Shown here: in pieces, positions 1 through 64,000 of the stretch
Layout of the letters: every line of letters starts with the position of its first letter
How positions within the stretch are numbered: position 1 is the stretch's first letter
Virus record (IMG/VR): IMGVR_UViG_3300044684_000224
Span: 14,820 to 78,819 of that record
Direction: 5' to 3' (one strand)
From: a virus
DNA: 64,000 nucleotides
The notes under the pieces: generated by a model
Databases searched by the model: none
Seen by the model: the letters and a program-made list of their open reading frames with translations, nothing else
Told to the model about the DNA's origin: nothing
Made by a program: the position numbers and the translations under genes

Positions 1-534
1 GGTGACGAGGCGGTGCAGTACCTGGCGGTGACGCAGCAGGCCGACCAGATCAAGGCGGTGTTGGCGGCTGGGGATCCGGTGGTGTTCGGGTTCACCGTGT
101 ACGCCAGTTTCGAGTCCGACGCGGTGGCGCAGTCCGGTGACGCTCCGATGCCGGCGCCGGGCGAGCAGGAGGTGGGTGGGCACTGTGTGGTGTGTGTCGG
201 CTACGACGATGCCCGTGGTGTGTGGATTTGCCGCAACTCGTGGGGCACTGGCTGGGGTAAGGGCGGCTATTTCACGCTGCCCTACGCCTATCTCACCGAC
301 GGGAATTTGGCGTCGGATTTCTGGACGGTGAAGCAGGTGACTGTGGCGCAGCCGTCGCCGTCTCCTGTCCCGCCGCAGCCCGGTCCCGCTCCGCAGCCGC
401 CGACGCCCAGTCATGACCCGGCAGATCTCGCACTAGTGGCCACACTCGGTCCGTGGAGTCGTGAGCACCACATCGGCAAGAACGAGGTCGCCGCACGGGC
501 GTTCATCGCATGGCGCGAAACGAAAGGGCTCTGA
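1..534 (+). CDS. Papain-like C1 family cysteine peptidase, C-terminal part (5' partial)
   Basis: Catalytic His motif GGHCVVCVGYDD and Asn motif RNSWGTGWGKGGYF; frame is open from base 1, so the catalytic Cys lies upstream of the window; Pro-rich linker near the end. Confidence 0.85.
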   Translation, partial: GDEAVQYLAVTQQADQIKAVLAAGDPVVFGFTVYASFESDAVAQSGDAPMPAPGEQEVGGHCVVCVGYDDARGVWICRNSWGTGWGKGGYFTLPYAYLTDGNLASDFWTVKQVTVAQPSPSPVPPQPGPAPQPPTPSHDPADLALVATLGPWSREHHIGKNEVAARAFIAWRETKGL

Positions 535-536
535 CG

Positions 537-770
537 ATGGTCGACAACCAGCACATGCAGATCAAGGGATACAGGGACCTCACGCAGGACGAGATCGACC
601 TGATCAACGAGGTGAAGCGCATGGAGCAGGGCGTGGCCGCGCTCCTGCGGCGCATCGGCGAATCCGGCGGCACGCCCCGTGAACTGGCGATCGCTCGGCA
701 TCACAGCGAGGACCTGTTCTCCCGTGCGGTCAAGGCGGTCGCCAAGCCGGCGAATCCGTACGAGGGCTGA
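537..770 (+). CDS. acb2: Anti-CBASS Acb2/Tad1-like cyclic-nucleotide sponge protein
   Basis: N-terminus MVDNQHMQIKGYRDLTQDEIDLINEVK matches the Acb2 signature as I recall it ([26 protein letters not shown]); C-terminal RAVKAVAKP resembles RAIAQP; 77 aa. Confidence 0.8.
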   Translation: MVDNQHMQIKGYRDLTQDEIDLINEVKRMEQGVAALLRRIGESGGTPRELAIARHHSEDLFSRAVKAVAKPANPYEG

Positions 771-774
771 CGCG

Positions 775-1059
775 ATGGACGAGCATGACGAGGGCCACGA
801 GTTGGTGATGCCGTTCGTCACCGTGGCCACAGTGGGCGGTCCGCACGACGACGAGGCGTACACGGCCGGCTGGGAAATGGGCTCGCTCGACGCCGAGCTC
901 CAGCATGCCGCGCCGGCCATAGTGGAGCGCACGATCCACGAGTGCAACGCGAAACAGGCCGACCTGATCGCGATGCGGCATGGCTACCTCGTGAACCTCT
1001 ACAACCTCGGCGACGGGTGGATGTCGCTGAAGCTCACGAAGCAGTCGGAGCGTGTGTGA
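775..1059 (+). CDS. Hypothetical phage protein
   Basis: 94-aa ORF tightly packed in the operon. Confidence 0.6.
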   Translation: MDEHDEGHELVMPFVTVATVGGPHDDEAYTAGWEMGSLDAELQHAAPAIVERTIHECNAKQADLIAMRHGYLVNLYNLGDGWMSLKLTKQSERV

Positions 1060-1358
1060 TGCAGTACGGATGGAAAGGCGCCCGCGCCTACCTCGTCGTC
1101 GGTGTGCGGCTTCTCGCGCTGGGCGTGCTGCGCCACTTCGGCGTCAAGGCGTACGACTTCGACGACAACACGGCCGTACGTGCCTACGTCCTGTCCTGCG
1201 CATTCGAACCGGTGGTGACCGAGCGTGCTGAGACAGTCCAAGTCGGCTGGCAATGTCCGCACGCCTCAATGACAACCGGCGGCCTCAGTGGCATCGAGGC
1301 GTTGAGTTCGACGTGTGGCTGCCGGATGACGCCGGTCTACGACATGGCGAGGCTGTGA
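1059..1358 (+). CDS. Hypothetical protein
   Basis: TGATG coupling at both ends. Confidence 0.5.
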   Translation: MQYGWKGARAYLVVGVRLLALGVLRHFGVKAYDFDDNTAVRAYVLSCAFEPVVTERAETVQVGWQCPHASMTTGGLSGIEALSSTCGCRMTPVYDMARL

Positions 1359-1527
1359 TGTCCCGCTGGCGCACCCCGCGCGACTGGTACCGCACCCGTC
1401 TGGCGATGCAACGCTCCCAGGCCCAGGAGCCCTGGACATGTGGGGCGTGTGGCCGCTACCTGTACGGCTACATCCGGCACTGGCACTACACGCTGAGGTG
1501 GATCTCGGGATGGAAGGAGCCAGCGTG

Positions 1528-1743
1528 ATGAACCTCAACGGCACCAACGATTCGGCCGATCGGATCGCGGCGCTGGAACGGCAGATCGCTGCGATGCAGG
1601 CCGAACTGGCTCTGCTGAAGGGTGCACGGGCCGTGCCGACAGACGGCATGTGCGCGTCGTGTCGGCTGGCGTTGCAGCGCGGCGGGTCGGCGGTGTGCAA
1701 CTGCACCACGTTCGCCCCGAAGATCATGTGCGCGGTGACGTGA
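1528..1743 (+). CDS. Hypothetical protein (coiled coil plus Cys cluster)
   Basis: Coupled start; DRIAALERQIAAMQAELALL followed by CASC and CNC. Confidence 0.5.
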   Translation: MNLNGTNDSADRIAALERQIAAMQAELALLKGARAVPTDGMCASCRLALQRGGSAVCNCTTFAPKIMCAVT

Positions 1744-2069
1744 TGGTACTGACGAGCGATCCACATGATCCGCGCCTGACGCATGGCGTCGACGCCGAGC
1801 CGGTACCGCAAGCGCCGGCATATCTGGTGCTGTCCGACGAGGAACGAGCCAAGGGATTCGTGCGGCCGGTTCGCCGGTCCTATCAGCATCAGGCGTGCGG
1901 GACGATCACGACGATGGGCCGGTCCATCGCCGAGACCTACGCCGCGCAGCCGACGTTCTACGGCGCGACATACTGCTGCGGGTGCAGGAAGCATCTGCCG
2001 GTCGGGCCGGACGGCGAGTTCGTCTGGGTGGAGAACGGCGAGCCCACCGACCTGAAGGTCGGCGCCTGA
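1743..2069 (+). CDS. Conserved phage Cys/His-rich hypothetical protein
   Basis: EERAKGFVRPVRRSYQHQACG and FYGATYCCGCRKHLPV; a family I recognise from phages, function unknown; TGATG coupling. Confidence 0.7.
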   Translation: MVLTSDPHDPRLTHGVDAEPVPQAPAYLVLSDEERAKGFVRPVRRSYQHQACGTITTMGRSIAETYAAQPTFYGATYCCGCRKHLPVGPDGEFVWVENGEPTDLKVGA

Positions 2070-2259
2070 TGGCCGCGATGATGCGTTCCCGCCAGTACGG
2101 CAACCCGTGCCGGGTCGAGGGCCACGGCTCTCGGTGCGAGGTCTCGCACGAGCGTCCCCTTGTCCACCGGGCATGGGAGAAGCGCGCGTGGCGCACAGCG
2201 GAGTTGGGACGTGGCACTACGGGCCAAGCGCGGACAGCGAACCGTTGGAGCGTGGGCTG

Positions 2260-2451
2260 ATGTTCCGGCCCGGAGGACACAACCCCCACACCGTCTACTG
2301 GGACGACGAGGGGTCCGATCCGAACCGGTTCGTCGCGGTGGCCATGACACCGACGGCGGCGGTGCGGATCGCTGATGCCCTGAACCGGGCGGGCGTCGAA
2401 GGGGACTGGATTGACGCGCTGCCGCCAATTCCGAAAAGGGGGACAGCATGA
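2260..2451 (+). CDS. Hypothetical protein
   Basis: TGATG start; ATGA overlap with the endolysin start. Confidence 0.5.
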   Translation: MFRPGGHNPHTVYWDDEGSDPNRFVAVAMTPTAAVRIADALNRAGVEGDWIDALPPIPKRGTA

Positions 2452-3308
2452 GGACTCTCTACGATTCGACCAACTGGTCCGCCATCCCGACCACGGCGCA
2501 GATGGTCGCCGGCTACGTCCCTCCGTCCGGATTCGCCTGGCCCCAGTCCGCATGGAACCGGTTCCCGAACAGCATCCATGTCCGGATCACCCCGCAGGTG
2601 TCCACCACTGGTGTGGGTGTGCAGGTGCTGGACGTGGAGCAGGGCGACGCCACCCCGGCACAGGCGCCCGGCTGGGTGATCACCCAACGTCGGCTGGGCC
2701 AGGCCCCGACGGTCTACTGCTCGGCCGCACTGTGGCCCACCGTGCAACGGGCGTTCACCGCGGCCGGTGTGCCGCACCCCTGCTACTGGATCGCCGCCTA
2801 CCCCGGCGGCGGCCCGACGCTGCCCACCCTGAACGGCATCACCGCCGTGGCCCACCAGTACGCCGACCCGACCACTTCGGGCGGCGACTACGACCTGTCC
2901 GTCGTGGCCGACTTCTGGCCCGGCGTCGACCAAGGAGGAAACATGACGACCCCAGTCCAGATCGACCTCAACCAGCCGCTGCCGGACCCGGCGTCCGTGG
3001 CTGGCACCGGCACCGTCGGCGAGGCACTCACCGTGATGCTCGGCGGCATCGCCGGCAAACGCAACGCCGGCGCCGGCGCGGTCGAGGAAGCCCAGATTGA
3101 CGCCGACCTGCACAACGTCCTCGCCGCCGTGGCTGGCGCCGACTCCGACGTCAAGGCCGGCATCGCCCAGGTGGCCTCTGCCATCGCCGCACTCCCGGCC
3201 GGACAGCCACCGACCGATGCCCAGATGCAGGCCCTCACCGCCGCGGTCACCAAGGCACTGCCCGGCTACACCGTCAACATCACCCCAACCGCCGGGAGCA
3301 CCTCATGA
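2448..3308 (+). CDS. Putative endolysin (GH25/DUF1906-like glycoside hydrolase)
   Basis: LYDS, LDVEQGDATP, PTVYCS, YWIAAY, AHQY and YDLSVV motifs of GH25-like barrels; precedes a holin-like gene. Confidence 0.65.
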   Translation: MRTLYDSTNWSAIPTTAQMVAGYVPPSGFAWPQSAWNRFPNSIHVRITPQVSTTGVGVQVLDVEQGDATPAQAPGWVITQRRLGQAPTVYCSAALWPTVQRAFTAAGVPHPCYWIAAYPGGGPTLPTLNGITAVAHQYADPTTSGGDYDLSVVADFWPGVDQGGNMTTPVQIDLNQPLPDPASVAGTGTVGEALTVMLGGIAGKRNAGAGAVEEAQIDADLHNVLAAVAGADSDVKAGIAQVASAIAALPAGQPPTDAQMQALTAAVTKALPGYTVNITPTAGSTS

Positions 3309-3496
3309 GCCGCTACGCCAAGGCCATCGCCGCACTGCTCGGCGGGCTCACCCGGGCCGTGGTGATCGGCATCCTCGCCCTGGTCCACGTGCACATCGAC
3401 CCGACACTGGCGGCCGGGATCTGCACCGTGCTCGCCACCCTGGCCACGATCATCGCCCCGGCGAACAAGACGGCCGCCAAGCCACCGGCTGCCTGA
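3305..3496 (+). CDS. Holin-like small membrane protein
   Basis: 63 aa, two hydrophobic helices, YAKAIAALLGG N-terminus, basic tail, ATGA-coupled to the lysin. Confidence 0.65.
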   Translation: MSRYAKAIAALLGGLTRAVVIGILALVHVHIDPTLAAGICTVLATLATIIAPANKTAAKPPAA

Positions 3497-3506
3497 TCCC
3501 TGAACG

Positions 3507-3545
3507 CTGCCCGGCCGGTCGCCGTGGGGACGACTGGCCGGGCAG
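3507..3545 (+). terminator. Stem-loop after the holin
   Basis: CTGCCCGGCCGGTCG / CGACTGGCCGGGCAG, 14 of 15 positions paired. Confidence 0.5.
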
Positions 3546-3581
3546 TACCCCGAGATTCCCCACATCCCCACAGGAGAAGGC

Positions 3582-4238
3582 ATGTCCAACATCCAACTGT
3601 TCAGCAACGACGAGTTCGAGTTGTCCGTCGAGTACATCGACGACACGTTCCGCGCGTACGGTCCACATCTGGCACGCCAACTGGCGTTTCGGGACGCGTA
3701 CGACCTCGTCCGCAACCTGGAGTCTGACGAAAAGACGCAGGTCGAGACGCACCGGACTGGTCCGGTGCCTGTTGACCAGCAGATATGGTGGCTGACCGAG
3801 CCGGGATTCTTCCGCGTGATCTCGCAGCGCCAAGTGGCTCGCATCAAGGACAGCGAGACCCGCGACAGAGTGCGCCGCTTCCAGCGGTGGGTGTTCCACG
3901 AGGTGCTGCCGTCGATCCGGCGTCACGGTGCCTACGTCATCACCGAGCCGGCATCGCTCACCTGGGAGCAGACCGCGCAGCGCTTGTACCAGATGTACGG
4001 CCTGCCGCTGTGTGCCGCGCAGATTACCGGCACGCTCAAGTCCGCCGGGGTACTGCGCCAGAACGGGAACCCGTGCGTGAAGTACCGAGACTGGTTCTGG
4101 ATGACCGGCACCGGAACGGTGAACGTGCTCGACTTTGTGCTGCCGAAGATCGCGGCCAAGCTGACGGAGACGCGTTCGAAGATGCTGGAACGCCAGCAGT
4201 GGTACCAGCTCCGGCTACAACTCGATCCGTCACCCTGA
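3582..4238 (+). CDS. BRO-N family antirepressor-like protein
   Basis: LTEPGFFRVI and RFQRWVFHEVLPSIRRHGAY, the Bro-N signature; GGAGAAGG RBS. Confidence 0.85.
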   Translation: MSNIQLFSNDEFELSVEYIDDTFRAYGPHLARQLAFRDAYDLVRNLESDEKTQVETHRTGPVPVDQQIWWLTEPGFFRVISQRQVARIKDSETRDRVRRFQRWVFHEVLPSIRRHGAYVITEPASLTWEQTAQRLYQMYGLPLCAAQITGTLKSAGVLRQNGNPCVKYRDWFWMTGTGTVNVLDFVLPKIAAKLTETRSKMLERQQWYQLRLQLDPSP

Positions 4239-4268
4239 GACCGGCCACGCGCCCAGAAGGAGCACCCG

Positions 4269-4493
4269 ATGATCGACCTACCCCCCGACCAGGAGTACAA
4301 CGCTCGCGTCCACCAGATCGCCGAAGTCCTCCGCACCCACCAATACGACGAAGGCACCGACGGCCGCTACTCGGGCCGGTGCTTCTGCGGCAACCAGATG
4401 GGCGACCAGGAGAACCACCAGGCCATGGCCCTGATCCAGGACGGCCTAGTCCCGCTCCACCAGCCGCCGATAGAAGCGGCGGTCAGCGCGTAG
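4269..4493 (+). CDS. Hypothetical protein
   Basis: AGGAG RBS, 74 aa, CFCG..H motif. Confidence 0.6.
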   Translation: MIDLPPDQEYNARVHQIAEVLRTHQYDEGTDGRYSGRCFCGNQMGDQENHQAMALIQDGLVPLHQPPIEAAVSA

Positions 4494-4537
4494 TTCGACC
4501 CCAGACCGGCCGGCGTCCTTCCCCCGTCGCCGGCCAC

Positions 4538-4582
4538 GAAACCCCCTCGCCACCACCGTGCCGCGGTGGCGAGGGGGCTTTC
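4538..4582 (+). terminator. Intrinsic-terminator-like hairpin
   Basis: GAAACCCCCTCGCCACC ... GGTGGCGAGGGGGCTTTC. Confidence 0.6.
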
Positions 4583-4976
4583 GACGTGCCTGCATGCATG
4601 CGGACCAAGAGCGGGTTTGTCGATCTTCGTTAGCGCCAATGACCTGCGATTAGGCGCAGGACCAGCGTCCTGCGCGACCGTTGGCCCGTGGCCAACGGTC
4701 AGGGCCGACGACAGGGCATGATCACGGTCGACGTGCCAGCCTTCCTGACCAGGTCATATACCGAAAGTCTAGATCAAATCGAACAGGAGCGGCATGCATC
4801 GCTAGATCGAATGACACGCGTGTAGTTCCCAAGGCGCTCACGGGATGAAGCCGTCGTTAAGCAGCGGTAGGCTACGAATCAATGAAGCCCGGGGCCGATT
4901 GCGCCGGCCCCGGGCTCATGCTCCCGCGTAGTACCCGCTACCGGGAGCGTGGTCACCCACGAAGAGAGAAAAGAGA

Positions 4977-5729
4977 GTGACAGTGCACCCTAACAGTGGC
5001 GAGGTTGCCCGCGCGGCGAACGATGGTCACGAATCCGTCTTCGACAAGATCAAGCATGTGGATGCTCGCGGAGAGTGGTGGTCCGCCCGCGAGTTGATGC
5101 CTCTGATGGGTTACAGCCGGTGGCAGGTGTTCGAGGTCCCGCTCAACCGGGCCATGAAGGCCGCCGAGAACACGGCCATGAACGTGACCAGCCAGTTTAC
5201 GCGATCCCGTAATGTGGCGCCCCGCTCTCAGGGTGGCGGCAATGCCCAGGATGATTACCAGTTGTCCCGGCAGGCCGCGTATCTCGTGGCCATGAACGGC
5301 GATCCGAACAAGGTCGAGGTGGCCGCTGCGCAGGCGTACTTCGCGGCACGCACCCATGAGGCTGAACTTGCCCAGCAGGAGCATGACGCGCTGCCCGACT
5401 GGGCGGTCCAGCAGATCGCGACGATCCGGCGCGTCGGCCGCCTCGAAGTCGAGCAGAAGATGCAGGGCGAGCGGCTGACTGCGGTCGAGTCCCGCGTGGA
5501 CGGTATCCAGGGCCGCTACGACTGGTACACCGCGCTGGGGTACGCCCGGCTGAAGGGGCTTCCGACGGCGCAGGGATACCTACAGCGCCTCGGGAAGTTG
5601 GCCGCGAACATCTGCCGCCGCGACGGCATTGAGCCGGAGACGGCTCAGGATCGGCGGTACGGCGGTGTCGGGTCGTATCCGGTCGCCGCACTGGACGAGG
5701 CTGCGACCCACCTGTCGCACGCGGCGTAG
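4977..5729 (+). CDS. DinD-like/BRO antirepressor
   Basis: WWSARELMPLMGYSRW and YQLSRQAAYLVAMNGDPNKVEVAAAQAYFA, typical of DinD-like phage antirepressors. Confidence 0.85.
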   Translation: MTVHPNSGEVARAANDGHESVFDKIKHVDARGEWWSARELMPLMGYSRWQVFEVPLNRAMKAAENTAMNVTSQFTRSRNVAPRSQGGGNAQDDYQLSRQAAYLVAMNGDPNKVEVAAAQAYFAARTHEAELAQQEHDALPDWAVQQIATIRRVGRLEVEQKMQGERLTAVESRVDGIQGRYDWYTALGYARLKGLPTAQGYLQRLGKLAANICRRDGIEPETAQDRRYGGVGSYPVAALDEAATHLSHAA

Positions 5730-5778
5730 TTCCCCTCGTCGGCGCGTCGACATACCATCGACACGCTGACCGTGGGAG

Positions 5779-5994
5779 GTGATCTCTGTGGGTGTGATCT
5801 TCCGGTCGCCGGACGGCCAGCACGTGATCACGGCGGACAGTCACCACGAGGCCGAGGACCAGATCCGCCAGTCCGGTGGCAGCCCAGCCGACTGGACGGT
5901 CGAGCTCACCCAGATCACCCGACAGGTCAACCCGTGGACCGAGTACTCCACGAACCTGCCGTGGCCCGGCTGGCGGGTCAGGCTCAACCCGTAG
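5779..5994 (+). CDS. Hypothetical protein
   Basis: GGGAGG RBS; 71 aa. Confidence 0.5.
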   Translation: MISVGVIFRSPDGQHVITADSHHEAEDQIRQSGGSPADWTVELTQITRQVNPWTEYSTNLPWPGWRVRLNP

Positions 5995-5998
5995 CGGG

Positions 5999-6217
5999 TC
6001 ACAGGATGTCGCCCGGCGCGTCGCGCCACTCGTCGATCTCCCGGAAGTAACCCTCCAGGGTGGCCGAGGTGGGGGAGTGACCGGTGATACTGGAGATGGT
6101 CTTGCGGTCATGCCGGGCCCGCCGCGCCTCGGTGGCCAGGCCGGCGCGCAGGCTGTGACCCGTGAGCCGGATCGGCACGCCCGCCAACTGCGCTTGCCGA
6201 CAGGAGAGGTCACCGTC
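5999..6217 (-). pseudogene. Tyrosine recombinase C-terminal remnant (Cre-like)
   Basis: LTGHSLRAGLATEA (HxxR), ITGHS and LEGY; about 70 codons only, bounded upstream by the stop of the next gene, with no N-terminal Arg/Lys motifs. Confidence 0.8.
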
Positions 6218-6388
6218 CTACTTCTTCCGCTTGTTCGTGTTACGAGGTGGAGGCTGGTCGGCGGGCATCGGGTTGTTCTTGTTGCCCTTGCCGGCTTCCC
6301 CGTCGTTCCACCAGCCGCTACCGCCGCACTGGGTGCAACCCCGGAGCGGACCACGAGGACCGGCGCACACCTGGCAAGGCCGTCGCAT
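6218..6388 (-). CDS. Small zinc-finger protein
   Basis: CQVC and CTQCGGSG motifs; 56 aa. Confidence 0.5.
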   Translation of the reverse strand: MRRPCQVCAGPRGPLRGCTQCGGSGWWNDGEAGKGNKNNPMPADQPPPRNTNKRKK

Positions 6389-6392
6389 CGCG

Positions 6393-6653
6393 TCAGACGC
6401 GCCACGGCGAGTCGCCCGTCCGGTCGGCCAGTTCGGTGCCCTGCTCCAGCGCGAGCACCAGTTCGCAGGCTTGACAGCGGCCGAACTCGTCCTCCGGGTC
6501 GGTGAGCGTGGCCGGGTCGGCGACGATCCCGGCCGGACACCGGGACTTCCACCGGCCACCCTCGACCACCTCGTGCCACGCGTGGTCCAGGCCGTCGCGT
6601 GGGTCGGTCAGCCACACGCCCCGGATGCCGCCGGGCTCGGTGTGCGCGGTCAT
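6393..6653 (-). CDS. Small zinc-finger-like protein
   Basis: HAW..SRC..GRCQAC pattern; AGGAG upstream. Confidence 0.55.
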   Translation of the reverse strand: MTAHTEPGGIRGVWLTDPRDGLDHAWHEVVEGGRWKSRCPAGIVADPATLTDPEDEFGRCQACELVLALEQGTELADRTGDSPWRV

Positions 6654-6893
6654 CGGCGGGTCTCCTGCGGCTTCGGGTCGGCGGGGCGCGGCTCGGGCGC
6701 GTTCGGCGGGTTGCAGGCGCACTCCGGGCCTGCGTGGCACTGGCTGGACAGCCACCGCGGACACGCGGCGCGGCGCTGCGCCTGGGGAGTCGCTGCGCTC
6801 ATGGCCGGCTCCGATCGGGACCGGTGGGCGCGACCGTCTCGGGGTGAACAGCCGCACCCACCGGAGTAGGGGAAAGTCGAGGACTAGGCATGG

Positions 6894-7205
6894 TCAGCAC
6901 CGCCCGGATTGGGCGATCACCGACATGACGGCGTCCGCTTGCGCTTCGGTGCCGCCGTAGCGCTGCGCCAACCCGACCGGGTTGGCCAAGTAGGGGCACG
7001 CCCGCGCCAGGATTGCTTGTACCTCGCCGGGGGTGACGGTGACACCGGTGCCGACCGCTTGCGCGGTCAACGCGGCGGCGAGACGCGCGTCGCTCCACGG
7101 CGCCGGCCGCGGACGGGGATGGTCGGGGGCGGCCAGCAGGGACACGACGACCACGAGGGTGAGCGCGGCCAGGATGACCCCGACGATGCGGGCCGCGCGC
7201 ATCAC
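6894..7205 (-). CDS. Membrane-anchored or secreted hypothetical protein
   Basis: N-terminal hydrophobic helix. Confidence 0.55.
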   Translation of the reverse strand: MMRAARIVGVILAALTLVVVVSLLAAPDHPRPRPAPWSDARLAAALTAQAVGTGVTVTPGEVQAILARACPYLANPVGLAQRYGGTEAQADAVMSVIAQSGRC

Positions 7206-7618
7206 GCGACACCCCCCGGGTGGTGCGCCGTGACCCCAGAAGCGGGCGCGCGTCCTGGGGCCACGGCGAGCTGGGGCACGGCAGGGACAGCGTCTAGGAA
7301 GGCTGCCCCTGCCGTGCGGTGCGCAGCGGAGCAGGAAACAGAGGTGTGCTCCGCTGCGCGGGACGCGGCGACGGGGGAGGACCCCACCCCGCGTGGAGTG
7401 GGTGGGATGGTCGCCGCGCAGCCGCCGGGATCACCGACGGCGGTTCGAGAAGCTGTAGCGAGTAGGTGGACCAGGGCACGGGCTGATTCCGGATCCAACG
7501 TGGCCGACCCGACCGCAGGCCACCCCAACACCACGCCAGCGGCGTCCGGGCACACGGCCAGGTACCGGACACGACCCGCGAAGTCCCGACAGGGCAGGCG
7601 CCAGCCGTGGGAGGTCAT
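7202..7618 (-). CDS. Hypothetical protein
   Basis: ATGA-coupled at both ends in the leftward operon. Confidence 0.5.
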   Translation of the reverse strand: MTSHGWRLPCRDFAGRVRYLAVCPDAAGVVLGWPAVGSATLDPESARALVHLLATASRTAVGDPGGCAATIPPTPRGVGSSPVAASRAAEHTSVSCSAAHRTAGAAFLDAVPAVPQLAVAPGRAPASGVTAHHPGGVA

Positions 7619-7800
7619 GTCAACTCGCTCTGGGCGATACCGATCGCGGCACCCAGTTTGATGCGAACCTCCTGGACGCGGTCCTCCGTGCCGTGCCAGG
7701 ACTTGCCGGCCGGCTCCATGTGAATCGACACAGGGCCGCCGGGTTCGGTGATGATGACCAGGACAGTGCCGGCGTTGTCGGTCGTGGTCCACCTGGCCAT
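7615..7800 (-). CDS. Hypothetical protein
   Basis: First gene of the leftward operon divergent from the XRE gene; 61 aa. Confidence 0.6.
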   Translation of the reverse strand: MARWTTTDNAGTVLVIITEPGGPVSIHMEPAGKSWHGTEDRVQEVRIKLGAAIGIAQSELT

Positions 7801-7837
7801 GTCGTTGCCCCGTCCCGGTAGGCTGGAATAATCGACC

Positions 7838-7869
7838 TGTTACGTAAACAGAGTGCGTGTTACGTAACA
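7838..7869. promoter_or_regulatory. Paired palindromic operator-like sites between divergent genes
   Basis: TGTTACGTAAACA (7838-7850) and the perfect palindrome TGTTACGTAACA (7858-7869) in an AT-rich intergenic region. Confidence 0.65.
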
Positions 7870-7931
7870 ACATAGCAATACCCTAACCGGGGGACATCAG
7901 GGCGACTGTGACCGGGTCGTACGCTTGCTAC

Positions 7932-8777
7932 ATGGCTGGAAACAGGGGCACCGCACACGAACTCGGCGCTGCCCTGCGTGCACTCAGGAGTCGCGCCGGG
8001 CTGACCACGCGCGCACTCGGCGACAAGATCGACGCTAGTGCTACGAACGTCTCCCACTGGGAACGCGGCGAGCGGCTCATTGCCGAACGACGGCTCGTGC
8101 GCTTCCTCGACGCCGTAGATGCCACCCCTGACGAGAGGGAAGAGTTGCTCGGCCTCCGTCGCCACGCGGACGGCCCCGGCCAACTCGTAGCCGGCACGCC
8201 GAGCATCGGCGCCCAGTTGGCCCAACTGATCGAATACGAGCAGGTCGCGCGCAGGATCACCGCCGTCGCGCCGCTACTCGTTCCAGGTCTCCTTCAAACG
8301 GGCGACTACGCTCGCGCGACCCTGAAGCATCACCGTGACATCGACACGCGTGTGGCGCTACGCCTCGGGCGCCGCGACATCTTGACGCGCACCAGGGAGC
8401 CTGCCGAGTTGGTCGCACTGATCGACTCCGAGGTGCTGGTGCGGCCAGTCGTGCGCGGACAGCCGTCCGTCATGGCTGAGCAACTACGCCATCTGCTCAC
8501 GATGAGCGCCCGGAACAACATCACGATTCAGATCGTGCAGAGCGCGACGGTTGGTTGGACACCAATCCTGGCCGGACCGTTCATCCTGCTCGAATTCGCC
8601 ACCGCGACACCAGTCGTGCACTTGGAGCACCACAGTGCAAGTGCGTTCCTATGGGAGGAGGAGGACGTCCAGCGCTTCACGGCTGCGGCCGAGGAGATCC
8701 GTAACGCGGCGATGACCCTGGAGGATTCATCCAGGGTCATCGCCGAGATCGTCAATGGGATGGAGACGACAACATGA
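7932..8777 (+). CDS. XRE HTH regulator with DUF5753 (Scr1-like) domain
   Basis: N-terminal HTH (LRALRSRAGLT..VSHWERGER); LVPGLLQTGDYA and RLGRRDIL motifs of DUF5753. Confidence 0.9.
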   Translation: MAGNRGTAHELGAALRALRSRAGLTTRALGDKIDASATNVSHWERGERLIAERRLVRFLDAVDATPDEREELLGLRRHADGPGQLVAGTPSIGAQLAQLIEYEQVARRITAVAPLLVPGLLQTGDYARATLKHHRDIDTRVALRLGRRDILTRTREPAELVALIDSEVLVRPVVRGQPSVMAEQLRHLLTMSARNNITIQIVQSATVGWTPILAGPFILLEFATATPVVHLEHHSASAFLWEEEDVQRFTAAAEEIRNAAMTLEDSSRVIAEIVNGMETTT

Positions 8778-8959
8778 CGGTACCAACCAGAGCGTCGAGG
8801 TGGCGGAAATCGAGCCGCAGCGACGGACATGACACCTGCGTCGAGGTCCATCACGACCTGACCGCAGTCCGCGACAGCAAGAACACGGCCGGTCCGACCC
8901 TGCGCGGTGACGTGACCGCGCTCGTCGCGGCCATCAGGGCCGGCAAGATCGGCCGATAG
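8774..8959 (+). CDS. DUF397 domain protein (Scr2-like partner)
   Basis: WRKSSRS..CVEV..AVRDSKN..GPTL. Confidence 0.92.
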   Translation: MTVPTRASRWRKSSRSDGHDTCVEVHHDLTAVRDSKNTAGPTLRGDVTALVAAIRAGKIGR

Positions 8960-8969
8960 TCTGGTCAGG

Positions 8970-9000
8970 CGCCCCCGACACTGTCATGGTGTCGGGGGCG
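8970..9000. terminator. Bidirectional terminator-like hairpin between convergent genes
   Basis: Perfect 12-bp stem CGCCCCCGACAC / GTGTCGGGGGCG with a 7-nt loop. Confidence 0.7.
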
Positions 9001-9003
9001 TCA

Positions 9004-9528
9004 CTAGTTACTACCGATGGTCAAGCCGATACCAGCATGCGCCACGTCAGGCGTGAACACCTGCGTACCACGGTGCGATACCGTCACCGAATAGGACGCC
9101 TCGTTCAACGGGATGTCGGACACAGAGAACGGCAGTACACAACTGGGCAGGACAGTCCCCATATCCGGTACGCCCTCACCGAGTGCGCCAGTTCCCAGAA
9201 CCTGACCCTGTGGCCCGGTCACGACAACCGCAGTGCCCGGCACAAGATCCGAATACGGGCCTTCGCCCTGGCAGTTCGTGCTCGTCATCACCAAATCCGC
9301 AAGCCCGATAGTAGGCACCACTGTTAGCGAACCACGGAGCGTGAACGTCGCGGGCGCGCTCGGTGCAGGTTTCGACGTGAACGCACCGGACAGGGCAAGT
9401 GTCCCTATGATGATGACTGCGGCTAACGCTGCGCTGAGTACGCCGATTGCGATCCAGAGCGGGCGTCTCCTTGAGGGGAAACTCTGCGGCAGCGGCGACT
9501 GGGGTGGCGGTTCGAGCGGCATGGACAT
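9004..9528 (-). CDS. Membrane-anchored beta-rich protein
   Basis: Pro-rich N-terminus, one TM helix, two Cys in an Ig-like ectodomain. Confidence 0.65.
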   Translation of the reverse strand: MSMPLEPPPQSPLPQSFPSRRRPLWIAIGVLSAALAAVIIIGTLALSGAFTSKPAPSAPATFTLRGSLTVVPTIGLADLVMTSTNCQGEGPYSDLVPGTAVVVTGPQGQVLGTGALGEGVPDMGTVLPSCVLPFSVSDIPLNEASYSVTVSHRGTQVFTPDVAHAGIGLTIGSN

Positions 9529-9641
9529 AGCGGCCCTCTCGGGTGGCGTGTTCGACCGTCCGGGTATCGGCCCGGTCGCCGTGGGCGTTACGCGGGTCGC
9601 GATGACTCGATCTGCGTAACAGTATCGGGTGCGTCGCCTTT

Positions 9642-9983
9642 TCAAACGTCCTGACGAAGGTCCGGATTCGCGGCACGGATAGCCGCGACGAGTTCGTGTG
9701 CCTGACGTGCTTGTTTCCGGGGTATCTCTTCCACCAGGTACTGGTCGCCGTTGCGGATCGTCAGGTGCAGCACGCCTTTGTCCTTTTTCGCCGCCAGGGC
9801 GAATACCCCGAGGACAGCCACCCTGGTCAGGGTCGCGTGCCGATCGGGGCCTGTGTCGCTGAGCGTGGCCACCGCGCCGGCAAGCGGGATCCGCACCGGC
9901 AGGAAGCCGCCTTTGGGGGGTGGCCCGACGATCTCGTGTCGACGCTTATTGATGTAGATCTTCACCGATGTCCCCTTCTCCAC
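9642..9983 (-). CDS. Hypothetical protein
   Basis: 113-aa ORF; internal GTG start possible. Confidence 0.55.
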   Translation of the reverse strand: MEKGTSVKIYINKRRHEIVGPPPKGGFLPVRIPLAGAVATLSDTGPDRHATLTRVAVLGVFALAAKKDKGVLHLTIRNGDQYLVEEIPRKQARQAHELVAAIRAANPDLRQDV

Positions 9984-9987
9984 AGGT

Positions 9988-10434
9988 TCAGCGGCAATCT
10001 TGGGGCGCCCGTTTCGCGAGGACGCTCACGTCACCGTCCCACACGTCTTGCGGCGGGAGGGGGTACGCCTCGTCTCCGTTCAGCGCCCAGATCTGGTCGG
10101 TGTACTGGCTGGCCTCGCTGGTGGTGTCGGTGACGTGGAACAGCGCCTTGCTCGGGTGGTTGGGGTCGCAGTAGACGACCCCGCCGGCGATGCCGTCGAA
10201 AGGCCAGTCCGCGCCAACATCGGCCTGGCTGACGCGGACGGATGTGATGTCCGCCTGGGTCGCGGTGGGTGTGCCGGCCGTCCCCGACGGGGACTGCCCA
10301 CACCCAGCGGTGATCACTCCCACTGTGAGCACGGTGGCGATACCGGAGATCCACCCGCCGCCGCGCGGCTTTATCGAGGACACGACACAGGTCCGGACCA
10401 TCAGGCACTCCAGGGCTGGGGGGGCATGCTGCAC
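9988..10434 (-). CDS. YebY/DUF2511-like lipoprotein
   Basis: Lipobox-like TAGC, then VSQADVGADWPF..VYC..ALF..WALNG.A resembling DUF2511. Confidence 0.55.
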   Translation of the reverse strand: MQHAPPALECLMVRTCVVSSIKPRGGGWISGIATVLTVGVITAGCGQSPSGTAGTPTATQADITSVRVSQADVGADWPFDGIAGGVVYCDPNHPSKALFHVTDTTSEASQYTDQIWALNGDEAYPLPPQDVWDGDVSVLAKRAPQDCR

Positions 10435-10637
10435 CGGTATCGCGGCGGCTGGTTCGCCGGTTACTCCTGGCCTGGAATTGTCACGGATCTGTCCATGCCG
10501 TGCTGCACGTGATCCCGCTGGCCCTAGGACTACATACCACTGGCAGGGTCATGCGCGTACGACGTGGTGCCGCGGTCGCTCGTGCGGGTGGTGATCCGGC
10601 GGATGGTCGTGGTGGTCATCGGGTGGTCCTCTCGGGG

Positions 10638-11075
10638 TTAGGCGGCCGTGGTGAACGCGGCGAACGGGTCGACCGGCCGGGCCAACTCGACGGGCTCGAC
10701 GTGCCTTCTCGGCGCTGGAGCGGTGTAGCCACTCAGGGCCTCGGCACTGGCCAGGTGGTAGCAACGGCGCCCGTATTGGCCGGCTTTGCAGGTGCAGGTC
10801 GCGGCGACCGGGTTGACCTCGTACAGCACCGTCCCGTCGCTGGACACGGCCAGGTAGGTGCAGCCGATCACCGGGACGATGCCGCCGTCCTCGATCAGCT
10901 CCAGCGCCTTCTCGGACACCTCGACCGGATCACCCTTCGCCGCGACGGCCTGTTCAACCTTCGCGGCACAACCCCGGCCGTAGCCACCGTTGCGCTGGGC
11001 CTCGGCGATCGACCGGGCCGAGGTGAGGGAGCGACCGCACTTCCGGCACGTGATGTGGGCGGTGGTGGTGGTCAT
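10638..11075 (-). CDS. DUF6011-like zinc domain plus SWIM zinc finger protein
   Basis: CRKCGRSLT..GYGRGC and CTCKAGQYGRRCYH (CxC..CxH). Confidence 0.75.
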   Translation of the reverse strand: MTTTTAHITCRKCGRSLTSARSIAEAQRNGGYGRGCAAKVEQAVAAKGDPVEVSEKALELIEDGGIVPVIGCTYLAVSSDGTVLYEVNPVAATCTCKAGQYGRRCYHLASAEALSGYTAPAPRRHVEPVELARPVDPFAAFTTAA

Positions 11076-11100
11076 GATTACCGCTCCCTTGCTGCTCAGC

Positions 11101-11165
11101 GCTAGTTTCTATCCATATAGAAACTAGCATCGGCACCGGCGGACCGCAAGGGGTTTCTATCCATA
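11101..11165. promoter_or_regulatory. Operator pair between divergent genes
   Basis: Perfect 12-bp inverted repeat GCTAGTTTCTAT-CCAT-ATAGAAACTAGC (11101-11128); GTTTCTATCCATA recurs at 11153-11165. Confidence 0.7.
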
Positions 11166-11189
11166 GAGATAAGCCGATACGCTTCCCTC

Positions 11190-11450
11190 ATGAGCGAGGA
11201 GGGCCAAGAGCCGAAACGGAAGCCGGGACGACCTCCGACCGGCCGCACGCCCGTCCGAAGCGTGCTCATGTCGAAAGCCCGTTGGGATCACCTCGGCACG
11301 GCCAGCGCGTCGGCTGGCAGCAACCGCAGCCAGGTACTGAATGACCTGGCCGCTTGGTATCTCCGCGAGCCGCACGCCAAGCTGCCCAAACGCCCGGACG
11401 CCCCGCCCGCCGAGCAGGCCGAGGACGACGCGCCGGCCAGCGACGAGTAG
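11190..11450 (+). CDS. Ribbon-helix-helix-like small DNA-binding protein
   Basis: PGRPPTGRTPVRSVLMS..W..L..RSQVL...YL pattern; probably leaderless (TACGCT 7 nt upstream). Confidence 0.65.
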   Translation: MSEEGQEPKRKPGRPPTGRTPVRSVLMSKARWDHLGTASASAGSNRSQVLNDLAAWYLREPHAKLPKRPDAPPAEQAEDDAPASDE

Positions 11451-11461
11451 CCGCACGAGCA

Positions 11462-11968
11462 TCACGACGTCAATGGCCTGTTGGTCGGCGGCGCGACCTG
11501 CGGTGATTCAGAGCGACCAGCGGTTTTGCCGGTAGCTCGGACGGCGGCGCACTCCGGTCCAATGCCGCGCATCTTCGAGTCGGGGTCAGTCAGCGCCTTG
11601 CCGCAGCAGCCGCAGCGCCCGGTGAGTTTGCCGAACTGGATGCGGTGCTCGTCGAGGTCTTCGCCGATCTCAACGATGTCGGTGGCGCGCTGGAACTGCC
11701 GCCCGACCAGGGCAATGGCTGCGTCGTACTCCTCGAACGTGATGCCGTTGCCGAGGAGGATCGACTGCCGCCACGCATCCCGGCCAACCGTGCGGCCGTT
11801 CTTGTACGTGCGAGGTGTCTTCCGCTCGTACAACGTCCATCCGAGCAGGCGGTACGGGTCGTCGTCCTCGTAGACGGCCACCGCGTAGTAGCCGCGGGGA
11901 ATGGTGTGCCAGTCGGCGGCGGCTAGCTTCGCCTGCCGCTCTGCGAGCCAATCTCGGCTGTCCGTCAT
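11462..11968 (-). CDS. DUF6011-domain protein
   Basis: FGKLTGRCGCCGKALTDPDSKMRGIGPECA. Confidence 0.75.
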   Translation of the reverse strand: MTDSRDWLAERQAKLAAADWHTIPRGYYAVAVYEDDDPYRLLGWTLYERKTPRTYKNGRTVGRDAWRQSILLGNGITFEEYDAAIALVGRQFQRATDIVEIGEDLDEHRIQFGKLTGRCGCCGKALTDPDSKMRGIGPECAAVRATGKTAGRSESPQVAPPTNRPLTS

Positions 11969-12252
11969 GACGTCACCCGCCCGACGTTGCGTCCGACGAT
12001 CAGCGCGTCCACCCGGGCCGCGGTCGCGTCGTCGCTGGCGCGGATCTCGCCCAGCAGCCGCGCCCGCACCAGGTGCAGGTCCCGCACGGCCGAGTCGATG
12101 GCGGACACCGCGTCATTCGCCGCGCGCCGCACGGCCGGCTGCGCCTTGGTGTCGTCCCGCATCGCCCACAGGGCCGCGGCGGCGGACAGGTCCTCGACGC
12201 GCTCACGGATGTCAGTGACCACGTCCACGGTGCGGCGGGTGGTGTCCGTCAT
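11965..12252 (-). CDS. Hypothetical helical protein
   Basis: GGAGG RBS; ATGA coupling. Confidence 0.6.
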   Translation of the reverse strand: MTDTTRRTVDVVTDIRERVEDLSAAAALWAMRDDTKAQPAVRRAANDAVSAIDSAVRDLHLVRARLLGEIRASDDATAARVDALIVGRNVGRVTS

Positions 12253-12361
12253 CGTGTCTTCCTCCGCAGCCAGCGTCGTAGCGCGGTGCGGATGCGGCGG
12301 CCGCGGGTGATCCTGGCATGCCGGCTGGCGCCTTGGCGGTTGAGCCACTGCTGGAGGTCAC

Positions 12362-12586
12362 TCACCGCGCACCCCGACGGCCGAGGGCGGTGACGATGAG
12401 GTGGGCAGCCTCGAACGCGACCCAGCCGATCAAACTGAAGGTGCCGACGTAGAGCAGGAGCCACAGGCCTGCGGGGGCGGCGGCGAGGATGCCCATGATC
12501 GTGGCGAGAAGGACGGCGGCTGGGATGAGGATCCCGGCGGCGCGCTGGTTGGTGCGGCGCACGGTGGACGAGCGGCTGGTAGGCAT
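12362..12586 (-). CDS. Small membrane protein
   Basis: Two hydrophobic helices; GGAG RBS. Confidence 0.6.
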   Translation of the reverse strand: MPTSRSSTVRRTNQRAAGILIPAAVLLATIMGILAAAPAGLWLLLYVGTFSLIGWVAFEAAHLIVTALGRRGAR

Positions 12587-12835
12587 GGACGGCTCCTAAG
12601 GTCGAAGGTCGTCCAACGAGATCAACAAGTGCCCACAACTCGCCTGATAACCTGGCGTGTAGCGTCCTGACCTGGGCTGCAATAACCCTGGTCGGCGTAG
12701 CGGTTAACCCGGTGACACCCCCAAGATGCCTGGCGAACCCATGCGCGTCCAACCGAGCCGGGCCCGGCATATGACCAGTGAAGACACCCGTTGATGTAGT
12801 TGGCTGCCGGCTAGCGTAGCGCACACTCACCGGAT

Positions 12836-13768
12836 ATGGTGAAAATCGTGTCCGACGAACTCTCTGACCTTCTGCGCAGCTTCCAGATCCACGTCCGTGC
12901 CGAGGGCCGCGCGCCGCGCACGGTGACCATCTACAGCCAGGCGGTCCAGTTCTTCGCCGCGTGGCTGACCGACCAGGGGCGCCCCGCCACGACAGACGAA
13001 CTGACCAAGGACAACATCCGGCGGTGGCTGGCCGAGTTGGGCGACACCAAGAAGCCCGGCACCGTACTCACCCGCCACATCGGCCTGCACAGGTTCGGCC
13101 GGTGGCTGGTGGCCGAGGAGATCCTGACCAAGCATCCGATGGACGGCCTGGAGCAGCCGCAGGTGCCCGCGTCGCCGGTGCCGGTGCTGTCGGATGAGCA
13201 ACTCGCCGCGTTGCTCAAGGCGTGTGCTGGGGCACGGTTCTACGACCGGCGCGACGAGGCGGTGATCCGGCTGCTGCTGGACTCCGGGCTGCGGGTGTCG
13301 GAGCTGTGCGGGCTGCCCCGGTGGAAGCCGGGCGAGGGGGGTGCCGCGGTGGGGATCGACGTGGCCGACCAGATGGGCATCGTGCTGGGTAAGGGCAGTA
13401 AGGCGCGGGCGTTCTACTTCGGTGCCCGCACGGCGCGGGCGCTGGATCGGTACCTGCGGGCGCGGGCCAAGCACCGGCACGCCGACAGTCACGCGCTGTT
13501 TCTGGGTGAGCGGGGTGCGCTGACCCCGGACGGTGTGCGGGAGATTCTGCGGGTGCGGGCAGAAACGGCCGGCATCGGGCATGTGCACCCGCATCAGCTC
13601 CGGCACACTCACGCCCATGACTTCCTGCTGCACGGAGGCCAGGAGCGCGACTTGAAGCGGCTGATGGGCTGGTCGTCGGACACGATGCTGGAGATCTACG
13701 GGGCGTCGGCCGCCGACGTGCGGGCGGCGTCGGCGGCGCGCCGGATGCGACGTGGCGATCGGGTGTGA
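12836..13768 (+). CDS. int: Tyrosine integrase/recombinase
   Basis: SAM-like N-terminus, LLDSGLRVSEL (Arg), GKGSK (Lys), HPHQLRH (HxxR), LMGW and EIY (catalytic Tyr). Confidence 0.93.
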   Translation: MVKIVSDELSDLLRSFQIHVRAEGRAPRTVTIYSQAVQFFAAWLTDQGRPATTDELTKDNIRRWLAELGDTKKPGTVLTRHIGLHRFGRWLVAEEILTKHPMDGLEQPQVPASPVPVLSDEQLAALLKACAGARFYDRRDEAVIRLLLDSGLRVSELCGLPRWKPGEGGAAVGIDVADQMGIVLGKGSKARAFYFGARTARALDRYLRARAKHRHADSHALFLGERGALTPDGVREILRVRAETAGIGHVHPHQLRHTHAHDFLLHGGQERDLKRLMGWSSDTMLEIYGASAADVRAASAARRMRRGDRV

Positions 13769-13903
13769 CCATTCGTGGAGGGTCATTTTGCCGACGCTTG
13801 ACCTCGCGGTTTGGCACTCTGTAACCGGTCTTCACCCAATCGGGTGAAGATTAGATTAATCTGTAGCGAACGGGTGGTGCCAAGAGAAACAACGCATGGA
13901 GGA

Positions 13904-13916
13904 CCCCCCCCCCCCC
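13904..13916. repeat. Poly-C homopolymer (13 C)
   Basis: Direct count in the sequence. Confidence 0.85.
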
Positions 13917-14188
13917 GTCGATATGGATCAAGGACGGTCTCCATGTGTACACGGCCGCTGGCCATCGCTGCTGGCATGAGCGCTGCTCTTATGCTGTGGT
14001 TTATTTACCTGACAGATCATGGTCACACTTCGCCGACCGTGTGGACCAGTGCGGGCACGGGGGCGTGTGTTGTCGCGTGGTGGTACTGCTTGGCGGATTG
14101 GCGGCTGGCGAGAGGGTCGAAAGAGGGCCGCAGCCCGAAGAATGATGGGGACGCGGACTCGACAGTGCGGCGACTCGGCTCGCGGTGA

Positions 14189-14578
14189 TCACATTGGTGT
14201 TGCGTCCCTTTTGATCTCGCACAGTTTCGCAACGATGGACTGCGCCTCGGACGGTGCCACGAGCACCGTCCGAGGCTTATTGGTTTCCTTCGGGCCGACG
14301 ATGCCGTGTTCTTCGAGTTCGTTCATCAACAGGTTGGCCATGCCGTAGCCACCGCGGAGCTTCCTTGCCAGCATGGCATGTGAACCGTACTGGGATGTTA
14401 TGACTAGCTCGGCTGCGAGTGCGATGAGAGGGGCTTCTGGTGGCGCGATCGTGGGCGTCCACCGTGCCCAGGGGTCGGCCTGCTGCCTGGATCGTCGTGG
14501 CGGTGGGGGCACGGTGGGCCGCTCGGCGATGCGGATGAGGGACGAGATGAGCGCGAGGATCGCTCTGGCCAGTTCCAT
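14189..14578 (-). CDS. Stand-alone FtsK gamma (KOPS-binding winged-helix) domain protein
   Basis: AAELVITSQYGSHAMLARKLRGGYGMANLLMNELEEHGIVGPKETNKPRTVLV matches the FtsK-gamma consensus; no motor domain. Confidence 0.85.
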   Translation of the reverse strand: MELARAILALISSLIRIAERPTVPPPPRRSRQQADPWARWTPTIAPPEAPLIALAAELVITSQYGSHAMLARKLRGGYGMANLLMNELEEHGIVGPKETNKPRTVLVAPSEAQSIVAKLCEIKRDATPM

Positions 14579-14586
14579 TGTGGCTC

Positions 14587-14991
14587 CTATCCGGTTCGCC
14601 GGCGCCGGAACGCGCGCTGTTCGTTGATCCAGTCCACGGCGTCGTTGAGGCGTTTCAGGGCCTCGTTCCGGCCGTGTTTGTCTTCCCAGAACTTGTAGAC
14701 ATCCATCAGTTCCCGCTGTTCCTCTGTGAGCGGCGGGGGCTGTTCTCGTTCCAGTGGCAGTGGGTCGCCGCCGGCAAGGACAGACTCGAACGAGCCGGGC
14801 CCTAGGCCGATCACCGGCTCCATCTGCGCGGCCTTGTGCGCCTGCGGCAGTCGTGTGCCGTCTTCGACGCCGGTCCAGGTGCCGCGGTCGACGCCCGCCT
14901 GCGCGGCCGCCGACCGGATGCTTAGTCCTCGCCGTGTGCGTTCTCGGCGCACTATCTCGGCGAGCCGTGCCCTGTGTCCCCCGACTGGCAT
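14587..14991 (-). CDS. Immunity repressor (CI-like XRE HTH)
   Basis: RERTRRGLSIRSAAAQAGVDRGTWTGVEDG; divergent from a Cro-like gene and near the integrase. Confidence 0.85.
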   Translation of the reverse strand: MPVGGHRARLAEIVRRERTRRGLSIRSAAAQAGVDRGTWTGVEDGTRLPQAHKAAQMEPVIGLGPGSFESVLAGGDPLPLEREQPPPLTEEQRELMDVYKFWEDKHGRNEALKRLNDAVDWINEQRAFRRRRTG

Positions 14992-15127
14992 GGTGGCTCC
15001 CTATTGCCCGGTTTGGTTGTGGACTCTAGTGGAACTTGGCCGCACTGTGTAACCCCTTCGCCACATGTTGACGTGTGTGGTCGAGGATGGTTGTGGAATC
15101 TGGTGGTACTTGGTAGCGTCCGGTGGC

Positions 15128-15370
15128 ATGGGACCGAATCCGCCGAATGTCGCCATCGACGGTGACGAGCTGCGGACGAGACGCAAGTTCGCGGGCTACT
15201 CGCAGATCGAACTGGCCGAGCAGGCGGAGATCACCAACCGCTACGTCAGTGAGATCGAGCGCGGCAACCGAAAGTTCGTGAGCCCCGCCGTGTTCGTCCG
15301 TCTCTGTGACGCCCTCGACATCCGACCCGACCAGCGGTGGAAGCTCGTCCGTTCGGCGGTGGCGTCGTGA
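15128..15370 (+). CDS. Cro-like XRE HTH protein
   Basis: LRTRRKFAGYSQIELAEQAEITNRYVSEIERG. Confidence 0.85.
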   Translation: MGPNPPNVAIDGDELRTRRKFAGYSQIELAEQAEITNRYVSEIERGNRKFVSPAVFVRLCDALDIRPDQRWKLVRSAVAS

Positions 15371-15639
15371 GCACCACACCCGCGCAACGCTCCGCCAACG
15401 CCTCCATCGCCGCGCACAGCATGTGGGCACGTTGCCCGGACCGGGCCAGACGTCTGCGCAACGCGCACGCCGCCCTGGAGGCCCGCATCGCCCGTGACTT
15501 CGGCATCCCGGCCGACCTGCCGCCGGCCGAGTACGCGACGCGGATCGAGTCGGCGAAGCGGGCCTACTTCGGGCGGCTGGCGCAGCGGTCGGCGAAGGCG
15601 CGGGCGGCGAAGCGGTTACGAGCGGGTGAGGCGGCATGA
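15367..15639 (+). CDS. Conserved actinophage hypothetical protein
   Basis: ASIAAHSMWA..AKRAYFGRLAQRSAKAR, a family I recognise downstream of Cro; GTGA coupling. Confidence 0.7.
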   Translation: MSTTPAQRSANASIAAHSMWARCPDRARRLRNAHAALEARIARDFGIPADLPPAEYATRIESAKRAYFGRLAQRSAKARAAKRLRAGEAA

Positions 15640-15916
15640 ACGCCCGCACCACCCCGCCCGGCATGGTCGACATCCGGCGCCGCCCCGACGAGAGCGCCGA
15701 GCAGGCCCTGACCGGTGACCCGGACGACAAGAAGTCGAAGCCGGTGGAGCAGTCGAAGCCGGCCGGGAAGGACGGACCGAAGTGACCTCGCAGCCCAGTG
15801 ACGACGAGATCTTGGACGGTCTGGCCCGGAACCTCAACCAGGGTGCTGAGCGGGCCGCTGAGGACCGGGCCACGCAGCGTGCTGCTGATGCGGTGAAGAA
15901 AGGGGGAAAGTCGTGA
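15636..15916 (+). CDS. Two tiny coupled ORFs (15636-15785 and 15782-15916)
   Basis: ATGA/GTGA overlap chain linking the Cro operon to the Cas12 gene. Confidence 0.5.
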
Positions 15917-17589
15917 GCGATTTCGATCTCAACCAGGCGGTCGCCGACGTGCCCCATTCGACCCCCCTGGCCGACTACGCAACAGTCGTCTATCAGTACG
16001 GATGCCCGCACTGGGCGGACTTTGACGACATCGCGATGGAGCAACTGCGGTTGGCTCACAACCTCCGTAACCGTCTTGTCGAGATCGAACTGGCACACGA
16101 GGCGGCGCTGGCCGCTGCTCTCGCCGAGGACCCTTCCGTTAGTGCCGCGCAGGCCGCGCTGGCGGATGCCGACCAGGCAGTGAAGGACCTGGAGGAGCGT
16201 CTGCTGCGGGAGCGGGTGACGGATCGGTCTCGCGTGGCCCGAGTTGAGACGAAGGGGGCCATCAAGGCTGCGCGTGCCGCGCGGTCGGCTGCCAAGGTGG
16301 CGCTGAAGGCTGCGAAGGCGGCTGCGCGGGCGACACAGCGGGAACGTCGTGGAGAACTCCGGGACGCCCACATGGCCGCGCTGACCCAGGCGCGTGCCGC
16401 TGCGGTTGCTGACGGGCTGTTCTGGTCGACCGCGACCGATGTGTTGGACCACCATCGGGTCGCGGCGAAGGCAGTGATCCGTAAGCGTGTCGCTGGCCAG
16501 CCGGCCCGGTTGCGGTTTCACCGCTGGGATGGGTCGGGGACCTTGACCACGCAGGTGCAGTGGCAGACGGGAGGCCCGCTGCCGTCGCCCGCCGCGCTCG
16601 CCGCCGGGTGGGGTGGGTTGGCGACGTTGTCGCCGTGCGGCGACCCAGCGGTGCGTCCCCGGGGCGCCGAGCGGTTCGGCGAGCTGGCAATGCGGGTGCG
16701 CAGCGCCGACCATGGCGGGGATCACCGGCTGGTCGTCCCTGTGATCTTGCACCGGTGGATGCCGGCGAATGCGGAGATCAAGCGTATTCAGGTGAGTCGC
16801 CGTGCGGTCGCGGGCCAGCACCGGCTGTTCGTGTCGGTGACCTGCCGTGTGCCGGCGCCGGTGCCGTCCCGGTCGAGGACGGCTGTCGCGGTTGATGTGC
16901 AGTGGCGCGGTGTCGGTGACGGCAATGTGCTGGTGGCTCGGGTGGGTGTGTCTGGCGGTCCGGTTCCTGCGCCGCCGGATGCGGTGCGCGAGTTGTGTGT
17001 GTCGCGTCCGGGTGGTGTGGACATGCACGCCAGTGCCGAGTGGCGGGCGGTCCTGGCCCGTGGTGAGCGTATCCAGTCGGTGCGTGACGAGATGCTGGAC
17101 GACCTGCGGCCCCGGCTGGTGGAGGCGCTGGCCGACGCGGCTGTTGCCGACGCGGTGGGTGTCACGGGTGCCGTGGTGGCGCGGTGGCGGTCACCGGGTC
17201 GGTTTGCGCGGTTGGCGCGCGTGTGGCCGCAGGATCATGCGCTGGCGGTGCCGCTGGAGTTGTGGCGCGCGCGGGATCGGCACCTGTGGGAGTTCCAGTC
17301 GCATGAGCGCGCCCAGATTCTGGGTCGGCGTCGCGAGGTGTACCGCTGTTTCGCGGCGTGGCTGGCGGGGCACGCGTCCGTGATCGTGGTGTCCGATGTG
17401 GATATCGCTGAGGCGCGGCGGCGGCCGGATGTGTGCCAGGACGATCCGCATGGTGCGCGTGGCGCGCGGCGTCTGGTGCAGTTCGCGGCGCCGGGGGAGT
17501 TGCGGGCGGCGATCGTGGCCGCTGCGGCTCGTCGGGGTGTTGAGGTGTTGTTCGCGTCCCAGTCAGCGACGACTGAGGTGGCGGCATGA
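15913..17589 (+). CDS. cas12m: Cas12m-like (type V-M, formerly V-U1) effector, C-terminally truncated
   Basis: Motifs shared with MmCas12m as I recall it: EQLRLAHNLRNRLV, long REC coiled coil, GLFWSTATDVLDHH, RLRFHRWDGSGT, PVILHRWMPANA, RuvC-I AVAVDVQWR, VVARWRSPGRFARLA, RuvC-II VIVVSD, FAAPGELRAAIV; adjacent to 36-bp CRISPR repeats. Confidence 0.85.
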   Translation: MSDFDLNQAVADVPHSTPLADYATVVYQYGCPHWADFDDIAMEQLRLAHNLRNRLVEIELAHEAALAAALAEDPSVSAAQAALADADQAVKDLEERLLRERVTDRSRVARVETKGAIKAARAARSAAKVALKAAKAAARATQRERRGELRDAHMAALTQARAAAVADGLFWSTATDVLDHHRVAAKAVIRKRVAGQPARLRFHRWDGSGTLTTQVQWQTGGPLPSPAALAAGWGGLATLSPCGDPAVRPRGAERFGELAMRVRSADHGGDHRLVVPVILHRWMPANAEIKRIQVSRRAVAGQHRLFVSVTCRVPAPVPSRSRTAVAVDVQWRGVGDGNVLVARVGVSGGPVPAPPDAVRELCVSRPGGVDMHASAEWRAVLARGERIQSVRDEMLDDLRPRLVEALADAAVADAVGVTGAVVARWRSPGRFARLARVWPQDHALAVPLELWRARDRHLWEFQSHERAQILGRRREVYRCFAAWLAGHASVIVVSDVDIAEARRRPDVCQDDPHGARGARRLVQFAAPGELRAAIVAAAARRGVEVLFASQSATTEVAA

Positions 17590-17703
17590 ACACATATGCC
17601 AGCGCGAAGGCTTCGTATTCGCGACAGCGACCAACTGGTCAGCTGGACGGCGATTTCGGTGAGCGTGGTGGAAATGCCAGCGCGAAGGCCTCGTATTTGC
17701 GAC
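17590..17703 (+). CRISPR. Degenerate mini-array (2 repeats, 1 spacer of 42 nt)
   Basis: 5'-eroded repeat 17590-17625 (last 30 nt have 2 mismatches) and repeat 17668-17703 (2 mismatches to consensus). Confidence 0.85.
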
Positions 17704-17737
17704 CCGTCCATGAACTGACCCACAAGCAGGAGGCGAC

Positions 17738-18241
17738 ATGAGCGTGACAGTGACAGTGCCGGACGACCCGATCTCGCACCAACTGACCGAGTTGATCCGC
17801 AAGGGCGCCACCCCGGAGGACGCGGCCACGGCCGTGCTGGAGCCCTACCAGCCGACGCCTCTCGCAGGCGAGGCGTGGCGGGTGGTGCGGGATGCGGCGT
17901 TGAAGATTTCACGGCTGGCGGCCAGGGCTGCGGAGGACCGCGCGTTCCAGCCGGCGGGGGAGCGCACCGCGCGGGAGGCACGGTTGGCGATTCCCCGGGT
18001 CCGGTTCCGGGTGGGCGATGGCACCGAGGTGGAGTGGGGTCGGGCGACTGTGACGCAGCATCAGGCACGGATCGCGTGGCAGCGCACCCAGATGGATGCG
18101 ATCGCCGTGGATATCGACCGGCACACGGGGGCGGTCGATTTGATCGAACAGCACGGGGTTTCCTGCCTGGACGACATTCCCAACTGGCCGGATTTGCTTC
18201 CTGGCGTGTTGGACGGTGCGAGCGGCTCGGTGGCGGCCTAG
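17738..18241 (+). CDS. Hypothetical protein embedded between the two CRISPR array segments
   Basis: GGAGG RBS; 167 aa; GDGTEVEWGRATVTQH..HGVSCLDDI; function not recognised. Confidence 0.75.
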   Translation: MSVTVTVPDDPISHQLTELIRKGATPEDAATAVLEPYQPTPLAGEAWRVVRDAALKISRLAARAAEDRAFQPAGERTAREARLAIPRVRFRVGDGTEVEWGRATVTQHQARIAWQRTQMDAIAVDIDRHTGAVDLIEQHGVSCLDDIPNWPDLLPGVLDGASGSVAA

Positions 18242-18398
18242 GTACTGGGGACCGCTCGCATAGGTGGGTTGATCTGGAGGTTTAAGCGCGGTGGAGATCA
18301 TGGTGACACGGGATGCGGTGCTTGCCGAGGGGTGCTCCGGGGGACCGCTCGCGTTGATCTCCGCTGCCGCAGGTCAGGGTTGCCAGAAACAGGTAGCC

Positions 18399-18805
18399 GT
18401 GGAAATGCCAGCGCAAAGGCTTCGTATTTGCGACAACGTCATCCGCGCGCCCTTGACGCGGGTGTCCGCCACGGTGGAAATGCCAGCGCAAAGGCTTCGT
18501 ATTTGCGACTTGAACCCCGCCTCCATCATCTCGACTTGGACCTGCGCGTCGTGGAAATGCCAGCGCAAAGGCTTCGTATTTGCGACGGGTACGGAGTGGA
18601 ACAACTTGGCGAGTTCGTCGACCGGGTGGAAATGCCAGCGCAAAGGCTTCGTATTTGCGACGACCGGTTGGTGGCCGCAGTCATCAAAGGCTGGAGTGGA
18701 AATGCCAGCGCAAAGGCTTCGTATTTGCGACTCGTCGGTCACCGGTCGCCCTCCTGTCGCAAGTCGCCGGTGGAAACGCCTGCGCAAAGGCTTCGTATTT
18801 GCGAC
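18399..18805 (+). CRISPR. CRISPR array, 6 x 36-bp repeats GTGGAAATGCCAGCGCAAAGGCTTCGTATTTGCGAC, 5 spacers
   Basis: Repeats start at 18399, 18474, 18551, 18626, 18696 and 18770 (last has 2 mismatches); spacers 39, 41, 39, 34 and 38 nt; 3' hairpin CGCAAA/TTTGCG followed by AC. Confidence 0.98.
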
Positions 18806-19004
18806 GGGACCTGTGGCGCGAGGCCAAGCGGATACACGACGAAATAGACGAATGACCAAGCGCGGCCCGCTCGCTCTGGCAGGAGCTCACGGGCCGCTAA
18901 CCCTAGGAGACGAGACCTCCCATGGCTGGAGAAGACGGTAGACCCCATGGCCCTGATCACCAAACCGCGCCGATTGACGGCTCACCGCTGGGTGGTGGTC
19001 GGTG

Positions 19005-19395
19005 ATGGGCAAGAAGAAGGACAACGGCGGCTATCGGTACACGGCGAACGACCGGGATCTGCGGCGCTCGTGCCCGCTGACGCTGGTCCTGCTGGCGGGA
19101 TGGCCGGCGTTCGGCGTGCTGGCCGCGGTCAGCGCCGTGAAGGGATGGCTATGAGCAACAACCGCAAGGACTACGGGCCGTCCGGGTGTGCGAAGTCGAT
19201 TCGCCGGTCAGCGTTCCTGCTCGGTCTGATCGTGGCGCTGCTGTTGCGTCGGAGGTCTCGGTGACCGAGGAGATGCTGGCGGTGTACCGCGACGCGGTGG
19301 ACTGGACGACCACCCGATTCGAGCCGCGGTCCTCGCATGACTGGGGTGTGCTGGCCCGGTTGGCGGAGGCCCTTGTGGAGGACGAGACCCCTTAG
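19005..19395 (+). CDS. Three small coupled ORFs (19005-19154, 19151-19264, 19261-19395), the first two membrane-associated
   Basis: ATGA/GTGA overlaps; hydrophobic C-termini. Confidence 0.45.
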
Positions 19396-19456
19396 ATACA
19401 GCGCGGTCCGGGATTGCCGTCCCGGACCGCATCACCAGACTTGAAAGGACTTCCCA

Positions 19457-19897
19457 ATGTCTGATTCTACCGCACCCATGGAGTGGCTCGCGTCGCTTCG
19501 TCGTCACCTGATCAAGCACTCCCTAGACGACGTGGTCACCGCCATCAAATTGCCCGCGTATGGGGCGACCGGCATGGTCCACGTGTATCCGTCGCGCGGC
19601 ACGGATCTGTCGATCCTGGCCGAGTTTCTGTGCAGTCTGCGCGGCACCACGGTGTTGGCCGCCGACTTTCCGACGGATCGTGACCGCGTGGTGCATCTGC
19701 ATGCGATAGGCGGGATGGGTGATGGGTCGCCGTTGAAGGTCATAGTGATCGTGGAGCACGAGGAGTTCGACCTGCTAATGGCGAACGCGTCGTTGATCCC
19801 GGGTGCCGATGTGTCGGTCGATCTGTTGCTGCGGTTGGTGGACGCGTCCACTGCTGAGCGCCGCCCGGTCGTTGCCGGATCGGCGGTGTCGTCATGA
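19457..19897 (+). CDS. Hypothetical protein
   Basis: GAAAGGA RBS; 146 aa. Confidence 0.65.
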   Translation: MSDSTAPMEWLASLRRHLIKHSLDDVVTAIKLPAYGATGMVHVYPSRGTDLSILAEFLCSLRGTTVLAADFPTDRDRVVHLHAIGGMGDGSPLKVIVIVEHEEFDLLMANASLIPGADVSVDLLLRLVDASTAERRPVVAGSAVSS

Positions 19898-20000
19898 CCC
19901 CGGCACAGGTGGCGAACGCTGATCAGTTCGAACGGTCCACTCCTGCCCTCGCGGGTTTGGCTGCCATGCTGCTAATCCGTGCGGCCGAAGCGGGTGCGGC

Positions 20001-20811
20001 ATGAGCGCTCTGGTGTCGGTATCTCAATCCGCAGTGGACGGATGGCTGTGGCTCACCGCATGGCTGGTGCTGGGCGTCTATGTGGCGGCGCGTATTGCGC
20101 GGTGTCTGATCGACCGTGCGGACGGGGCCGTGTCGCGGTGGGTGTACGGGCACCGGGAGCGGGACGAGGATGCCGCGTACGAGCAGGGGTATCGGGATGG
20201 CCAGGAGTCCGGAGGTGTCGAGGACGTGGCCAAGGCGGCTCGCGAGCCAACCGGGCGTCATTCCGCCGAGAGTGCAGCCGAGGTGACCGGTGCGTTGTCG
20301 GTCGTGGCTGGGGAGATCCAGGACCCGGTCGGTGTCGCGTTCGGACAGGACGGTGGGGCGCCGTGAGCGGCAACGGATTCCGCATCACGTGCGAAGACTT
20401 GGCGACGGGCGAGAGTTCGACCGTGGAGATCGTCAGCGGCGACTTCATGCTCATCCCGACCGGCACGTGCTACCTCCACAAGGTCGCGAAGTACACCAAC
20501 GGAACTGTCGTGCTCACACTGAAGGGCTACGCGCCGCTGCGAGGTGAGACCTCGTGAGCTACGAAAGCAGGGCCTACGACAAGCCCAACACGGACGGCTT
20601 CCCGCCGGACCCGGTCGTCGTGCTCGTCGTCACCGGCACGCATGACGTGTCCCGCTTCGTGCACCTGCTGTCCGGCGGTCAGCCCGTCATCGAGCAACTG
20701 ATCGTCGGCAGGCGTGTCCGTGAGCAGGTGCGGCGCCACAACGGCGGCCTGGCCGCGCTGAAGCTTCTGGCTCAGCACGGTGGTCCGGACTTCACGCAGG
20801 AGGCGCCATGA
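20001..20811 (+). CDS. Three coupled hypothetical ORFs (20001-20366 with TM helix, 20363-20557, 20554-20811)
   Basis: GTGA overlaps; phage-like codon bias. Confidence 0.55.
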
Positions 20812-21104
20812 AGCACGAGCTGAAGACGCTGCCGGCCTACTTCGATCGACTCGAGGATGGCAGCAAAACGTTCGAAGTACGTCGTGATGACCGCGGCTTC
20901 CAGATGGGCGATGAGTTGTGGCTGCGTGAGTACGACCCTGATCGCTGTGTCGCGCACAACATCCGCCATACCAGATGTGCGGCATACACGGGCCGTGAAC
21001 TGGAATTCAAGGTGGGATTTGTCTTCAAGGCTGGCGTCGGCGTGGACCTCGGCGGGTACGTGATCCTGTCGCTGCTGCCGATGGATGGCGGTGATCCGTC
21101 GTGA
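20808..21104 (+). CDS. DUF3850 / ASCH-PUA-like protein
   Basis: KHELKTLPAYF..GSKTFEVRRDDRGFQMGDELWLREYD..GYVILSL. Confidence 0.85.
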   Translation: MKHELKTLPAYFDRLEDGSKTFEVRRDDRGFQMGDELWLREYDPDRCVAHNIRHTRCAAYTGRELEFKVGFVFKAGVGVDLGGYVILSLLPMDGGDPS

Positions 21105-21183
21105 GCGTGCATGCCGTCCAAGTGACGCGCGTGGTGGTCGTCGGCGGCATGGGGTGCGCCCTGTTTCTGGTGATGGTGACGCG

Positions 21184-23585
21184 GTGAGCGCGCCGGCCGA
21201 GTGGCCGCCTCCCGGCTACACCTTTGCGTGGACACCCACCACTGTGGCTGAGCCGGGCACGAACTGGGAAGCGTTGCCGCCTAACGCCACGCCTCGGTCC
21301 TGTCGGTATCGCACGTCGCCAACGGGTGTGTGCGAGGGCGATGCAGTGGCGCGAATGCGTCTGGTCGCCAACGGGCACGTGCAGTGGCGGTACTTCTGTG
21401 AGGCCCACCTGTACGGCCGGCGCCTGCGTGACGGAGTGCTGGTGACCGCGGTGCTGGTCCCGATTGGAGGTGTGGCGTGAACCGCTTCATTGTTGACGTG
21501 GTCGTCGCGGCGATTGCTACGCCCATCCTGCATGCGTACTCCCAGCCGCTGTTCCACGCGGCTATCTCGTGGCCGGTGTCGGTCGTGGGTGGTCTCGTCT
21601 TGGGTTTCGGCGGCTGGTGTGCCTGGTTCTGGTTCGTCGATGGCGTTGAGGACGGTGACTGGTGGTGAGCCTCGACTTCGACGACGCCTACGCGCGCTCC
21701 ACTGAGGAGCACACCTTCAGCAACTCGACCATGTGGGAGATCTGGTCCGGTAACTGGTGTGCACGCTGCAAGCGTGAGGCACCGCTGCGCGCTGGCCTGA
21801 AGGGCCAGATTGGCTGCCCGTTGGTCGCGGTCGCTCTGTTGGGCCGGAAGCCAGCGGAATGGCTGCGGCAACCTGACTCGGAGATCGAGACCGAGAACGG
21901 CTACGACGTGGCGAATATCTTTCACTGTATCGAATTTCGTGGGCCGGACGGCGGCGGTGGCAGCGAGCCGGGCCCGAAGCCGGACCCGCGGGGGATGGAC
22001 GGCTTGTTCCCGCGCCCTGAGCGTCGGGCGCGGATGTTTGTGCAGCCGCAACCGGAGCACGTCTTGGCAGGTGCGCCGTGACCTCTCATGTGCACCGTCG
22101 TCATCCGATCCTGGCGCTGCGCCGACAGTCCTGGTGCCTGCCGGCCGCGTTCGCTGCGGTTTGTGCGCTGGCTGCTATCTGGTGGGTGGTGGCGACAGCA
22201 TGACGATTTCCCACTGCCCGCGCTGCGCGGCTGACCTCCGTGAGGAGTGGGTCAGCGGAGACGGCTCTCGTGTCATCGGCGTCAAGATCCGTGGCGTCTA
22301 CGACGGAGTCCTGTTCTACCTCTGCCCGGCCTGCGACGACACATGGAACCGATGGTCAGAGGACCATCCGCTCTTCGCCGTTGCTGAGCGCCATATGGCA
22401 GAGAGGAAGGCCGCTCGATGAGCGTCGCGCCCATGTGGATTGTCATTGCTGGCGCTGGTTTCGTCGCCCTCCTGGCTGCATTCCTTCTAGGTCGGTGGCG
22501 CTGGCTGGAGGACCACCCGCAGCCGGAAACCGAGCCCGAACCGGCGCTCGTCGAAGCGAGACACCGCGCCGAGGACAAGGCGGAGGGCTTGCCGCCAGAA
22601 GTCCAGTTCTTCCGTGGTCTTGCCGACACGGTGCCGAATATTCGGCTGGCCGCGCTCGCCGAGCAGGCCGCGGTAGCCAACGTGGAACTCGGGGGTGAGC
22701 GGTGAGCATCTATAGCACCGAATGGGACATTGACTCCAGCGATCACCGCGACGACTGCGCCCGGTGGCGGGACTGCGCTTGCGACGATCCGTTTTCGCAT
22801 GGCCGGTGGATGGGCACGGGGCAGCATCATTTGGCTTACGACCGCAGTCGGGCATGCACGTGTCTGTGCGGTCCGATCGCCTACCGAGGCAGCCACATCG
22901 TGCCGTCCGAGCAGGACGAGCGCGGCGGTTCGCTGACGATGGCCACGATTGCCGGGTTCATCACGCGGGACGGCCGGGACGATGGCCCGGAGGACGAGGA
23001 CGCGGTCTGGCCTTTTTTGCGCGTCTCGCTGACGCCAGCGTTGGGTCCGAACCCGGCCGCGCGTCCGCGTCCGTGGCTGGATCGCCTGATCCGTCTGTTG
23101 CCGCTGCGGTGGCGGTGGCGGATCTCGGACACGCTGCGCGGCAGGTACTGCGAGGACGTGGTGCTCGACCGCGAGCAGATTGTTTCGCTGCGGGACTATC
23201 TGACCGAGGTGCTGGACCGGATACCGCCGGCCGATGGTGCGGCGCCGGCCGATGGCGTGTCCCCGCTGGCGGTGGGGTGATGGCGGACGAGGAACAGGAG
23301 CCCCGGCCCGGCGAAGTCTGCGGTACGTACGCGATGTACCAGAAGCACTACAAGCGCGGCGATAAGCCGTGTCAGGACTGCGCCCACGCTCACGCGGTCT
23401 ACATGAACCGCTGGCGTCGCCGCAATGGACGGACCAAGACGGCCGCAGTGCCTTACGCAGTGCTCGGTGAACTGCTGCTGGCGTTGCCGACGGACATGGA
23501 GGAGTGGGCGGAGAAGCAGCTCGGCGACGCGGTCGTGACGAACGCGATCGAGGCGGCCGAGGAAGCGCGGGGGTGTGCCTCGTGA
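21184..23585 (+). CDS. Run of small early genes (21184-21480, 21477-21668 membrane, 21665-22081, 22200-22421 zinc ribbon, 22418-22705, 22702-23280, 23280-23585)
   Basis: Overlapping start/stop junctions; several CxxC motifs; functions unknown. Confidence 0.55.
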
Positions 23586-23596
23586 CCGCGGCCGCC

Positions 23597-24343
23597 CTAG
23601 TCGCCGTCCACCGGCACGTCGGGACGCGGGCAGGCGCACGCGCGCCGAATGGCCTCCACGGTGTCGTCGGCTACACGGGCCAGTACGCGGGTGCCGTGGT
23701 GGATGAGGTCATGCGGGAGGACCACATCCTCCGGGAGGTCATCGATCTCCTTGCGGGACTCGCAGAAGTATCCGTCTCCGTACTCGATGCGCACGATGAT
23801 CCGCATGGGTCACGCCTTCTTCCGGGGCTTGATGGAACAGCGCCCGACGTGGTGTCCGGGCGCCGTGGGGGAAGAGGGTCAGTTCTCGGTTGGCGGCAGC
23901 CTCAGGTCGAGCACGCGACCGAGATAGGGATACGTGGCCATCTCCGCGTCTTGGTTGGTCCACTCGGCCGGCCGTCCGTCCGTCCAAAACAGCCACCACT
24001 CACCCGCGTACACGGCGACGCCGCTGCCCGCCGGCCAGTCGAATGCGCGCACATCGCCAACGGTATGGACCTTGAGCACGACGCCGTCATCCTCATCGGC
24101 CAGAACCGCGCCGTTCCATTCATACGCGCGGAGCCCTCGCTCCGCCGCGATCTTCCCTGCCAGGAGGCAGGCGGCGTGCTCGGTCGGCTCACCGTCGACC
24201 TCGATGATCTCGTCTACGGTCGGGTCACCGAGCGTGTAGATCTCGACGCGGTAGGCGTCGTCGTCGACGCTGTAGCCAACGGTGACGTACTGGGTGGTCG
24301 TCGGGTTGGTGACGGGCGTGAAGGTGCGGGTGCGTCCGGGCAT
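23597..24343 (-). CDS. Two leftward hypothetical genes (23597-23806 and 23879-24343)
   Basis: GGAGG RBS before ATG 24343; opposite orientation to the operon. Confidence 0.6.
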
Positions 24344-24373
24344 GGTGTCCTCCGTGTCTCTCGGTATGGCTCC

Positions 24374-24403
24374 AGTGTACCTACACCGGCATGTGTAGTG
24401 CAA
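24374..24403 (-). promoter_or_regulatory. Leftward promoter TTGCAC-N18-TACACT with palindrome CTACAC-N6-GTGTAG in the spacer
   Basis: Read directly; palindrome at 24381-24398. Confidence 0.55.
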
Positions 24404-24411
24404 CCGGGTAG

Positions 24412-24621
24412 CTACGACCGGCTGTCCTCGCGCTCGGCCGCAGCGATGATCGAGTCCACTGTTGGGCCACCGACACCCAACACCTTCGCGATCCGGTACT
24501 TGCTCCACTTCGCCTCGCGCGCTGCCATCACGGCAGCCTGTCGCCGCAGGCGGGCCGCGTCCGCCGCACGCATCGCGTCCTGCGCTTCCGTGAGCTCTCG
24601 TTCGATCTCAGCGTCATCCAT
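24412..24621 (-). CDS. Small HTH protein
   Basis: RRQAAVMAAREAKWSKYRIAKVLGVGGPTVDSII. Confidence 0.7.
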   Translation of the reverse strand: MDDAEIERELTEAQDAMRAADAARLRRQAAVMAAREAKWSKYRIAKVLGVGGPTVDSIIAAAEREDSRS

Positions 24622-24727
24622 GGGTGGAGGGTACCGCACATCACCAAGCGTGCGCACACATGTTGACGTAGGCACACTGGTATGTGTAAGGTCGAGCTAT
24701 CAGCAAGACCAGCAAGGAGCAGCCGAG

Positions 24728-25317
24728 ATGACCACCGGCGACCTGATCCCCTACATGGCGACCCAGCACCTCAACCTGGACGGCCCGACCGGTGCGAACG
24801 CCGCCCGCGACGCGCTTCAGGCGCTCGGCGACCGCGACTTCGAAAAGGCCCACTCCATCGAAGACGCCTTCGTGTGGGCCGTCATCCAGGCGATCGCGGA
24901 CGGCCACCCGGACCCGGTCGGCCTGGCCAAGTCCGCACTGGTTGTCCACGAAGCCGACTTCGCTCGCTACACCGCCTGAAGGAGGCCGAAATGACCACCG
25001 AGACCACCGCCAGTGACGAGTACCTCTGCGCCTGCGGGCACTCGAAGTTTGAGCACGCCGGTCGCACCCACCGTGGCATCTGCTACCCGTGCAACGGCAA
25101 CGGCGGTTCTGCGGGTGCGCCGGGGACCTACTGCTCTCGGTACCGCAAGCCAGTCACCACCGAGCAGGGCCAGTCCGTCTCCGAGGTCCCCGGCAAGCCG
25201 GGCCGTGTCATCACCGGACGACCCCAGAACGTCGAGATCCACAACCCGACGACGGCCGATCCGTTTGCCTTGGTCCCCGGTGCATATGGATACGACTGGG
25301 AGGTGGAGGACCGTTGA
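24728..25317 (+). CDS. Two hypothetical genes (24728-24979 and 24991-25317)
   Basis: AAGGAG and GGAGG RBS. Confidence 0.6.
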
Positions 25318-26498
25318 CGCTTACAGACCTACCCGAGACTTGGCTCACCATTCCTGGATTTGATGGCCGTTACGACGCGTCCTCGCTCGGTCGCATCCGG
25401 AGCAACGCGAGGACGCGCCACCCTAATAGGATCATGAAGTCTCATATGATCGAGAAAGGGAACGGGCTCAGGTATCGTCGCGTAGCGCTTAGCCCTAAGG
25501 GTGGACCCAATGTCGCGAGGCCAGTCCACGTCTTCGTGGCTAGCGCGTTCCACGGCGAGCGTCCGACGGGGCAGCACGTCCGCCATCTCGATGGCGACTC
25601 GCTCAACAACTGCGCGTCAAATCTGGCGTGGGGTTCCGTTTCTGAGAACACACTAGATCGGGTGCGACACGGAACCCACAACGAAACTAGGAAGACCCAC
25701 TGTCCTCACGGGCACGAGTACACGCCGGATAATACCTACCGTACACGCAAGGGTCACCGTATCTGCGTAACTTGCAAACTGGCCGATAACCGCCGTCGCA
25801 AGCGTCAACGAAGTCTCCTTCGGCGCGCCCAAAGGAACAGCGCGCTCGCCGCGCCGGCCGAACCCGTCACGAAGCCCAATCAGCAAATGACCATCAACGA
25901 CAGAAAGAGGCAGCGAAACATGCGGTTCAAGAAGGCAGCGCTCGCGGCGACCGGCGTGGTGGTGCTCATCGCGGCGACGGCGTGCACGTCGTCGAGTTCG
26001 GACAACGCGCAGATGCAGTCGCAGGCGGTCACCGAGAAGTACCAGGAGGCCAGTCAGAAGCAGGTGCCCTACAGGCAGCCCACGAACTGGCTGGAGCGCA
26101 CCGAACTGAACAAGCACCTGGCCCGGCAGGACGACCCGAACGCGATCCGCTACGTGGTGCTGATGACCCAGCAGGGTCAGGTGATCGCGCAGTACGTCAT
26201 CAAGGGCATGGTGTTCGACCCGAACAGCCAGCTGACCAACGACCAGCAGATCGTGTCCGGCTGGTCGGGCGGCTCGTCGTCCACCTACTACAGCCAGGTC
26301 GTGAACGCACCGGGCGACAACGGCACGTGGGGACCGGAGGCCGGCTCGGCGGCGTTCTTCACGCAGCAGGACGTGGAGGTGCAGATCCCGCCGGGCGTGT
26401 GGTGGGTCGAGTCGGACGCGCCGCAGAACTTCACGTCCACGCCGCTGCTGACGATCGCGGCCGACGCGACGCCCTCGACACACGCGGGCGGCAAGTGA
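25314..26498 (+). CDS. NUMOD4-HNH endonuclease in frame with a downstream lipoprotein (second start ATG 25920)
   Basis: WLTIPGFDGRYDASSLGRIRS (NUMOD4), VHVFVA..VRHLDGDSLNN..NL (HNH), THCPHGH; then MRFKKAALAATGVVVLIAATAC signal/lipobox with its own RBS. Confidence 0.8.
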   Translation: MTLTDLPETWLTIPGFDGRYDASSLGRIRSNARTRHPNRIMKSHMIEKGNGLRYRRVALSPKGGPNVARPVHVFVASAFHGERPTGQHVRHLDGDSLNNCASNLAWGSVSENTLDRVRHGTHNETRKTHCPHGHEYTPDNTYRTRKGHRICVTCKLADNRRRKRQRSLLRRAQRNSALAAPAEPVTKPNQQMTINDRKRQRNMRFKKAALAATGVVVLIAATACTSSSSDNAQMQSQAVTEKYQEASQKQVPYRQPTNWLERTELNKHLARQDDPNAIRYVVLMTQQGQVIAQYVIKGMVFDPNSQLTNDQQIVSGWSGGSSSTYYSQVVNAPGDNGTWGPEAGSAAFFTQQDVEVQIPPGVWWVESDAPQNFTSTPLLTIAADATPSTHAGGK

Positions 26499-26998
26499 TG
26501 GGACTGTGGCGTTCGGCCGACGGGTGGGCCAGCGATTTCCAGCGCAAGCCGGGGATCACCGTGTTCAAGGCGGTGTTCTGGATCGTCCTGCTGGGCGTGT
26601 TCGTCGTGGTGGTCCTGTGGACGACCGGCGTGGTGACCGCCCCGTGGAAGGGCAAGGGCGACGCCTACATCCAGAAGAACTCGGCTGACAACTGGGTCGC
26701 GGCGCAGCGCACGTTCCACCAGGAGAACAACGACTACACGGCGGACCTGGTGAAGATCCGGGACGCCAAGACGGCACTGACCCAGTTCGAGGCTGGCGCG
26801 AAGCCGCACCCGAACTCGATCGCCGCGTTCCAGTGGCAGCAGCAGGACACCAACCTGCGCACGACGCTGACCGGTCTGGAGCAGGGCTGCGAGCAAGTGG
26901 CCGCGAATTACGCGACCGACGCCCAGTCCTACCTGACGGAGTCGTTCCGGGACGCTGGCCTGCCGGCGACGCTCGACGCGGCTGCGTGTAGCCGATGA
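26498..26998 (+). CDS. Membrane-anchored coiled-coil protein
   Basis: One TM helix then helical domain; TGATG-coupled to the lipoprotein. Confidence 0.7.
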   Translation: MGLWRSADGWASDFQRKPGITVFKAVFWIVLLGVFVVVVLWTTGVVTAPWKGKGDAYIQKNSADNWVAAQRTFHQENNDYTADLVKIRDAKTALTQFEAGAKPHPNSIAAFQWQQQDTNLRTTLTGLEQGCEQVAANYATDAQSYLTESFRDAGLPATLDAAACSR

Positions 26999-27067
26999 CC
27001 GGCGACGGCACGGGCCATTCCGAAGTTGGTCCGTGCCGTCACGCCCATTGTCCTTCCGCTGCCCCGT

Positions 27068-27249
27068 GTACCGCCTGAGACCACCGAGGAGACGACAAGC
27101 AATGGCCGACGAGGACGACGACTGGGAGAACGGCGACGCCTACAACTCGGCGGGGCCGTGGAAGTGCGGCATCACCGGTCGCGATTGTCCGGCTGACCCG
27201 GAGCAGACCAAGAACTGCCCCAAGTGCTGAGCGCGTACCGCCTGAGACC
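27068..27249 (+). repeat. 15-bp direct repeat GTACCGCCTGAGACC (27068-27082 and 27235-27249)
   Basis: Each copy precedes a GAGGAG RBS; the pair brackets the ORF at 27102-27230. Confidence 0.8.
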
Positions 27250-28504
27250 GAGGAGCCGAAATGAACGAGAACAACGAGACCGCCGTACCGCTCGACCGCG
27301 AAGCATTGAAGGCACACGCCCGCGCCAAGGCGTTCGACACCGGCCGGGACTGCGAGCACTGCGACGGCGAGGGCAAGGTCTACCCAGGACGCCGTGTCAT
27401 CCACACGCGCCTGGGGGGCTCCGGTGCCGACTGGGACGAGGACGCAATCTGCCGCGCGATCGACGAGGCGGCGGACCTCCAGTGGGGGCGTGGCCTGTTC
27501 GGTCCGTTCCTGGCGGTCACGAACACCGACGGTAAGACGCTCCTCGTGGAGATCCCGCCGATGGACAACGAGGTTCCGGCATGACCACCTCCACTGCTCC
27601 CTCTCTGCTGCTGTCTGTGGTGGACGAGGACGAGGACTTCGACCCGAACTGTCTATGCCCGGACGGGATGCCGTGCTGCTGCATGGCCGAGTCCCGCGAT
27701 CCGATGGAGTGGTGATGAAACCGATCAACATCCGCGTGGCCAGTGACGTGCCGGCGGAAGACCTGGCGCAGCACATCGCCGACGCGCTCGACTTCGACGA
27801 CCTGATCGAGTTCGTCCGTGTGCTCGACGAGCGTGTGTCGGATTGGGACTTCTCGCGCAAGGTCTGGGAGTTCGGCGAGGAACTGCGTGCCGCGAAGGCG
27901 AAGGAAGACCAGCTCGACCAGGAGGCCGGCACTGTCGCGAACGCCGGATGGGGCGAGCAAGTTCCCGCTGTGGCTGCGGCGGGACTGGAAGACGAGCGGG
28001 GGATGGAGAGATGAGCGACGGGGCCAGTGTCTACGTCCACGATGGCGACGAGCGCGGTGTCTACCTCTACACCTACTGGTACGGGCCGGAGCTGCCCGAC
28101 ATGGTGTGGAAAGCGCTGGCGCGCAGGCAGCGCTGGAACGACGACGCATACCTCGCCCGGATCATTTTCAACACGATGACGAAGGGCCGCGAGGACGCGG
28201 AGATCGGCTTCGGGATCTCCGCCTACGAGATCGGCGCGAACTACGTCATCGACGTGGATACCGCCGCACAGCAGGTGACGGTCGGCGACGAACCGGTGCA
28301 GTCCTTCCGCGACTTCATCCACGCCGCCCGGACCGGCGGTGCGCGATGACCCGCCTTCTCCGCCGCTCCTGGTTGCGCCTCTGCCGTTTCGTGTTGTGGC
28401 CGTGGCGATACATGCGGTCGGTGACGTGCCGAGCCGCATGGACTGAGGCCGATGACCTCGATGTTGAGTTGGAGTGTGCCGAGTACCGATGGGGGCCGAT
28501 GTGA
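27102..28504 (+). CDS. Run of small hypothetical genes (27102-27230, 27261-27584, 27581-27715, 27715-28014, 28011-28349, 28346-28504)
   Basis: RBSs and overlapping junctions. Confidence 0.55.
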
Positions 28505-29052
28505 CTGACGAGCGACACGTGGTCATCGTGGACGTCGAGACCTCCGGGTTGCTTCCGGATCACGACGTGGCCGTGGAGGTCGCCTGGTGGGACCTCGCCA
28601 CCGGGGAACGCGGATGCTTCGTGCCGGTCCATGACGTGGCGTGGGTGCTGGAGCACGGCAACCCGCAAGCGTTGGAGATCAACGGCTACCGGCGACGGCT
28701 GGCAACGGCGAAGCAGGACGAAGGTTACCTGCTTCAGCGACAACTGAAGGGCACACTGCGCGGGAACACGATCGCCGGCTCAAACCCGGGCTTCGATGTG
28801 GATTTCCTGCGCAAGCTGATCCCGTCCACGCCGTGGCATCACCGCAAGCTGGATCTGGCCACGTATGCGGCTGCGGTGCTCGGGATTCCGCCGTGGCAGT
28901 TGCCGGGCTTGTCGTCGGTGTGCGAGCGGCTGAGCATCCTGAACTCCGCGCCGCACACGGCCGAGGGCGACGTGGACGCGACGGGCCACTGCTTCTTGGC
29001 GTTGTTCGAACTCGCCGGTGTTTCGGCTGCTGCTGAGGGGAGGCAGCAGTGA
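28501..29052 (+). CDS. DnaQ-like DEDDh 3'-5' exonuclease
   Basis: VIVDVETSGL (ExoI), GSNPGFDVDFL (ExoII), HTAEGDV (ExoIII). Confidence 0.9.
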   Translation: MTDERHVVIVDVETSGLLPDHDVAVEVAWWDLATGERGCFVPVHDVAWVLEHGNPQALEINGYRRRLATAKQDEGYLLQRQLKGTLRGNTIAGSNPGFDVDFLRKLIPSTPWHHRKLDLATYAAAVLGIPPWQLPGLSSVCERLSILNSAPHTAEGDVDATGHCFLALFELAGVSAAAEGRQQ

Positions 29053-29905
29053 TGGCCCGCTACGTGCTGATCCGCATCGAAAGCGACGTGGAAGCCGACC
29101 GGCTGATCGAGGACGCCCGCGACTACCCGGACAACCCGATCCTCACGCCCTCCCAGGAAAACGACGTGCACGCCACGGTGGTGAACCACTGGAGCGCGGA
29201 CGCGGACTGTCCTCCTGGCTGTACCAAGCCGTGCTGTCAGCCCACAGCGGCGCAGTTCCCAGGTGAAGCAGGCGAATTCTGATGGGCGCAGAGATCGCAC
29301 CCCTGACCGGCATCGATCAGGTACTGCTGCGCCTGACCTACCTGAAGGTGATGGCTGCGGCAGTGGCCGAGGCCGACAAGGATGCTCGGACAGCAGCGGC
29401 GAAGTTGCTGCGCAAGGGTGACACGCTGGCCTGCTGGTCTCCGCTCGACCCCGACGCGCTGATGTCCCGAGTTTCCATGTCCAAGCCGAAACCGGTCGCG
29501 AAGGTCACCGATGCGGCTGCACTGGACCAATGGATCCGGGAGAACTACCCGGACAAGGTGCGCACCGAGGAGAGCATCGTCGGTACCGATGCCGAGGTGA
29601 TCGCTGTCCTGCGCGAACACGCGCCGCACCTGCTTGCCAAGACCAGCACGGTACCGGGCTGGGCCGTGAACGAACTGCTCACCCGATCCAAGGGTGCCGG
29701 CGAGCCGGCCGGTTTCGGCGGCGAACTGGGTGAGCACGCACCGCCCGGCATCGAAGTCTCCAATCCGCACGGCGTCCTGTCCGTCACCGTCGACCCGAAG
29801 ACCGGACCTGCCGCGATCCGTGAACTGTGGGACGCGCGCTGGTTCGGGATGGACGGCACCGTCATCGCACTACCAGGAGGTGAATCCCATGACACTGAAG
29901 GTTAG
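29049..29905 (+). CDS. Two hypothetical genes (29049-29282 and 29282-29905)
   Basis: Coupled; typical position before the recombinase. Confidence 0.6.
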
Positions 29906-30905
29906 GAAGCCCAGCGGGGTAGTGCCATGGCCGCTGGTGCTGATCGAAGGCCCGGAGAAGTCGGGCAAGTCGTGGGCGTGCGCGGAGTTCTCCGCCTCGG
30001 AGCGTGTCGGCCAGACCTACTGGCTGGATCTGGGCGAGGGTGCGGCGGACGAGTACGGCGCGGTGCCGGGTGCCCGGTATCTGGTGGTGGACCACGACGG
30101 GACGTGGCGAGACATCATCGGCCAGGTCGAGGAGGTCAAGGCCGAAGCGGAACGCGCCGCGAAGGCCGGGGAACCGCCCGTGGTGCTCGTAGTCGACTCT
30201 ATGACCGCCGAGTGGGCGATGCTGTCGGACTGGGCGAACCAGCGGGCCAAGAAGACCGAGTCGAACCGGAAGAAGCTTCAGGCCAACCCGGACGCCGACA
30301 TCACGGTGTCGATGAACTTCTGGAACGACTCCACCGCCCGCCACCGCAAGCTGATGACGATGCTGTTGACCTTCCCCGGCATCGTGGTGATCACCGCGCG
30401 GGGCAAGGACACCGCCGAGGTCGGTGACGACGGGAAGCCGACCGGGTCGAAGACCTACAAGGTCGAGGGACACAAGACGCTGGCCTACGACGCATCGGTG
30501 TGGGTGCGCATGTCGCGGGAGTCCGCGCCGATCGTGGTCGGCTGCCGCTCGGTGCACCACGGTGTTCGCCCTGGTAAGGACGACCCGGTCCCGGTGCCGA
30601 ACTTCCGGGTGGAGTGGCTGGTGTTCGAACTGCTCGGCTGCGACCCGCAGACTGCCGAGTCGCGGGACGTGAAAGCGCTGGACGGCGGTGAGGCAACACC
30701 GGAGGAGATGGGCATGTCGCCGCTCGATGCGCTGAAGACGGAGATCTGGGCCGAAGCTGGCCGGCACGGGTTGCAGGACAAGGGCAAGCTCGCCGACGAC
30801 TACGCGGGCTGGTCGGAAGGCGCGGAACTGGCGAAGGCCGGGATGGCCGAACTGACCGAATACCTCGGTCACCTGCGCAAGCAGTCGGCGGGTGACTCGA
30901 AGTGA
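29889..30905 (+). CDS. AAA/RecA-fold ATPase, Sak4-like recombinase
   Basis: Walker A GPEKSGKS, Walker B VLVVDS. Confidence 0.8.
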   Translation: MTLKVRKPSGVVPWPLVLIEGPEKSGKSWACAEFSASERVGQTYWLDLGEGAADEYGAVPGARYLVVDHDGTWRDIIGQVEEVKAEAERAAKAGEPPVVLVVDSMTAEWAMLSDWANQRAKKTESNRKKLQANPDADITVSMNFWNDSTARHRKLMTMLLTFPGIVVITARGKDTAEVGDDGKPTGSKTYKVEGHKTLAYDASVWVRMSRESAPIVVGCRSVHHGVRPGKDDPVPVPNFRVEWLVFELLGCDPQTAESRDVKALDGGEATPEEMGMSPLDALKTEIWAEAGRHGLQDKGKLADDYAGWSEGAELAKAGMAELTEYLGHLRKQSAGDSK

Positions 30906-31279
30906 GCTACGAGCCGTTGTCACCGATCGACGTGGAGCAGCGTCTCCGTCAGTCCGTGTCGGACATGACGAAGGCCGAGCAGGCGCTACGGGCAGCCCGG
31001 GACAGCGAGACGGACGCGGAGATCGCCTACAAGCGGGTGTATCGGCGCGCGATGCTCTCCCCGAAGTGCCCGAAGGTGACACGCGGCGGGTTCACGGTGA
31101 CCGAGCGGGACGCATGGGTCGATGAGGAGTGCGCCGCCGAGTGGGAGCGGTACCGGCTGGCGCAGACGGCATGTCAGGCAGCGCAGGACCATGTGCGGTC
31201 CGTCCGTGATATCGCCGTCGCGGTCCAAAGCATCGGTGCCCTGGTGAGGACCGGCTACTCCGTGGCAGGTGCGTCGTGA
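30902..31279 (+). CDS. Hypothetical helical protein
   Basis: GTGA coupling; 125 aa. Confidence 0.65.
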   Translation: MSYEPLSPIDVEQRLRQSVSDMTKAEQALRAARDSETDAEIAYKRVYRRAMLSPKCPKVTRGGFTVTERDAWVDEECAAEWERYRLAQTACQAAQDHVRSVRDIAVAVQSIGALVRTGYSVAGAS

Positions 31280-31448
31280 TCTGCCTTCCGCTTGCCGTAA
31301 CGCTTCGGTCGCTACCGCAGGTGTGCGAGGTTTGCCGTGGTCGTGAGCGTGTGCTGATCGCGAGCCCGAAAGCCACGCACTCGGCTGTCGTCCCGTGCCT
31401 TCACTGCCGCTGGGGGCTTCCTATTGTGCAGATGCCGGGAGGTGGGCG

Positions 31449-31904
31449 ATGAAGCGCCTCTTGGTCACCGGTTCGCGGTCCTGGACTGACCGCGCCAAGA
31501 TCCTGGCCGAGTTGGACATCGCCCGCGCAGAACTGGGCGACGACACCGTCCTCGTCCACGGTGACGCCCGAGGTGTGGACCGGATCGCTGCGCACCTGTG
31601 GCACTGCGAATGGGGCCTGCCGGTCGAGGATCATCCGGCGGACTGGTGTGGCCCGTGCCGACCAGAGTGCAAGCCGAACCACCGCCGCGCCAAGGCGTCC
31701 GGCCTGCCGAAGGTGTGTCCTGCGGCGGGGATGTACCGCAACGCCGACATGGTCGCGTTGGGTGCGGATCTCCTCCTGGCGTTCATTCTCGACGAGTCGC
31801 GTGGGGCTACCGGGTGTGTGCGGCTGGCCCGTAAGGCTGGGATTCCGGTGCGGATCTTCCGTGCGTCGTCTGCCCTGTCTGTGCCGATCGGAGGCGAGCG
31901 GTGA
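31449..31904 (+). CDS. DUF2493 / SLOG-family protein
   Basis: LLVTGSRSWTDR..LVHGDARGVDRIA..RNADMV..LLLAF..GATGCVRLA. Confidence 0.85.
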   Translation: MKRLLVTGSRSWTDRAKILAELDIARAELGDDTVLVHGDARGVDRIAAHLWHCEWGLPVEDHPADWCGPCRPECKPNHRRAKASGLPKVCPAAGMYRNADMVALGADLLLAFILDESRGATGCVRLARKAGIPVRIFRASSALSVPIGGER

Positions 31905-32215
31905 GCGAGAGCCTGGTTCACATCTACTGGAAGTCCAACCGCTTCCTGCGCAAGCGCTATGTCCGCTGCCCGACTGATGAGTGCATCACTGAGTTCGTCG
32001 TTCGCTTCGAGGCGTACCACGGCGACACCTGGATGTGCTGCAAGTGCGGCGACTCGTGGTCCGATGAGGGACTGAACTACCGGCCGTTTGAACGCGACTG
32101 GCGCAAGAAGGCAGCGTCTTACCATCGGCGTCTGTGGGATCTGGCCACGCACGGTCCGTCGCCTACCTATGACGACTTGTATGCGGAGCCGGCCAGGGTG
32201 GGTGGTGCGTCGTGA
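31901..32215 (+). CDS. Zinc-ribbon hypothetical protein
   Basis: CPTDEC and CCKCGD. Confidence 0.55.
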   Translation: MSESLVHIYWKSNRFLRKRYVRCPTDECITEFVVRFEAYHGDTWMCCKCGDSWSDEGLNYRPFERDWRKKAASYHRRLWDLATHGPSPTYDDLYAEPARVGGAS

Positions 32216-32742
32216 AGAAGTCGCGCCTGAACCGCACCACGGGGTTGCGCCGCACGCCGATGCCGCCCCGCAAGACCCCGCTGGAGGGCAAGCGCCTGTC
32301 CTCCAGCGGCCTGGACTCGGTGGACCGGACTGGCTTCCCCGCGGCCCGGTCCGCCGAGCCGATGCGCCCACCAGTCAAGCAGCGACGCCGCGACACCGGA
32401 CCGCGCAAGTCCGTGGCGGACCTGGCGCGGGAACGCTTCGGTGACCTCTGTGCCCGATGCGGCTTGCCGGGCCACACCATCCAACACCGGCGGCCGCGCC
32501 AGATCGGCGGTAGCCGCGATCCGCGCATCAACGCGCTGCCGAACCTCGTCCTGCTATGCGGTGACGGGACAACGCTGTGCCACGGCACCGTGGAGTCGCA
32601 CCGGACTCAGGCCCAGGCCGATGGCTACCTCGTGCGCTGGCCGACCGATCCGCGTGACGTGCCGATGCTGCTGTGGGACGGCCGGCGCGTGCTGCTCACC
32701 GACGATGGGCTGTGGACCGAGGTCGAGGCTGGTGCGGCATGA
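32212..32742 (+). CDS. HNH nuclease-like protein
   Basis: CARCG..IQHRRPRQIGG..NLVLLCG..CHGTVESH. Confidence 0.8.
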   Translation: MKKSRLNRTTGLRRTPMPPRKTPLEGKRLSSSGLDSVDRTGFPAARSAEPMRPPVKQRRRDTGPRKSVADLARERFGDLCARCGLPGHTIQHRRPRQIGGSRDPRINALPNLVLLCGDGTTLCHGTVESHRTQAQADGYLVRWPTDPRDVPMLLWDGRRVLLTDDGLWTEVEAGAA

Positions 32743-33651
32743 GGTGCCTCGGGAAGGTCCGGTATCCGACGCAGGACGAAGCCGAAACTGCGCTTCGTGA
32801 GGTACGTGCGTGGCGCCGCGCACGCCAGTGGCACGGGAAACACGAGCAGAACACGTACGAGTGCGGCACGTGCGGGTCCTGGCATCTCACATCCATGTCG
32901 GAGCGTGAGCGGGAACGTAAGGCGCAGTTGATGGCGGGCATTGCCGAGTTGGCTGAAGTTTCGGACGTGGCCGCTGTGGCGGCAGGGGAGGAAGCAGAGT
33001 GATCGACAAGTCGACGGAGCTCGCCGAGCGCGTGATCGACAAGTGGGCCGAACAAGGAATCGTGACTCTGGCCGATCCCGACGGCACTCTCCAGTGCGAC
33101 ACCTTCGGCCGTGAGTCGGATGTGGTTTACCGCGCCGCGCTCGCCGCCGCCGGCCTGCTCGCGCTGCCACAGCCACTACCGCCGTGCAAGGACTGTGGCG
33201 GCAAGCTGGGCGACCCGAGCGGCGAGAATCTGGTGTGCACGTCCTGCGGCACTGCATGGGCACGCGAGGCCGTCACGTCGGCATTCCCGGACGACGAGGC
33301 CGCGATCGAGCGCATGGCGCTCGCAATCGGGGATCAGTTCTTCGGTTCGCCGAAGTGGACAGGCGAGATCGAGGTTAAGGCGGACAGCGAATGCAGCCTG
33401 TGGCGTGACCTGGCTCTCGTTGCTCTCGCTGCACTGAGGGGAGAGCAGGCATGACCAACACGCGACTTGCCGGCCACACGCTCGACTCCGAGGGCGCGGC
33501 ATTCGACGGTCGTGGACGCCGCGTCCGCGACAGCCGTCTCGGGTACGGCGTCTGCTCCTGCGGTGACATGTCCGAGTTGCTCACGTCCAACAATGCCCGG
33601 AAGCGCTGGCACCGCGACCACAAGGCTGAGATCCGCGGGGAGGCGTCATGA
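32739..33651 (+). CDS. Three hypothetical genes (32739-33002, 32999-33454, 33451-33651)
   Basis: Coupled; zinc motifs (YECGTCGSWHLT, CKDC..CTSC, CSCG..WH). Confidence 0.6.
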
Positions 33652-35294
33652 CCGAAAACCTTGCTCGGGACCTCGCCGAGGCGCTGGCCTTGAAGTTCAC
33701 CAGCGACGTCGGCGCACGCAACTCGAACTGGGACATCGACGGCCCGGACGACGCGTCGAACCCCTATCACCTGACGGTGCCGATGGAGCAGCGCATCGAG
33801 CGCGACCTAATGGTTACTTTCAAGGCTGGCGACGGGCATCTGTCGCTGCGGCCAGCGACGATCCCGGAAGTCGTGAACGTCGCGCTGCCTGTCGTCCAGG
33901 CCGCTATCTCTGCCGCTGTCCAGCAGGAGCGGGCACTGTGCACGGAGGAGGTCGAGAAAGCCACACTGGCCCTGACGGATGCCATGGCTCAGCGCTGGCG
34001 GCTGCGGCAGGCGTGGCAGTCGGCACGGCGTGGCCGTGAACGCGCCCGCATTGAACTGCACGAACTGATCGATGTTCTGCCGTGCGACCACTGCCATGAC
34101 ACCGGCATCGAACCAGCTGAGTTTTCCGGGCACGACGAGACCGGCGCCTTCCTGGTGGACGAGGACCGTCCTTGCCCGAAGGGTTGCGAGGTGCGGCGGG
34201 ACATCGCGGAGGTCATGGCCGAACGGGACGAGGCACGCCTCGACATGGCGGGGTTAGAGGCGAACCTCCATTACGTCCACACCACACTGATCGAGCAGTT
34301 GGACCTCCCGAGCGACATGTCACTGCCGGACGCGTTGTCCGCAGTCGGCACGAAACTGGACGAGGCGTACCGGCATGCCAACGCGGTCGCACTCGATGCC
34401 CGTAAGCGCATCGACGAGCTGAGCGGCGAGTTGCGCGACCGCACCGAACTGATGGTCATGGCCGGTGTGGACGCTGACGACGCTGCGGAAGAAGTCGAGG
34501 ACTTGCGCGAGTCTCGTCTTCAGTGGGCTGCTGAGGCGATCGACGCTGAGGCGAAACTGGATTACGTGCTGTGGCTGCACGCCGAAGCGGTGTGGCAACA
34601 GGAGCAGCAGACGGACAGGCTGAGGCAGCAAGTTGCCGAACTGATGACCCAGCGGGATTCCTGGCAGAGGTTGGCCACAGATGCGTGCGAACGCGGCCTG
34701 GCTGCGCAACAAGACTTGGCCGAGTTGCGTGCGGCTGCTGCGGACGCTGTAGCCCCCGCAACGACCGCCACTTCCGAGCAGCGGGAGGAGGGACCAGATC
34801 ACGGGGAAGAAACCGCCGCCAAGACGCAGGGTCGGGAGCTGACCGGTTCGGCCGTGCTGGAGCCGGGCGCCGTAACGGCTACACCCGCTCGTCCCTCCTC
34901 CCGCGCCGATGTGCTGTATCCGCCGAACGCAGACGAGTGGTGCAACTGCCAAGCCATCCCCGGCACCCCGAACTATCCGGGACCGTGGCATCCGGTCGGC
35001 GACTCGGGCGCGGACTGCAAGCGAACGCCCGATTCCCTGAATGCCGGCACCGACGATTCAGGGAAGCCTGAGCAGTGGGACCTCAGCGACGAGTGCGAGG
35101 TACTGACCGGCGGCGTCTGGACTCGGGGCGTCGTTGAGGGCGTGCGCTACGGGGGTGGCGAAGTGACGTACGACGTTGGCCTGGATGACGACTACGAGGT
35201 CAACGTCTATCCGCACCAGATGCGCCGTCCTGTCGAAACTGTCGAGCTTCCGGCTGTCCCACTGCAAGGAGAGGAGAGCGCCGATGAGCGCTGA
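33648..35294 (+). CDS. Large mosaic coiled-coil protein
   Basis: 548 aa; heptad-rich centre, CDHCHDTG zinc motif, possible SH3/Tudor-like C-terminus. Confidence 0.65.
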   Translation: MTENLARDLAEALALKFTSDVGARNSNWDIDGPDDASNPYHLTVPMEQRIERDLMVTFKAGDGHLSLRPATIPEVVNVALPVVQAAISAAVQQERALCTEEVEKATLALTDAMAQRWRLRQAWQSARRGRERARIELHELIDVLPCDHCHDTGIEPAEFSGHDETGAFLVDEDRPCPKGCEVRRDIAEVMAERDEARLDMAGLEANLHYVHTTLIEQLDLPSDMSLPDALSAVGTKLDEAYRHANAVALDARKRIDELSGELRDRTELMVMAGVDADDAAEEVEDLRESRLQWAAEAIDAEAKLDYVLWLHAEAVWQQEQQTDRLRQQVAELMTQRDSWQRLATDACERGLAAQQDLAELRAAAADAVAPATTATSEQREEGPDHGEETAAKTQGRELTGSAVLEPGAVTATPARPSSRADVLYPPNADEWCNCQAIPGTPNYPGPWHPVGDSGADCKRTPDSLNAGTDDSGKPEQWDLSDECEVLTGGVWTRGVVEGVRYGGGEVTYDVGLDDDYEVNVYPHQMRRPVETVELPAVPLQGEESADER

Positions 35295-36498
35295 CGATCT
35301 GATCGAAGCGGTGTTCGTCAACATGTGCCCGGCCGAGGACCGGAAGTACTACTCCGATTCCGAAGTCGAGGGCTGGCGCAAGGATGCCCGTGCCGCTGTC
35401 GAGATCGTGCTGCGGGGACTCGTCGAAGCCCACTTCGGCCCGCTCGACTCGGATGAGGATGTCGACTACCACTATGCCTGCGAGGGGCTGGCGCAGGACG
35501 CGTGCGACATGTTGCGGGAACTGGTTGAGCGTGGTGCTTCCGAGGCGGTACAGCCATGACCATCCACTTCGACATCTGCTCCGGCCAGGACTTCCCGGAC
35601 CTGGGCCTGTACTGCTGCTACGGCGTCACCATCAACGGGCCGTCCGGCTGCACCTGCTGGGAAACCGTCTACGGCCACGAGCAGGCACCCCCTGTGACGG
35701 GGCAGCAGCCGACGACGCGGCGGCTCATGTGCGAGGACTGTGCGTATCGGCCCGGCAGTCCGGAGAAGCGCGACGACCCGATGTACCGGGGCGACGCCAA
35801 CGACTTGGAGATGGCCGCCGAGACGGGCCAGTTCTACTGCCACCAGGGCTTGCGTCGCATCCTGGGGTGGCGGCATCCGTCTGGGGCGTGGCATCCCGCA
35901 CCGCCGGGCGGTTATGACCCGCCGGTCGTGGACAACATTCCGTACCGTGTCGATGGGTCGCCGGAGGAGTTGTGCGCCGGCTGGGACGCGCGGCGTCGAG
36001 CACTGGAGGCCCAGTCGTGACGAACTCCAGCGAAATCGCGCGCCTCGCACTCAAGCGCATGGACAGCCACGAAGCAGAGTCGTACGAGGGCGGTGGTTCG
36101 GAGACCTTCGACGACCCGGACGGCGCCCTGCTGCGCTACAGCCGCGCCCTGCGCCGCGTCATGGCGCTGTGCGACACATGGGAGATGGCGCGGACCGCCT
36201 GGGACCCGAGACCTACCGAGGCCGGCTTCCGTGACCGCATCCGCCAGGCCATCGGCTACGAGATGGGTGTCACCCAAGCGCCACCGGAAGGGAGCGGACC
36301 GTGAGCAACCTGGACGCGGCACTACGTGCACGCCTAGCGGCTGACGTTGATCGCGACTTGCATGAGTGCGGCGCTGCCTACCACGACGCCCTGACAAAGG
36401 TCGTGGACCTGTGCGACCGGACGATCTGGATTCTCTCCGCGAACGACGTGCGCGCTGCCATCGCTGAGGCTCTGGGTGTGCCGGACGGCCAGCCATGA
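35284..36498 (+). CDS. Four hypothetical genes (35284-35559, 35556-36020, 36017-36304, 36301-36498)
   Basis: Overlapping junctions; 35556 is Cys-rich (CEDCAYRPGSPE..FYCHQG). Confidence 0.6.
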
Positions 36499-36842
36499 CG
36501 CGCCGCATGTCCGAAGCCGAATGGCAGACGCGCGTCATCGACACCGCACGCCTGAAGGGCTGGCGTGTTGCGCACTTCCGGCCGGCACGCCGCCAGTCCG
36601 GCGGCTACAGCACGCCCATGACAGGCGACCGCGGTTTCCCGGACCTCGTCCTCGGCCGTGGCGGGCGGGTGCTGTGCGTGGAGTTGAAGACGGATGTGGG
36701 CCGGTTGGGTCCGGGCCAGGAGGACTGGTTGCTCGCGCTCGGCGACCACGGCCGGCTGTGGCGGCCGGTGGACTGGCCGCACGTTCTGGCTGAACTTTCC
36801 GCGCCAGCCGGCTGTCACATCACCATCCAGGAGGCGACATGA
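36495..36842 (+). CDS. VRR-NUC domain nuclease
   Basis: GFPDLVL..LCVELKTDVGRL..Q..W (PD-(D/E)xK). Confidence 0.85.
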   Translation: MTRRMSEAEWQTRVIDTARLKGWRVAHFRPARRQSGGYSTPMTGDRGFPDLVLGRGGRVLCVELKTDVGRLGPGQEDWLLALGDHGRLWRPVDWPHVLAELSAPAGCHITIQEAT

Positions 36843-37081
36843 AGCCCAGTAAGCCGCGACGCTGCGGATGTGGTCGGCCAGCGACCCATCGCCTGAAGGG
36901 TGGCGTGTGCACGATGTTCAAGCGCTGGACACCGCAGGGTGAATTCCCGCTGCGGTTCCCGCGCGACTATCCGGCAGTGTGCCGCCGCTGCGCCTGGCAC
37001 TGGCATCGGTTCTACGGCGGCCGGATCTACCGCTGGCGCACCGTTCCGGGTGGCGTGCCCGACTACCGGGACACGCCGTGA
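36839..37081 (+). CDS. Hypothetical protein
   Basis: Coupled; CGC and CRRC. Confidence 0.5.
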   Translation: MKPSKPRRCGCGRPATHRLKGGVCTMFKRWTPQGEFPLRFPRDYPAVCRRCAWHWHRFYGGRIYRWRTVPGGVPDYRDTP

Positions 37082-37485
37082 GCTCGCGCGGGCTTTCGCA
37101 GCGGAAGCACTCCAGCGGCCAGTGGAAGCTTTGCGTCCACTGCGGGGCCAAGTTCGTGCGCCGCGCCAACCTCTCCACGCCGGAATGGGGTAGGCGCCGC
37201 TACTGCTCGAAGTCCTGCTCGGCGCGGGCCACCATCGCACGACCCGCCGACCGGCAGGACGAGCTCGCCGCTCTCGGTCAGGACGTCCGGGAACGCGGCG
37301 CCTGCCGGGGAAGCACGGCGAACTTCGTGCCTGATTCCAAGATGGAAGCGGCTGACGCGCTGCGTGAGTGCCGGGCTGCTGACTGTCCAGTCCGGGCCGC
37401 ATGCCGAGCCTTCGCTGTCGGTACCCACGCTTACGGGGTGTGGGGCGGCGAGTACTTCACGTACGGGGAGGTGAAAGCGGCGTGA
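37078..37485 (+). CDS. whiB: WhiB-family regulator with an N-terminal zinc finger
   Basis: GACRG..ECRAADCPVRAAC..GVWGG; extra CVHCG..YCSKSC. Confidence 0.8.
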   Translation: MSSRGLSQRKHSSGQWKLCVHCGAKFVRRANLSTPEWGRRRYCSKSCSARATIARPADRQDELAALGQDVRERGACRGSTANFVPDSKMEAADALRECRAADCPVRAACRAFAVGTHAYGVWGGEYFTYGEVKAA

Positions 37486-37948
37486 GTGTCCTCATGGAAT
37501 TGTCCACAGGAATTGTCCACACCTGTGGATGTGAAACAGTGCGTGAAACATTCCTTGTGGACAACACGCTGGTAGACGTGGGTGTTGGACACGTGATCGG
37601 CGATCCGGTTGAATTGCTGGTGACACCACTTCTTCCCGCCGCGAAGTGTTCCGGCGGTTGCTATTGCGTGAAAGACCGGTTCGCGTGGCGATGCGTCGTC
37701 TGCCACTGCTTGTGTTGATGGGAGTCGACCTACATGGATATGGGCCTGGTGGACACCCTGCACGCCGAGATGATGGCGGCCTACGAGACCGCCCGTCTGT
37801 CGATGCTGGCATGCCAGGAGACCGGTTCCAGCCAGGACCTTGAGCGACATCAGGAAGACCTCCGTGCCGCGATGGCGCTGTCCGTCGCGTACCACGACGA
37901 GGCCGAGCGGGTGTGGTTCGCGCAACTGTCCGAAGGCGAGGTGTCGGG

Positions 37949-39034
37949 ATGTCATGGCCAGCCATGAAGTGGGCGGTCGAACAAGCGCCGATCCTCACCA
38001 GCGACGCCGGCCGGCGTAACTCGTCCGCAGCGCACGTGTTGCAGATCCTCGCCTACCACGCGGACACCGACGGTGTCGCGTGGCCATCTCCAGAGCGCTT
38101 GGAGCAGGAGACCGGCCTGGGTACGTCCGCAGTGCGCGACGCGTTGACCGCGCTGGAGGACGGTGGCCTCGTCGAGCGCGAGGTGGTGGACGGGGTGACG
38201 CGGTGGCGGTTGCAGATGGACCGTCAGCGCGATGTGCCGATCCAGCAGGAGATCCGGGAGAAGATTGAACGGCGCCAGGAGCAGGCTCGGCTGCGTCAGG
38301 CGAAGCGACGCGGGCTGCGGTCCGCCGCGTCGTCTGTCACGCCGGAATCCAACGTGACTGTCACGCTGAACGGCGGCGTGACAGACGACGATGTCACGCT
38401 GAACGGCAACGTGATGTCACGCTGGAATCCGGAGAATGTCACGCTGGAAACCAACGTGACCCATATAAGGAATGAACAGTCAGTTGAACAACCACTAGAA
38501 CCTCCAGCGCCGCGGACGCGGCGCAGACGAACGCCGGACCCTGCGGAGACGATCAACGGCTTCGCCGACTTCTGGGCCGCCTACCCCAAGCGCGGCGGCC
38601 GGAACATGGCCAAGGACGACGCCCGGAAGGCGTGGGGCTCCACGCTCAAGGCGATCAGGAAGCCTGACGACGACGGGAAAACCTGGACGGTCGAGCAGAT
38701 CGTCGCTGGTGCTCGCCGGTACGCCGTGGAGTGCGAGAGCCTACGCGACCGGCAGTTCGTGAGCATGCCCGCATCCTGGCTTCGTGCCGGCCGGTGGAAG
38801 TACGACGACAACGACCTGAGCCCGGTGGGCCGCGACCCGCGTGAGTTCCTGCGCGACTGCTGGCGCAAGTCCAGCGTGCGGGAGATTCACCGGTTCTTCA
38901 CCAGCGGATACGTCCAACCGCCTGCCGGTGACGGCGACTACGTGACGACCGTGCTGGAGCCCTACAACCGCCGCTGGATCGAAGAACACGAGACCGAAAT
39001 CCTCGCCCGACTAGCCGCTTCGGAGGCATCGTGA
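37949..39034 (+). CDS. Replication initiator / helicase loader-like HTH protein
   Basis: LAYHAD..AWPS..L..ETGLG..VR.AL..L (HTH), FADFWAAYPKR, MPASWL; immediately upstream of DnaB. Confidence 0.8.
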   Translation: MSWPAMKWAVEQAPILTSDAGRRNSSAAHVLQILAYHADTDGVAWPSPERLEQETGLGTSAVRDALTALEDGGLVEREVVDGVTRWRLQMDRQRDVPIQQEIREKIERRQEQARLRQAKRRGLRSAASSVTPESNVTVTLNGGVTDDDVTLNGNVMSRWNPENVTLETNVTHIRNEQSVEQPLEPPAPRTRRRRTPDPAETINGFADFWAAYPKRGGRNMAKDDARKAWGSTLKAIRKPDDDGKTWTVEQIVAGARRYAVECESLRDRQFVSMPASWLRAGRWKYDDNDLSPVGRDPREFLRDCWRKSSVREIHRFFTSGYVQPPAGDGDYVTTVLEPYNRRWIEEHETEILARLAASEAS

Positions 39035-40359
39035 CCGACGACCCGACCATTGCCCTGGCCCGCGAGGACGAGGAGCGCTACCTGCTGGGCCTGCTGCTGC
39101 CCGTCACGCTGCACACGCTGCGCGAGCGGGCACTGGACCAGGTCTCGCCCGAGCACTTCGGCTCCGGCCACTACGGCGGCATCTGGGCGGCCGCCCAGCG
39201 GCTGCGGGCCAACGACCGGCCGATCAACCGCCGCAACCTGGTTGCCGAGTGCGGCACCGAGGCGGGCGGGTCGCGGGTGCCGCAACTGCTGGACCAGTTG
39301 GTCGGCTACATCCCGCCGCAGCACGAGTTCGCCCGGGTCGTGCGGGACGTGGTCACCGCGGGGAAGTTGCGCATGCTCGTCGGGGCGTGCGTGCGGGCGA
39401 TGCAGCGGGCGATGACGGCGGAGGATTTCGGGCAGGCGTACAGCGTGGCGCTGGAGGAGTTGGAGCGGTTGGCCGAGCAGGACGAGGGCGACGACCTGGT
39501 GCCGATCGGGCGCATCGTCGCCGAGTTGGGTGAGCGGTTCAAGGCAGGGCCGGGGAACCGGGCGATCCCGTCGCCGTGGCCGGACTTCAACGAGCGCGGC
39601 GCCGGCGGCTTCCACCGCGGCCGGCTCTACGTCATCGGCGCCAGGCCGGGGGACGGGAAGTCCATCGCGGCGCACCAGGCGGCGGCGCACGCGGCCGAGT
39701 GTGGCCAGCATGCCGTGATCTTCTCGATGGAGATGGGTCGCCACGAGGTGGGCGACCGGCTGCTGGCCAACGGCAGCCGGGAGCTGGACGAGCGCGGCAA
39801 GCTCGGCCCAGGGATCGACCTGGGCGAGATCACGGCGATGCGGCTGTCGGCGGACTCGTGGCGCCGCTACGGCGAGTTCGCCGACAGGACGCAGGGCTGG
39901 CCGCTGTGGGTGGTGGACCGCGGCGGGCAGACGGTCGAGTCCATCAAGTCGACCTGCCGGATGATGAAACGTCGCCGCGGGCTGGACATGGTGTGCGTGG
40001 ACTACCTCCAACTGCTGTCGATCGAGAGCATCAAGTCCCGCGAGCAGCAGGTGTCGGAGATAGCCCGCCAGTTCAAGAACTTGTCGCGGGAACTGGAGTG
40101 CGCGGTGCTGTTGCCCAGTCAGCTCAACCGCAACAGTGTGCACCGCGGTAAGCCGTCGCTGGCCGACCTGCGCGAGTCTGGCGGTATCGAGGCGCACGCC
40201 GATGTGGTGGTGCTGTTGTCCCGTGGCGTGTTTCCCGACGACCACGGGCAGGCGGGCCTGTATGACGGCACGATCGACCTGGATGTGGCGAAGAACCGGT
40301 TCGGGCCTGTCGGCTCGATCAACCTGCCGTGGCGAGGTTGCTATGCGTCCATCGGATGA
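39031..40359 (+). CDS. dnaB: Replicative DNA helicase (DnaB-like)
   Basis: GARPGDGKS, FSMEM, VCVDYLQL, SQLNR, LRESGGIE.HADVV, KNRFGP. Confidence 0.95.
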   Translation: MTDDPTIALAREDEERYLLGLLLPVTLHTLRERALDQVSPEHFGSGHYGGIWAAAQRLRANDRPINRRNLVAECGTEAGGSRVPQLLDQLVGYIPPQHEFARVVRDVVTAGKLRMLVGACVRAMQRAMTAEDFGQAYSVALEELERLAEQDEGDDLVPIGRIVAELGERFKAGPGNRAIPSPWPDFNERGAGGFHRGRLYVIGARPGDGKSIAAHQAAAHAAECGQHAVIFSMEMGRHEVGDRLLANGSRELDERGKLGPGIDLGEITAMRLSADSWRRYGEFADRTQGWPLWVVDRGGQTVESIKSTCRMMKRRRGLDMVCVDYLQLLSIESIKSREQQVSEIARQFKNLSRELECAVLLPSQLNRNSVHRGKPSLADLRESGGIEAHADVVVLLSRGVFPDDHGQAGLYDGTIDLDVAKNRFGPVGSINLPWRGCYASIG

Positions 40360-40593
40360 CGGCCGGCTACCGCAGCATTTGGACCCGGCACGGGCGACCG
40401 CGCTGGACCGTCTGCGGTATCCGTGGGTGCACGACCCGCAGTGGCAGTCACCGCACCAGAAGGCGCACGGCCACGACTACATGGGCGGCCCGGTGGACGC
40501 GAAGACCGGCGCGTGCCGGCTCTGTCCAGATGCGCCGGACTACCTACGTAAGAGCATCGAGACTGATCCTGCGACGTGCGAGGGGGAACGGCT

Positions 40594-41577
40594 GTGACAC
40601 TGAACGTAAGACCTGTTGACATGGTCGAACTACGCGCCGAGTTGATGCAGGACGTATCCAATCGGGGTGCGGAAAGGTACCGGCGCATCATCATCGCAAA
40701 CGGAGGGCACCCGCTGGTCTCTACGAAGGACCCAGCGAAGGCTGGGCTCGCTATGGCGGACGCGGAATATCAACGTCTCAGTATGTCCGAGCTTTACCAT
40801 GTCAGTGCAGACATGGTCGATCTTGCGGTTATCGCGGAGCGGTCCCTTCCTGGGTTCAGGTTCGTACCGGAGGATCTGCCGTCACATTTCGGGTTCTTGT
40901 ATTTTGATAAGCCAATTGAGTGGGATATTGACTCAAGTTCGGAGGCTGTAGTACGGAGAAGCTCCGTCGTCGCAGTATCGTGGGGGATATTGGGGAAAGC
41001 ACCGCAAGTCGACGTACATCCGGGCGCCGATGTCTGGATCAGTTGGTACGCCGACGCTCACGAATTCTTCTATCGTGAATTCAACGCTGGTCGGTTTCCT
41101 GGGGTATCCGCGAGAGAGGCAGAGTTGGCACGGCTAGGCCCACGTCTCGAGTTGGCCCATGAAACTACTATGTGGTTCGGCGATACAATAGAGGCCGAAG
41201 AATACGAACAGGTACGCAGTAATAGTACGACTATCGAACTATTAGGAATACTGAAGACGGTCTGGTTGTTGATGGGCCAGTCGCTGGCATCGGCGGAACA
41301 GGCCAAGTACGACCGCCCATCTCTGCGACGACTGAAACGCGCCAGCCGTGAGCCGGCACCAGTGCGAGTCATAACCCTGCGGCGTCAGCCAGCGGACACA
41401 GGAAGCCATGACAGCGACCGCGAGTACCACCACCAGTGGGTGGTCCGCGGCCACTGGCGCAAGCAGTGGTACCCGAGCGTGAATGACCACAGGCCAGTGT
41501 GGATAGCGCCGCACATCAAAGGCCCGGAAGGCGCTCCGCTGCTCGGTGGCGAACGCGTCTACTCGCTCAAGAGATGA
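40594..41577 (+). CDS. Conserved phage hypothetical protein, lower-GC
   Basis: C-terminal WVVRGHWRKQWYPS..WIAPHIKGP motif; AT-richer codons in the central part. Confidence 0.75.
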   Translation: MTLNVRPVDMVELRAELMQDVSNRGAERYRRIIIANGGHPLVSTKDPAKAGLAMADAEYQRLSMSELYHVSADMVDLAVIAERSLPGFRFVPEDLPSHFGFLYFDKPIEWDIDSSSEAVVRRSSVVAVSWGILGKAPQVDVHPGADVWISWYADAHEFFYREFNAGRFPGVSAREAELARLGPRLELAHETTMWFGDTIEAEEYEQVRSNSTTIELLGILKTVWLLMGQSLASAEQAKYDRPSLRRLKRASREPAPVRVITLRRQPADTGSHDSDREYHHQWVVRGHWRKQWYPSVNDHRPVWIAPHIKGPEGAPLLGGERVYSLKR

Positions 41578-41613
41578 GCCTGTCCGCCCACGAACCCACC
41601 CAGGAGCCCCAGG

Positions 41614-42027
41614 ATGCCTGAACGGATACAGCGCAGACGTACCAAGGGCTGGCGCATGCCCGAAGGCGCGATCTATGTCGGCCGGCCGACGCCATGGGGA
41701 AGCCCGTTCTACATCGGCCAGTACGGCGACGCACGGAACTGGCTCGGCTGGTACGCCACCACGCAATCCGACACCGAGCACTTCCACACCAAGGACGAAG
41801 CGCTCGCCCGCACGGTCGAGGTCTACCGCGAATGGACCGCAGGGGCCGACGGGTTTCCCACCTCCTACGTGATCGACGGACACACCTACTCGCGACGCTG
41901 GGTGCTGGCCAACCTCGACCAGTTGCGCGGAAAGGACCTGGCCTGCTGGTGCCGGGTCGGCCAGCCTTGTCACGCCGACCGCCTACTTGAGCTCGCCAAC
42001 CCGCCATTGGAGCCCAGTGATGCCTGA
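41614..42027 (+). CDS. DUF4326 domain protein
   Basis: IYVGRPTPWGSPF..LRGKDLACWC..PCHADRL. Confidence 0.9.
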   Translation: MPERIQRRRTKGWRMPEGAIYVGRPTPWGSPFYIGQYGDARNWLGWYATTQSDTEHFHTKDEALARTVEVYREWTAGADGFPTSYVIDGHTYSRRWVLANLDQLRGKDLACWCRVGQPCHADRLLELANPPLEPSDA

Positions 42028-42352
42028 CTACGCCATCGGAGCCGTTGAGTCCAGCACGCCGAAGGCTGTCCGCGAGGCGCTGTGCGCCGCTCAGTCCGCG
42101 CTTACCGAACGCGCGGAACGCGGCGTCGATGTGGACCGCGTTCCGGTGTGGATCGGCCACCTCCAGAGGTTGATCGACGCCATCGACACGGCCGTCGAGT
42201 GGGGTGTCCGGCAGGAACCCGGAGTCACCCAGTTCGACGACCAGGAAACGGCGACCATCATGGCCATCCCGATGCGGTACCCGTTCTCGACCGAGGTCGT
42301 CTGGCGGATTGTGACGCCGTGGCTGGCGCTGCCCGCTGACGAGCAGCCATGA
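42020..42352 (+). CDS. Hypothetical protein
   Basis: Coupled ORF. Confidence 0.55.
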   Translation: MPDYAIGAVESSTPKAVREALCAAQSALTERAERGVDVDRVPVWIGHLQRLIDAIDTAVEWGVRQEPGVTQFDDQETATIMAIPMRYPFSTEVVWRIVTPWLALPADEQP

Positions 42353-42444
42353 CCCGTATCCCCGCGCATCTGGACCACCTGCCGACGTGGCGCGGCCTGC
42401 CGGTGCCGTACCAGTCCCATGCACTCAGCGGAGAGAGACTTTGA
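42349..42444 (+). pseudogene. Orphaned N-terminal fragment homologous to the gene at 42899
   Basis: MTRIPAHLDHLPTWRGLPVPY versus MNIPEHLKGRPTERRGLVIPY. Confidence 0.55.
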
Positions 42445-42902
42445 TGACCAAACCGAGCCCGTCGCTGCTGGAGCGCCTGATGCTGCGATCAATCCAGCAA
42501 GGTGGCTGCCTGGTCTGGACGGCCGCCACCAACGCCAACGGTTATGGAGTCATATCCATTGGTGGCCGCGCCCACTTAGTGCACCGCGTGGCCTGGGTCG
42601 AACGGCACGGGCCGATTGCTGACGGTATATGCGTTCTGCACCACTGCGACAACCCGCCATGTTTTTCCGATTCTTGCCTGTTTCTCGGCACGCGCACTGA
42701 TAACAACGCAGACAAGGTAGCGAAGGGGCGTGCCCGTGGCGGTCGGTGGCACGCTGAGTTGACGCATTGCCCGGCGGGGCACGGGTACACGGAAGAGAAT
42801 ACGTATCGGGATGCGAAGGGCTGGCGCAAGTGTAAGACCTGTGTTCTCGCGCAACAGCGTAGATACCGCCTCAGGCGCCTCCGTGAGAGAACTGCCTCAT
42901 GA
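42444..42902 (+). CDS. HNH homing endonuclease
   Basis: CLVWTAATNANGYG..VHRVAW..VLHHCDNPPC..LFLGTRTDNNAD..THCPAGH. Confidence 0.9.
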   Translation: MTKPSPSLLERLMLRSIQQGGCLVWTAATNANGYGVISIGGRAHLVHRVAWVERHGPIADGICVLHHCDNPPCFSDSCLFLGTRTDNNADKVAKGRARGGRWHAELTHCPAGHGYTEENTYRDAKGWRKCKTCVLAQQRRYRLRRLRERTAS

Positions 42903-43471
42903 ATATCCCCGAGCATCTCAAGGGGCGACCCACGGAGCGGCGCGGTCTCGTGATTCCCTACATCAACCGCCGCGGCACGGGTGAGCGCGAGGACGACTGG
43001 TCCATCCGGTTCGACCGGACACTGGGCCGGGTCGCGGCGTTCATGGCCGACGAGCCGGACGCGCCGCCGGACTTCACGCACCAGTGCATCCAACGCCAGC
43101 GGGAGTGCGTGCTGCGCGGGCTGTGCCAGGTGTGCGAGCGGCCGCTGGACTGGTCGGACCGCCGACTCGTGGTTTCCTCGGTGTCGATCGAGACGGTGGA
43201 AGTCGAGGGACGTCGGGTGCCGGTGCTGACGGAGCCGTGGCTGTGCCCGGGATGCGCGCGGTTCGCCGTGCAGACGTGCCCGGCGCTGATTCGTCGTAGC
43301 CGGGACGAGGGCCTGTGTGTCGTGGCCGTCTCGAAGCCGGCGGACTGTCGGATCGTGTTGTCCTCCGGCTGGCTGGAGGGCCGCTACGAGGCGGCGACGA
43401 AGGCGCATCCGGTGGCGATGTGGGCGAAGATCCTCGTTCTCAACGGGACGGTGGTGGACAACGATGGGTGA
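42899..43471 (+). CDS. Cys-rich hypothetical protein
   Basis: RQRECVLRGLCQVC..EPWLCPGCARFAVQTCP. Confidence 0.7.
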   Translation: MNIPEHLKGRPTERRGLVIPYINRRGTGEREDDWSIRFDRTLGRVAAFMADEPDAPPDFTHQCIQRQRECVLRGLCQVCERPLDWSDRRLVVSSVSIETVEVEGRRVPVLTEPWLCPGCARFAVQTCPALIRRSRDEGLCVVAVSKPADCRIVLSSGWLEGRYEAATKAHPVAMWAKILVLNGTVVDNDG

Positions 43472-44174
43472 GCCGTACTACCGCGACGACCACGCGACCC
43501 TCTACCTCGGTGATTGCCGGGACGTGCTGCCGGACCTCGCTCCCGTGGACCTCGTGCTGACCGACCCGCCCTACGGGGTCACCTACGAGAGCAACCACGC
43601 CATCGGGCGAACGGCGAACACCAACAACCGGATCAGCAACGACGGAACACGTTTGTCCCTGGCGCTGTACCGGTCGGTGCTGCCGTTGCTCCGGGCGAAT
43701 CACGTGCTGTGGGCGACCCGCTGGGACGCATGGCCGGACGTGTGGGCTCTCCTGGGTCAGTACTGGCCGCTGCGGGGGCTTCTCGTGTGGGACAAGGGCA
43801 GCCCGGGGATGGGGGACCTGAACCACTGGGGGCCGTCCTACGAGCTGTACGCGTCGGCCGGGTATGGCAAGACGGTCGGTAGCCGGGACCAGAGCGTGCT
43901 GCGGTTCCCCAAGGTCAGTTCGACGCGGCGGCACCACCCGACCGAGAAGCCGCTGCCGCTGCTGACTTACCTGATCGGCAAACTCGATCCGTCGTCGCTG
44001 CTGGACCCGTTCGCCGGCTCGGGCACGGCGCTGGTGGCGGCGAAGAACCTGAAGGTCCCGGCCATCGGCGTCGAGTTGGATGAGCGGTACTGCGAGGTGG
44101 CGGCGAAGCGGTTGGCCGGCGTCGACCCGCGCGCCGATGAATCCAGCCCGGACCTTTTCGAGGTGATCACATGA
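43464..44174 (+). CDS. Orphan N6/N4 DNA methyltransferase (beta class)
   Basis: LYLGDCRDVL, LVLTDPPYG, HPTEKP, LDPFAGSGT, GVELDERYC; no cognate restriction gene seen. Confidence 0.93.
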   Translation: MGEPYYRDDHATLYLGDCRDVLPDLAPVDLVLTDPPYGVTYESNHAIGRTANTNNRISNDGTRLSLALYRSVLPLLRANHVLWATRWDAWPDVWALLGQYWPLRGLLVWDKGSPGMGDLNHWGPSYELYASAGYGKTVGSRDQSVLRFPKVSSTRRHHPTEKPLPLLTYLIGKLDPSSLLDPFAGSGTALVAAKNLKVPAIGVELDERYCEVAAKRLAGVDPRADESSPDLFEVIT

Positions 44175-47100
44175 CCGGCTCGATGGTCCTGCCGAACCCG
44201 GACTGCCCGAACAGCGCGGCGCATGAGTTGCGACCCAAGGGCTACCTGGCGCATTCGGCGTGGGCTGACGAGATGGCCGAGACCCACGAGCAGCAGCAGT
44301 GCCCGGAGTGCAGCCTGTGGGTCATCTGGGTGCCGAAACAACCCGACGCAGCGCCAACTGTCGGCGCTGCCCACGAACCCAAGGAGACGAACGAATGAAC
44401 GACCGACCGAGCCTCGACGACCAGATGGCGGACGCGGTCCGCAACCAACGCGAGCACGTCCGCGCGTCGATGGCCGTGGACCGGCGCGGCTGGACGCGGC
44501 AGCAGTGGATCGACGACGCACGCCGCCTGATGCACGACCTCGACGGCAGTGTCCTGGCACTGGTGAACGGTCACGTGATGGCGTTGCTCGACGAGGTCGG
44601 CGACCGCACGCCCCGTAGCGTCGCAACGCAGCCTGCGAAGCGGTACGCGCTGGTTCAGGACGACGACTGCCACTGGTACGTGGTCGAAGCCGACCGGGTC
44701 GACGAGTGGTACGAGCTGGACGACGACCAGATCAACGCCGGGCAGCCATGGATGCGGCAGGTCGGCGGAGCACCGAACCAGGTGACGTTCACCGACCCGC
44801 TGATCTTCGGGAAGCCCTTCGTGCAGGACGAGCCCGGGGAGACGGAATGAGCTACGACAACGGCCGAGGACTCGGCACATGGCATGGATCGGAAACGGCA
44901 CCCGATGTGCGCGTCGGTCAGATCTGGGCCGACAACGACTGGCGCAGCAAGGGCCGCACGCTGCGTGTCGACGAGGTCAAGCACAGCTCGCGGATGGGCA
45001 AGCAGGTCGCGGTGTGCACGATCCTCACCAACGCCGATCGGGTGCAGGCCGAGGTCGATCGAGGCAGTCCGTGGGTGAAGGATCGTCGAGGCAAGACCAC
45101 GGAGGTCGGCGTGGAGCGCATGAAGCCAACGTCCACCGGCTACCGCCTCGTTCAGGATGTGCACGAGGAGGCAAAGGCGTGAGCGCCGACGAGATCGAAC
45201 AGCGCCGAGTGAGACGTCCGGCCCGTGGTGTCTACGCGGCCGGTCTGCTGCTGAGTTTGCTCACCTGTCTGGGCATCATCGGCTGGCTCGTCGGGGTCGC
45301 TGTCCACGACAGTCACAACGACGCGACGTGGCTCATCTTCCCGGCGCTGTTCGCGGCGATCGGCTGTGTCCGGCGCCTGGGCTGGCTGGCCGGCATCCAC
45401 GAGGACGACTGATGACCGCTGAGATCGCCGTAGAGCCTCCGAAGCTCACCGCCGCGGACCTACGTCGGGCAGACCGCGAACGCGAAGCGGCAGCCAAGCG
45501 AGCCGTCGCTGTGGCTGCCCCGGAGCGTGGTGGTCTGCACCCGGACCCGCTGAGGACCACGTTCGCCCAGCCGCCGTTGGTCGACTGTCTCGACTGCGAC
45601 CGCCGCAAGATCGCCGCGTGGCTGTTGGGTGGACGGTTCGACTCGACCCGGTGCACACACGGAGGGACGACGACATGAGCACCCGGTGGCATCCGCTTGG
45701 CGCGAAGATGAGCTTCGAGCGCCCCGAGGTCGGCGCGCTGATCGCGTACGACCACGCCGCGTATCGGGTGATCGAGGTCAACGAGCCACCTGAGGATCTG
45801 TGGTCGGACGAAGAACGCATCGCGGTGGCGGCGGGCAGTCGTAGCCGCCCCTACGTGGCCGTGGTGCGCCCGGTGTCCATCGGGGGCGACGACCCGCGTG
45901 CGCGTGATCACGATCTCCACCTGGGCGCGCGGCGTGCCCTGACCCAGTGGTGGATCTACCCGACCGAGCACTACCCGGTGTGCGCGACCTGTCATGAGCC
46001 GTTGCCCTGTCGCGAGGTCAGCGCGACGGAGCAAGCCCGGCAGGCCATCGAGCACATGGGCCGGTTCGAGTCCCCGAACGTCTGCCCGGCATGCGAAGGG
46101 CTGATTACAATCGGACAGCGCCGGCAGACGTTCAACATCAACCTGGAGATCCCCGGCGGCCCGCCGGTGACCTTCCATCTTCGACAGAAGTGCTTCCCCT
46201 CGGCGTACCGATACGAGATGCGGCTACGGAAGGCATTCCCAGAGGCCGAGCCGCTGCTGTGCGGGGGCCTGTGGCGCGACACCGCGTGCGACCACGGGCC
46301 GGCCGGATGCACCAGTGACGACTGTCCAGGTTCGGGCGCGGTGCACGGGGAGCGCGGCTGCCACTACTGCCCGAAGCCCCAGCGTCGGCGGCGCGCGACG
46401 AGCGGCCAGTGTCGCCATTGCAGCCGTCCGGTGCGCCGGGACGACACCCGCAGTGGCCTGTGGGTCCATGTCGGCACTGATCTGCCGCGGTGCGCAGGCG
46501 CGGATGCGGTGGCCATGCCGAGAGGAATCCAGCCGTGACCGCCCCGCTGCCTCCGAATGTCCGTCCCGGCTACCGATGGGTGCGGCGTACCGAGGACAAG
46601 CCGCACCGGTGTCCTGAATGCCATGCCGTGGCGACATGGGACCGCAAGCACGCCGGTCCACGGACGCGCCTACGGTGCCCGCGCTCGTGCGGCGTCCAGT
46701 GGCGTTACGGGGCGCGCATTGAGCGTCGCGGGCGGTGGATGAAGGAGTTCTTCCGGACGTATGGAGGTTCCGATGCCTGACCTGTCACCGCTGCCGGGTG
46801 TCCGTCCCGGCCAGATCTGGGACGAGGTCCAGCCGAAACGCCGAGCCAAGGCGCACCGCTGGACGGTGTTCGCCGTGGATCACATGTTTGTCGTGCTGAG
46901 GAGGGGAACGGTGCCGGACGTGGTGGCCCGACAGACGTTCCGCGATGGCTTTGAGCAGCGCTACCGGCTGGTGTCCGAGCCCGCTCCGATGGATGTGGGT
47001 TACCTGAGCCTGCCGGCCGAGGTGCAGCAGGAGACCGAGAGGGGAGAGCAATGACCGACCACCTGAACGGCACGCAAACGGATCGCGGCTTTACGCGCTA

Positions 47101-49108
47101 TCCGCCGTTGCCAAATGTGTACGGCGGCCATGTCCGCGTGTACGAGTCCTCATCGGCCAGTGGTCCGCACGTGTGGTTGCAAGCCACCGCGCCGCAGAAC
47201 GCGAATAATCCAACGGGCGTGCTGATGGACGACGTAGCTGTTCTGCTGACTGCCGAGGATGCGTGGCGGCTATCGGAGCAGATTCAGGTGCTCGTCCGTA
47301 ACCACTATCAAGGCGACGCTCGGCCGCCGTGGGCCATCGGTAGCGACGAGGCGAACGCCGATGACTGAGTCGCCATTGCTGACCGTGTGGCACATCTGCC
47401 CGTCCGGCATCCGTTCGTCGTGGGTGCCGGACTACAGCGCCGACAAGCCCGACCGCTGCCCGTGCTGCGGCGCTGAGTTCGTCTACACGACGGACGGCTG
47501 GGTCCAACTCGACGAGAGGACAGGAGGGCAGGAGTGACCGAACAAGCCGCCGAGCGCTCCGACCGGGACATGCGCCGGGAGATCGTGCTGCGCGAGATCA
47601 ACCAAGGCGCCCTGGCCGGCATGCAGTCCCAGATCACCGAGGAAGCAGCGGACCTGGTGCTCGACGCCCTGGACCGCTACGACCGGTGGAAGGCGCTGCG
47701 GGACGAGATGCTGGCCGCACGTGCGGAGGTGCTGGCCGACCATCCCGAGGTTGAGACAGCAGCCGAACTGGCCGCGTTCCTGCCCGCACATTTCCAGTCT
47801 GCGTACTGGGACTGGCAACTGGGCAACTACTTCGCCGCCGAGGAGGCGTTCGATGCCTGAGTCCGTCACTGAGTGGGCTCTGCGCTGGCCCGCTGGTTTC
47901 GTGAAGCCCTGCGCCAACGAGCAGGAGGCCCGGGACGCTCTGGCGTTGATGCGGGACAACCCGGTCCTGGTGCGGCGCACGGTGACCAGCACGGAATGGG
48001 AGGAGGTGGCCGGTGATGGGTGAGTCGTTCACCGAGTGGGGTGTCCGCTGGGATGGCGGCTTCTGGTCGCCTTCCACGCAGCCCCTCTTTGGCGGCGTGG
48101 TTGACCACGAGGAAGCGGTCCGCGAGTTCGCGAAGGGAATTCCTGCCGACCGGCACCCCGTTGTGGTCTGTCGCACTGTCACGCGCGCGGAGTGGCGGGA
48201 GGTGGCGCGCAGCGAGGACGAATCGCCGGCCCAGTACGACCGCAGGCTGTGTCGTTCGTGCCAGCAGCCGGAATGGCCGACGCACGTAGCCGACGCGCCA
48301 GGCGGCACCGTCAAGCACCCATACGTCGCCCCAGTGGGCACCGATGGCTGACCCAATCCCCGATATCCCGGTGTACGGCGTGGACTTCGGTTCCCGCTGC
48401 CCACTCAGGCCACCGTGCGAGATGTGCACCCGTCCCGGGCGTCCCTGCGGCCAGTGGGAAGGGCTCGACACCGACGAGCCTGACCGCTTCTGCCCGTGCT
48501 GCGGGTGGCAGCGCCGCTACCACTCGGAGGTGGACGTCGATGGGTGAGCAAGCATCCGACCGAGTCGGCGACGAAACCGCAGGTCGCGAAGAATCACCGC
48601 AGACCAACGACCCGACCAGCCTGTCCCCCTCCCCGGCTTCCGTGCTGTTGTCGGTCAACATCGGCACCGACACGCAGACTGCGCTCGCGGACTTTATAGC
48701 CCTCTACGGCGTCTCGCTGACGGAGGCGCTGCGGCGCCTGGTGGCCTACGGGGACTTCGTGGCCAGGGAGATCCATGCCGGGCACCAGGTGCTCGTGAGG
48801 GACGGCGACGAGGTGCGGGAGGTGACCCTGCTGTGACGCCACCTGAAACCTCTGCGTGCCGCAGCCGCGACGCGGTGGCGAACTCGGAGCCCGGTTCGAT
48901 GTGCAACCACTTTCGCTCGCACGATCCTGGAGGACTGACACTGATGGGTTGGATCAAGAATAATCTCGGCAAACCCAAGGCTGATGAGCGGCCGAAAGGA
49001 TCCGATCACACGTATACCTGGTCGGCATGGGGTGACTCGGATCTTGCCTGGCAGGAGGAGCGCACCTGTGCGTGCGGTAACAAACAAACCCGAAACAAGC
49101 GCACTTGA
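44171..49108 (+). CDS. Dense run of small hypothetical genes (starts 44171, 44395, 44847, 45179, 45412, 45675, 46535, 46773, 47051, 47361, 47534, 47853, 48016, 48344, 48540, 48833)
   Basis: Continuous ATGA/GTGA/TGATG coupling with RBSs; no family recognised with confidence. Confidence 0.55.
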
Positions 49109-49165
49109 ATCCACTGAAAATCAGTGTTGAACTGCGATAATGATACCAAGAGACGGGGGAAGTAG

Positions 49166-49621
49166 ATGGGCTGCGACATACACACCTACGTTGAGCGCCA
49201 GAACGCCGATGGCGAATGGGAACGCATCGAAGGCGAGCCATTCGATGTCCGGAGCTACGGCATGTTCGGTTTCCTCGCCAACGTGCGGAACTATTCGGAG
49301 GTGCCGACGATCGCGCTTCCGCGCGGGTTGCCTTCGGATGCGTCGGACTATGTAACGAGCGAGTGGCAGTACTGGCTGAGCGATGGTCACACGCCCTCGT
49401 GGTTGACGGTCGAGGAGTTGAGCGCTTTCGACTACGACGCCGAGTTCGAAGACCTTCGGGTCACTCGTGGCGGCAACGGCGGCTGCACGGCGGAGCCGGG
49501 TGGCGGCGAGATGACCACGTTCCGGGAGTTCTTGGGGCCATCGTTCTTCGACGACCTGACGGTCCTGCAAGCCGCAGCGGCCGAGGGGCCCGTCCGCGTC
49601 GTGTTCTGGTTCGATTGCTGA
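49166..49621 (+). CDS. Conserved phage hypothetical protein
   Basis: MGCDIH..RSYGMFGFLANVRN..RGLPSDAS..HTPSWLTVEEL..RVVFWFD. Confidence 0.8.
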   Translation: MGCDIHTYVERQNADGEWERIEGEPFDVRSYGMFGFLANVRNYSEVPTIALPRGLPSDASDYVTSEWQYWLSDGHTPSWLTVEELSAFDYDAEFEDLRVTRGGNGGCTAEPGGGEMTTFREFLGPSFFDDLTVLQAAAAEGPVRVVFWFDC

Positions 49622-49627
49622 GGGGTG

Positions 49628-50101
49628 ACGATGCCTGACGACGTGTCCGCTCTCCTTGCCGCTATCGCTGAGACCGAACGGATAGCCCGAGAAGCAACGC
49701 CTGGACCCTGGACCGCCTTCCCGCCTGGCGACATCGCCGAGTGGACGGTCTACGGCGAGGGCTGGGCCATCGCGCACGCCGCACAGTACGGCAGTGAGTG
49801 CATGCACAACGAGGCAACGAAGCTGCGCATGCCCGCGACTGTGGTTGAACATGCGAACGCGAACGCCGCTCACATCGCCCTTCAGGACCCTGCCTCCACC
49901 CTGCTGCGCTGCGAGGTAGACCGGGAGATCGTGGAGCTACACGCGCCGCACGGTGAGTGGCGTGGCGACGATATGCAGCGGATCTGTGTCACGTGCGGAC
50001 GTGGCCATCCAGACGGCGGGTGGGTGGAAGGCTTCTGGCCATGCGACACCATCCGCGCTCTGGCCCGCTTCTACCGTGTGGAGGTGTCCGATGGCGGATA
50101 A
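49628..50101 (+). CDS. DUF6221-related / Ead-like protein
   Basis: AREATPGPW..NAAHIALQDPASTLLRCE..WPCDTIRALA. Confidence 0.6.
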   Translation, partial: TMPDDVSALLAAIAETERIAREATPGPWTAFPPGDIAEWTVYGEGWAIAHAAQYGSECMHNEATKLRMPATVVEHANANAAHIALQDPASTLLRCEVDREIVELHAPHGEWRGDDMQRICVTCGRGHPDGGWVEGFWPCDTIRALARFYRVEVSDGG

Positions 50102-50322
50102 GGCAAGCCGCGCGATCTGGCGGGAACTGGGAGCGCCGAGTCGGTGGAAGCTGCACCGGCCACGCTTCTACCGCTACCGCGTTGCCGAAGCGGGCATCGG
50201 CGTGAGGTGGAACAAGTACTCCGATCACGCGCCGATCGGCGTTGCGGTGACCATCGGCCGGTTCGCCTACTGCGTCAAGTGGGCCAGTCTGAAAACCAGA
50301 CGCCATGATCCGGTGATGTCCG

Positions 50323-50832
50323 ATGTCCAGTGACCTCGCCGAGAGGCTGCTCGCTGCGATTGAGAAGAGGGCAGCGGATGCCCGTGCGCACCTCGCTGTC
50401 CTGCGCGACCTTGAGGTCAATCCGCAGGCTCGGCGCCCGAGACTGCGCGCCTGTGTCGAAGCGTGGCCCGGCTGCGCCGAGGGGGAGTACGACCCGCGCT
50501 GTTGCCGGTTCCCGAAGTCGTGCTCGTGTGACATCTACAGCGACGAGCACGTGTTGCCTGAGTGGCTGGAGGAGGTCGAGCCGACGACGGTATCAGCCGG
50601 GGACTCGTCCGCTGCTGCTGATCTGCGCCGCTGCGAGGCCGACAAGCGCATCGTGCAGCGCTACCAGGACGCCGAGCAGCAGTACCACGGCATCCTGGAG
50701 TTGTTCGTTCAGTACGGGCCACCAGACGCGTTGGCCAGAACGCTGATGGAACTGCACAAGCAGTCCTATGACGCGCTGAGCGCTGTTCTGGTCGACCTGG
50801 CCGAGGGCTACGGACTGAAGGTGACAACGTGA
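50323..50832 (+). CDS. DUF6221-like protein
   Basis: DLAERLLAAI..LRRCEADKRIV..LAEGYG. Confidence 0.6.
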   Translation: MSSDLAERLLAAIEKRAADARAHLAVLRDLEVNPQARRPRLRACVEAWPGCAEGEYDPRCCRFPKSCSCDIYSDEHVLPEWLEEVEPTTVSAGDSSAAADLRRCEADKRIVQRYQDAEQQYHGILELFVQYGPPDALARTLMELHKQSYDALSAVLVDLAEGYGLKVTT

Positions 50833-51004
50833 GCGGCCATGCGCGCTGGGGAATTTTCCTGCTTGGGGCATGCGCCGGGCTAGGAACAGCCGATGGGATT
50901 CTCTGGCTGTCCGGCCGAGGAAGCCTCCCACCCTGGTGGATGCTGCTGTGGCTGGCGCTGTTCGTCACTAGCCTTCAGTTGCGCAAGCATGATCGGAGTC
51001 GGTC

Positions 51005-51388
51005 GTGACCCCGCTGGACGTCTTCAGCCTCGCCTCCGGTGTTGTCGCCGTGGTGCGGCACTACCTGCCGTCGCTGGACCTCGACGCGTGGCGCAGGGCA
51101 GCAGCGGCTCGTGCTGAGGAGATCGAAGCTGAGATTGACCGCCTGCTCGCGGAGATTCGATCGATCCAGTGGAGCGATCCCGGGACGCCCGCTCGGCCGC
51201 CGCACGCCGAGGCCATCTCGGTCCGATGGCACCGTGAGCGTCCCGCACTAGAAACCGGCGCTTCGCGTCGTGTCGAGTGGAATCGGTACGTGGCGCCATC
51301 GCCAGCGTTCCCTACTGGGCAGCGTGAGAGCTACCTCGCCGACGAACTGGCGCACTACGCCGCCGCGGTCATCAAACGAGCGAACTGA
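51005..51388 (+). CDS. Hypothetical protein
   Basis: 127-aa ORF with RBS. Confidence 0.5.
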   Translation: MTPLDVFSLASGVVAVVRHYLPSLDLDAWRRAAAARAEEIEAEIDRLLAEIRSIQWSDPGTPARPPHAEAISVRWHRERPALETGASRRVEWNRYVAPSPAFPTGQRESYLADELAHYAAAVIKRAN

Positions 51389-51400
51389 TATGGAGATCCC

Positions 51401-51943
51401 ATGATCCGTGCCTTCCTGGCCGGTGTCGTCACCCTGCTGGCCCTGTGTGGCTGCCAGAGCCCCACGACACCACCCACGAACTCTCCGGCCGTCACAGCCA
51501 CTCTCGCGGCCGGGTCCTGCCACCTCCGCATGGAGGACGGTCAGCCACTCCCGGACCCGGCCTGCACGCCGGGCGCGCTCAACCCGAACGTGACGCAGGC
51601 GACCATCGGGAGCACGATCTGCCGGCTGGGATGGACGAAGACGATCAGACCGTCCGTCGCGTACACCGACGCGCTCAAGCGGCGCGGCATCGTGGCGTAC
51701 GGCTACTCGGACAAACGGATGGGCGCCTATGAGGAAGATCATCTAGTCCCATTGGAATTAGCTGGAAATCCCACTGCACCGACAAATCTGTGGCCCCAGC
51801 CCGGCGGTTCGCCTAATGGAAAAGACCTGGTAGAAGGTACACTCAATCATGCGGTTTGTGCTGGGAAAGTGAGCCTAGCCGCAGCCCAGAACGCGATCGC
51901 GAAGGACTGGGTAACAGCCGAGAGTGTACTAGGACTGAAATGA
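51401..51943 (+). CDS. Secreted lipoprotein with an HNH-like domain
   Basis: Lipobox LCGC; LPDPACTPGA..YEEDHLVPLELAG..NLWPQP..KD.VE. Confidence 0.75.
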   Translation: MIRAFLAGVVTLLALCGCQSPTTPPTNSPAVTATLAAGSCHLRMEDGQPLPDPACTPGALNPNVTQATIGSTICRLGWTKTIRPSVAYTDALKRRGIVAYGYSDKRMGAYEEDHLVPLELAGNPTAPTNLWPQPGGSPNGKDLVEGTLNHAVCAGKVSLAAAQNAIAKDWVTAESVLGLK

Positions 51944-52404
51944 CTCCAACCCGCCGCAAGCCTGGATCAATGTATGGCTGGCCATGGCGCGCGAAGTTGG
52001 CCGTGGTGGTCGAACGGGGTGCGCCTGACGAGTGCTGGCCGGCACGTTGCGGTATCGATAAGGATGGCTACGCCCACCTGAGCGCGTTCGATACCAAGGA
52101 GACGCTAGTCCATCGACTGGCCGTCATGGCCGATGGCCGCGAGATCCCGCCCGGCCACGAGGTAGACCACGTGGCCGAGAGGTGCACCCGGCGCGACTGC
52201 GCCAATCCCCGCCACCTGGAGGTCGTACCGAAGCGGGAGAACCTCCGCCGCGCCGCCGTGAGACGCCAGAAGGCGCGGTTCTGCATCCACGGCCATGACC
52301 GTTCCGACGCCTATCCGGACGGTAGCTGTCGGACCTGCAAGACGATCTACGGTCATGCCCGGTATGCGGCCAAGAAGGCTGCGCGGCTTCGGGATGCCGC
52401 GTGA
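51940..52404 (+). CDS. HNH endonuclease
   Basis: ECWP..DGYA..VHRLA..EVDH..CTRRDCANPRHLEVV..ENL. Confidence 0.88.
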   Translation: MTPTRRKPGSMYGWPWRAKLAVVVERGAPDECWPARCGIDKDGYAHLSAFDTKETLVHRLAVMADGREIPPGHEVDHVAERCTRRDCANPRHLEVVPKRENLRRAAVRRQKARFCIHGHDRSDAYPDGSCRTCKTIYGHARYAAKKAARLRDAA

Positions 52405-52461
52405 TCTCCTCGGACTGGGTCAAACTCGGGCAGGTGCTCGGTGTATTGCACTGATCTGGCC

Positions 52462-52848
52462 TCAGCGCAACCCGAGCCAGTCCTTCACCGCCATGCGGTC
52501 CACGCCGGCCGCGGTCGCGAACCCGGCCTGCGACCGCACCCCGCGCGCCGACCGGTCACCTACTCGCACCAGCGTCACCGCGGCCTGCCGCAGGGCGGCT
52601 TTCGCGTTTGCCTCGGCGACCCGCGCCCGGGTCAGTGCCGCACCCAGTTCGTCCACGACGTTCTCGGGTGGCTCGACGAGCAGTCGGTACGCCACCGTCA
52701 GGGCTGTCTCGCGGTCGTCGGCGTCGTCCGGGTCCGGGTAGCGGGCGGCGATCTCGTCGGCTGTGCGGAGCAGGTCGCGGATCTGATCCTCGGTGAGACC
52801 GTGGTCGTCGCCGAGCCACGCCTCGATCTCGTAGCGCTGCATGGTCAA
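52462..52848 (-). CDS. HTH-containing protein
   Basis: C-terminal SQAGFATAAGVDRMAVKDWLG. Confidence 0.7.
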   Translation of the reverse strand: MTMQRYEIEAWLGDDHGLTEDQIRDLLRTADEIAARYPDPDDADDRETALTVAYRLLVEPPENVVDELGAALTRARVAEANAKAALRQAAVTLVRVGDRSARGVRSQAGFATAAGVDRMAVKDWLGLR

Positions 52849-52869
52849 TCTTTCTCTTCTGGGCTTCAG

Positions 52870-53490
52870 TCAGTGTGGATGGTGTGCTCGCCGGCAGTCA
52901 GGGCATCGGCAGCGATGTCTCCTGTATCCGCCGGGAGAGCCGTGATCGATAGCGGGGTCCCGTCCGGCGATCAGCGCGGCGTCCAGTTTGTCGGCGAAGC
53001 CCCTAGTGATCTTGGCGAGAGCCCAGATCTGCTGGGTGGTGGTGCCGACCTGCATAGCCGCTTGTGGCACGGACGCACCCGTGCGCAGCAGTCGAAGGAG
53101 TTGCCGACGTTCACGGCCGGACAGTGCGGCCCTTGCGCGACTTCGACGCCAACGTCGCAGGTCAGCGTTGTGGGCGCGACGGCACCGCTCGCAGCGGCAC
53201 CCCGCTCGCCAGCGGCTAGGGCTGCCGTGGCCAGAGCGAGCGCGCCGCTCTTCTCTCGAACCCTCAGTGGCGGCCGCCGTGCACGCTGCGCACCGGCATC
53301 CCCAGTTCGAATACGTGTTCCGCGACCCATGCACCGAGGCGCCCGTCGCGACGAGAAGCCCGCCAACGAGGACACGGCTGGCATACCGTGCGGCCTTCGC
53401 TTTCCTTTGGCGGAGCCTGTGTCCGGAGGTGCACACCTCGCATCTGCATCCCCGGTTGACGTAAGCGCTCGCACCATGTTGCCAGGTCAC
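52870..53490 (-). CDS. Protein with four HG-x-GCRC-xx-C repeats
   Basis: HGASAYVNRGCRCEVC, HGSRNTYSNWGCRCAAC, HGSPSRWRAGCRCERC, HGSPGGYRRHRCRCPDC, with an HTH-like segment before the last repeat. Confidence 0.7.
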   Translation of the reverse strand: MTWQHGASAYVNRGCRCEVCTSGHRLRQRKAKAARYASRVLVGGLLVATGASVHGSRNTYSNWGCRCAACTAAATEGSREERRARSGHGSPSRWRAGCRCERCRRAHNADLRRWRRSRARAALSGRERRQLLRLLRTGASVPQAAMQVGTTTQQIWALAKITRGFADKLDAALIAGRDPAIDHGSPGGYRRHRCRCPDCRRAHHPH

Positions 53491-53496
53491 TTGCGG

Positions 53497-53853
53497 TCAG
53501 TCCTCCAGGGCGTCGTAGGCGGCGCCGATCAGGTCGAAGAACTCGTCGTCGATCGGGGCGACGGAGATGATCCGGGTGGGGTGGACGAGCAGCTCGCCGT
53601 ACTCGGCGTCCAGAGGCTGGTCCGCGGACGGGGTGCCGTCCAGTTCGACGAGGACCCAACCGGGGGAGCCGTAGGGGATTCCGCTGCCGGCGAAGGCGAG
53701 GTAGGCGGCGAGGGTTTCGCGGCTGTCGCAGACGGAGACGCCGTTGCGGGTGAGGTCGTCGCGGTGCCAGGCGTCGGAGGTCTGGAAGGTGGCGTCGAGC
53801 AGGTCGGCGGCGTTCCGGTCGGGGCTCTGGACTCGGTAGTAGCTCGTCGTCAT
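53497..53853 (-). CDS. Hypothetical protein
   Basis: YYRVQ..GVSVCDS..VLVELDG; could be an ADP-ribosyltransferase-like fold (R..S..E), unverified. Confidence 0.6.
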   Translation of the reverse strand: MTTSYYRVQSPDRNAADLLDATFQTSDAWHRDDLTRNGVSVCDSRETLAAYLAFAGSGIPYGSPGWVLVELDGTPSADQPLDAEYGELLVHPTRIISVAPIDDEFFDLIGAAYDALED

Positions 53854-53893
53854 GTAGATGAGTCTACACCAAGATGTGTAGAGCTGTCTACAT
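53852..53893 (-). promoter_or_regulatory. Leftward promoter TAGACA-N18-TAGACT with nested palindromes
   Basis: CTACAC-N6-GTGTAG at 53864-53881; ATGTAGA/TCTACAT outer pair. Confidence 0.55.
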
Positions 53894-54012
53894 CAGGAGG
53901 GCAGGTGCTCGGTGTCCTCCACTGACCTGCACGACGTGTTGCCTGTTTCCTGTCCAGCCACGCAACAGGCAGACCCTCCCGCCGCGACCGAGCCGGAGGG
54001 AGGCTTGACGCC

Positions 54013-54609
54013 ATGACGACCACCACCCTGATTCCCGGCCTGACCCTCACCGACAACCAGTACGAACTCGCCGCGTCCGCCGTGGCCCAGCACGCCCCCG
54101 ACCTCGGCCCGCTGACCCGGGAGGCGTTCCTCGACCTCCCCAAGTGGTGCCTGGTGCCGGACGACCGGGGCGAGCTCTCGAAGGCCGAGTACACCCTCCT
54201 GGCCACCGAGGACCGGACGGCGAAGCTGAACCTCTGGTACCGGGCCGACACCCGTGGAGGCGTGAAGCCGCTCCCGCACAACCACCGCTGGCAACGCTTC
54301 ACCAGCCACATCCTGTCGGGCGGCTACGACGAGGACCGCTACGACCTGCGTGACGACGAGCGCGCACCCGTCGCCTCTGCCTCCGTGTCGCACGTGGCCG
54401 GCCGGTCGAACACGGTCCTGCACGACACGTACCACGAGGTCGTCGCCATCCACGATCCTGGTGCGACCATGACTCTGATGGCGTGCGGCTACGGCCGCTT
54501 CGGCGACTGGTGCCATCTGGACGTGGACAGCGGGCGGTTGGTCAAGGGACAGCCGGTGGCCGACTTCGAGCGCATGTTCGACGCCTTGAACCCACACCTA
54601 CGGCGATAG
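54013..54609 (+). CDS. Cupin-fold protein
   Basis: PHNHRWQRFTSHILSGGYDE..TYHEV..TMTLM, cupin metal-binding motifs. Confidence 0.65.
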   Translation: MTTTTLIPGLTLTDNQYELAASAVAQHAPDLGPLTREAFLDLPKWCLVPDDRGELSKAEYTLLATEDRTAKLNLWYRADTRGGVKPLPHNHRWQRFTSHILSGGYDEDRYDLRDDERAPVASASVSHVAGRSNTVLHDTYHEVVAIHDPGATMTLMACGYGRFGDWCHLDVDSGRLVKGQPVADFERMFDALNPHLRR

Positions 54610-54618
54610 GAGAACGGC

Positions 54619-55328
54619 GTGACCTACGCCGACGTCGTGGCCATGTACGAGCGGTTCAAAGAACCGCCGGCGCCGATCGAGCCGATCAAACTCACCTGCG
54701 AACAGCGCGACTGGATGAGGCAGCAGGTGACCACCCTCCAGCCGAACGCCTACGAGCTCGCCCCGCTGCTCGGCGTGCCAATCCACCTCGTCGAGGATGC
54801 CGCCGAGTCCACACCGGTGCAGCAGCAGTGGAACGACGGATGGCCCGGTGTCACGGTCCGGCTTCCCGGTCGGTGGTGGTATCGCTGGACCGCCAGAAGG
54901 AAGAAGTGGGTGTACCTGTCCACCTTGATCCGTCGCATGTACCGGGGGAAGCCGTGAGCGAACCACAGGAGTACGACATCGAGGACCTGGACTCGCTGAC
55001 CCGCGACCAGCTCGGCGAGATCGACCCGATGCACCGCGTCCTCGCCGACGTGCTGGACGACTGGGTGGCGCGCCGGTTCGGAATCCTGTCCGGACACCAT
55101 GGCATCGGCCTGTTCCTGGACCTGCTGGCGGCCGAGGGCTACCGGGTCACGGCGATCCAGAAGCCGTACATCGTGGAAGGCTCGCCGAGCGGTGAATGGT
55201 GGGTGCTGCGGACGGATATCGGCGCCGAGTACGTCACGTCGGCATCGACGCGTGAGGCGGCGCAGGAGATCGCGGACCAGAAGAACGCCGAGGCCCTTGG
55301 CGCCCTACTGCCGCCGCCGACGGAGTGA
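54619..55328 (+). CDS. Two hypothetical genes (54619-54957 and 54954-55328)
   Basis: RBS and GTGA coupling. Confidence 0.55.
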
Positions 55329-55579
55329 TCACGTGAGCGCTCCTGACCGCCGCCTCCTGCGCTGCCTCTCGGCGCTCACCGTGGTCGTGCTAGTGGCCAT
55401 GGTGACGATCGGACTGGTGTTGAGGTGAGCGGCGACGAGTGCGACGCCGCGCGACCGGAGATCGCCGCGTGGCTGGAGTCCGTCGACAAGCTGCACGACG
55501 CCGAGCGGCGTCTACGTGAGGTTCAGGCGGTCGCGGCGGCCGAACTGGTCCTGCTGGAGGCGCAACTACCGTGACGGGG

Positions 55580-55993
55580 TCACGCCGCGAGCGCGAACAC
55601 CGCGAACGGGTCCGCCGGCACCAGCTCGACGCGCGGGCGCCGCGGCTTCGGCATGGCCAGCAGCTCGACCGCGACCCGGTGGTAGCACATCCTGCCGTGC
55701 AGGCCGGCCGGGCAGTTGCAGGCTTCGCCGGCGACCAGGTAGGTGCGCTGCCCGTCCGAGCTGACGGCCCGGTAGGCGCGGCCGTGGTGGACGGTGACCA
55801 TGCCACCGGTTTCGATGAGCTCGACAGCCTTGGCGACCTGCGCGGGCTGGTGGGTGCTGGCCTGAGCGGCTTCGGCGATGCGCTTGGCGCAGACCGGCCC
55901 GTAGCCTGCGGCGACCGATTCGGGGTCGGTGAGGGTGCGTCCGCAGCGTCCACACTGGGTGGTCTGGGTGGTGGTGGTTCCTGCGTTCGTCAT
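55580..55993 (-). CDS. DUF6011-like plus SWIM zinc finger protein (paralog of 10638-11075)
   Basis: CGRCGRTLTDPESVAAGYGPVC..AVSSDG..CNCPAGLHGRMCYH..DPFAVFALAA. Confidence 0.8.
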   Translation of the reverse strand: MTNAGTTTTQTTQCGRCGRTLTDPESVAAGYGPVCAKRIAEAAQASTHQPAQVAKAVELIETGGMVTVHHGRAYRAVSSDGQRTYLVAGEACNCPAGLHGRMCYHRVAVELLAMPKPRRPRVELVPADPFAVFALAA

Positions 55994-55999
55994 ACCTAT

Positions 56000-56058
56000 A
56001 GTGTAGCTCGGGTGGGACCCACCCGCAATACCGTGAATCACCATGGGACCCACCATGG
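56000..56058. promoter_or_regulatory. Divergent promoter/operator region
   Basis: Leftward TTGCGG-N17-TACACT with palindrome GGGTGGGACCCACCC (56010-56024); second site CCATGGGACCCACCATGG (56041-56058). Confidence 0.6.
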
Positions 56059-56071
56059 TACGATTGTGACC

Positions 56072-56263
56072 ATGCCGACACCCGGACGACCGAAGCTCAC
56101 CGTACGACTGGATGAGGAGGAACTGCGCCTACTCCAAGCCATGGCCTACAACGCTGGCACCACTGGTGCCGAACTGGCCCGGTCGGTCCTCCTCGACTAC
56201 ATCCAAGCCAACAGGGACGCCGCATCGGCGCCTGCTATGCAGCCGGAGGACGACCGTGGCTGA
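56072..56263 (+). CDS. CopG/RHH-like DNA-binding protein
   Basis: PKLTVRLDEEE..L..A..GTT.AELARSVLLDYI. Confidence 0.75.
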   Translation: MPTPGRPKLTVRLDEEELRLLQAMAYNAGTTGAELARSVLLDYIQANRDAASAPAMQPEDDRG

Positions 56264-57640
56264 CGAACTGACGCCGCAGCAGCACCTCGACGCAGCCGAG
56301 GAGGAGTTGCGTCTCGTCGACGCGAACCTGGTCCCCGGCCAGAGGAGGATGGGCGTCATCTCGATGCACCTGTTCAAGGCCGACTGGCACCTGCTGAAGG
56401 CCAAGGCGGCGTTGTTGCGCGAGGAGATCCACGACGCACAGATGCGACACAGGAGCGCCCATGACTGAAGCGAACATCCTCGCCCGCCACGAGTTCGGCC
56501 CGATGGTCGGCGATGTCCACAACGCGCACCGGCTGCTGCGCTCGCTGCGCCACACCGAGCAGGACGTGAACGCGGACACGGTGGCCGAGCATCTCGGCGC
56601 GGCGTGTGATGCCCTCGCTGAGGCGTTGGCCGAGATGTATGTGGCGTGCGGCATTGGGGACTTGATGCCTGACCCGCGCTCGGTGAAACCGGGGTATGTG
56701 GGTTACACGTTGCGGCAGATCGCCGAGATGGAGGCACGACGTGGCTGACGAACTTACCGCCGACCAGCACTACGCGTTGGCCATGGACTTCCGCAACGAG
56801 GCTCGGATCAGCCGCGAGTTCGACGGCGAGCAGCGGATGTTGGCCCGGGCCCAGTTCCACGCCACCATGGCTGTCGCGGCCCGGCTAGCCGGTTCGTCGC
56901 AGCCACTTGACGCTCCGGCGCCTATGTCGCGCGCCGAGTTCCGGTACGAGCAGCAACGCCTCGCTGACCGCCTCCGTGGCCCACTGCCGAAGAACGACCC
57001 CAACGGGCTGATCACCCGCGTGAAGGAACTCGCGAAGGTGGTCACTGAGGGCATCGTGGACGGTCAGGTCACTGAGGCGCAGGCCGGTTACATCGCGGTC
57101 GCGCTGTTCAACAACGGACTGCTGAGGAGAACCGGTGAAACTGACGCCTGATCACACGCTCGCCGAGTGGGAGCGGTTCGCCGCCGAGGCCGGCATCCCC
57201 TACGTGGCCACTCGCGACAAGGTCACCGTCGGCGACCCTGGCCGCGCGAGTGTTGCCTATGACGCTGTCGTGTCCCAGCAGGTTCGGCTGTATGCCTGGG
57301 ATCCCAAGCGTGAGTGGTCGTTCGTTGAGATGACCGCCGCGGACGCGCGCCGCTTGGCGGCCGAGCTGATGTTCGCGGCCGACCGTGTTGACAACGGTGG
57401 CCAAGATGCGAAGCAGGAGCACTCATGACTGACTCCGTGCGCCAGGAGATCGCGGACCTACTAGACCTGCCGGCCGAAGTGCTGGAGCCGACTGCCGAGG
57501 AGGTCGAGCTGCGACGCCGGTTCGAGGAGTACCGCGCCGAACTGCCCGGCCGGCTTGCCCGCGCCGCGGCCGACGCCACGGAGATCGGGCACCGCGAGGG
57601 CTGGCTACCCGCCAACATGACCATTGAGGTCGTGTCATGA
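56256..57640 (+). CDS. Five small genes (56256-56468, 56461-56748, 56741-57151, 57135-57428, 57425-57640)
   Basis: Overlapping junctions; the first and third share an MADELT..QH N-terminus. Confidence 0.6.
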
Positions 57641-58068
57641 CTGATGACCTGGTGGCTTTCATCCTGGCCCGAATCGCCGAGGATGAGCAGGCGGCGATTG
57701 ACGCCAACGCTGAGCACGAGCGGTACCCGTCCGGTCCGCGTCGGCACACGATCCGCTACCCGCATCCGCAGCGGGATGCCACCGCCGACCTCAACGGCCA
57801 CTACAACGTCTCTCGCGTGCTCTGTGGTGTCACCGCGAAGCGGCAGATGGTCGACCTCTGGAAGAGCACGTTCGAGTGGTCGCAGCACCCCGACTGCCCA
57901 CCAAGTGAGCGAGCAACGGTCGCTGCTGCCGCGCGCGGGCTGCGCGAGGCTCTGCAACTGCTGGCGGTCGAATGGGGGATGCATCCGGACTACCGACGTG
58001 CCACGAACTATGAGGCGCGATTGCAAGCGTTGCTCGATTCAGGCGGCAGGCAGGCGGGTTCGGCGTGA
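57637..58068 (+). CDS. DUF6221 family protein
   Basis: DDLVAFILARIAEDE..RVLCGVTAKR..LQLLAVEWGMHPDY. Confidence 0.8.
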   Translation: MTDDLVAFILARIAEDEQAAIDANAEHERYPSGPRRHTIRYPHPQRDATADLNGHYNVSRVLCGVTAKRQMVDLWKSTFEWSQHPDCPPSERATVAAAARGLREALQLLAVEWGMHPDYRRATNYEARLQALLDSGGRQAGSA

Positions 58069-58616
58069 CCGATGATCTGGTGGCCTTCATCAAGGCCCGA
58101 CTTGACGCCGATCAGAACGCCGCACAGCAGGCGCTCGACGAGCTGAAGGCCCACGGCGGCAACGAGCATCTGCCGGACCACAAGCGGTTGAAGTTCCCGT
58201 TCCCCGAGTGGTTGGCCCGATGCGTGCACGACACGTTGCAGAGCCCTCACCGCGTGCTCCGTGCCGTCGAGGCCAAGCGGCGCATGCTGGCTCGCCACAA
58301 GCGCGAAACCGACCTGTGGTGCGACGACGACGGACAGCCCCTCGATGTCGACCTGTGCATGATCTGCGCCTACGGCCGGTCCTGCTCCTGCTGCTTCGAC
58401 CGCGAGTACGACGGCCCGTTCGCGAAGTGGCCGTGTCCGGAAGTCCGTGACATCGCCTCGGAGTGGGCGACGCACCCGGACTACAGGCCCGAGTGGGCAC
58501 CGCTCGAAGATCACAAGGGTGCCGAGTCTGCCGAGGCGGTACTCGATTCAGTCGCGCCTATACCGCCCACCGACCAAGATCGACCGGTTGGCGACGGCTC
58601 GCGAAAGGACGCGTGA
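58065..58616 (+). CDS. DUF6221 family protein
   Basis: DDLVAFIKARLD..RVLRAVEAKRRML..WATHPDYRPEWAP. Confidence 0.85.
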   Translation: MTDDLVAFIKARLDADQNAAQQALDELKAHGGNEHLPDHKRLKFPFPEWLARCVHDTLQSPHRVLRAVEAKRRMLARHKRETDLWCDDDGQPLDVDLCMICAYGRSCSCCFDREYDGPFAKWPCPEVRDIASEWATHPDYRPEWAPLEDHKGAESAEAVLDSVAPIPPTDQDRPVGDGSRKDA

Positions 58617-61600
58617 TGGGCCGCATCGAAATCCCCCGCGCCGGCGACGACTGCCGCACTGCCTACCGAATCGACTGGGGCTACACCCCCAACATCGACT
58701 TCACCGTCACCACTGACCAACTCGCCTTCTACGCCACCATCCCGCCGGAGCAGTTGCGCCAACTGGCGGATGCGTTCGCGAAGGCAGCGAACTGGGCCGG
58801 TGTCGGCGTGCCTGTCGTTGCGCGCTACCGCGGGGAGTTCGGCAGCGAGTACCACGTGCACGCGGACCGGTCCGTGTCCTACCACTCGCAGCCACCGCTC
58901 GAACTGCTTGCGCTCACCGCGGACGAGGTCGAAGCGGAAGCCGCCGCCGGTCACCTCCAACGCCTGTACGAACCCGGCGAGTGCCCGTGCCTCGCGTGGG
59001 CGCAGGCGGACATGCGGCAGAGCCACCACGGCATCGAGCATCACCAGCGCTGCGACGGAACCGGCCACCACCTCGACAAGCCACGCGAGGTGGATGTCGA
59101 CGAGGACGGTTGGTGCCGGTGCGAGCGGCACCAGCAGTGGAAACGCGACGTGCAGTCTGGTGACAGCGACCATCCGTTCGCTGGCATGTGGGCGGCGCAC
59201 CACTGCGACAACGCCTGCGTGTGTCCGACCCACGGCATCCCGCTGTACTACGAGCCCGCAGCCGGCAAGCACGGATGCATGGTCCCGAACTGCACCTACA
59301 AAACCACGCCAATGCCGTGGCCGTATCCCGCCGGACCCGAATTCCTGCCGGCGCACACGCGGCAAGTGGCCCGCGCGATGTGTCCGTGTCTGCGCTGGGC
59401 TGTCGCCGACATTCGGACCGCCGCGTACCCGAACGGCCACCACGAGTTGTGCGACGGCCACGGCAACCGAAAGGACCAACCATGACGCCCGACCTACTGA
59501 AGGCCGAACGTGTTGATTCGGGCTACGGCGTGTGCTGGCGCGGTCGGCACGCGGTCATCACGAACGGCGCCACCCACACCGTGCACGCCGAAGTCGTAGT
59601 CGGCGACCGAGACCTCGTGCTCTACGTCGAGCCGCTTGTTACCGACGAGTTGCATGAAGGTCCAGATCAAGGACGACCCGAGGCGCGGCGTGTACTGGTC
59701 CACCGACGCCGGCGTCTGCATCGCCAGCGCGACCTCGACCAATGTCGAGGTCGCCGAGTACGCGCCCGCCCGCGTCCGCGACGCCGCCCACGCCGCCGGC
59801 CGGGACTCGCCGCGAACCTCGATGCCGACCTACGCCACTACCTCGGCATGACGCTCCCGCCGGATGAATCGCTCGCACCGTAGCCGAAGGACCAGCAGTG
59901 GCCGACACGCTCACGATCAACGACCAGCTCACCGCCCGGTTCGCCACCGAATGGGACACCGGAATCGAGTACGCCCGCCTCACCGACGGCGACTTCGTCC
60001 TGATCATGCTGAAGGACGACTTCGACGTGCTCGCCACCGACCCGATCGCGCTCGTCTCGTACTTCGACGCCAAGCGCGCCGAACACGCCGCTGGCCAGCC
60101 CACCGGGACTACCCGTGCCGAGCGTGTCGGCCAGTTCCGGGCCGCACTCGTCGCAGCGACGGGAGACGAACTGTGATCACACTCCTGCTGCGACTGCTGC
60201 GCGTGCCGTGCGGCGCGTTCGGTGGCCAGTGGCCCGATCGCTGGACACGCTGGTGCATGAAGCGGTTCGGTCACAGTGACTCGTGCGCGTTTGACTTCGG
60301 CCGGCAGCCATTGGACCGTGAACGCCGACGTGCCCGGGGGTGGGACGATTGACCGACATCATTGATCTGATCGACCAGGCCATCACACCCACCTGCGCCC
60401 AGTGCGGCGCCGAACTCGGCGACAGCCTGTCCAACTACTACTGCGGACCCGACTGCCAGAAAGCCTGGAACGAGGCCCGCAGCGTGCCGCTCGTCGGCTA
60501 CCGCGAACCGTCCGACCTGGAAGCGCACTACTCGAACCAGATCGAACTGGCCAACCCGGAGACGATGCCAGACCGGCCCGACGACGGATACGACGGCTAC
60601 ACCGTCGTGAGCGAGACGCCGGCCCGCGACCCGTTCCGGTCGCTGCGCGACAGGACCCGTGGTCTACCTGCGGCCAGGAGGATTGTTGTCACGTCAAACC
60701 CCTGTAACCCTGGCGGAACGAGCCTCCCGAGCTACCTCACCGACGACCGCACCTACCGCTGGTTCGGGCCACGCCGCACGCACCTGCTCGACACCGGTGC
60801 ACCGTGGATCCGGTCACTCATCACGCCGGCGCTCGGCGACTACGTCAACTCGATCCGCCTCGAACAACGCACCGACACGCCGACGGTCGCCATGTTCATC
60901 GGCGGCTCACGCCACGGCCAAACTATCCCGGTCACCGCGCGGCCACAGCAGACGATCGAGGTCTACGTAACGCGGGCACCCACCCTGAGCGACGCGGCGC
61001 TGTTCCTCGCCGACACCATTCGGTTCGAGCGCCGGTTCTACCACCTGAGCCACCATGCCCACGGCTACTGGTACTACCTGTACGACCAGCACAACGACAC
61101 GGTCGTCCCCGCCACCGACCGGCACCCCGAACTCACCATCGAGCGCTACCATCAGGACTTTCCGCGCGATACGTCGTCAGCGCGGGTCACCGACGGCGAG
61201 TTCCACGTCGTCGGCAACTTCCCCAACCAACTCCTCGCCGACCATCCGGCGCTCCGGGCCTGGTTCGCCCACCACAGGACGATCGAGACCCAGCGTGTCA
61301 CCGACGGCTCGTGGGAGATCACCGAGCCACGGCCACCGTTCCGGAGGGAGCAGACATGACCAACGTCGAGCCACACTGGTGCACCGACCACCTACCGCAG
61401 TGGAACGCAGGCGAACCCGACGACGCTCAATGCGCGGCCTGCGGCCAGTGGCATCACTTCGGTGACGCGTTCCCGTTCGTCAACGCGTGGCGCCCGATGA
61501 CCCGGCTGGGCGTGTGGTGGCGGCGTAAGCGCGGCGTGCTCGGCGACACAACCTGGCAGCCTGGTGTCGGCCGGTACCGCATCAGTGAGCATCCCGAATG

Positions 61601-61816
61601 GGCACCCGCACCATGAGCGACCTGTACGAGGACGAGCCGCTGACCCTCCGTGGCCTGATCCAGCGCCTCGCCGACGACGACACACTGTTCGACCAGCCGG
61701 TCCATGTAGACATCCCAGACCGGGACGGCACCTACCTCGACTGCCTGATCACCGGGCTGACCGTCCGGGACGGACGCCAGGAGTTGGTCTACGAGCGGAA
61801 CCGAGACGGACGGTGA
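58616..61816 (+). CDS. Late part of the rightward run (58616-59485 Cys/His-rich, 59482-59883, 59898-60176, 60349-61359, 61356-61616, 61613-61816)
   Basis: Coupled ORFs; functions not recognised. Confidence 0.55.
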
Positions 61817-61839
61817 GCAGGGGGGCGAGCCGGTAGACA

Positions 61840-62415
61840 TCACTGGCGTTGCTCCAGCGGGCCGGACGAGTCGACGGCGAGCAGTCCTTCGAGGCGAGCA
61901 ACCTTGCGGTTCAGTTCCTCCACCGAGACGTTGTGCTCGACAAGCTTCCGACCCTGCACCTTGAGTCGCCCCTCGGTGATTGCCTGCGCCTGTTCCAGTG
62001 AGGTGATCCGTTGGTCGTGCTGCCGAAGTTGCCGGGAGTGCGCGTCCAGCCTGATCGTCTGCTGCTCGTGCTGGGCGAGTTCCAGCACGCTCAGATCCTC
62101 GACGCGCGTGCCGCGCAGCGTCTCCAGCCCTCGCCGGACCTGCCGGCCGGCGCGCTTCCGTCGATTGCGCGCCTGGTCGGCATGCTCACGTGCGGCAGCT
62201 ATGCGGTAGCCGACGCCGCGCACGTTCACCGCAGTGCGACGGTCGCGATCCTGAAGTAGCCGGATGGCGTCATACAGGGCCGCTCGACTCGCCACCAGGT
62301 CAACGCCGCTGGCCTCGTCCAGTTCCGCGAGGGTGAACACCTGGTCGACTCCACCGGTACGCAGCACGTTGTAGATCAGTTCACGCTGCGACAGTTCCGC
62401 CTTGGTCTCGAACAT
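61840..62415 (-). CDS. Winged-helix plus coiled-coil protein, coupled to the RAMP gene
   Basis: 191 aa MFETKAELSQ..; FTLAEL..helix..VNVRGVGYRI wing; heptad C-terminus; TGATG overlap at 62413-62417. Confidence 0.75.
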   Translation of the reverse strand: MFETKAELSQRELIYNVLRTGGVDQVFTLAELDEASGVDLVASRAALYDAIRLLQDRDRRTAVNVRGVGYRIAAAREHADQARNRRKRAGRQVRRGLETLRGTRVEDLSVLELAQHEQQTIRLDAHSRQLRQHDQRITSLEQAQAITEGRLKVQGRKLVEHNVSVEELNRKVARLEGLLAVDSSGPLEQRQ

Positions 62416-63023
62416 CAGTCGACCACCTTGAAGGTCGAGACCTGGAAGCGCCCGTAGCGGAGACGGAAGTCGCCGAGTCCGGCGATGGCGCCAGCGCGGT
62501 CCACGATGGTCTGGAATTTGTCGATGTCCAGCACGGTGTCGTCCACCTGCCACAGGGAGGTCAGTGCCCATTTGTGGAGCTTCGGACGGCAGCGCATGAT
62601 CTTCACTCGCTGCTGCCCGGTCGGCCGGTAGTCGACATACGGCGAGCCTTCGAGCCCAGCACCCCAGAGTTTGTCGAGGGTACGCGGCCCCTCGTAGATC
62701 AGGGGGAGTTTGCCGTCTTCGGACGCGTCGGTCAGTCCGTCGCGGATGTAGCCGCCGTCCGATGTTTTCTTCGCCGCCGCGTGGATGGACGCCCACATCA
62801 TCTGCGCCGGCAGGTATGGGCCGTAGACCTGGTCCCAATACCAGGACATCTCCCATTCCAGCCACGCAATGCGGAGCAGAACCTCCTCGGTCTTGTCCTT
62901 CCCGCGCTTGCGGGCGAGAGAGGTCTTCTCTTTGTTGCTGGGGTCGAACGGGTTTACCAGGCGTTCGGCGTTGTGGATGAGCAGTGGACGGGTGCCACTG
63001 ATGCCGATCTCGATGGTTTTCAT
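62415..63023 (-). CDS. Stand-alone RAMP/Cas7-like RNA-binding protein (VIPR-like effector)
   Basis: N-terminal strand IEIGISGTRPLLIHN, GPYLPAQMMWASI, RCRPKL..W and C-terminal Gly-loop AGAIAGLGDFRLRYGRFQV, characteristic of RAMPs; AAGGGAG RBS; no other cas genes nearby. Confidence 0.72.
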   Translation of the reverse strand: MKTIEIGISGTRPLLIHNAERLVNPFDPSNKEKTSLARKRGKDKTEEVLLRIAWLEWEMSWYWDQVYGPYLPAQMMWASIHAAAKKTSDGGYIRDGLTDASEDGKLPLIYEGPRTLDKLWGAGLEGSPYVDYRPTGQQRVKIMRCRPKLHKWALTSLWQVDDTVLDIDKFQTIVDRAGAIAGLGDFRLRYGRFQVSTFKVVD

Positions 63024-63093
63024 GCAGGACTCCCTTGTGTTCGAGCGGTCCTATTGCCAAGTGAGGCGCGCTGCCTCGTGGCGTTTACCGCTC

Positions 63094-63370
63094 CTGTGCG
63101 CGCCAAGGACTCGAACCCTGGTGTCTGCCCGTCACGCTCCGTCCCTACCTCACCTCGCCTGGCCACACCGCACCTCGCCGGACCCAGCCCAACCCAGCCC
63201 CACTGTGTGCGCCGGGGCCTCGAACCCCGGTGACTGCCAGTCGCACTCCGTTGCCAAACCTTGCCCTGCCACACCCAACGCAGCCGTACCGAACCACGCC
63301 GCACCGGACCCCACTCAGCCTCACCTCATCGCACCCAGCCATGCCACACGGTGCCAAACACAGCCCTACC
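63094..63370 (-). ncRNA. GGY-NN pentamer guide-like RNA array: two units, each a pentamer tract plus a 48-nt structured tail
   Basis: Tract A 63251-63370: 24 pentamers, 19 exact GGY and all 24 with Y at position 3. Tail A 63203-63250. Tract B 63145-63199: 11 of 11 GGY. Tail B 63094-63141. Tails are 39/48 identical. Confidence 0.85.
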
Positions 63371-63377
63371 AAAGAGA

Positions 63378-63401
63378 GCGTCCAGGACCAGCGTCCAGGA
63401 C
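63378..63401. repeat. 11-bp direct repeat GCGTCCAGGAC x2 upstream of the pentamer array
   Basis: 63378-63388 and 63391-63401. Confidence 0.75.
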
Positions 63402-63540
63402 GTACACAGTGAACCACCTGTCCAACTATTCGTCCAGCGCAACGAGAATCACCAATTACGACCAACGCGTATCAACGGAATCGGGAACGTACCAACGCAT
63501 GCCGATTTGTACGCCGCAGTGCGGCCGATGCTCCACATGC

Positions 63541-63891
63541 TCAGTCCCACAGTGCCCAGAAGTGCTCGACGAACAGCTTCAGCGCCTCGTCTATCGCTGC
63601 TCGTTCCGCCTTCTCCCGTTCGATCGCCTGCGAGTAGGTCTCACCCTCGACGTGGCGGTTGAGGTCAACCTTGAGTGGGTCGACGATGCGGGTGAGGGTG
63701 TCCCGCCATTCCTCCTCGGTCATGCTTGGGTCGTAACCCATGCCGTGGTCTCGGAGGTGTTCCACCGTCCCAGCGATCACCGAGGCCAGGTAGCAGTGGA
63801 GTTCCCACACATCCCGCTCCGACCAGCCGCGCCGTGCACGCTGGATGCGCCACTTCATCGTCCGCAGCGGCTTCGTGAATCGGGGCATCAT
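63541..63891 (-). CDS. Conserved phage hypothetical protein
   Basis: RRGWSERDVWELHCYLA..W..L..I..EALKLFVEHFWALWD. Confidence 0.7.
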   Translation of the reverse strand: MMPRFTKPLRTMKWRIQRARRGWSERDVWELHCYLASVIAGTVEHLRDHGMGYDPSMTEEEWRDTLTRIVDPLKVDLNRHVEGETYSQAIEREKAERAAIDEALKLFVEHFWALWD

Positions 63892-64000
63892 GAGGCCGCC
63901 GAGATGTCGCCGCGACTACCGCGCCACTCCACCCACAGGGCATGAAGCCGAACAGTGTCCGACGCCGAGTACCCCGTCAGCCGTAGGTAGTCACCGTCGG

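Follow-up and report, generated by a model that had tools for sequence, protein, structure and literature searches.

What would a CRISPR effector do inside the early operon of a temperate phage? The window, that is, the whole stretch of 64,000 nt that was analysed, belongs to a 93,360-bp (93 kb) record of a temperate soil phage carrying genes for TerL, portal, protease, major head protein, integrase and a divergent HTH pair. On its rightward side, the regulatory region leads into a gene of the Cas12m family:

12836..13768, + strand: tyrosine integrase of the phage (Pfam Phage_integrase, 2.6e-23; PHROG 1 integrase, 8.7e-38)
14587..14991, - strand: candidate CI-like HTH repressor, divergent from the Cro-like gene (Pfam HTH_31, 1e-7; coding-like GC3 of 0.77)
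15065..15370, + strand: Cro-like HTH gene, the first gene of the rightward operon (Pfam HTH_31, 2.6e-11, and HTH_3, 4.8e-9; PHROG transcriptional repressor/regulator families)
15337..15916, + strand: three small ORFs between the Cro-like gene and cas12m, 15337-15639, 15636-15785 and 15782-15916 (from the ORF list; GC3 of 0.84, 0.94 and 0.73)
15913..17589, + strand: cas12m homologue without the TNB zinc finger and RuvC-III, 558 aa, GTG start

The first-pass annotation had linked this Cas12m-like ORF to Cro through overlapping start and stop codons, and the chain is indeed present: stop and start codons overlap at 15636/15639, 15782/15785, 15913/15916, 17586/17589 and 17738/17741, and the start of the ORF following the Cro-like HTH ORF 15065-15370, at 15337, falls inside it. 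There is no intergenic gap upstream of cas12m, which is joined by overlapping codons to the genes 3′ of the Cro-like gene. The three small ORFs had no family matches in Pfam or PHROG, no terminator-like site was found between the overlapping ORFs of the Cro-side chain, and a promoter scan with the sigma-70 consensus only returned nothing. The absence of cas1, cas2 and cas4 could be extended from the 64 kb first considered to the whole 93,360-bp record, which contained no Pfam matches to Cas1, Cas2 or Cas4 while the positive controls fired. Neither tRNA genes nor Rfam families were found in the window.

ORF 15913-17589 matched Cas12m2 (PDB 8hhl/8hio) over residues 27-550 with a phmmer E-value of 3.3e-59, and GoCas12m (8pm4) with an E-value of 1.7e-52. 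Its AF2 model (pLDDT 89.6) aligned with 8hhl and 8pm4 at TM scores of 0.77 and 0.79 (Foldseek E-value 8.5e-39); the next folds were Cas12f and TnpB with TM scores below 0.4, those of the TnpB structures being 0.36-0.39. In the phylogenetic tree, the effector was nested inside Cas12m. The earlier identification as a Cas12m-family effector rather than a generic TnpB is thus upheld by phmmer, Foldseek TM scores and the tree, and the protein family and fold are those of type V-M. The protein could not be assigned to a usable family in Pfam, NCBIfam or PHROGs, and its match to the NCBIfam model guided_TnpB was weak (E-value 0.19; 10.9 bits, with the cut-off at 100). This match is what could be cited for a transposon-type TnpB that works with an omega-RNA and is no CRISPR effector; however, such an identity is already refuted and deserves practically no credence, since in both sequence and fold the nearest neighbours of the effector are Cas12m proteins, with TnpB far behind, the effector falls within Cas12m in the phylogeny, and it adjoins a repeat-spacer array with spacers matching foreign DNA.

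The effector differs from its characterised relatives at the C-terminus. In type V-M clades 1-4, the RuvC fold is complete, its three triad positions are often non-canonical, and a TNB zinc finger is inserted in it (Wu 2022; PMC10442227), whereas the phage effector has neither the complete RuvC nor the TNB. It ends at about residue 550 of Cas12m2, so that H549-C572 and D579 of the latter (TNB zinc finger and last RuvC segment) have no counterpart, and the H/CxxC...CxxC and DQD motifs are absent. D328 stands at RuvC-I, and at RuvC-II the acid is replaced by Ser494 (S494). By alignment, on the other hand, the PAM-reading residues W152/Q195/Q197 of Cas12m2 are conserved as W171/Q214/Q216 and the crRNA-contacting H269/R270 as H280/R281 (roles from PMC10442227), and by analogy interference through binding without cutting would be expected. 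With Ser494 at RuvC-II and neither RuvC-III nor the zinc finger, the predicted protein cannot form a complete RuvC site, and binding only is therefore its one plausible mode. The non-cutting Cas12m silencer proposed earlier fits this incomplete RuvC; the state of the active site makes cleavage implausible, while binding and silencing of DNA would follow by comparison with full-length Cas12m, which silences through binding (PMC11013384; PMC10442227).

The truncation is not private to this phage. Twelve sequences without the zinc finger form a monophyletic clade (support 99/97), and all 12 end 10-25 residues past an RGV(E/R)V motif, without CxxC, while the full-length relatives retain the zinc finger and the DQD motif. 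The members range from 417 to 580 aa, and the 417-aa one also lacks the REC2 coiled coil. A single-sequence search of IMG/VR found no close relatives of the effector, and a profile search for them returned only a Phytoactinopolyspora provirus. No Cas12m deprived of its TNB domain and final RuvC helix is known to keep its fold and its DNA binding. It might be argued that cas12m is a 3′-truncated pseudogene, the array a remnant and the neighbouring gene a passenger with no relation to it, because its ORF stops exactly where a first, 5′-degenerate repeat starts and the protein is not recognised by Pfam, NCBIfam or PHROG models. Such decay is very improbable, as the same truncation point is shared by 12 intact ORFs of one clade that are only 36-48% identical, the structural model is confident up to residue 550, the five core repeats of the main array are identical, one spacer matches its target perfectly, and the gene next to cas12m is equally constant, as described below.

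The region 3′ of cas12m contains the following features:

17590..17703, + strand: mini-array, with repeat 17590-17625 (5′ end degenerate), 42-nt spacer 17626-17667 and repeat 17668-17703
17738..18241, + strand: conserved partner gene, 167 aa, helical with one hairpin, of no known family or fold
18242..18398, + strand: leader-like region before the main array, 157 nt (from the sequence)
18399..18805, + strand: main CRISPR array, six repeats and five spacers, the last repeat with two changes

The partner gene (17738-18241), which had been omitted from the first-pass annotation, separates the mini-array from the main array. A gene of about 165-220 aa lies 3′ of the zinc-finger-less cas12m in 11 of the 11 loci with downstream DNA; full-length type V-M loci have no such extra gene, and it is absent from five full-length relatives. 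No usable family was found for the partner in Pfam, NCBIfam or PHROGs, and its atlas matches were viral hypothetical proteins. Its fold gave nothing at an E-value of 0.001 or below in Foldseek against the PDB, only uncharacterised proteins at E-values of at least 0.05 against the AFDB clusters, and Z scores of at most 5.4, helical hairpins throughout, in a wide VIA-align search. A complex prediction for effector and partner, run without controls, returned no verdict on binding (score 0.00). Judging from gene linkage, the partner probably works together with the effector. A more specific possibility, to be held only tentatively, is that the effector and an obligate partner make up a two-protein RNA-guided silencing module, in which the partner, with a fold that has no known relative and drawn from a wider phage family, takes over in trans the role of the lost TNB/RuvC-III, keeping the non-target strand in place and the R-loop stable, or else is an effector arm; the in-frame mini-array would then couple expression to crRNA processing. 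In Cas12m2, the non-target strand sits in the RuvC/TNB groove (PMC10442227).

The CRISPR repeats reported on the 3′ side of cas12m were confirmed: a 36-nt repeat occurs eight times on the + strand, twice in the mini-array and six times in the main array. The mini-array copies scored 52.5 and 52.4 bits with a covariance model; this block can also be read as a 51-codon ORF (17586-17741), whose GC3 of 0.60 is non-coding-like. The spacers of the main array measure 39, 41, 39, 34 and 38 nt, and within the leader-like region the 12-nt sequence GGGACCGCTCGC recurs as a direct repeat, at about 18250 and again at about 18344. As in type V-M, the repeat has a 3′ stem (columns 14-19/29-34) and a possible pseudoknot (9-11/20-22), and is read repeat first and spacer next. 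The hairpin covaries across related loci, with 100% of cells paired and double changes in four of the six stem pairs, a level reached by none of 500 shuffles; the pseudoknot columns are invariant and hence uninformative for covariation. Related arrays were found 3′ of the partner gene in loci L002, L028, L031/L047 and L048.

Two of the five main-array spacers matched one IMG/VR phage contig:

18435..18473, + strand: spacer matching the portal gene of IMGVR_UViG_3300044692_000039 (39/39; 5′ flank TTG)
18662..18695, + strand: spacer matching the large serine recombinase (integrase) gene of IMGVR_UViG_3300044692_000039 (30/34, the first 16 nt perfect, four mismatches; 5′ flank TTG)

Neither protospacer is flanked by repeats, and TTG at both is consistent with the 5′-TTN-type (or otherwise T/C-rich) PAM of type V-M, at two sites only. 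The target phage and the carrier share segments of 91-95% nucleotide identity, pointing to a mosaic kinship, and both come from runs under one coded soil sample; in contigs of other soil runs, the locus was represented by no more than short fragments. The finding of targets in a mosaically related temperate phage from the same coded sample therefore argues for a role in inter-phage competition. The earlier proposal that the system is aimed at competing elements or host genes thus holds for competitors, through two TTG-flanked matches in another temperate phage, and no evidence was found for host genes.

For three main-array spacers and the mini-array spacer, convincing targets are missing. The first 24 nt of spacer 18510-18550 had no IMG/VR match, and its match to three near-identical JGI contigs ends at 22/41 with the flank CGC and is attributed to chance. 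Spacer 18587-18625 had no match in IMG/VR or JGI metagenomes, and neither spacer 18732-18769 nor the mini-array spacer 17626-17667 had one in IMG/VR. The array matched no INPHARED phage, its two 31-32-nt matches to PLSDB plasmids were at chance level (E-values 0.1-0.4), and the spacers of the related arrays L002, L031 and L010 had no match among the sequences compared here.

The two protospacers also bear on whether the effector acts mainly on nucleic acids of its own phage or host, either as a TldR-like repressor or by binding repeat hairpins in its own mRNAs, with the mini-array as an mRNA handle and defence as a secondary function. [quoted passage not shown] In the window, however, the covariance model found only the eight repeat copies and no lone repeats outside the two blocks. 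A search for a CreR-like autoregulatory guide or self-target in the phage's own 93 kb gave, at best, a seed-only match of 13-15 nt without a TTN flank. Since, in addition, two spacers match a foreign phage with a proper PAM and a multi-spacer array is unlike the single guide of TldRs, mainly self- or host-directed regulation appears unlikely.

Combined with the above analysis, the locus is likely to be a working CRISPR system of type V-M descent, lacking adaptation genes, by which a temperate soil phage silences a rival phage. The 558-aa Cas12m homologue would bind crRNAs cut from both repeat-spacer blocks, each consisting of the 3′ hairpin/pseudoknot of the repeat followed by the spacer. It would recognise a 5′-TTN PAM, as the observed TTG suggests, and clamp the matching DNA without cutting because the RuvC site is incomplete (D328, S494, no third residue and no zinc finger). 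Through the portal and serine-integrase genes, transcription and/or replication of the rival temperate phage may be blocked, with the downstream partner probably acting alongside the effector. We infer both this silencing and any contact between partner and effector.

The position in a rightward Cro-side operon with overlapping codons makes co-expression with the early lytic genes, upon infection or induction, most likely. We infer the induction-timed expression proposed in the first-pass annotation solely from the order of the genes, their overlapping codons and the fact that no terminator was predicted; among the sequencing runs, none with RNA-seq data containing the locus was found. The 157-nt leader ahead of the main array could contain a promoter of its own and hence allow expression in the lysogen. 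Prophage-borne defence genes are commonly lysogen-expressed, and targeting of portal or integrase would equally stop an incoming temperate phage, so the same machinery, expressed from a promoter in the leader or by read-through, might protect the host cell from related phages instead of serving as an induction-timed weapon. This superinfection immunity is a possibility that we consider less probable, given the gapless codon overlap between cas12m and the Cro-side genes, where no terminator or promoter-like site was found, and the recurrence of the module in a rightward early-gene block in two related loci, 3′ of a cro-like gene and a methyltransferase in L002 and 3′ of WhiB in L003.

Phage- or prophage-borne type V-M systems without adaptation genes are already in the literature, and the novelty implied by the earlier reading was overstated. 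Adaptation genes are typically absent from V-M systems (PMC11013384), which are known from "some prophages" (PMC11656645), and a myxophage Cas12m, MvCas12m of MV-1, was reported in 2026 (bioRxiv 10.64898/2026.09.14.751636). The present system shares the absence of adaptation genes and carriage by a mobile element with the reference V-M systems, Cas12m2 of Mycolicibacterium mucogenicum and GoCas12m of Gordonia otitidis (PDB 8hhl, 8pm4; Wu 2022; PMC10442227; PMC11013384), although these are plasmid-borne, in contrast to the location here inside the Cro-side operon of a temperate phage. MvCas12m, the one published phage case, is likewise phage-encoded, with an adjacent array and no cas1/2/4, but it is a full-length protein (610 aa) whose D-E-D triad is intact and for which no protospacers were found, whereas the effector here is truncated, accompanied by the partner gene, and has two PAM-flanked protospacers in a rival phage. 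The nuclease-dead TldRs are comparable in the prophage location of some, with tight linkage to a neighbouring non-nuclease gene, and in their frequent C-terminal truncation (PMC10705468); they descend from TnpB and repress a host gene with one omega-type guide directed to a host promoter, as opposed to the Cas12m descent, multi-spacer array and foreign-phage targets found here. Virus-borne mini-CRISPR arrays and the phage CRISPR systems employed in conflicts between viruses (reviewed in PMC11656645) similarly target related viruses through their spacers and come with no adaptation module, but the mini-arrays mostly borrow the host effector, whereas this phage encodes its own.

What goes beyond the earlier reading is the zinc-finger-less clade, the conserved partner gene and the two PAM-flanked spacer matches in a related phage. 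The matches are direct sequence evidence of what a phage-borne Cas12m is aimed at, namely the genes for portal and integrase in a temperate phage related to the carrier. The partner is a candidate new Cas12 accessory protein, and the clade members (417-580 aa) are very small candidates for CRISPRi or base-editor scaffolds; if active, the 417-aa one would rank among the smallest natural programmable DNA binders. In this clade, a natural Cas12m lineage has dispensed with the zinc finger and the final segment of RuvC and has acquired a constant partner gene, in parallel with the path from TnpB to TldR but within a CRISPR system. The lineage is informative on the share of the Cas12 scaffold that is needed for RNA-guided DNA binding.

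The carrier phage is represented in IMG/VR by a record of 93,360 bp (CheckV completeness estimate, 81%; GC content, ~66%), and the phage structural genes, integrase and divergent HTH pair of this record identify it as a temperate tailed phage. The window spans bases 14820-78819 of the record. It was covered most fully by soil and rhizosphere metagenome runs, and positions 15000-18427 were identical, without any difference, in an independent Logan assembly.

Features of the carrier phage (window positions unless the whole record is named)
Carrier record: large terminase, portal, head-maturation protease and major head protein
Carrier record: tape-measure-like protein, 1553 aa
12836-13768 (+): tyrosine integrase
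14587-14991 (-) and 15065-15370 (+, Cro-like): divergent HTH gene pair
15913-17589 (+): effector, a Cas12m homologue of 558 aa
17590-17703 (+): mini-array, two repeats with a 42-nt spacer between them
17738-18241 (+): partner gene, 167 aa, between the two repeat blocks
18399-18805 (+): main array, six repeats, spacers of 34-41 nt

The chain of overlapping stop and start codons that the first-pass annotation had drawn between Cro and the effector was confirmed to run from the gene that follows Cro, past cas12m, to position 17738, and no terminator-like site was found within it. Its claim that adaptation genes are missing also held, now for the whole 93,360-bp record, in which Cas1, Cas2 and Cas4 profiles had no match while the controls fired. 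A 26-nt direct repeat (TGGTTGTGGA-type) occurs three times at 15014-15113, in the gap that separates the divergent HTH genes and across the Cro-like start, which makes the copies candidate operators for the immunity switch.

The effector ORF belonged to no family in Pfam, NCBIfam or PHROG, and its reading as Cas12m-like was borne out by sequence and fold. It matched the sequences of the Cas12m2 structure (E 3.3e-59, residues 27-550) and the GoCas12m structure (E 1.7e-52), and its AlphaFold model (pLDDT 89.6, pTM 0.80) superposed on both with TM 0.77-0.79, versus <0.4 for Cas12f and TnpB, which excludes a transposon TnpB, the identity that would have undone the first reading. In the alignment, the PAM-reading residues W152, Q195 and Q197 of Cas12m2 are kept as W171, Q214 and Q216, and the crRNA-scaffold contacts H269 and R270 as H280 and R281. 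RuvC-I is represented by Asp328, and the RuvC-II position is occupied by Ser494.

An alignment of the effector with 15 database homologues, to which genes from the fetched loci were then added, divides the Cas12m family into full-length and truncated groups. Full-length members (597-683 aa) end in a zinc finger (H/CxxC...CxxC) and a DQD motif, which correspond in Cas12m2 to the TNB domain (H549, C552, C569, C572) and to RuvC-III (D579), respectively (PMC10442227). Twelve proteins, including the effector, end 10-25 residues past the conserved RGV(E/R)V motif with neither zinc finger nor DQD, and their RuvC-II position is variable (K, H or A where the effector has serine). In a maximum-likelihood tree, a branch supported at 99/97 sets these twelve apart; they are nested among H-D-D-type Cas12m with a full-length protein as sister. 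This single supported clade indicates that truncation was one ancient, retained event and not the breakage of a gene. One member of the clade (417 aa; L030:342-1595, a related locus) has lost the REC2 coiled coil as well (~65-123 in effector numbering) and is followed by a partner gene.

The partner was present wherever DNA downstream of a truncated cas12m was available, directly downstream and mostly overlapping the cas12m stop codon: by homology in the window and at L002, L003, L028, L029, L030, L031/L047, L032, L048 and L049, and by position only in the JGI contig carrying the protein P0005. It was absent from five full-length Cas12m loci (L008, L010, L012, L033 and L035). TNB loss thus appears linked with the partner, a link that is one of co-occurrence only. 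The closest homologues are 38-56% identical, and searching 1.84 billion representatives with a profile returned 612 family members; the three distant ones checked are encoded in early or structural parts of phage genomes, with no Cas12m there, which points to recruitment of the partner from a wider phage protein family. Its model (pLDDT 94) consists of helices and one hairpin, and structure searches gave no informative neighbour.

As first annotated, CRISPR repeats lie 3' of the effector: eight copies of 36 nt, all on the effector strand. Each ends in a 6-bp stem, a 9-nt loop and then AC, resembling the expected type V crRNA handle. Across 14 copies from the carrier and one related contig, every stem cell is paired and compensatory double changes occur in four of the six pairs, with shuffled and slid controls nowhere near the observed covariation; a possible three-pair pseudoknot (columns 9-11 with 20-22) is invariant and hence uninformative. 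The locus order in the truncated clade is cas12m, partner, array, with arrays starting a few bases past the partner stop at L002, L028, L031/L047 and L048; no repeats were seen at L029. Among the loci compared, only the carrier has a mini-array between cas12m and partner. Both its repeats keep the hairpin, one through a compensatory change and the other through a G-U pair, and score 52 bits with the covariance model versus 57 for main-array repeats. The insertion is exactly 156 nt with one open frame and an ATGA overlap at each end; the GC3 of this frame (0.60) is unlike that of real genes. We read the mini-array as acting as RNA and not as coding, its placement possibly preserving translational coupling to the partner. 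The leader between partner and main array holds two copies of a 12-nt direct repeat, GGGACCGCTCGC (18250-18261 and 18344-18355).

Related loci show further repeat arrangements. The Logan contig L002 carries lone copies at 7952-7987, 8772-8807 and 9394-9429 (45-49 bits), their hairpins kept through compensatory changes, within a methyltransferase ORF and within the cas12m ORF itself, where in-frame translation yields insertions in two loops of the homologous protein P0007. At L008:2713-4047 (also L013 and L014; IMG/VR contigs), at least 28 repeat-model matches adjoin a full-length Cas12m homologue with a period of only 47-50 nt, leaving 11-14 nt between 36-nt matches, which reflects either unusually short spacers or a shorter effective repeat. 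L007 and L011 (IMGVR_UViG_3300032770_000005, 152,857 bp, viral) contain a number of long arrays whose Cas12m-type repeats are heterogeneous (period ~73-75 nt) plus scattered copies, and a Cas12m zinc-finger region has its end at L007:22-150. In the related viral array of L010, adjoining spacers (4147-4183 and 4220-4256) are identical, which suggests that arrays of Cas12m systems lacking adaptation genes grow by duplication.

No spacer matched the carrier phage above chance. With its first 24 nt, spacer 18435-18473 matched one IMG/VR contig, IMGVR_UViG_3300044692_000039 (35,952 bp), a related temperate phage in which the match extends to 39/39 nt at a site without flanking repeats, inside the portal gene (PHROG 2662, E 6e-52). 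A BLAST search with the whole array region placed spacer 18662-18695 on the same contig (30/34, the first 16, PAM-proximal positions perfect), inside the gene of a 486-aa large serine recombinase. Both sites have a 5' flank of TTG, so that two of the five main-array spacers match one foreign phage with the PAM known for Cas12m2; this is strong sequence evidence for an array whose guides work, or until recently worked, against that phage. The remaining spacers had no convincing match. Three segments (1055-1746, 2256-2939 and 3306-3493; target 24319-26503) share 91-95% nucleotide identity, indicating recent gene exchange, and the two phages very probably have a common host. Both phages occur in runs filed under one coded sample and study; as these may stem from one sequencing campaign, the co-occurrence is suggestive only.

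Full-length Cas12m processes its own pre-crRNA, binds very tightly at targets with TTN or C-rich PAMs, and stops plasmids and phages without cutting, by blocking transcription and/or replication (PMC11013384, PMC10442227). In the effector, the nuclease site is structurally incomplete and not merely altered, leaving binding as the only plausible activity, in agreement with the predicted binding without cutting. Measured against the structural definition of type V-M, the locus lacks the TNB/RuvC-III feature; it very likely works like Cas12m despite this. Overall, a functional bind-only inter-phage system is the probable reading. Given its place in the Cro-side operon, the effector would be made on the carrier's entry into lytic growth, and silencing the portal and integrase of a co-resident or co-infecting relative would favour the carrier. 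The setting recurs in relatives: the system follows a cro-like gene and a methyltransferase in L002, and WhiB in L003. Of the proposed induction-timed repressor of competitors, the Cas12m identity and competing-element targets stand, whereas the timing is drawn from gene order and is held with less confidence than the bind-only function; a live alternative is that the lysogen expresses the system and gains superinfection immunity from it.

Adaptation genes are typically absent from V-U1/V-M loci (PMC11013384), and a phage Cas12m system without them is an already known kind. The myxophage Cas12m is full length, D-E-D and without targets (2026 preprint, bioRxiv 10.64898/2026.09.14.751636), unlike the truncated effector with its two protospacers. 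For the truncation, the nearest parallel is TldR, the partly prophage-borne, TnpB-derived repressors that likewise shed zinc finger and RuvC C-terminus (PMC10705468), although ancestry, guide type and target set them apart. Published work defines four Cas12m clades by three triad residues, and our literature search, of incomplete coverage, found no description of a TNB-less lineage. What appears new is therefore a monophyletic, TNB-less lineage of Cas12m with an obligate partner gene and PAM-flanked targets in a rival phage.

Follow-up and report, generated by a model that had tools for sequence, protein, structure and literature searches.

Does a Cas12m protein that ends before its zinc finger and RuvC-III still act on DNA, and if so, does it act alone? 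The question is raised by a cas12m gene in a 64,000-nucleotide stretch of viral DNA (hereafter the window), where the module belongs to the rightward-reading operon that follows the second HTH gene (15128-15370) of a temperate phage. A sequence-only reading of the locus had offered two answers, a smaller obligate DNA binder or a dead gene. The features that bear on the choice are as follows (window coordinates).

12836-13768: tyrosine integrase, a context gene
14587-14991, minus strand, and 15128-15370, plus strand: divergent pair of HTH genes
15913-17589, plus strand: cas12m, 558 aa; WED, REC1/REC2 and RuvC-I/II regions kept, zinc finger (TNB) and RuvC-III missing; active-site columns D328, S494 and none
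17586-17741, plus strand: possible 51-codon ORF spanning a repeat-spacer-repeat unit, with GAGGTG upstream of its ATG
17590-17703, plus strand: repeat-spacer-repeat insert, made up of R1 (17590-17625, 5' end degenerate), a spacer (17626-17667) and R2 (17668-17703)
17738-18241, plus strand: partner gene, 167 aa; N-terminal three-helix bundle, beta-hairpin and helical hairpin
18242-18398, plus strand: leader-like region with CGCTCGC...GCAGGTCA...GCGAGCC-type motifs
18399-18805, plus strand: main CRISPR array with six 36-nt repeats and five spacers of 34-41 nt
18435-18473, plus strand: leader-proximal spacer, target with 39/39 identity to the portal gene in phage IMGVR_UViG_3300044692_000039, TTG on the 5' side
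18662-18695, plus strand: later spacer, matching 30/34 with the first 15 nt perfect, in a serine-integrase gene, 5' flank TTG

Two further observations concern the phage. Positions 1-127 of the record recur at 93174-93300, suggesting a circular assembly; IMG/VR lists the record as linear and 81% complete. A small FtsK gamma domain gene (14189-14578, minus strand) lies beside a repressor-like gene.

The window protein aligns with MmCas12m (8HIO) at an E value of 3.5e-59, residues 27-550 of the query matching 7-542 of the 596-residue chain. It shares about 30% identity with MmCas12m/GoCas12m-type proteins, and the REC2 sickle is present. The AlphaFold2 model (pLDDT 88.6, pTM 0.78) matched 8HHL, 8PM4 and 8HIO in Foldseek with TM scores of 0.70-0.73. 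The C-terminus lies 8 residues beyond the equivalent of MmCas12m residue 542, just past RuvC strand 5, the last RuvC strand. In MmCas12m, the zinc-finger ligands are H549, C552, C569 and C572 and the RuvC-III residue is D579 (PMC10442227); ending where it does, the window protein has no counterpart of any of them. The absence of zinc finger and RuvC-III, as first read from the sequence, thus stands, while the shortfall of "about 60 aa" comes down to about 46 aa in the alignment with MmCas12m. The two Cas12m4 structures 23VU and 23VW both run about 49-54 aa beyond the end point.

At the RuvC-I column, Asp328 of the window protein does align with His317 of MmCas12m, as had been noted. Little weight can be put on a "retained" Asp, since the column reads D in 6, R in 4, T in 2, I in 1 and Y in 1 of the 14 members of the truncated clade described below. 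The RuvC-II catalytic column (D485 in MmCas12m, canonically Glu) is occupied by Ser494; the Asp that had been assigned to it is the next residue. Across the truncated clade this column holds D, K, H, S, A or R. As both RuvC-I and RuvC-II residues vary, there is no selection for catalysis in the clade. The crRNA-contact residues H280 and R281 (H269 and R270 in MmCas12m) and many other arginines are kept throughout the clade, and three of the four Arg-pocket positions are basic in the window protein (K132, R146 and R192, by pairwise alignment to MmCas12m). Its guide- and PAM-reading parts are intact and it has no catalytic site; that it is functional at all we regard as very probable.

That the protein is truncated is confirmed, and the truncation extends through a whole clade. 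Its six nearest homologues, at 41-46% identity and 517-580 aa, stop at the same alignment column as the window Cas12m, and more distant ones still carry both zinc finger and DQD motif. In a tree of loci from metagenomes and genomes, among whose rows MmCas12m itself is not included, the window protein and 13 relatives form a single branch (SH-aLRT 99) nested among zinc-finger-bearing Cas12m, inside a branch of His/Asn-type, zinc-finger-bearing relatives (SH-aLRT 100). The contigs of the relatives carry true stop codons at the end of cas12m and contain CRISPR arrays. A frameshift or deletion artefact behind the short protein was ruled out, as the relatives stop at the same column. For the closest truncated pair, dN/dS was 0.23 for Cas12m and 0.19 for the partner, indicating purifying selection; these values come from rough Nei-Gojobori counting, the pairs being GC-rich and partly saturated, and pairs including the window gave 0.36-0.67. 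Scanning viral contigs for patterns drawn from the clade alignments yielded no further members.

A further truncated Cas12m (L018) is placed elsewhere in the tree, and constraining it to join the main clade was rejected (p-AU 0.03). There may therefore have been two origins of truncation, that of L018 being probably independent. A distant Cas12m-like lineage (L026, L029, L030 and L031) lacks the zinc-finger motif and keeps a tail of 68-76 residues, a separate loss; no partner was seen beside its members, of which only L026 has long flanks. The close relative at L004:2624-2801 has a repeat clearly unlike those of the rest of the clade, ending in CAAC. At two other loci, the sequence downstream of a zinc-finger-bearing cas12m contains no full array but a single repeat (L045) or 2-3 short degenerate units (L046).

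Does the shortened protein act alone? At every one of the 16 distinct truncated-type loci, a conserved partner gene (about 167 aa) lies directly 3' of cas12m. In the relatives, the cas12m stop overlaps or shortly precedes the partner gene, and the array comes next. In L018, the seventeenth truncated locus, a distant partner homologue (E 1e-9) is coupled upstream of cas12m. Ten distinct loci with zinc-finger-bearing Cas12m had no partner, at least 500 bp downstream being readable in seven of them. In the window, the two genes are separated by the repeat-spacer-repeat insert; none was seen between these genes in relatives. The sequence-only reading was right that a CRISPR repeat abuts the cas12m stop: an in-register repeat begins at 17590, its first 7 nt degenerate. 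The putative 51-codon ORF has an ATG overlapping the cas12m stop and a stop overlapping the partner ATG; with both gene ends overlapped, it would, if expressed, keep cas12m and the partner translationally coupled. An obligate DNA binder is supported, but not a stand-alone miniature, the partner gene being always coupled. Because of this coupling the two proteins, about 725 aa together, exceed MmCas12m in size.

The partner model (pLDDT 81) is helical with one hairpin. Fold searches of the PDB (Foldseek), BFVD and ESM Atlas, and a VIA wide search with a best Z of 5.4, gave no clear match. The window gene has no Pfam family, and neither Pfam nor PHROGs yielded a match that would hint at an activity; the best PHROGs match, the unnamed phrog_4604, was found for 4 of 142 members. 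Only G95, W100 and L144 are near-invariant among 142 homologues, and in the wide family QH..R and RHE motifs are common. The family comprises 1,092 representatives at E <= 0.001 (about 1,090 at 50% identity). No homologues were found in INPHARED phages, and a search for longer fused forms, which is weak evidence, found none. One subgroup (L010:7682-8290, L044 and the P0089-type) has an N-terminal CPxCG knuckle, with a weak Pfam Zn_ribbon_Brz match in 3 members. The partner was also considered as a detached C-terminus of Cas12m and rejected: the hhalign profile-profile probability was 0.1%, and the partner has neither the HCCC nor the DQD motif. A prediction of the complex of Cas12m and partner alone, with crRNA and DNA left out, gave a score of 0.01 and a mark of 0.32 and speaks neither for nor against an interaction. 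The partner tree is too poorly resolved to name a donor.

More was learned from the neighbours of distant partner homologues. Five such loci were read, one of which (L041) is cut off. In all four readable loci (L035, L038, L039 and L040), the homologue lies directly upstream of a Tas-like gene with a Nop domain and no nuclease. A profile of the four Tas-like proteins matched 9MTY, which we take to be the TasR structure, at E 1.9e-11, and TasH 21KL at E 0.003. In L038, 8 stem-loop box C/D TIGR units lie between the partner and tas genes, where the whole 64 kb of the window has a single one, put down to chance; one unit lies inside tas in L039, two were seen by eye in L035, and none was found in L040. 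With their Nop domain, missing nuclease and box C/D dual-spacer units (L040 excepted), these neighbours are TIGR-TasA systems, a link that rests on a small sample of 4 loci against about 1,090 family representatives. As its relatives adjoin this unrelated TIGR-Tas system, the partner may assist RNA-guided gene silencing in both.

What, then, are the guides directed against? The array repeats end in GAC and are predicted to form a hairpin; by eye, motifs of the type found in the leader-like region also precede the arrays of relatives. The portal and serine-integrase protospacers lie in the same temperate phage, IMGVR_UViG_3300044692_000039. A second set of targets came from Phytoactinopolyspora limicola HAJB-30, whose genome has its own cas12m-partner-array module (L043 array). 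One of its spacers matches 36/36 (L049:1031-1066) in a gene of the same genome, DUF3800-like by eye, with a Cas3-HD gene about 0.8 kb downstream of it; another matches 35/37 (L051:1501-1537) within the Cmr3-family member of a RAMP operon, again in the same genome. All four protospacers, two for the window array and two for the L043 array, are preceded by a 5' TTG PAM, which fixes the orientation of the array and is in line with TTN, the PAM of MmCas12m (PMC10442227). The TTG-flanked self-targets of P. limicola are, judged from sequence, candidates for RNA-guided anti-CRISPR silencing; they could also be tolerated merely because the prophage operon is silent. Exact-match scans of viral contigs found no targets for the three other spacers or the insert spacer, BLAST of the arrays against annotated phages and plasmids gave chance matches only, and the phage's own record contains no self-target. 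The record, at its estimated 81% completeness, has no cas1, so the spacers probably come from host machinery.

Some relatives carry repeats in unusual places. Three solo in-frame repeats lie within genes of one relative (L003:7952-7987, 8772-8807 and 9394-9429), one in a DNA methyltransferase gene and two within cas12m, paralleling the intragenic tigRNA units in TasA genes. The array at L006:2250-3206 has very uneven spacer lengths, some below 25 nt, and variable repeats; heterogeneity is seen in the arrays of L003 and L012 as well.

Judged by its sequence, fold, array and PAM, the window system is a member of type V-M. With MmCas12m/Cas12m2 (8HHL/8HIO) and GoCas12m (8PM4) it shares the fold, the REC2 sickle, the downstream array with a GAC-ended hairpin repeat, a TTN-type PAM, the want of an intact catalytic triad and of cas1 in the record. 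Unlike the characterised members, which have H-D-D, D-E-D or N-D-D triads and an HCCC zinc finger in a single-gene effector module, it reads D-S-none, is phage-borne and has its partner between effector and array. Without a TNB zinc finger or a three-residue RuvC site it is therefore a variant of type V-M rather than a typical member.

On balance we lean towards a phage-borne, two-gene, non-cutting type V-M silencer whose partner acts at the bound target, a reading in which we infer both the silencing, from characterised Cas12m proteins, and the role of the partner. The array would give rise to single crRNAs with repeat at the 5' and spacer at the 3' end. Guided by these, the shortened Cas12m would recognise a 5'-TTG PAM, form an R-loop and stay bound without cutting, and so may keep competing phages and host CRISPR loci from being transcribed or replicated. 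The Cas12m proteins described so far act by binding, which blocks transcription and replication, and their processing of pre-crRNA is independent of the RuvC site (PMC10442227, PMC11013384), so that loss of RuvC-III need not abolish processing. MmCas12m holds the non-target strand with H317 and D579 (PMC10442227). As it relies on these residues and on the RuvC-TNB groove, the truncated protein alone should bind less tightly, and the loss of this strand grip gives a helper its rationale. In the proposed course of events, the zinc finger and RuvC-III were lost and a coupled 167-aa partner may have been gained from a family that otherwise accompanies nuclease-less TIGR-TasA; at the bound target it could serve as an adaptor, or as an additional clamp on the DNA, strengthening or extending silencing. 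By analogy, it probably acts there since the other known neighbour of its family is a nuclease-less RNA-guided repressor. The role of the module would be phage competition and counter-defence. More tentatively, and with a good chance of being wrong, the family may be a portable helper of nuclease-less RNA-guided DNA binders, serving TIGR-TasA and taken up by Cas12m on two or more occasions; on each of them the zinc finger and RuvC-III would have been lost, and the helper would replace or extend their function.

Other explanations account for parts of the same evidence. The partner might work on guide RNA, maturing or stabilising crRNAs and stem-loop tigRNAs or aiding the extension and spread of arrays in Cas1-less loci. 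The phage record without cas1 would fit, as would the odd repeat sites (three in frame in L003 and the window insert), the uneven L006 spacers and the QH..R and RHE motifs of the wide family. Against this, the histidines of these motifs vary, some of them being lost in one Cas12m-linked subclade, full-length Cas12m needs no other protein to process pre-crRNA (PMC11013384), and most arrays are regular with PAM-flanked protospacers, as expected from host Cas1-Cas2 in trans; we consider such a role unlikely, if worth keeping in mind. Cas12m could also be a self-sufficient binder and the partner a co-transcribed regulator or independent cargo captured once. The main clade has a single origin, so that 16/16 counts as one event, dead TnpBs without RuvC-III are known (PMC10691335), and the N-terminal bundle of the partner is weakly HTH-like (Z 4.2-4.4, within noise). 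Yet coupling has been kept among proteins only 41-46% identical, in the window even across the insert, L018 probably adds a second origin, and the family's other known neighbour is likewise a nuclease-less RNA-guided binder, so we hold mere hitch-hiking to be rather improbable.

A target-activated toxic or DNA-damaging partner, with Cas12m as the sensor in abortive infection or killing, seems very unlikely. The Cas3 added as effector to a Cas12m (PMC10910872) is a precedent, and the window spacers do target a competing phage, but no invariant catalytic-looking residues occur among the 142 partner homologues, fold searches returned no nuclease or toxin fold, and the genome of a lysogen itself contains a PAM-flanked target that its spacer matches perfectly. 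That cas12m is decaying, the dead gene of the sequence-only reading, is hardly credible. A deletion might leave a degenerate first repeat abutting the stop, as seen here, but relatives that have no repeat at the junction stop at this very column. Proteins of 41-46% identity share the truncation and have true stops, and purifying selection (dN/dS about 0.23), a confident fold and PAM-flanked phage matches, one of them perfect and recent, all argue against decay.

Shortened RNA-guided binders with a fixed partner have precedents. Sigma-factor-linked dead TnpB/Cas12f and flagellin-linked dead TnpB share the loss of zinc finger and/or RuvC-III and a fixed partner gene, and in the sigma-linked proteins the zinc finger and RuvC-III are lost where the partner docks (PMC10691335). 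Those systems combine a sigma factor or FlgL/CsrA with an omega-type RNA, whereas the window module has a multi-spacer array against mobile elements, no replacement C-terminal HTH and a partner without fold match, and spacers of its Phytoactinopolyspora relative hit host CRISPR loci. The Cas12m-Cas3 hybrid also joins Cas12m to an extra protein, in that case a helicase-nuclease, and the accessible part of its report describes no truncation (PMC10910872).

With TIGR-TasA, the module shares the principle of a nuclease-less RNA-guided DNA binder: TasA represses transcription (bioRxiv 10.64898/2026.09.09.750476) and acts as a phage repressor, and TasParB, its operon partner (Faure et al., PMC12045711), is a precedent for a TasA partner. 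The partner homologues coupled upstream of tasA genes with stem-loop units are a further point in common. The effectors differ, that of the window being an unrelated Cas12, and no ParB match to the partner turned up in Pfam (142 members) or among the structures returned by the fold searches. The portions of the TIGR papers open to search (PMC12045711; bioRxiv 10.64898/2026.09.09.750476) make no mention of the partner family. More widely, the truncated clade, its partner and the sharing with TIGR-TasA are absent from the searchable text of open papers, including the 2025 classification, and the module is a two-gene form of type V-M not found in that literature.

A large uncharacterised family thus links CRISPR-Cas12m to TIGR-Tas, and it bears on how non-cutting binders interfere strongly and how guides are processed in two unrelated systems. 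The spacers suggest a biological role in competition among temperate phages and silencing of host CRISPR. If the proposal is true, one accessory protein is common to two unrelated RNA-guided systems and is used by phages against rivals and host CRISPR-Cas, and a helper that strengthens repression would be useful for compact CRISPRi tools. In one of the TIGR loci (L038:4001-6034), the cassette of partner, TIGR array and tasA lies on the opposite strand between phage capsid and prohead-protease genes.

Follow-up and report, generated by a model that had tools for sequence, protein, structure and literature searches.

A putative crRNA unit within the translated cas12m operon of a phage

Introduction

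Type V-M Cas12m, the known effector homologous to the one described here, has been characterized as MmCas12m2 (PDB 8HHL, PMC10442227), GoCas12m (PMC11013384) and PmCas12m (bioRxiv 10.64898/2026.03.26.714355). Pre-crRNA processing by Cas12m orthologues does not depend on RuvC (PMC11013384, PMC10442227), and the cuts made by PmCas12m fall after repeat base 2-3 and after guide base 17-18 (bioRxiv 10.64898/2026.03.26.714355). The known autoregulation of CRISPR systems operates at the level of DNA, with guides aimed at cas promoters. Mini-arrays associated with cas loci include CreR/CreA (bioRxiv 10.1101/2023.03.10.532045) and the crlRNAs (10.1101/2023.03.03.530964). Shmakov et al. (10.1101/2023.03.03.530964) found that repeat-like sequences are depleted in cas genes. 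TnpB takes its guide scaffold from its own transcript (Nety et al. 2023, PMC10278001), and viral solitary repeat units, or Racr (PMC10651486), are repeat copies outside an array.

We analyzed a phage locus in which a reading frame between cas12m and a conserved partner gene contains two repeats and a spacer. The window is a 64-kb stretch of DNA within a virus record of 93 kb that is ~81% complete. A first-pass annotation had proposed that this segment may be under dual selection as crRNA and as a translated linker, or may give a variant-repeat regulatory guide. A literature search, with coverage mostly outside subscription journals, found nothing on repeats within cas coding sequence or on the partner gene. 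Two points carry the most weight: intact repeats occur within translated mRNA across the clade, and the partner gene is conserved.

Results

The operon and its effector

A series of overlapping ORFs begins with a Cro-like gene and has cas12m in fifth place; the two-repeat unit, the partner gene and the main array come after it. The features, all on the + strand, are:

15065..15916, +, four upstream ORFs chained by overlaps: a Cro-like HTH gene, then ORFs of 90, 49 and 44 aa, leading to cas12m
15913..17589, +, cas12m, 558 aa (phmmer to MmCas12m2 8HHL, E=3e-59, residues 27-550)
17575..17579, +, weak Shine-Dalgarno (SD) sequence GAGGT for the mini-ORF, within the last cas12m codons (anti-SD duplex -7.1 kcal/mol)
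17586..17741, +, 51-codon ORF (mini-ORF), with an ATGA overlap at either end
17590..17625, +, repeat 1: degenerate in the first 6 nt (5'), with an intact 30-nt core and a stem of six Watson-Crick pairs in the fold
17626..17667, +, spacer 1, 42 nt, predicted guide 17626-17642
17668..17703, +, repeat 2, complete at 36 nt, with a single G-U wobble in its stem
17704..17737, +, 34-nt tail: predicted 17-nt second guide (17704-17720), then the partner leader with a strong SD
17728-17733, +, partner SD AGGAGG (anti-SD duplex -10.3 kcal/mol)
17738..18241, +, partner gene, 167 aa (blastp E=2e-14 against the gene that follows cas12m in relatives)
18242..18398, +, leader-like region ahead of the main array, from sequence; similar leaders in L012, L013, L020, L024 and L038
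18399..18805, +, main CRISPR array: 6 repeats, 5 spacers of 34-41 nt

L001, L030 and similar labels denote the relative Cas12m loci that we compared with the window; on the tree, these relatives are mostly actinobacterial. The first gene of the chain matches HTH_31 and HTH_3, and its members are joined by GTGA and ATGA overlaps, an arrangement that suggests a single early mRNA across the four ORFs and cas12m. Upstream (14189-14991) are a divergent CI-like HTH gene and then a stand-alone FtsK-gamma domain gene. The entire 93-kb record has only eight repeats.

The effector is C-terminally short. In the alignment it is without the zinc-finger/TNB region and the third RuvC motif, stopping at residue 558, before the zinc finger and the equivalent of Asp579, and this shortening is common to the whole partner-bearing Cas12m clade. 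The crRNA-binding His-Arg pair of the WED domain is kept, with H280/R281 aligning with His269/Arg270. Judged from the alignment, the effector is a truncated variant that would work like Cas12m.

The two repeats are intact handles

The ATG at 17586 overlaps the cas12m stop (TGA, 17587-17589), and the frame runs through both repeats to a TGA (17739-17741) that overlaps the partner ATG at 17738, as first annotated. The mini-array had also been called degenerate, which overstates its condition. Using a covariance model built from array repeats only, in which perfect array copies score 49.3 bits, we found that the core of repeat 1 scores 48.3 bits (E=4.5e-9) and repeat 2 scores 45.2 bits (E=2.5e-8); both copies are therefore intact handles and not decayed ones. 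Mapped on the Cas12m2 scaffold (PMC10442227), both keep the pseudoknot, the 6-bp stem, the G:A pair and the terminal C, and the six degenerate 5' bases of repeat 1 correspond to a disordered part of that structure. The 30-nt cores differ from the main-array repeat by the four changes reported earlier, three synonymous and one Leu>Ser. The compensatory stem change in repeat 1 is likewise present, as an A-U>G-C pair where repeat 2 has its G-U wobble. The intact scaffold supports reading the two-repeat unit as a crRNA unit.

A conserved partner gene and the history of the junction

The partner gene is a candidate accessory protein gene of the short Cas12m. By HMM, a homologue follows cas12m in all relatives of the C-terminally short clade with downstream sequence, and Cas12m relatives that bear the zinc finger are without it. 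In a reverse look-up, the three close homologues checked all sit after cas12m. The family (1133 homologues, ~170 aa) marks a well-supported Cas12m clade without the zinc finger and third RuvC motif and is present in the window, L001, L002, L009-L013, L015, L020, L024, L038, L039, L043, L044 and L050. The partner belongs to no Pfam, NCBIfam or PHROG family and has no similarity to the phage's own VIPR partner. Its predicted model is confident and mostly helical, with no clear match to a known fold (best Z 5.2, best TM 0.49), a result that does not establish a new fold.

Three other loci bear on the distribution of this family. L046 (400-894) has a distant homologue (P0087, E=1e-17) after a non-cas12m gene that looks RAMP/Vipr-like by eye, and ahead of a GGY-NN five-base tract; going by this one locus only, the family may serve as a VIPR accessory gene too. 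L021 (936-1658) has a short Cas12m with a weak match to the family (E=1e-5) upstream and not downstream. In L024 (783-1305) the partner is apparently frameshifted near its start, or there is an assembly error.

The unit was probably inserted where cas12m and the partner once overlapped. Of 15 relatives, 13 have the two genes overlapping or abutting, six of them with the same 4-nt ATGA/GTGA overlap (one more locus overlaps by gene calls only), and we therefore read ATG 17586 as probably a relic of the old partner start. The two-repeat unit is absent from this junction in all 15 relatives. Given the ancestral overlap and this absence, the 152-nt unit would be a lineage-specific insertion. The exact ORF is not conserved either: 14 of the 15 relatives have no repeat at all at the junction, so the frame conservation that the annotation had put up for checking is missing. 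The partner SD is stronger than that of the mini-ORF; the partner may need no translational coupling.

Repeats recur in translated frames of relatives

Two other loci have repeats read through at gene junctions. In L030, a 28-codon ORF that starts with GTGA over the upstream stop and passes by ATGA into the cas12m start crosses a repeat in the window's frame. In L044/L045, a GTGA start lies over the cas12m stop and an intact repeat is read as the partner N-terminus, again in the window's frame. The translated linker proposed for the window is plausible in this form, as continuity of the reading frame only, independently repeated in L030 and L044. The joint chance of continuity in the window, L030 and L044 is ~0.07, or ~0.01 with the shared frame, figures that are post hoc (computed after the cases had been seen) and suggestive. 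Additionally, we noted that at L030 689-732 the ribosome-binding site and start codon of cas12m fall in the guide position of the repeat.

Repeats also lie within genes. L001 has two in-frame repeats inside cas12m and one in the upstream gene, and in its array an overlapped start runs for 177 codons across eight repeats (P=0.016); open frames were found in 4/14 control arrays, only in those of 407 nt or less. The repeat in L009 occupies the same Cas12m loop as one of those in L001, in a different frame and with a different sequence. The L011 partner C-terminus and the L005 cas12m both end inside a repeat. Covariance-model E-values for the clear in-frame repeats (L001, L009, L011) range from 8e-9 to 5e-5; the weaker cases are L029 (E=3e-3) and L005 (E=0.4, yet matching its own array repeat). 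All embedded repeats are on the sense strand, and the covariance model found no significant antisense repeat in the genes carrying clear in-frame copies. The same frame is used in most translated cases, and the Cys/Phe-rich frame is never used. At least five independent changes on the tree are required to account for in-frame repeats.

There are counter-cases. Repeats in L015 and L042 follow a stop without an overlapped start, and in L028, with the sequence read by eye, the overlapped frame differs and soon stops. No relatives were found in the viral contig set, and a sample of 400 genomes from the L038 phylum added no locus.

Several features of the relatives were noted in passing. The in-frame repeats at L001 5700-5729 and 6322-6351, L009 1592-1621 and L029 1486-1515 are in variable Cas12m loops, and the embedded L009 copy is of the family type, unlike L009's own array type. 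L005 has two arrays with very short spacers (~9-16 nt) at 4560-4712 and 6777-7172, one upstream of cas12m and the other beginning inside the last cas12m codons. In the arrays of L011 (2229-3205) and L001 (7234-7753), the stem differs in almost every repeat yet remains paired, and the spacers are of very uneven length, the shortest being ~17 nt. Single opposite-strand repeats lie upstream of cas12m in L015 (3026-3055, -), L026 (3901-3930, -) and L028 (3830-3859, -); the L015 repeat comes after the stop codon of a repressor-like gene and has a guide that matches the partner gene at 14/17 positions, with no T-rich PAM. In the L027 array (1772-2243), two spacer positions start with the same sequence and several spacers are promoter-like (TTGACA/TAGACA motifs), hinting at promoter targeting.

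A crRNA unit carried inside the operon mRNA

We give an even chance to the reading that the insert is a crRNA unit (repeat-spacer-repeat-guide) inside the operon mRNA, tolerated since translation stays continuous across it. Its observed basis is the intact scaffold, the absence of the unit from relatives, the ancestral overlap and the recurrence of in-frame repeats. The unit would have been gained secondarily at a junction where cas12m and the partner normally overlap, and would be transcribed within the early operon mRNA. Free Cas12m would treat it as pre-crRNA, binding and cutting it to yield as many as two guides at an early stage; by analogy with its orthologues, the truncated Cas12m may process RNA. 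Cutting would split the mRNA between cas12m and the partner, and the partner would retain its own SD. Ribosomes would reinitiate at the old partner ATG and cross the insert in a translation relay, and inserts would persist only if translation stays continuous, so that there is no polarity and coupling is kept. Selection would then act on the RNA fold and frame continuity, the peptide itself being unselected. Ribosomes and Cas12m might compete for this RNA, which would put partner output under feedback; this is the weakest step.

This reading is favored by where the PmCas12m rule, carried across orthologues, would place the cuts in the window and relatives. In the window, cuts are predicted near 17591, 17642, 17669 and 17720. 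They would spare the cas12m coding sequence, free two 17-nt guides and leave the partner a 17-nt leader with its SD. Elsewhere, the same rule would have the cas12m mRNA cut in L001 and L009, L030 would lose its cas12m SD and start, and in L044 the partner start would be severed from the partner body. Counting against the embedded unit are the uncoupled cas12m/partner junctions in L011 and L013, the absence of the C-terminal region from the window Cas12m, and the 43% chance that the window alone would show continuity of some kind.

Alternative explanations

An ordinary extra mini-array is a rather unlikely alternative. The unit would add one or two guides against rival mobile elements, its ORF would be coincidental and unselected, and the partner would use its own strong SD. 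The Cas12m repeat is free of stop codons in all + frames, shuffling the spacer left the mini-ORF open in 50% of cases, and 21% of random inserts gave exact ATGA coupling. Continuity at the window locus is thus no more than expected by chance. Moreover, 24 of 50 long genes of the phage end in ATGA/GTGA anyway, and repeats directly 3' of a stop codon are common in the family (L040, L042, L033, L015). The codon score of spacer 1 is best in frames other than that of the mini-ORF, as for a captured foreign fragment. What an extra mini-array leaves unexplained is that three independent junction repeats keep translation continuous in one frame and that repeats also lie in frame inside cas12m.

Neutral or decaying debris is quite improbable. 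Repeats spread by recombination, or an array split by the partner gene, would persist without function. The unit is lineage-specific, repeat 2 resembles a hybrid of two alleles, and a 7-nt target-site-like duplication (microhomology) flanks the insert, at a borderline P=0.05 that we did not use as evidence; Shmakov et al. (10.1101/2023.03.03.530964) consider many solitary repeats spurious. However, every change spares the pseudoknot, the G:A pair and the terminal C, stem pairing is kept, and the embedded copies in relatives are fully foldable and all sense-strand.

A regulatory guide of the CreR/crlRNA kind, the second proposal of the first-pass annotation, found no target and is very improbable. 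Such a guide would send Cas12m to a promoter through partial complementarity. Known regulatory mini-arrays are likewise two-repeat units with variant repeats in a cas operon, and Cas12m represses transcription by binding, according to the literature. The search that had been suggested for spacer 17626-17667 gave no target in the phage record, IMG/VR, or the phage and plasmid collections, where matches were at chance level only, and no target was found for the second guide or the main-array spacers. In the early control region (14501-15960), the best YTN-flanked seed was 3-4 nt, and in the ~81%-complete phage record guide matches equaled those of shuffled guides. The unit has no intergenic space, no sigma-70-like site and no room for one; a promoter for it may lie inside cas12m. 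Separately, we rejected eight exact 17-nt matches to the second guide: they stop at 17-18 nt, seven are in one gene family, their 5' flanks disagree, and by our own estimate a handful is expected by chance.

The mini-ORF does not have the signature of a coding sequence. Its codon score is 0.04 bits/codon, compared to 0.18-0.30 in the flanking genes, its GC3 is 0.61 against a comparison value of 0.79-0.84, and the 51-aa peptide has no Pfam match, so that neither conservation nor coding signature marks it as a conserved small protein. One of the four core changes, A>G, is common to both copies, so the independent synonymous changes number two of three and not three of four. Neither count is significant (P=0.30 and P=0.14, respectively), and we rejected the bias as a sign of dual selection. 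The compensatory change was rejected as such a sign as well: it is a common family allele, found in array repeats of 8 of 28 relatives, and both stem alleles occur within one array in L013. A functional 51-aa peptide that constrains the repeat sequence is therefore extremely improbable, despite the three synonymous changes in four and the frame shared by most translated cases, since the bias is not significant, the peptide is not conserved and the core substitutions of the mini-array also occur in ordinary array repeats. Taken alone, the window locus is no evidence for dual coding, and the peptide is probably unimportant. Of the proposed dual selection, the crRNA role is supported by the intact scaffold, and selection on the residues is not supported.

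Discussion

The repeats inside cas12m in related phages suggest that Cas12m may cut its own messenger RNA. A broader proposal, which we hold tentatively and think somewhat doubtful, is that the clade repeatedly writes intact repeats in frame into its own mRNA, including Cas12m loops, and that guide-free Cas12m cuts its own message, giving post-transcriptional feedback and guide making free of Cas1-Cas2, both set by competition between ribosomes and Cas12m. If Cas12m does cut repeats in its own translated mRNA, this would be feedback at the RNA level, echoing TnpB ancestry, and self-cutting could explain how phage systems that have no adaptation gain guides. On the ordinary reading, the ORF would be coincidental, and interest would be confined to the partner gene. 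With a Cas12m that is naturally short (~550 aa) and a conserved partner, the clade is also relevant to compact CRISPRi tools.

The locus is like type V-M in its homologous effector, its 36-nt repeat with the same scaffold logic, its downstream array and the lack of any adaptation genes noted adjoining it. Unlike type V-M, the effector is without the zinc finger (TNB) and the three-residue RuvC site, the locus has a conserved coupled partner gene, and repeats lie inside translated operon mRNA. [quoted passage not shown]

Like CreR/CreA and the crlRNAs, the unit has two variant repeats and one spacer at a cas locus. Those mini-arrays occupy long intergenic regions and have cas promoter targets; the window unit is an ORF with no gap around it, and its spacer is not one that is partly complementary to a cas promoter beside a PAM. 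As with the viral solitary repeat units (Racr), the phage genome has repeat copies outside the array. L030 and L044, with one copy each, have solitary repeats in this sense, and the window unit, with two repeats and a spacer within a reading frame and the cognate effector in cis, is not a solitary repeat; there is no evidence that it has the anti-host-CRISPR action of Racr.

The TnpB guide made from its own mRNA is, by analogy, the nearest mechanistic precedent. In TnpB, the omega-RNA scaffold comes from the effector's own transcript and is cut by the effector, as we propose for this locus. TnpB has one 3'-terminal scaffold and RuvC-dependent processing, whereas here short repeats lie at several independent positions, and processing by the characterized Cas12m proteins is RuvC-independent.

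Follow-up and report, generated by a model that had tools for sequence, protein, structure and literature searches.

A probably complete VIPR locus with tRNA-like guide tails in an uncultivated soil actinophage

Introduction

In the genome of an uncultivated soil phage, two tracts of GGY-NN pentamers precede a pair of genes on the minus strand, and the question raised by this island is whether its parts make up a complete RNA-guided system and, if so, of which kind. The genome is a virus record of 93,360 bp with 66% GC (IMG/VR IMGVR_UViG_3300044684_000224), of which positions 14,820 to 78,819 were analyzed as one stretch of 64,000 nucleotides, called here the window. The sequencing runs holding window DNA were soil and rhizosphere DNA metagenomes only.

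A preliminary description had proposed a novel RNA-guided system while noting a likeness to VIPR (Viral Interference Programmable Repeat), a CRISPR-related silencing described in 2026 and studied in two proteobacterial systems, SUSP1 and P. fulva (bioRxiv 10.64898/2026.04.26.720920,.720927). With those preprints the adjective novel no longer applies, and the system is a fresh example of an already described kind. The likeness is a true one, as borne out by the Vipr homology, the Cas7-like fold, the GGY-NN tracts beside homologues and the Vap1-like partner reported below. With a probability of about 0.9, the island is a complete VIPR locus of vipr plus vap1 architecture, placed in reverse orientation in an uncultivated soil actinophage.

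Results

Organization of the locus

The elements of the region are the following, listed in the 5′ to 3′ direction of the minus strand:

63891-63541, minus strand: ORF of 116 aa upstream of the tracts, with a weak match to phrog_11543
63377-63401, minus strand: a 13-bp unit (palindromic core GTCCTGGAC) present twice in tandem, immediately 5′ of tract 1
63370-63251, minus strand: vrRNA1 repeat tract, 24 in-register pentamers
63207-63246, minus strand: vrRNA1 tail, tRNA-like core with a 5-bp acceptor-like stem, a 6-bp T-stem and the loop TTCGAGG
63199-63145, minus strand: vrRNA2 repeat tract, 11 of 11 units GGY-NN
63098-63137, minus strand: vrRNA2 tail, tRNA-like core alike, 93% identical over 44 nt to solo Streptomyces-phage copies (blastn)
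63036-63030, minus strand: ribosome-binding site AAGGGAG, read from the sequence, 6 nt ahead of the vipr ATG
63023-62415, minus strand: vipr, 202 aa, ATG at 63023
62415-61840, minus strand: vap (Vap1-like), 191 aa, ATG at 62415 overlapping the vipr TGA by 1 nt

Tracts, tails, ribosome-binding site and both genes thus lie on one strand, as expected of the self-contained minus-strand unit proposed earlier. The genes that flank the island, up to 61816 on one side and from about 64433 on the other, are encoded by the plus strand. The two genes are intact, display a GC3 bias and are coupled, as had been claimed, by the one-base overlap of the vap start with the TGA of the RAMP gene. The 116-aa ORF, a homologue of which was found at none of the other VIPR loci compared, is probably not part of the VIPR system. 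The 13-bp unit (TRF period 13, 100% match) may serve as a promoter or an operator; exact occurrences of its 12-mer in the window are only those two sites, and a consensus scan for sigma-70-like promoters called none.

Concerning cas genes, the earlier statement that none belongs to the unit agrees with PADLOC and Pfam searches of the island and its flanks, which gave no match: PADLOC, applied to the three proteins of the island and to a neighbouring ORF of 339 aa, found no Cas or defence family, nor did Pfam in the five plus-strand flanking ORFs. A CRISPR-associated orphan Cas7 was considered and rejected, there being neither an array nor cas genes. A Cas12m-like locus mentioned in the preliminary description lies about 45 kb away and is separate from the island. 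No tRNA or Rfam match was obtained in the region (ARAGORN, 0 genes in the window; Rfam, none at E ≤ 1), and a search of sequencing runs returned no RNA run matching either the window or the Streptomyces-phage region rich in solo copies of the tail module.

Guide tracts

A vrRNA gene of VIPR is defined by at least four tandem GGY-NN (YNNGG) units with hypervariable NN; here there are 24 and 11, each tract followed by one of two homologous tails, in accordance with the two tracts with conserved structured tails described before. In tract 1, GGY-NN is displayed by 19/24 units, the other five being degenerate at the first or second base with a pyrimidine still at position 3, which is thus a pyrimidine in 35/35 units of both tracts. 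Tract 2 is flanked by AGTGG at 5′ and GGACG at 3′, and the latter, in phase at 63144-63140, serves as the closing unit, of the form GGR. The NN positions vary widely, with 12 (tract 1) and 7 (tract 2) different values. These two are the only GGY-NN arrays in the whole virus record, and the best 12-unit stretch contains 11 GGY, where 30 surrogate genomes from a first-order Markov model reached no more than 5-6. The pentamer observation is confirmed, and chance is far from accounting for it. An origin of the pattern as a coding or simple-repeat artefact was rejected on account of the strict register, the constrained position 3 and the homologous loci with the same pattern.

Among 99 arrays with a median of 12 units, tract 1 lies in the upper tail of lengths, and published tracts have 9-16 units (bioRxiv 10.64898/2026.04.26.720920,.720927). 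It may have arisen from two 12-unit guides fused after the loss of a tail, and its unusual length, together with the five degenerate units, suggests that part of it may be decaying. Folding of the whole region as RNA was no better than that of shuffled sequences (z 0.27), as is to be expected if the tracts are protein-bound.

Arrays of GGY-NN units were present beside vipr in every relative examined: Logan contigs, mycobacteriophage LittleE and Gordonia phage Trine, as well as genomes of Nonomuraea, Streptosporangium and Micromonosporaceae. The preliminary description had suggested looking for such tracts beside homologues, and they were present in every locus examined.

Vipr and Vap

The 202-aa protein matched chain 36pp_D of PDB entry 36pp, "SUSP1 Vipr protein", over residues 1-196 (phmmer E 3.8e-14), and phrog_4652 with E 2e-36. 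The matches to Vipr comprised 1,862 cluster representatives at E ≤ 1e-3, and tblastn recovered 130 phage records, including SUSP2 (28% identity, E 2e-14). Pfam has no family for either Vipr or Vap, and the Cas7 models of PADLOC and Pfam did not match Vipr. The AF2 model of Vipr (pLDDT 93) consists of an RRM core (beta-alpha-beta), a helical bundle, a thumb hairpin (130-149) and a G-loop (182-192) with the sequence GLGDFRLRYG. The top 50 Foldseek matches of this model were all Cas7-family RAMPs, the best being Csm3, Cmr4 and type VII Cas7. The gene had been described as RAMP-like, with a ribosome-binding site and a C-terminal Gly-loop; all three traits were found, and the Foldseek comparison that had been proposed as a check assigns the modelled protein a Csm3/Cmr4/Cas7-like fold.

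When aligned with SUSP Vipr, residues H17, R40, M75, K85 and G90 correspond to H17, R39, M72, K82 and G87, and residues R146, D185, F186 and R187 to R138, D177, W178 and R179. Among the eight residues that hold GGY or clamp DNA, seven are conserved or conservatively replaced (H17, R146, D185, F186, R187, K85 and R40). SUSP K33, the alanine mutant of which lost silencing in SUSP1 (bioRxiv 10.64898/2026.04.26.720920,.720927), aligns with T34, and lysines occur at the adjacent positions 31 and 33.

The AF2 model of Vap displays an N-terminal winged helix and a coiled coil of about 110 residues. Its Foldseek matches were all winged-helix DNA binders, though weak, and hhalign related Vap to the SUSP2 gene downstream of vipr (probability 96.8%, E 2.4e-10). 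Vap homologues adjoin vipr in 10 loci. The partner gene, judged from these comparisons of sequence, is a Vap1 homologue, and the winged-helix N-terminus and long coiled coil predicted for it had been anticipated correctly.

tRNA-like tails of the guides

Covariance model R1 located the tails on the minus strand at 63256-63200 (69.6 bits) and 63147-63091 (69.0 bits). In each tail, an 11-nt, GG-containing linker separates an outer stem of 5 bp from an inner stem of 6 bp, which closes a 7-nt loop, TTCGAGN. A conserved A-C follows the outer, acceptor-like stem, near 63205 and 63096. The sequence differences between the two copies preserve pairing, so that every base pair is kept. The structure was predicted independently by RNAalifold, and in 140 distinct copies of the module 99.8% of the cells were paired and 10 of the 11 pairs covary. 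With this very strong covariation support, the tail of this actinobacterial clade can be described as tRNA-like, its acceptor-like stem being joined to a T-arm by a GG linker that resembles a D-loop.

The tail is not a tRNA proper. Of the features of a tRNA cloverleaf (D, anticodon and T arms), only the T-arm is present, accompanied by the acceptor-like stem and the GG linker; the stack of acceptor-like stem and T-stem has 11 bp versus 12 bp in tRNA, and neither ARAGORN nor the Rfam tRNA model recognizes it. Its many copies with covariation and the lack of a cloverleaf led to the rejection of two further readings, a genuine tRNA gene and a fragment of attP. No description of a tRNA-like tail was found in the cited VIPR preprints, where the published tail is a pseudoknot.

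The linker occurs in two flavours, …TGGCAG… and …GATGGTCG…, which coexist within single arrays beside one vipr gene and do not track Vipr phylogeny, a 57%-identical relative having the other flavour. The invariant parts of the tail, namely the T-loop and the GG of the linker, are those needed for a tRNA elbow.

Copies of the tail module without guides

The tail module also occurs alone, in 7-8 copies per genome, between the cistrons of Streptomyces phages without Vipr and without tracts. These numerous solo copies are on the same strand as the early genes and occupy a fixed place between cistrons, 0-25 nt past the stop codon of one and 27-44 nt ahead of the start of the next, which looks like mRNA punctuation. 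Since the module is found in the absence of tracts and of Vipr, its reader appears to be a host factor. Tentatively, the module of about 40 nt is interpreted as an undescribed, Vipr-independent RNA family of actinophages, a mimic of the tRNA "elbow" with a D-loop-like ACYGGCA linker. A bolder version of this interpretation is that the solo copies also titrate the Vipr of rival phages.

Search for targets

Targets were sought with the rule of a 1-nt skip. In the phage's own 93-kb genome, the best matches (27/48 and 19/26 informative positions) were below the published cut-off of 80% and within the null of shuffled guides. Exact scans of IMG/VR gave no match for all 11 units of guide 2 or for units 13-24 of guide 1, nor did four 9-unit sub-patterns find a target there; this pattern search handles N-containing patterns, as the tail motif returned more than 120 stretches. 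No target of either guide was found by two scans of JGI metagenomes with exact patterns, in four actinophage genomes taken in full (Sujidade, Joe, LittleE, Trine; ≤3 mismatches), in five VIPR-carrying actinobacterial genomes (≤3 mismatches), in 401 Mycobacteriales genomes (≤2 mismatches) or in any of the VIPR loci compared here. Guide 1 treated as a degenerate 24-aa peptide had no match among all phage records. In the reverse direction, 57 guides of relatives gave no convincing match to this phage, the best (18/24) belonging to a low-complexity guide.

Discussion

Comparison with known systems

The nearest known systems are the type II VIPR of Escherichia phage SUSP1 and of a Pseudomonas fulva prophage (bioRxiv 10.64898/2026.04.26.720920,.720927, 10.64898/2026.10.15.759431). 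The present locus shares with them a homologous Vipr of about 200 aa with the same set of GGY-contact residues, GGY-NN guides with a conserved 3′ tail, the two-gene vipr-vap operon, carriage by a phage and the lack of cas genes and of a self-target. It differs in a protein identity of only about 29%, in belonging to an actinobacterial phage of 66% GC, in the position of both guides upstream of vipr, in having one tract of 24 units versus the published 9-16, and in its tail, an acceptor/T-arm module instead of the published pseudoknot. In types I and V of VIPR, with hammerhead-ribozyme-interspersed and staggered arrays, a structured element between tracts also defines the vrRNA ends; the element here appears to be a tRNA mimic that is not self-cleaving, and any cleavage of it would fall to host enzymes.

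Vipr shares its fold of RRM, thumb and G-loop with the Cas7 proteins of Class 1 CRISPR (Csm3, Cmr4, type VII Cas7; Foldseek E about 1e-4, TM about 0.5), which also polymerise on a guide at a fixed period with flipped bases. In contrast to them, the island lacks a CRISPR array, genes for adaptation and the partners Cas5/6/8/10/11, and the period of VIPR is 5 nt with three bases sequestered versus 6 nt with one flipped.

Concerning the tail, tRNA-like modules for processing or 3′-end formation include MALAT1 mascRNA, plant-virus tRNA-like structures, the tRNA-like domain of tmRNA and engineered tRNA-gRNA arrays. The module resembles them in the stacking of its acceptor-like stem and a T-arm that carries the universal GGTTCGANNCC loop, in a GG able to form the D-loop/T-loop elbow and in its location where an RNA must leave a longer transcript. 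It differs in lacking a D stem, an anticodon arm and an encoded CCA, in its 11-bp stack and in being missed by tRNA finders and Rfam.

Proposed mode of action

The preliminary description had a RAMP protein polymerise on pentamer RNA and display NN as a discontinuous code, which is identical to the published logic of VIPR. It also had each subunit grip one GGY; of this, one protomer per pentamer stands, while the exclusive grip does not, as two adjacent protomers share each GGY in the SUSP1 structure (bioRxiv 10.64898/2026.04.26.720920,.720927). By homology with SUSP1 and P. fulva, one Vipr protomer would bind each pentamer and the protomers would build a helical filament, with the GGY bases flipped out and held by the G-loop, the thumb and helix 1. 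The displayed NN pairs would bind double-stranded DNA, every third target base being skipped, and the bound complex would silence the transcription of a competing mobile element, an effect strengthened by Vap1. Expression of the vrRNAs, their binding by the protein and a non-cutting mode of action would be expected on the same grounds.

As to expression, a single transcript starting upstream of 63371 may cover the tracts, vipr and vap, and the island would be expressed without dependence on the plus-strand operon around it. The tRNA-like tails could then be recognized by tRNA-processing enzymes of the host (RNase P and/or RNase Z-type activities), a plausible processing that would yield separate vrRNAs as well as the vipr-vap mRNA.

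Alternative interpretations

A different role of the tail would be that of a Vipr-specific handle or 3′ cap, equivalent to the SUSP1 pseudoknot, which nucleates or terminates the filament and is no processing signal for host enzymes; the solo copies would then be decoys for rival Vipr, that is, RNA anti-VIPR. Solitary-repeat RNA anti-CRISPRs are an analogue of such decoys. It is in line with this possibility that the SUSP1 consensus tail makes a solo vrRNA competent for the Vipr complex, that the pseudoknot caps the filament, and that numerous tail-only copies on the strand of the early genes would be made early in infection. However, a handle for Vipr does not fit well with two linker flavours in single arrays beside one vipr, out of step with Vipr phylogeny, nor with invariant parts that are what a tRNA elbow needs, nor with an intercistronic site resembling punctuation of mRNA, and it is considered rather unlikely. 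The interpretation as a tRNA elbow mimic read by a host factor is preferred, in the tentative terms given above.

Two further alternatives concern the function of the whole locus. It could be a decaying or idle VIPR remnant, with intact genes, guides matching nothing and no current function, as the lack of a target in any collection searched, the 5/24 degenerate units of tract 1 and the presence of only two guides versus about 17 in the closest relative might suggest. Yet the two ORFs are uninterrupted, show a GC3 bias and overlap by stop and start, all the GGY-contact residues are kept, tract 2 is perfect (11/11), and both tails keep every base pair; moreover, since only exact or near-exact matches were sought, within a small share of actinobacterial and soil-virus diversity, a missing target is expected even for a working guide. 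A remnant seems therefore very unlikely. The least probable alternative is the recognition of RNA transcripts instead of double-stranded DNA. The published SUSP1 complex does pair with ssRNA in vitro, and Csm3 and Cmr4, which come closest to Vipr in structure, are backbones that target RNA, but the SUSP1 filament for the most part stalls on ssRNA, without a triplex being formed, and SUSP1 silencing worked on either DNA strand. Furthermore, the non-target-strand clamps SUSP K82 and R39 are conserved as K85 and R40, and the partner protein carries a winged helix of the DNA-binding type.

Significance

The locus and its relatives show the protein-RNA logic of VIPR in high-GC actinophages, and isolated phages with laboratory hosts (LittleE, Trine) make tractable hosts for testing available. 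If the proposed role of the module is true, the VIPR arrays of actinophages are natural tRNA-guide arrays, cut by the host into single vrRNAs as in the engineers' trick for multiplexed guides, and compact designs in which several vrRNAs are obtained from one transcript would suggest themselves. Cutting by host tRNA enzymes would explain the maturation of multi-guide VIPR without a Cas6-like enzyme or a ribozyme. The module would also be a new and abundant structured RNA family of Streptomyces phages, absent from Rfam, punctuating the early polycistronic operons of dozens of them.

Identity and layout of the locus

The unit comprises the following elements, all of them on the minus strand:

63401–63377: tandem 13-bp duplication, first element of the unit, directly 5′ of tract 1
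63370–63251: tract 1, 24 in-register pentamers, followed by a structured tail
63199–63145: tract 2, 11 pentamers, followed by a second tail copy
63036–63030: ribosome-binding site preceding the 202-aa ORF
63023–62415: 202-aa ORF (vipr)
62415–61840: 191-aa ORF (vap), its ATG sharing one base with the TGA of the 202-aa ORF

This layout, already outlined in the preliminary description, was confirmed. Since the genes flanking it on either side lie on the plus strand, the locus is a reverse-oriented island. A GGY-NN caller run over both strands of the entire 93,360-bp virus record returned these two arrays only. In the densest stretch, 11 of 12 consecutive units were GGY, versus 5–6 in Markov surrogates (n = 30). 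Position 3 of the pentamers was a pyrimidine in 35/35 units of both tracts, and positions 4–5 took 12 different values in tract 1 and 7 in tract 2. The two exact copies of the 13-bp unit (63377–63401), which has a palindromic core and no other copy in the window, could serve as an operator or promoter. Upstream of the tracts, the minus strand also carries a 116-aa ORF (63891–63541), which showed no conservation near other VIPR loci.

The preliminary description had presented the locus as a novel RNA-guided system, while pointing out a likeness to phage VIPR. The likeness was borne out and the novelty does not hold: as set out in the discovery preprint, VIPR consists of Vipr, vrRNAs with alternating GGY and NN motifs and a conserved 3′ tail, and usually one vap gene, and is mostly phage-borne (bioRxiv 10.64898/2026.04.26.720920); structures (bioRxiv 10.64898/2026.04.26.720927) and in vivo biology (bioRxiv 10.64898/2026.10.15.759431) have also been reported. 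The evidence gives good support to a VIPR locus, apparently intact, of a kind already in print. That it is expressed, binds RNA, silences DNA and has its tails processed is in each case an inference.

Vipr and Vap

The 202-aa protein matched the "SUSP1 Vipr protein" of an Escherichia phage (PDB 36pp) over residues 1–196 (E 3.8e-14), and showed 28% identity to the orthologous SUSP2 gene. The residues kept in the pairwise alignment (window/SUSP) were H17/H17, R146/R138, D185/D177, F186/W178, R187/R179, K85/K82, R40/R39 and M75/M72, with SUSP K33 opposite T34; the kept SUSP residues are among those to which the cryo-EM paper ascribes the reading of G1, G2 and Y3 and the clamping of DNA. The AlphaFold model built with 13 homologues (pLDDT 93) had Cas7-family backbone subunits as all of its best PDB matches (Csm3, Cmr4 and type VII Cas7; E ~1e-4, TM ~0.5), which bears out the RAMP/Cas7-like fold proposed earlier. 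The Vipr family amounts to 1,862 clusters (50% identity) at E ≤ 1e-3, and the window protein lies on a sparsely sampled branch (nearest relative 57% identical, next 43%).

Ten other loci carry a homologue of the 191-aa protein directly adjoining vipr. A profile built from six of these homologues matched the SUSP2 gene downstream of vipr, i.e., in the position of vap1, with an hhalign probability of 96.8% (E 2.4e-10), and both share a GxGYR wing motif. The Vap model contains a winged helix (helices 10–20, 29–36 and 44–58, hairpin 61–73) followed by helices 75–101 and 110–183, and Foldseek returned winged-helix DNA-binding proteins exclusively, at weak E-values. The proposed wHTH partner is thus upheld, and these data together indicate a vipr + vap1 (type II-like) architecture.

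Arrays and guides in related loci

GGY-NN arrays adjoin vipr in every homologous locus retrieved, so the inspection for pentamer tracts did not refute the VIPR reading:

57%-identical Vipr: 76.5-kb contig, about 17 arrays, on both sides of vipr
50%-identical Vipr: locus with 3–4 arrays
Mycobacteriophage LittleE gp34/gp33 (NC_042322.1; L012 2175–3946): Vipr, Vap and five arrays, in reverse orientation between tape-measure and tail genes
Gordonia phage Trine gp41 (NC_047991.1; L013): Vipr with adjacent arrays
Nonomuraea, Streptosporangium, Micromonosporaceae, Mycobacteriales and others (genomes or MAGs): vipr with adjacent arrays

LittleE gp34/gp33 are annotated as hypothetical proteins only; this phage is cultivated and temperate, has a full VIPR locus and makes a handy experimental model. 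In Trine, the "hypothetical protein" CDS of gp40 (L013 3085–3888), downstream of gp41, is overlain by arrays (3128–3187 and 3252–3286) and tRNA-like tails, and is probably a spurious call on top of a vrRNA array. The Nonomuraea, Streptosporangium and Micromonosporaceae loci (L015, L016, L017) show the order vipr, long vrRNA array, vap, with tracts of up to 27–30 units in some.

Considering the 99 arrays of the window and comparison loci L003–L103, the in-phase triplet directly 3′ of the last GGY unit was GGR in 67, and GGR stood one unit ahead of the first GGY in 5; tract 2 of the window terminates in GGACG. As the published Y pocket of Vipr admits no purines, the Vipr filament may end at a GGR unit. 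Tract 1 is unusually long (24 units versus a median of 12, n = 99 arrays). Four of its five degenerate units are in the first half, and the pentamer AGTGG immediately precedes both its unit 13 (63311–63315) and unit 1 of tract 2 (63200–63204), a hint that tract 1 could be two 12-unit guides fused once a tail was lost.

Both guides were decoded with a single skipped base between successive NN pairs, as the published rule prescribes. Neither matched the phage's own genome above a shuffled-guide null, in agreement with the reported lack of self-targeting, and guides of related VIPR loci did not match the window phage. No targets of vrRNA1 or vrRNA2 were found in the collections searched, a weak negative because the searches were exact or near-exact and covered little soil actinophage diversity.

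The tRNA-like tail

The actinobacterial tail differs in structure from that of SUSP1, which is a pseudoknot. It has an outer stem of 5–7 bp, a linker of 10–11 nt with an invariant GG, and a second stem of 6–7 bp capped by the 7-nt loop TTCGANN, with GG before and CC after, the universal signature of the tRNA T-arm. RNAalifold predicted the same structure unaided from ten copies (110/110 cells paired, compensatory changes in 6/11 pairs), and the resulting covariance model matched both window tails, the LittleE tail and tails of ten further VIPR loci. Among 140 distinct copies, 99.8% of cells paired and 10/11 pairs covaried, versus 28–58% pairing when partners were slid; since this alignment had been fitted to the model, and a pattern fixing GGCA and the T-loop had served to gather many of the copies, its independent evidence is confined to the stems and to the conserved A-C that follows the outer one. 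The linker, ACYGGCA, resembles the tRNA D-loop (A14, Y16, G18, G19, A21) minus its stem, by tRNA consensus, and the module has the appearance of a tRNA elbow plus acceptor stem.

A true tRNA was rejected: ARAGORN and Rfam gave no match, and in the window the two stems stack to 11 bp. In the discovery and satellite-competition preprints, neither the main text nor the available supplementary legends contain the word "tRNA", and the language-model preprint does not use "tRNA-like".

Solo modules and the proposed reader of the tail

Blastn of the window region matched 64 Streptomyces phages in the tail portion only (86–93% identity); the organisms counted for the Vipr tblastn included no Streptomyces phage. 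The covariance model located seven copies in Sujidade (NC_021304.1 45042–50334) and eight in Joe (KX815338.1 43050–47685), two phages without Vipr or pentamer tracts, all on the same strand as the right-arm early genes. In the seven copies compared with gene annotation, the module starts 0–25 nt past a stop codon and ends 27–44 nt ahead of the next start. The 40-nt solo module (acceptor-like stem, GG linker, T-arm), which has no entry in Rfam 15, also occurs in L027, L039, L042, L064, L075, L093 and other comparison loci, and an IMG/VR motif scan found the module in at least 120 stretches. Among the 165 occurrences in the 80 loci listed, 151 had no tract upstream and 9 had one; Vipr was encoded in 6/6 listed loci with a tract-linked module versus 1/72 solo-only loci.

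A Vipr-specific cap is a possible role for the tail, and the solo copies could possibly act as decoys. The solo copies in Vipr-less phages, their intercistronic placement and the two linker flavours beside a single vipr (TGGCAG-type and GATGGTCG-type, alternating inside one array in L015, L016 and L017) together suggest a host factor, and not Vipr, as the reader of the module. Cleavage at the modules by RNase P and/or RNase Z-type enzymes is favoured, with a probability of roughly 0.4–0.5. Such cleavage would free the individual vrRNAs and the vipr-vap mRNA in the window; in phages that lack Vipr, it would act as punctuation of early operons. Within the locus, it is the tRNA-like tail, along with its solo counterparts elsewhere, that merits further attention.

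Follow-up and report, generated by a model that had tools for sequence, protein, structure and literature searches.

As seen in Table 1, the gene examined here lies on the minus strand of the window, that is, the whole stretch of 64,000 nucleotides of viral DNA that was analysed. On this strand the locus is read in the order promoter region, two GGYNN guide RNAs (vrRNAs), vipr and the gene here called vap1. A first-pass annotation had placed a gene at this position with a TGATG overlap to its upstream neighbor, and both were borne out by the ORF and by direct reading of the sequence. The ATG of vap1 occupies 62415-62413 and its TGA stop 61842-61840, and the last A of the vipr stop (TGA at 62417-62415) is common to the vap1 ATG, resulting in an overlap of 1 nt. 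The GC contents at codon positions 1, 2 and 3 in the vap1 frame are 0.78, 0.42 and 0.78, a pattern of the coding type. The same open frame 5' of vap1 has values of 0.84, 0.59 and 0.44, which represent a non-coding pattern. MFE-x-K is the N-terminus in relatives as well, and F2 is kept in 88% of them. The start at 62415 is considered sound because of the codon-position GC and the shared N-termini of relatives. On the same two grounds, an ORF of 406 aa (61840-63060) was rejected as a real gene and is regarded as a high-GC artefact.

The overlap suggests that the translation of the 2 genes is coupled. The earlier proposal of stoichiometric co-expression goes further than this: an overlap does not imply equal amounts, and Vipr assembles with approximately 12 protomers on each guide (10.64898/2026.04.26.720927). 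The sequencing runs listed with the stretch are solely DNA runs from soil and rhizosphere, from which it may derive; no RNA sequencing run is listed with it.

Table 1. Features of the vap1 locus and of 2 unusual relatives of the protein
Feature	Position	Strand	Basis
vap1 homologue (very probable), 191 aa (P0001)	61840..62415	-	ORF, translation, codon-position GC, 436 relative clusters, profile match
TGATG overlap, vipr stop / vap1 start	62413..62417	-	sequence read directly
Shine-Dalgarno-like AAGGTGG, 7 nt 5' of vap1 ATG	62423..62429	-	sequence
Predicted winged-helix domain, residues 1-75	62191..62415	-	AF2, Foldseek, Atlas
Predicted basic helix alpha4, residues 76-101	62113..62190	-	AF2, conservation, composition
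Predicted helix alpha5, first part, residues 110-148, hairpin with alpha4	61972..62088	-	VIA-align
Leucine-zipper-like C-terminal extension, residues 149-183 (about 35 residues)	61867..61971	-	heptads, L175/L179 conservation, partner alignment
vipr (Cas7-like RAMP), 202 aa (P0002)	62415..63023	-	PDB 36pp_D match, phrog_4652, glycine-rich loop
vrRNA tract 2	63145..63199	-	11/11 pentamers GGYNN
vrRNA tract 1	63251..63370	-	19/24 pentamers GGYNN
Tandem 13-mer GGTCCTGGACGCT x2, exact copies, 25 nt	63377..63401	-	TRF
P0035, Vap1 relative with Lsr2 fusion, metagenome contig	L015:3501-4166		Lsr2 residues 185-219, 58 bits, cut-off 26.9
P0068, Vap1 relative of 367 aa, two tandem winged-helix copies	L016:1330-2433		directly downstream of vipr

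The upstream neighbor had been described as a RAMP protein, and a match to the solved Vipr of Escherichia phage SUSP1 confirmed it as Vipr. P0002 aligns over residues 1-196 with PDB entry 36pp_D, 'SUSP1 Vipr protein' (phmmer E 3.8e-14), matches phrog_4652 with an E of 2e-36, and has the conserved glycine-rich loop GLGD-x-R...GRF of Vipr. No Pfam, NCBIfam or PADLOC family was found for this upstream protein in the initial searches, and megablast of the locus against phages returned no match. The GGYNN tracts of the locus are found on the vipr strand and none on the other strand. The guides have tRNA-like tails, and ARAGORN detected no tRNA in the whole window. At a related locus (L012), the same program calls a guide tract and its tail 'tRNA-Ala', which shows the tRNA-likeness of the tails.

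Immediately 5' of vrRNA tract 1 lies a tandem repeat of GGTCCTGGACGCT, and each copy contains the palindrome GTCC-T-GGAC. An exact 12-mer of the repeat has only 2 sites in the 64-kb window, both at this place and with zero mismatches. Judged from its sequence and position, the repeat is a candidate operator, or it may form the leader at the 5' end of the guide transcript. The closest relatives, L013 and L011, showed no counterpart in front of their arrays. A scan of 61600-63700 for sigma-70-like promoters, of a kind poorly suited to actinobacteria, was negative.

An AF2 model of P0001, built with an alignment of 104 rows, has a mean pLDDT of 94.9. The winged-helix elements of the model are helices at residues 10-20, 29-36 and 45-58, a strand at 26-28, and a hairpin of strands 62-65 and 69-72. 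VRGVGYRI corresponds to residues 65-72, and the wing RGVGYR falls within the hairpin (RGVGY at 66-70). Among 104 relatives G69 is invariant, Y70 is present in 96% and R71 in 88%. Foldseek related the winged helix to the OmpR/PhoB effector domain, MarR-like 1ku9, histone H1 and ScpB with probabilities of 0.9-0.99 and weak E values of 0.03-0.1. The Atlas search returned three viral hypothetical clusters (TM 0.63-0.87), followed by GntR and Trans_reg_C over residues 1-77. These predictions agree with the OmpR-like wing that had been noticed in VRGVGYRI: the N-terminus is predicted to be a winged helix with an OmpR-type wing.

Two long helices follow in the AF2 model, at residues 76-101 and 110-183. 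In the first of these, alpha4, 10 of the 26 residues are K or R, and E77, H78, R88, R91, Q92 and R95 are conserved. R44, R60 and R71, which flank the recognition helix and the wing, are conserved family-wide, as are R88, R91 and R95. Residues 79-150 were matched by VIA-align to helical hairpins with Z of about 8, a value that is common among helical models; this alignment suggests that the packing in this part is intramolecular. The positions a and d of the heptads in residues 149-183 are 70-83% L/I/V/M, clean heptads are found in residues 149-183 only, and L175 and L179 of this extension are conserved among the 104 relatives. Therefore, of the 'long coiled coil' claimed previously, only the zipper-like part at 149-183 stands, and residues 79-150 are better described as a predicted intramolecular hairpin. 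As indicated by an alignment with the SUSP1, Medea1 and LESphi2 partners, the extension is missing from the 146-aa SUSP1 Vap1 and from the Pseudomonas partners.

From the winged helix, the conserved basic residues and the Lsr2 fusion of one relative described below, we infer that Vap1 binds DNA, the fold itself being predicted. From the heptad pattern in the predicted zipper at 149-183 we infer oligomerisation. Database searches with P0001 found no Pfam family even at E <= 1 and likewise nothing meaningful in NCBIfam and PADLOC, and the match to PHROG was weak (phrog_5926, E 1e-5). A PDB sequence search with the Vap1 family profile returned generic coiled coils only, with E of at least 0.001, and no deposited Vap1 structure.

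The 191-aa gene is very probably a homologue of vap1, whose product is an accessory protein of VIPR (Viral Interference Programmable Repeat), a phage system for RNA-guided gene silencing; the locus is type II-like. This identity is based on the Vipr match, the GGYNN tracts on the same strand, the profile match to SUSP1 Vap1 and the place of vipr in the related loci described below. SUSP1 reference genes (vipr, AVU07_agp039; vap1, AVU07_agp038) were fetched and translated for the comparison. A profile of 104 relatives matched SUSP1 Vap1 with an hhalign probability of 97.1% and an E of 7.4e-11 over 112 columns, which run from the winged helix through the basic helix into the helix after it. Pairwise BLASTP also joined the two proteins over the wing and the basic helix (E 0.002). 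The actinophage Vap1 profile additionally matches the Medea1, LESphi2 and wV8 partners, with E from 4e-12 to 3e-15. Judged by sequence, both proteins of the locus are homologous to the SUSP1 pair, which is consistent with placement in type II.

In SUSP1 as in the locus described here, vap1 follows vipr immediately in the same orientation and is accompanied by GGYNN vrRNAs, and the two products share a homologous winged helix, a G-x-GYR wing and a basic helix and are predicted DNA binders. However, identity in the aligned core is only about 19%. SUSP1 Vap1 has 146 aa compared to 191 aa in P0001, and the extra zipper-like helix is present in P0001 and in most relatives. The SUSP1 guides have pseudoknot tails, whereas tRNA-like tails are found here, in a high-GC soil phage. 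VIPR and its Vap1 have already been described in preprints of 2026, so the locus is a new example, from an uncultivated soil phage, and not a new kind of system. No actinobacterial examples are named in the text of the discovery preprint (10.64898/2026.04.26.720920).

The Vap1 family is large. By phmmer, 436 relative clusters (50% identity) were found at E <= 1e-3 among 1.84 billion cluster representatives, and therefore the gene is more than a chance reading frame. The median length of the relatives is 177 aa in the best 150 of the 436 clusters. A word-indexed protein search with P0001 returned the query alone, relatives surfacing only by the full phmmer search, and the phage collection yielded no tblastn match to P0001. 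A search of the Vap1 profile for fused forms of at least 388 aa found none, which is weak evidence against a Vipr-Vap1 fusion.

For the study of synteny, the ORFs in all six frames of every fetched locus were searched with HMMs built from the Vap1 and the Vipr relatives. These loci came from Mycobacterium, Gordonia, Pseudomonas and Felix-O1-like phages and from metagenomes. Enough flanking DNA was available in 18 of them (8 in phage records, 2 on IMG/VR contigs, and 8 on metagenome contigs to which five different Vap1 relatives led), and two further contigs were too short. In all 18, vap1 is immediately preceded by a co-oriented vipr. Co-occurrence with RAMP homologues had been proposed in the first-pass annotation as the check on its own reading, and the linkage was found throughout the informative loci. 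Of 16 loci, 15 have GGYNN tracts on the strand that encodes vipr, and no locus has them on the opposite strand. In 9 of 15 loci vipr and vap1 overlap or are at most 2 nt apart; guide tracts separate the genes in 4 of the 15, and there is a 37-nt gap in one and an intervening gene in one. Translational coupling is therefore common in the family, but it is not defining, given the guide tracts between the genes. In phiHSIC one gene lies between vipr and vap1, and the Vap1 match is weak (E 5.6e-5).

Homologues of Vipr were found in 131 records of phages, which range from the Felix-O1-like coliphages to phages of Mycobacterium, Gordonia and Pseudomonas. Within the phage collection, 118 Felix-O1-like records carry SUSP1-type Vap1, and Vipr is present in about an equal number. 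In 7 of the 8 vipr neighborhoods that were opened, the downstream gene encodes a protein of 146-190 aa with a G-x-GY(R/E) wing. When three close Viprs were used as queries for related loci, two viral loci and none in genomes were obtained. Each of the 4 cultured actinophages that encode Vipr encodes the partner too, the vipr/vap1 pairs being LittleE gp34/gp33, prophiBWHA-1 gp43/gp42, MakoManhole gp78/gp77 and Trine gp41/gp40.

Two relatives have an unusual architecture. P0035, which is 37% identical to P0001 over residues 2-156, is a Vap1 fused to an Lsr2 DNA-binding domain; it is encoded downstream of vipr with three guide tracts between. The fusion is a single case among the 104 members scanned. 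P0068 carries two winged-helix copies in tandem.

Several individual loci show further features. Gp40 of Gordonia phage Trine (L004:3585-4388, MH271318.1) is annotated with 267 aa, the 5' part of the gene contains GGYNN tracts at L004 3628-3687 and 3752-3796, and the Vap1 profile match begins only at about residue 100. Its annotated N-terminal part probably comes from translating guide-RNA DNA, and vap1 itself probably starts further downstream. In Escherichia phage wV8, the 58-bp direct repeats DR_4 (L008:2259-2316 and 3652-3709) flank gp95/gp94 and coincide with the ends of guide tracts; to judge from this position they are probably conserved vrRNA tails. A very large array of 16 guide tracts occupies L011:2877-6133 (IMGVR_UViG_3300036803_000075), four of the tracts lying upstream and twelve after vap1, and a true tRNA-Ile(GAT) gene at 2793-2867 stands directly before the first of them. 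Gp34-gp33 of Mycobacterium phage LittleE (L002:2986-4148) form a reverse-oriented island with five guide tracts between the tape measure and minor tail genes, a placement typical of a mobile accessory cassette.

VIPR was described only in 2026. Published work assigns vap1 to type II systems as their accessory gene, predicts its product to be a winged-helix-like DNA binder (10.64898/2026.04.26.720920) and reports that Vap1 is needed for VIPR function (10.64898/2026.04.26.720920, 10.64898/2026.10.15.759431). Co-expression of vap1 boosts the restriction of lambda only with VIPR present (10.64898/2026.04.26.720920), and deletion of vap1 from SUSP1 lowers plating on a satellite lysogen by about 10^4, as does deletion of vipr (10.64898/2026.10.15.759431). 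Both the enhancement of restriction and the requirement against the satellite are data for SUSP1 Vap1 only. Vipr and vrRNA alone, when induced, repress GFP and restrict lambda (10.64898/2026.04.26.720920), and therefore Vap1 stands outside the core machine. According to cryo-EM, 12 Vipr protomers assemble per guide and both DNA strands are threaded through the filament (10.64898/2026.04.26.720927). In types III-V of VIPR the same gene slot is occupied by nucleases or helicases, which have the target DNA as their substrate (10.64898/2026.04.26.720920).

Three known systems offer points of comparison. The effector domains of OmpR and PhoB (Trans_reg_C, PF00486) share with P0001 a recognition helix followed by a hairpin wing, R-G-x-G-Y-R/K, and structural matches extend over approximately 75 residues. 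Unlike these proteins, P0001 has no Pfam match, and its AF2 model has neither the N-terminal four-stranded sheet nor the receiver domain. The model begins with the helix at 10-20, has only the strand at 26-28 before the wing, and continues after the winged helix into the helical hairpin and zipper. The partner also differs, being an RNA-guided filament for P0001 and a sensor kinase for OmpR/PhoB. The silencers Lsr2 and H-NS are, by analogy, similar in that a small protein would combine oligomerisation and DNA-binding modules in the silencing of foreign DNA. However, neither an Lsr2 nor an H-NS domain is present in P0001, P0035 alone has an Lsr2 domain, and the likeness would concern the proposed mode of action only. 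Class 1 CRISPR systems (Cascade with Cas3; type IV with DinG) likewise combine a Cas7-type guide filament with a separately encoded operon partner. In contrast to those partners, Vap1 has no enzymatic domain, and therefore the output is expected to be repression and not cleavage; Vap1 would be recruited by Vipr.

Taken together, a vap1 homologue of VIPR that works through a DNA-binding co-repressor mechanism is the best explanation overall, and the chance that it is correct in full is about even. The mechanism itself, in which Vap1 acts as a dimeric or higher-order DNA-binding co-repressor at or beside the target bound by Vipr, is put forward tentatively, at slightly below an even chance. The winged helix and the adjacent basic helix would grip duplex DNA with little sequence preference, and the C-terminal zipper would join two or more copies of Vap1. 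The protein would then act at or beside DNA captured by the Vipr-vrRNA filament and would stabilise or extend the roadblock, so that silencing becomes effective at natural levels of expression. The co-repressor is the most likely of the roles considered because of the basic surface, the Lsr2 fusion, the effectors that occupy the slot elsewhere and the dependence of the effect on VIPR. Moreover, the basic residues are conserved across a diverse family, which fits a common ligand better than diverse operators. Particles of the P. fulva RNP co-expressed with vap1 were not reported to contain Vap1 (10.64898/2026.04.26.720927), which speaks against Vap1 being held stably by the free RNP but not against its binding to the DNA-bound form. 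A complex prediction for Vipr and Vap1 gave a score of 0.00 with controls not run, and counts neither for nor against a complex. The published data fit action at the target or on expression of the system.

An extended version of the co-repressor is distinctly unlikely. In it, Vap1 would be an Lsr2/H-NS-like spreading co-silencer nucleated by the RNA-guided Vipr filament, and from the R-loop triplex its winged-helix dimers, joined by the zipper, would spread outward by polymerising or by bridging DNA. The guide footprint of about 36 bp would thereby grow into a larger silenced domain, and the actinophage C-terminal extension and the Lsr2-domain fusion would be steps along this path.

Action on expression is the essence of an alternative in which Vap1 is an autoregulator that binds near the vrRNA/vipr promoter, perhaps at the tandem 13-mer, and switches on or tunes the guides and vipr-vap1. 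The phenotype of the SUSP1 deletion would then reflect lost expression. Such a role would account for Vap1 being essential in the phage, where its deletion resembles that of vipr, yet dispensable when foreign promoters are induced on plasmids. The family with the OmpR/PhoB-type wing motif consists of promoter-binding activators that use direct repeats, one of the 104 Vap1 relatives matches Pfam Trans_reg_C (E 2.3e-4), and the 13-mer repeat, unique in the window, stands directly 5' of tract 1. However, no matching repeat precedes the arrays of L013 and L011, the promoter scan described above is silent, and the putative DNA-contacting residues are kept over the 436 clusters despite differing promoter regions. 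Solo vrRNAs also persist in phages and satellites without vap1 (10.64898/2026.10.15.759431), and effectors, not regulators, fill the slot in other VIPR types. Autoregulation is the main rival of the co-repressor and is judged unlikely.

A loader or assembly factor, which would bind the filament end or the structured tail at the vrRNA 3' end, is slightly less likely still. Its job could be processing of the guide transcript, nucleation of Vipr, or opening of intact duplex DNA by the filament. A helper step of this kind is made conceivable by the series of intermediates, partly unwound and extending from the 3' tail, that the Vipr filament forms with ordinary duplex DNA (10.64898/2026.04.26.720927). 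The gene is co-transcribed with guides, and the guide tracts that separate vap1 from vipr in 4 of 15 loci count on the same side. Winged helices and basic helices are able to bind structured RNA. However, processed guides, complete 12-subunit filaments and strong repression are obtained from Vipr and vrRNA without Vap1 (10.64898/2026.04.26.720920, 10.64898/2026.04.26.720927). The tails vary by clade, from the SUSP1 pseudoknot to the tRNA-like form seen here, while the winged helix of Vap1 is conserved, and the Lsr2-domain fusion points to DNA and not to RNA. It could also be supposed that the gene encodes an ordinary phage regulator, lies beside vipr by coincidence and has no VIPR role, as the absence of Pfam, NCBIfam and PADLOC matches and the annotation of the Gordonia phage MakoManhole homologue only as 'DNA binding protein' might suggest. 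For practical purposes this is refuted by the synteny, which holds from Actinomycetota to Pseudomonadota phages, and by the SUSP1 deletion phenotype. Additionally, VIPR-null relatives of SUSP1 lost vipr and vap1 together (10.64898/2026.10.15.759431), and the probability left to a bystander is very small.

This locus adds a modest amount to the published picture, through the C-terminal extension, the size of the family and the fusion to an Lsr2 domain. Most members of the large family (436 clusters at 50% identity) have the zipper-like extension, unlike the SUSP1 protein, and one member is naturally fused to the DNA-binding domain of a xenogeneic silencer. The extension and the fusion are clues that Vap1 may work on DNA as an oligomer. 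The cultured actinophages LittleE, prophiBWHA-1, MakoManhole and Trine provide tractable hosts with the same pair.

Elsewhere in the window, an ORF of 469 aa on the plus strand (25089-26498) carries the homing-endonuclease motifs NUMOD4 and HNH_3. A large ORF used to place the phage had no match in Pfam or among phages. HNH genes are also found beside the related VIPR loci L017, L019 and MakoManhole.
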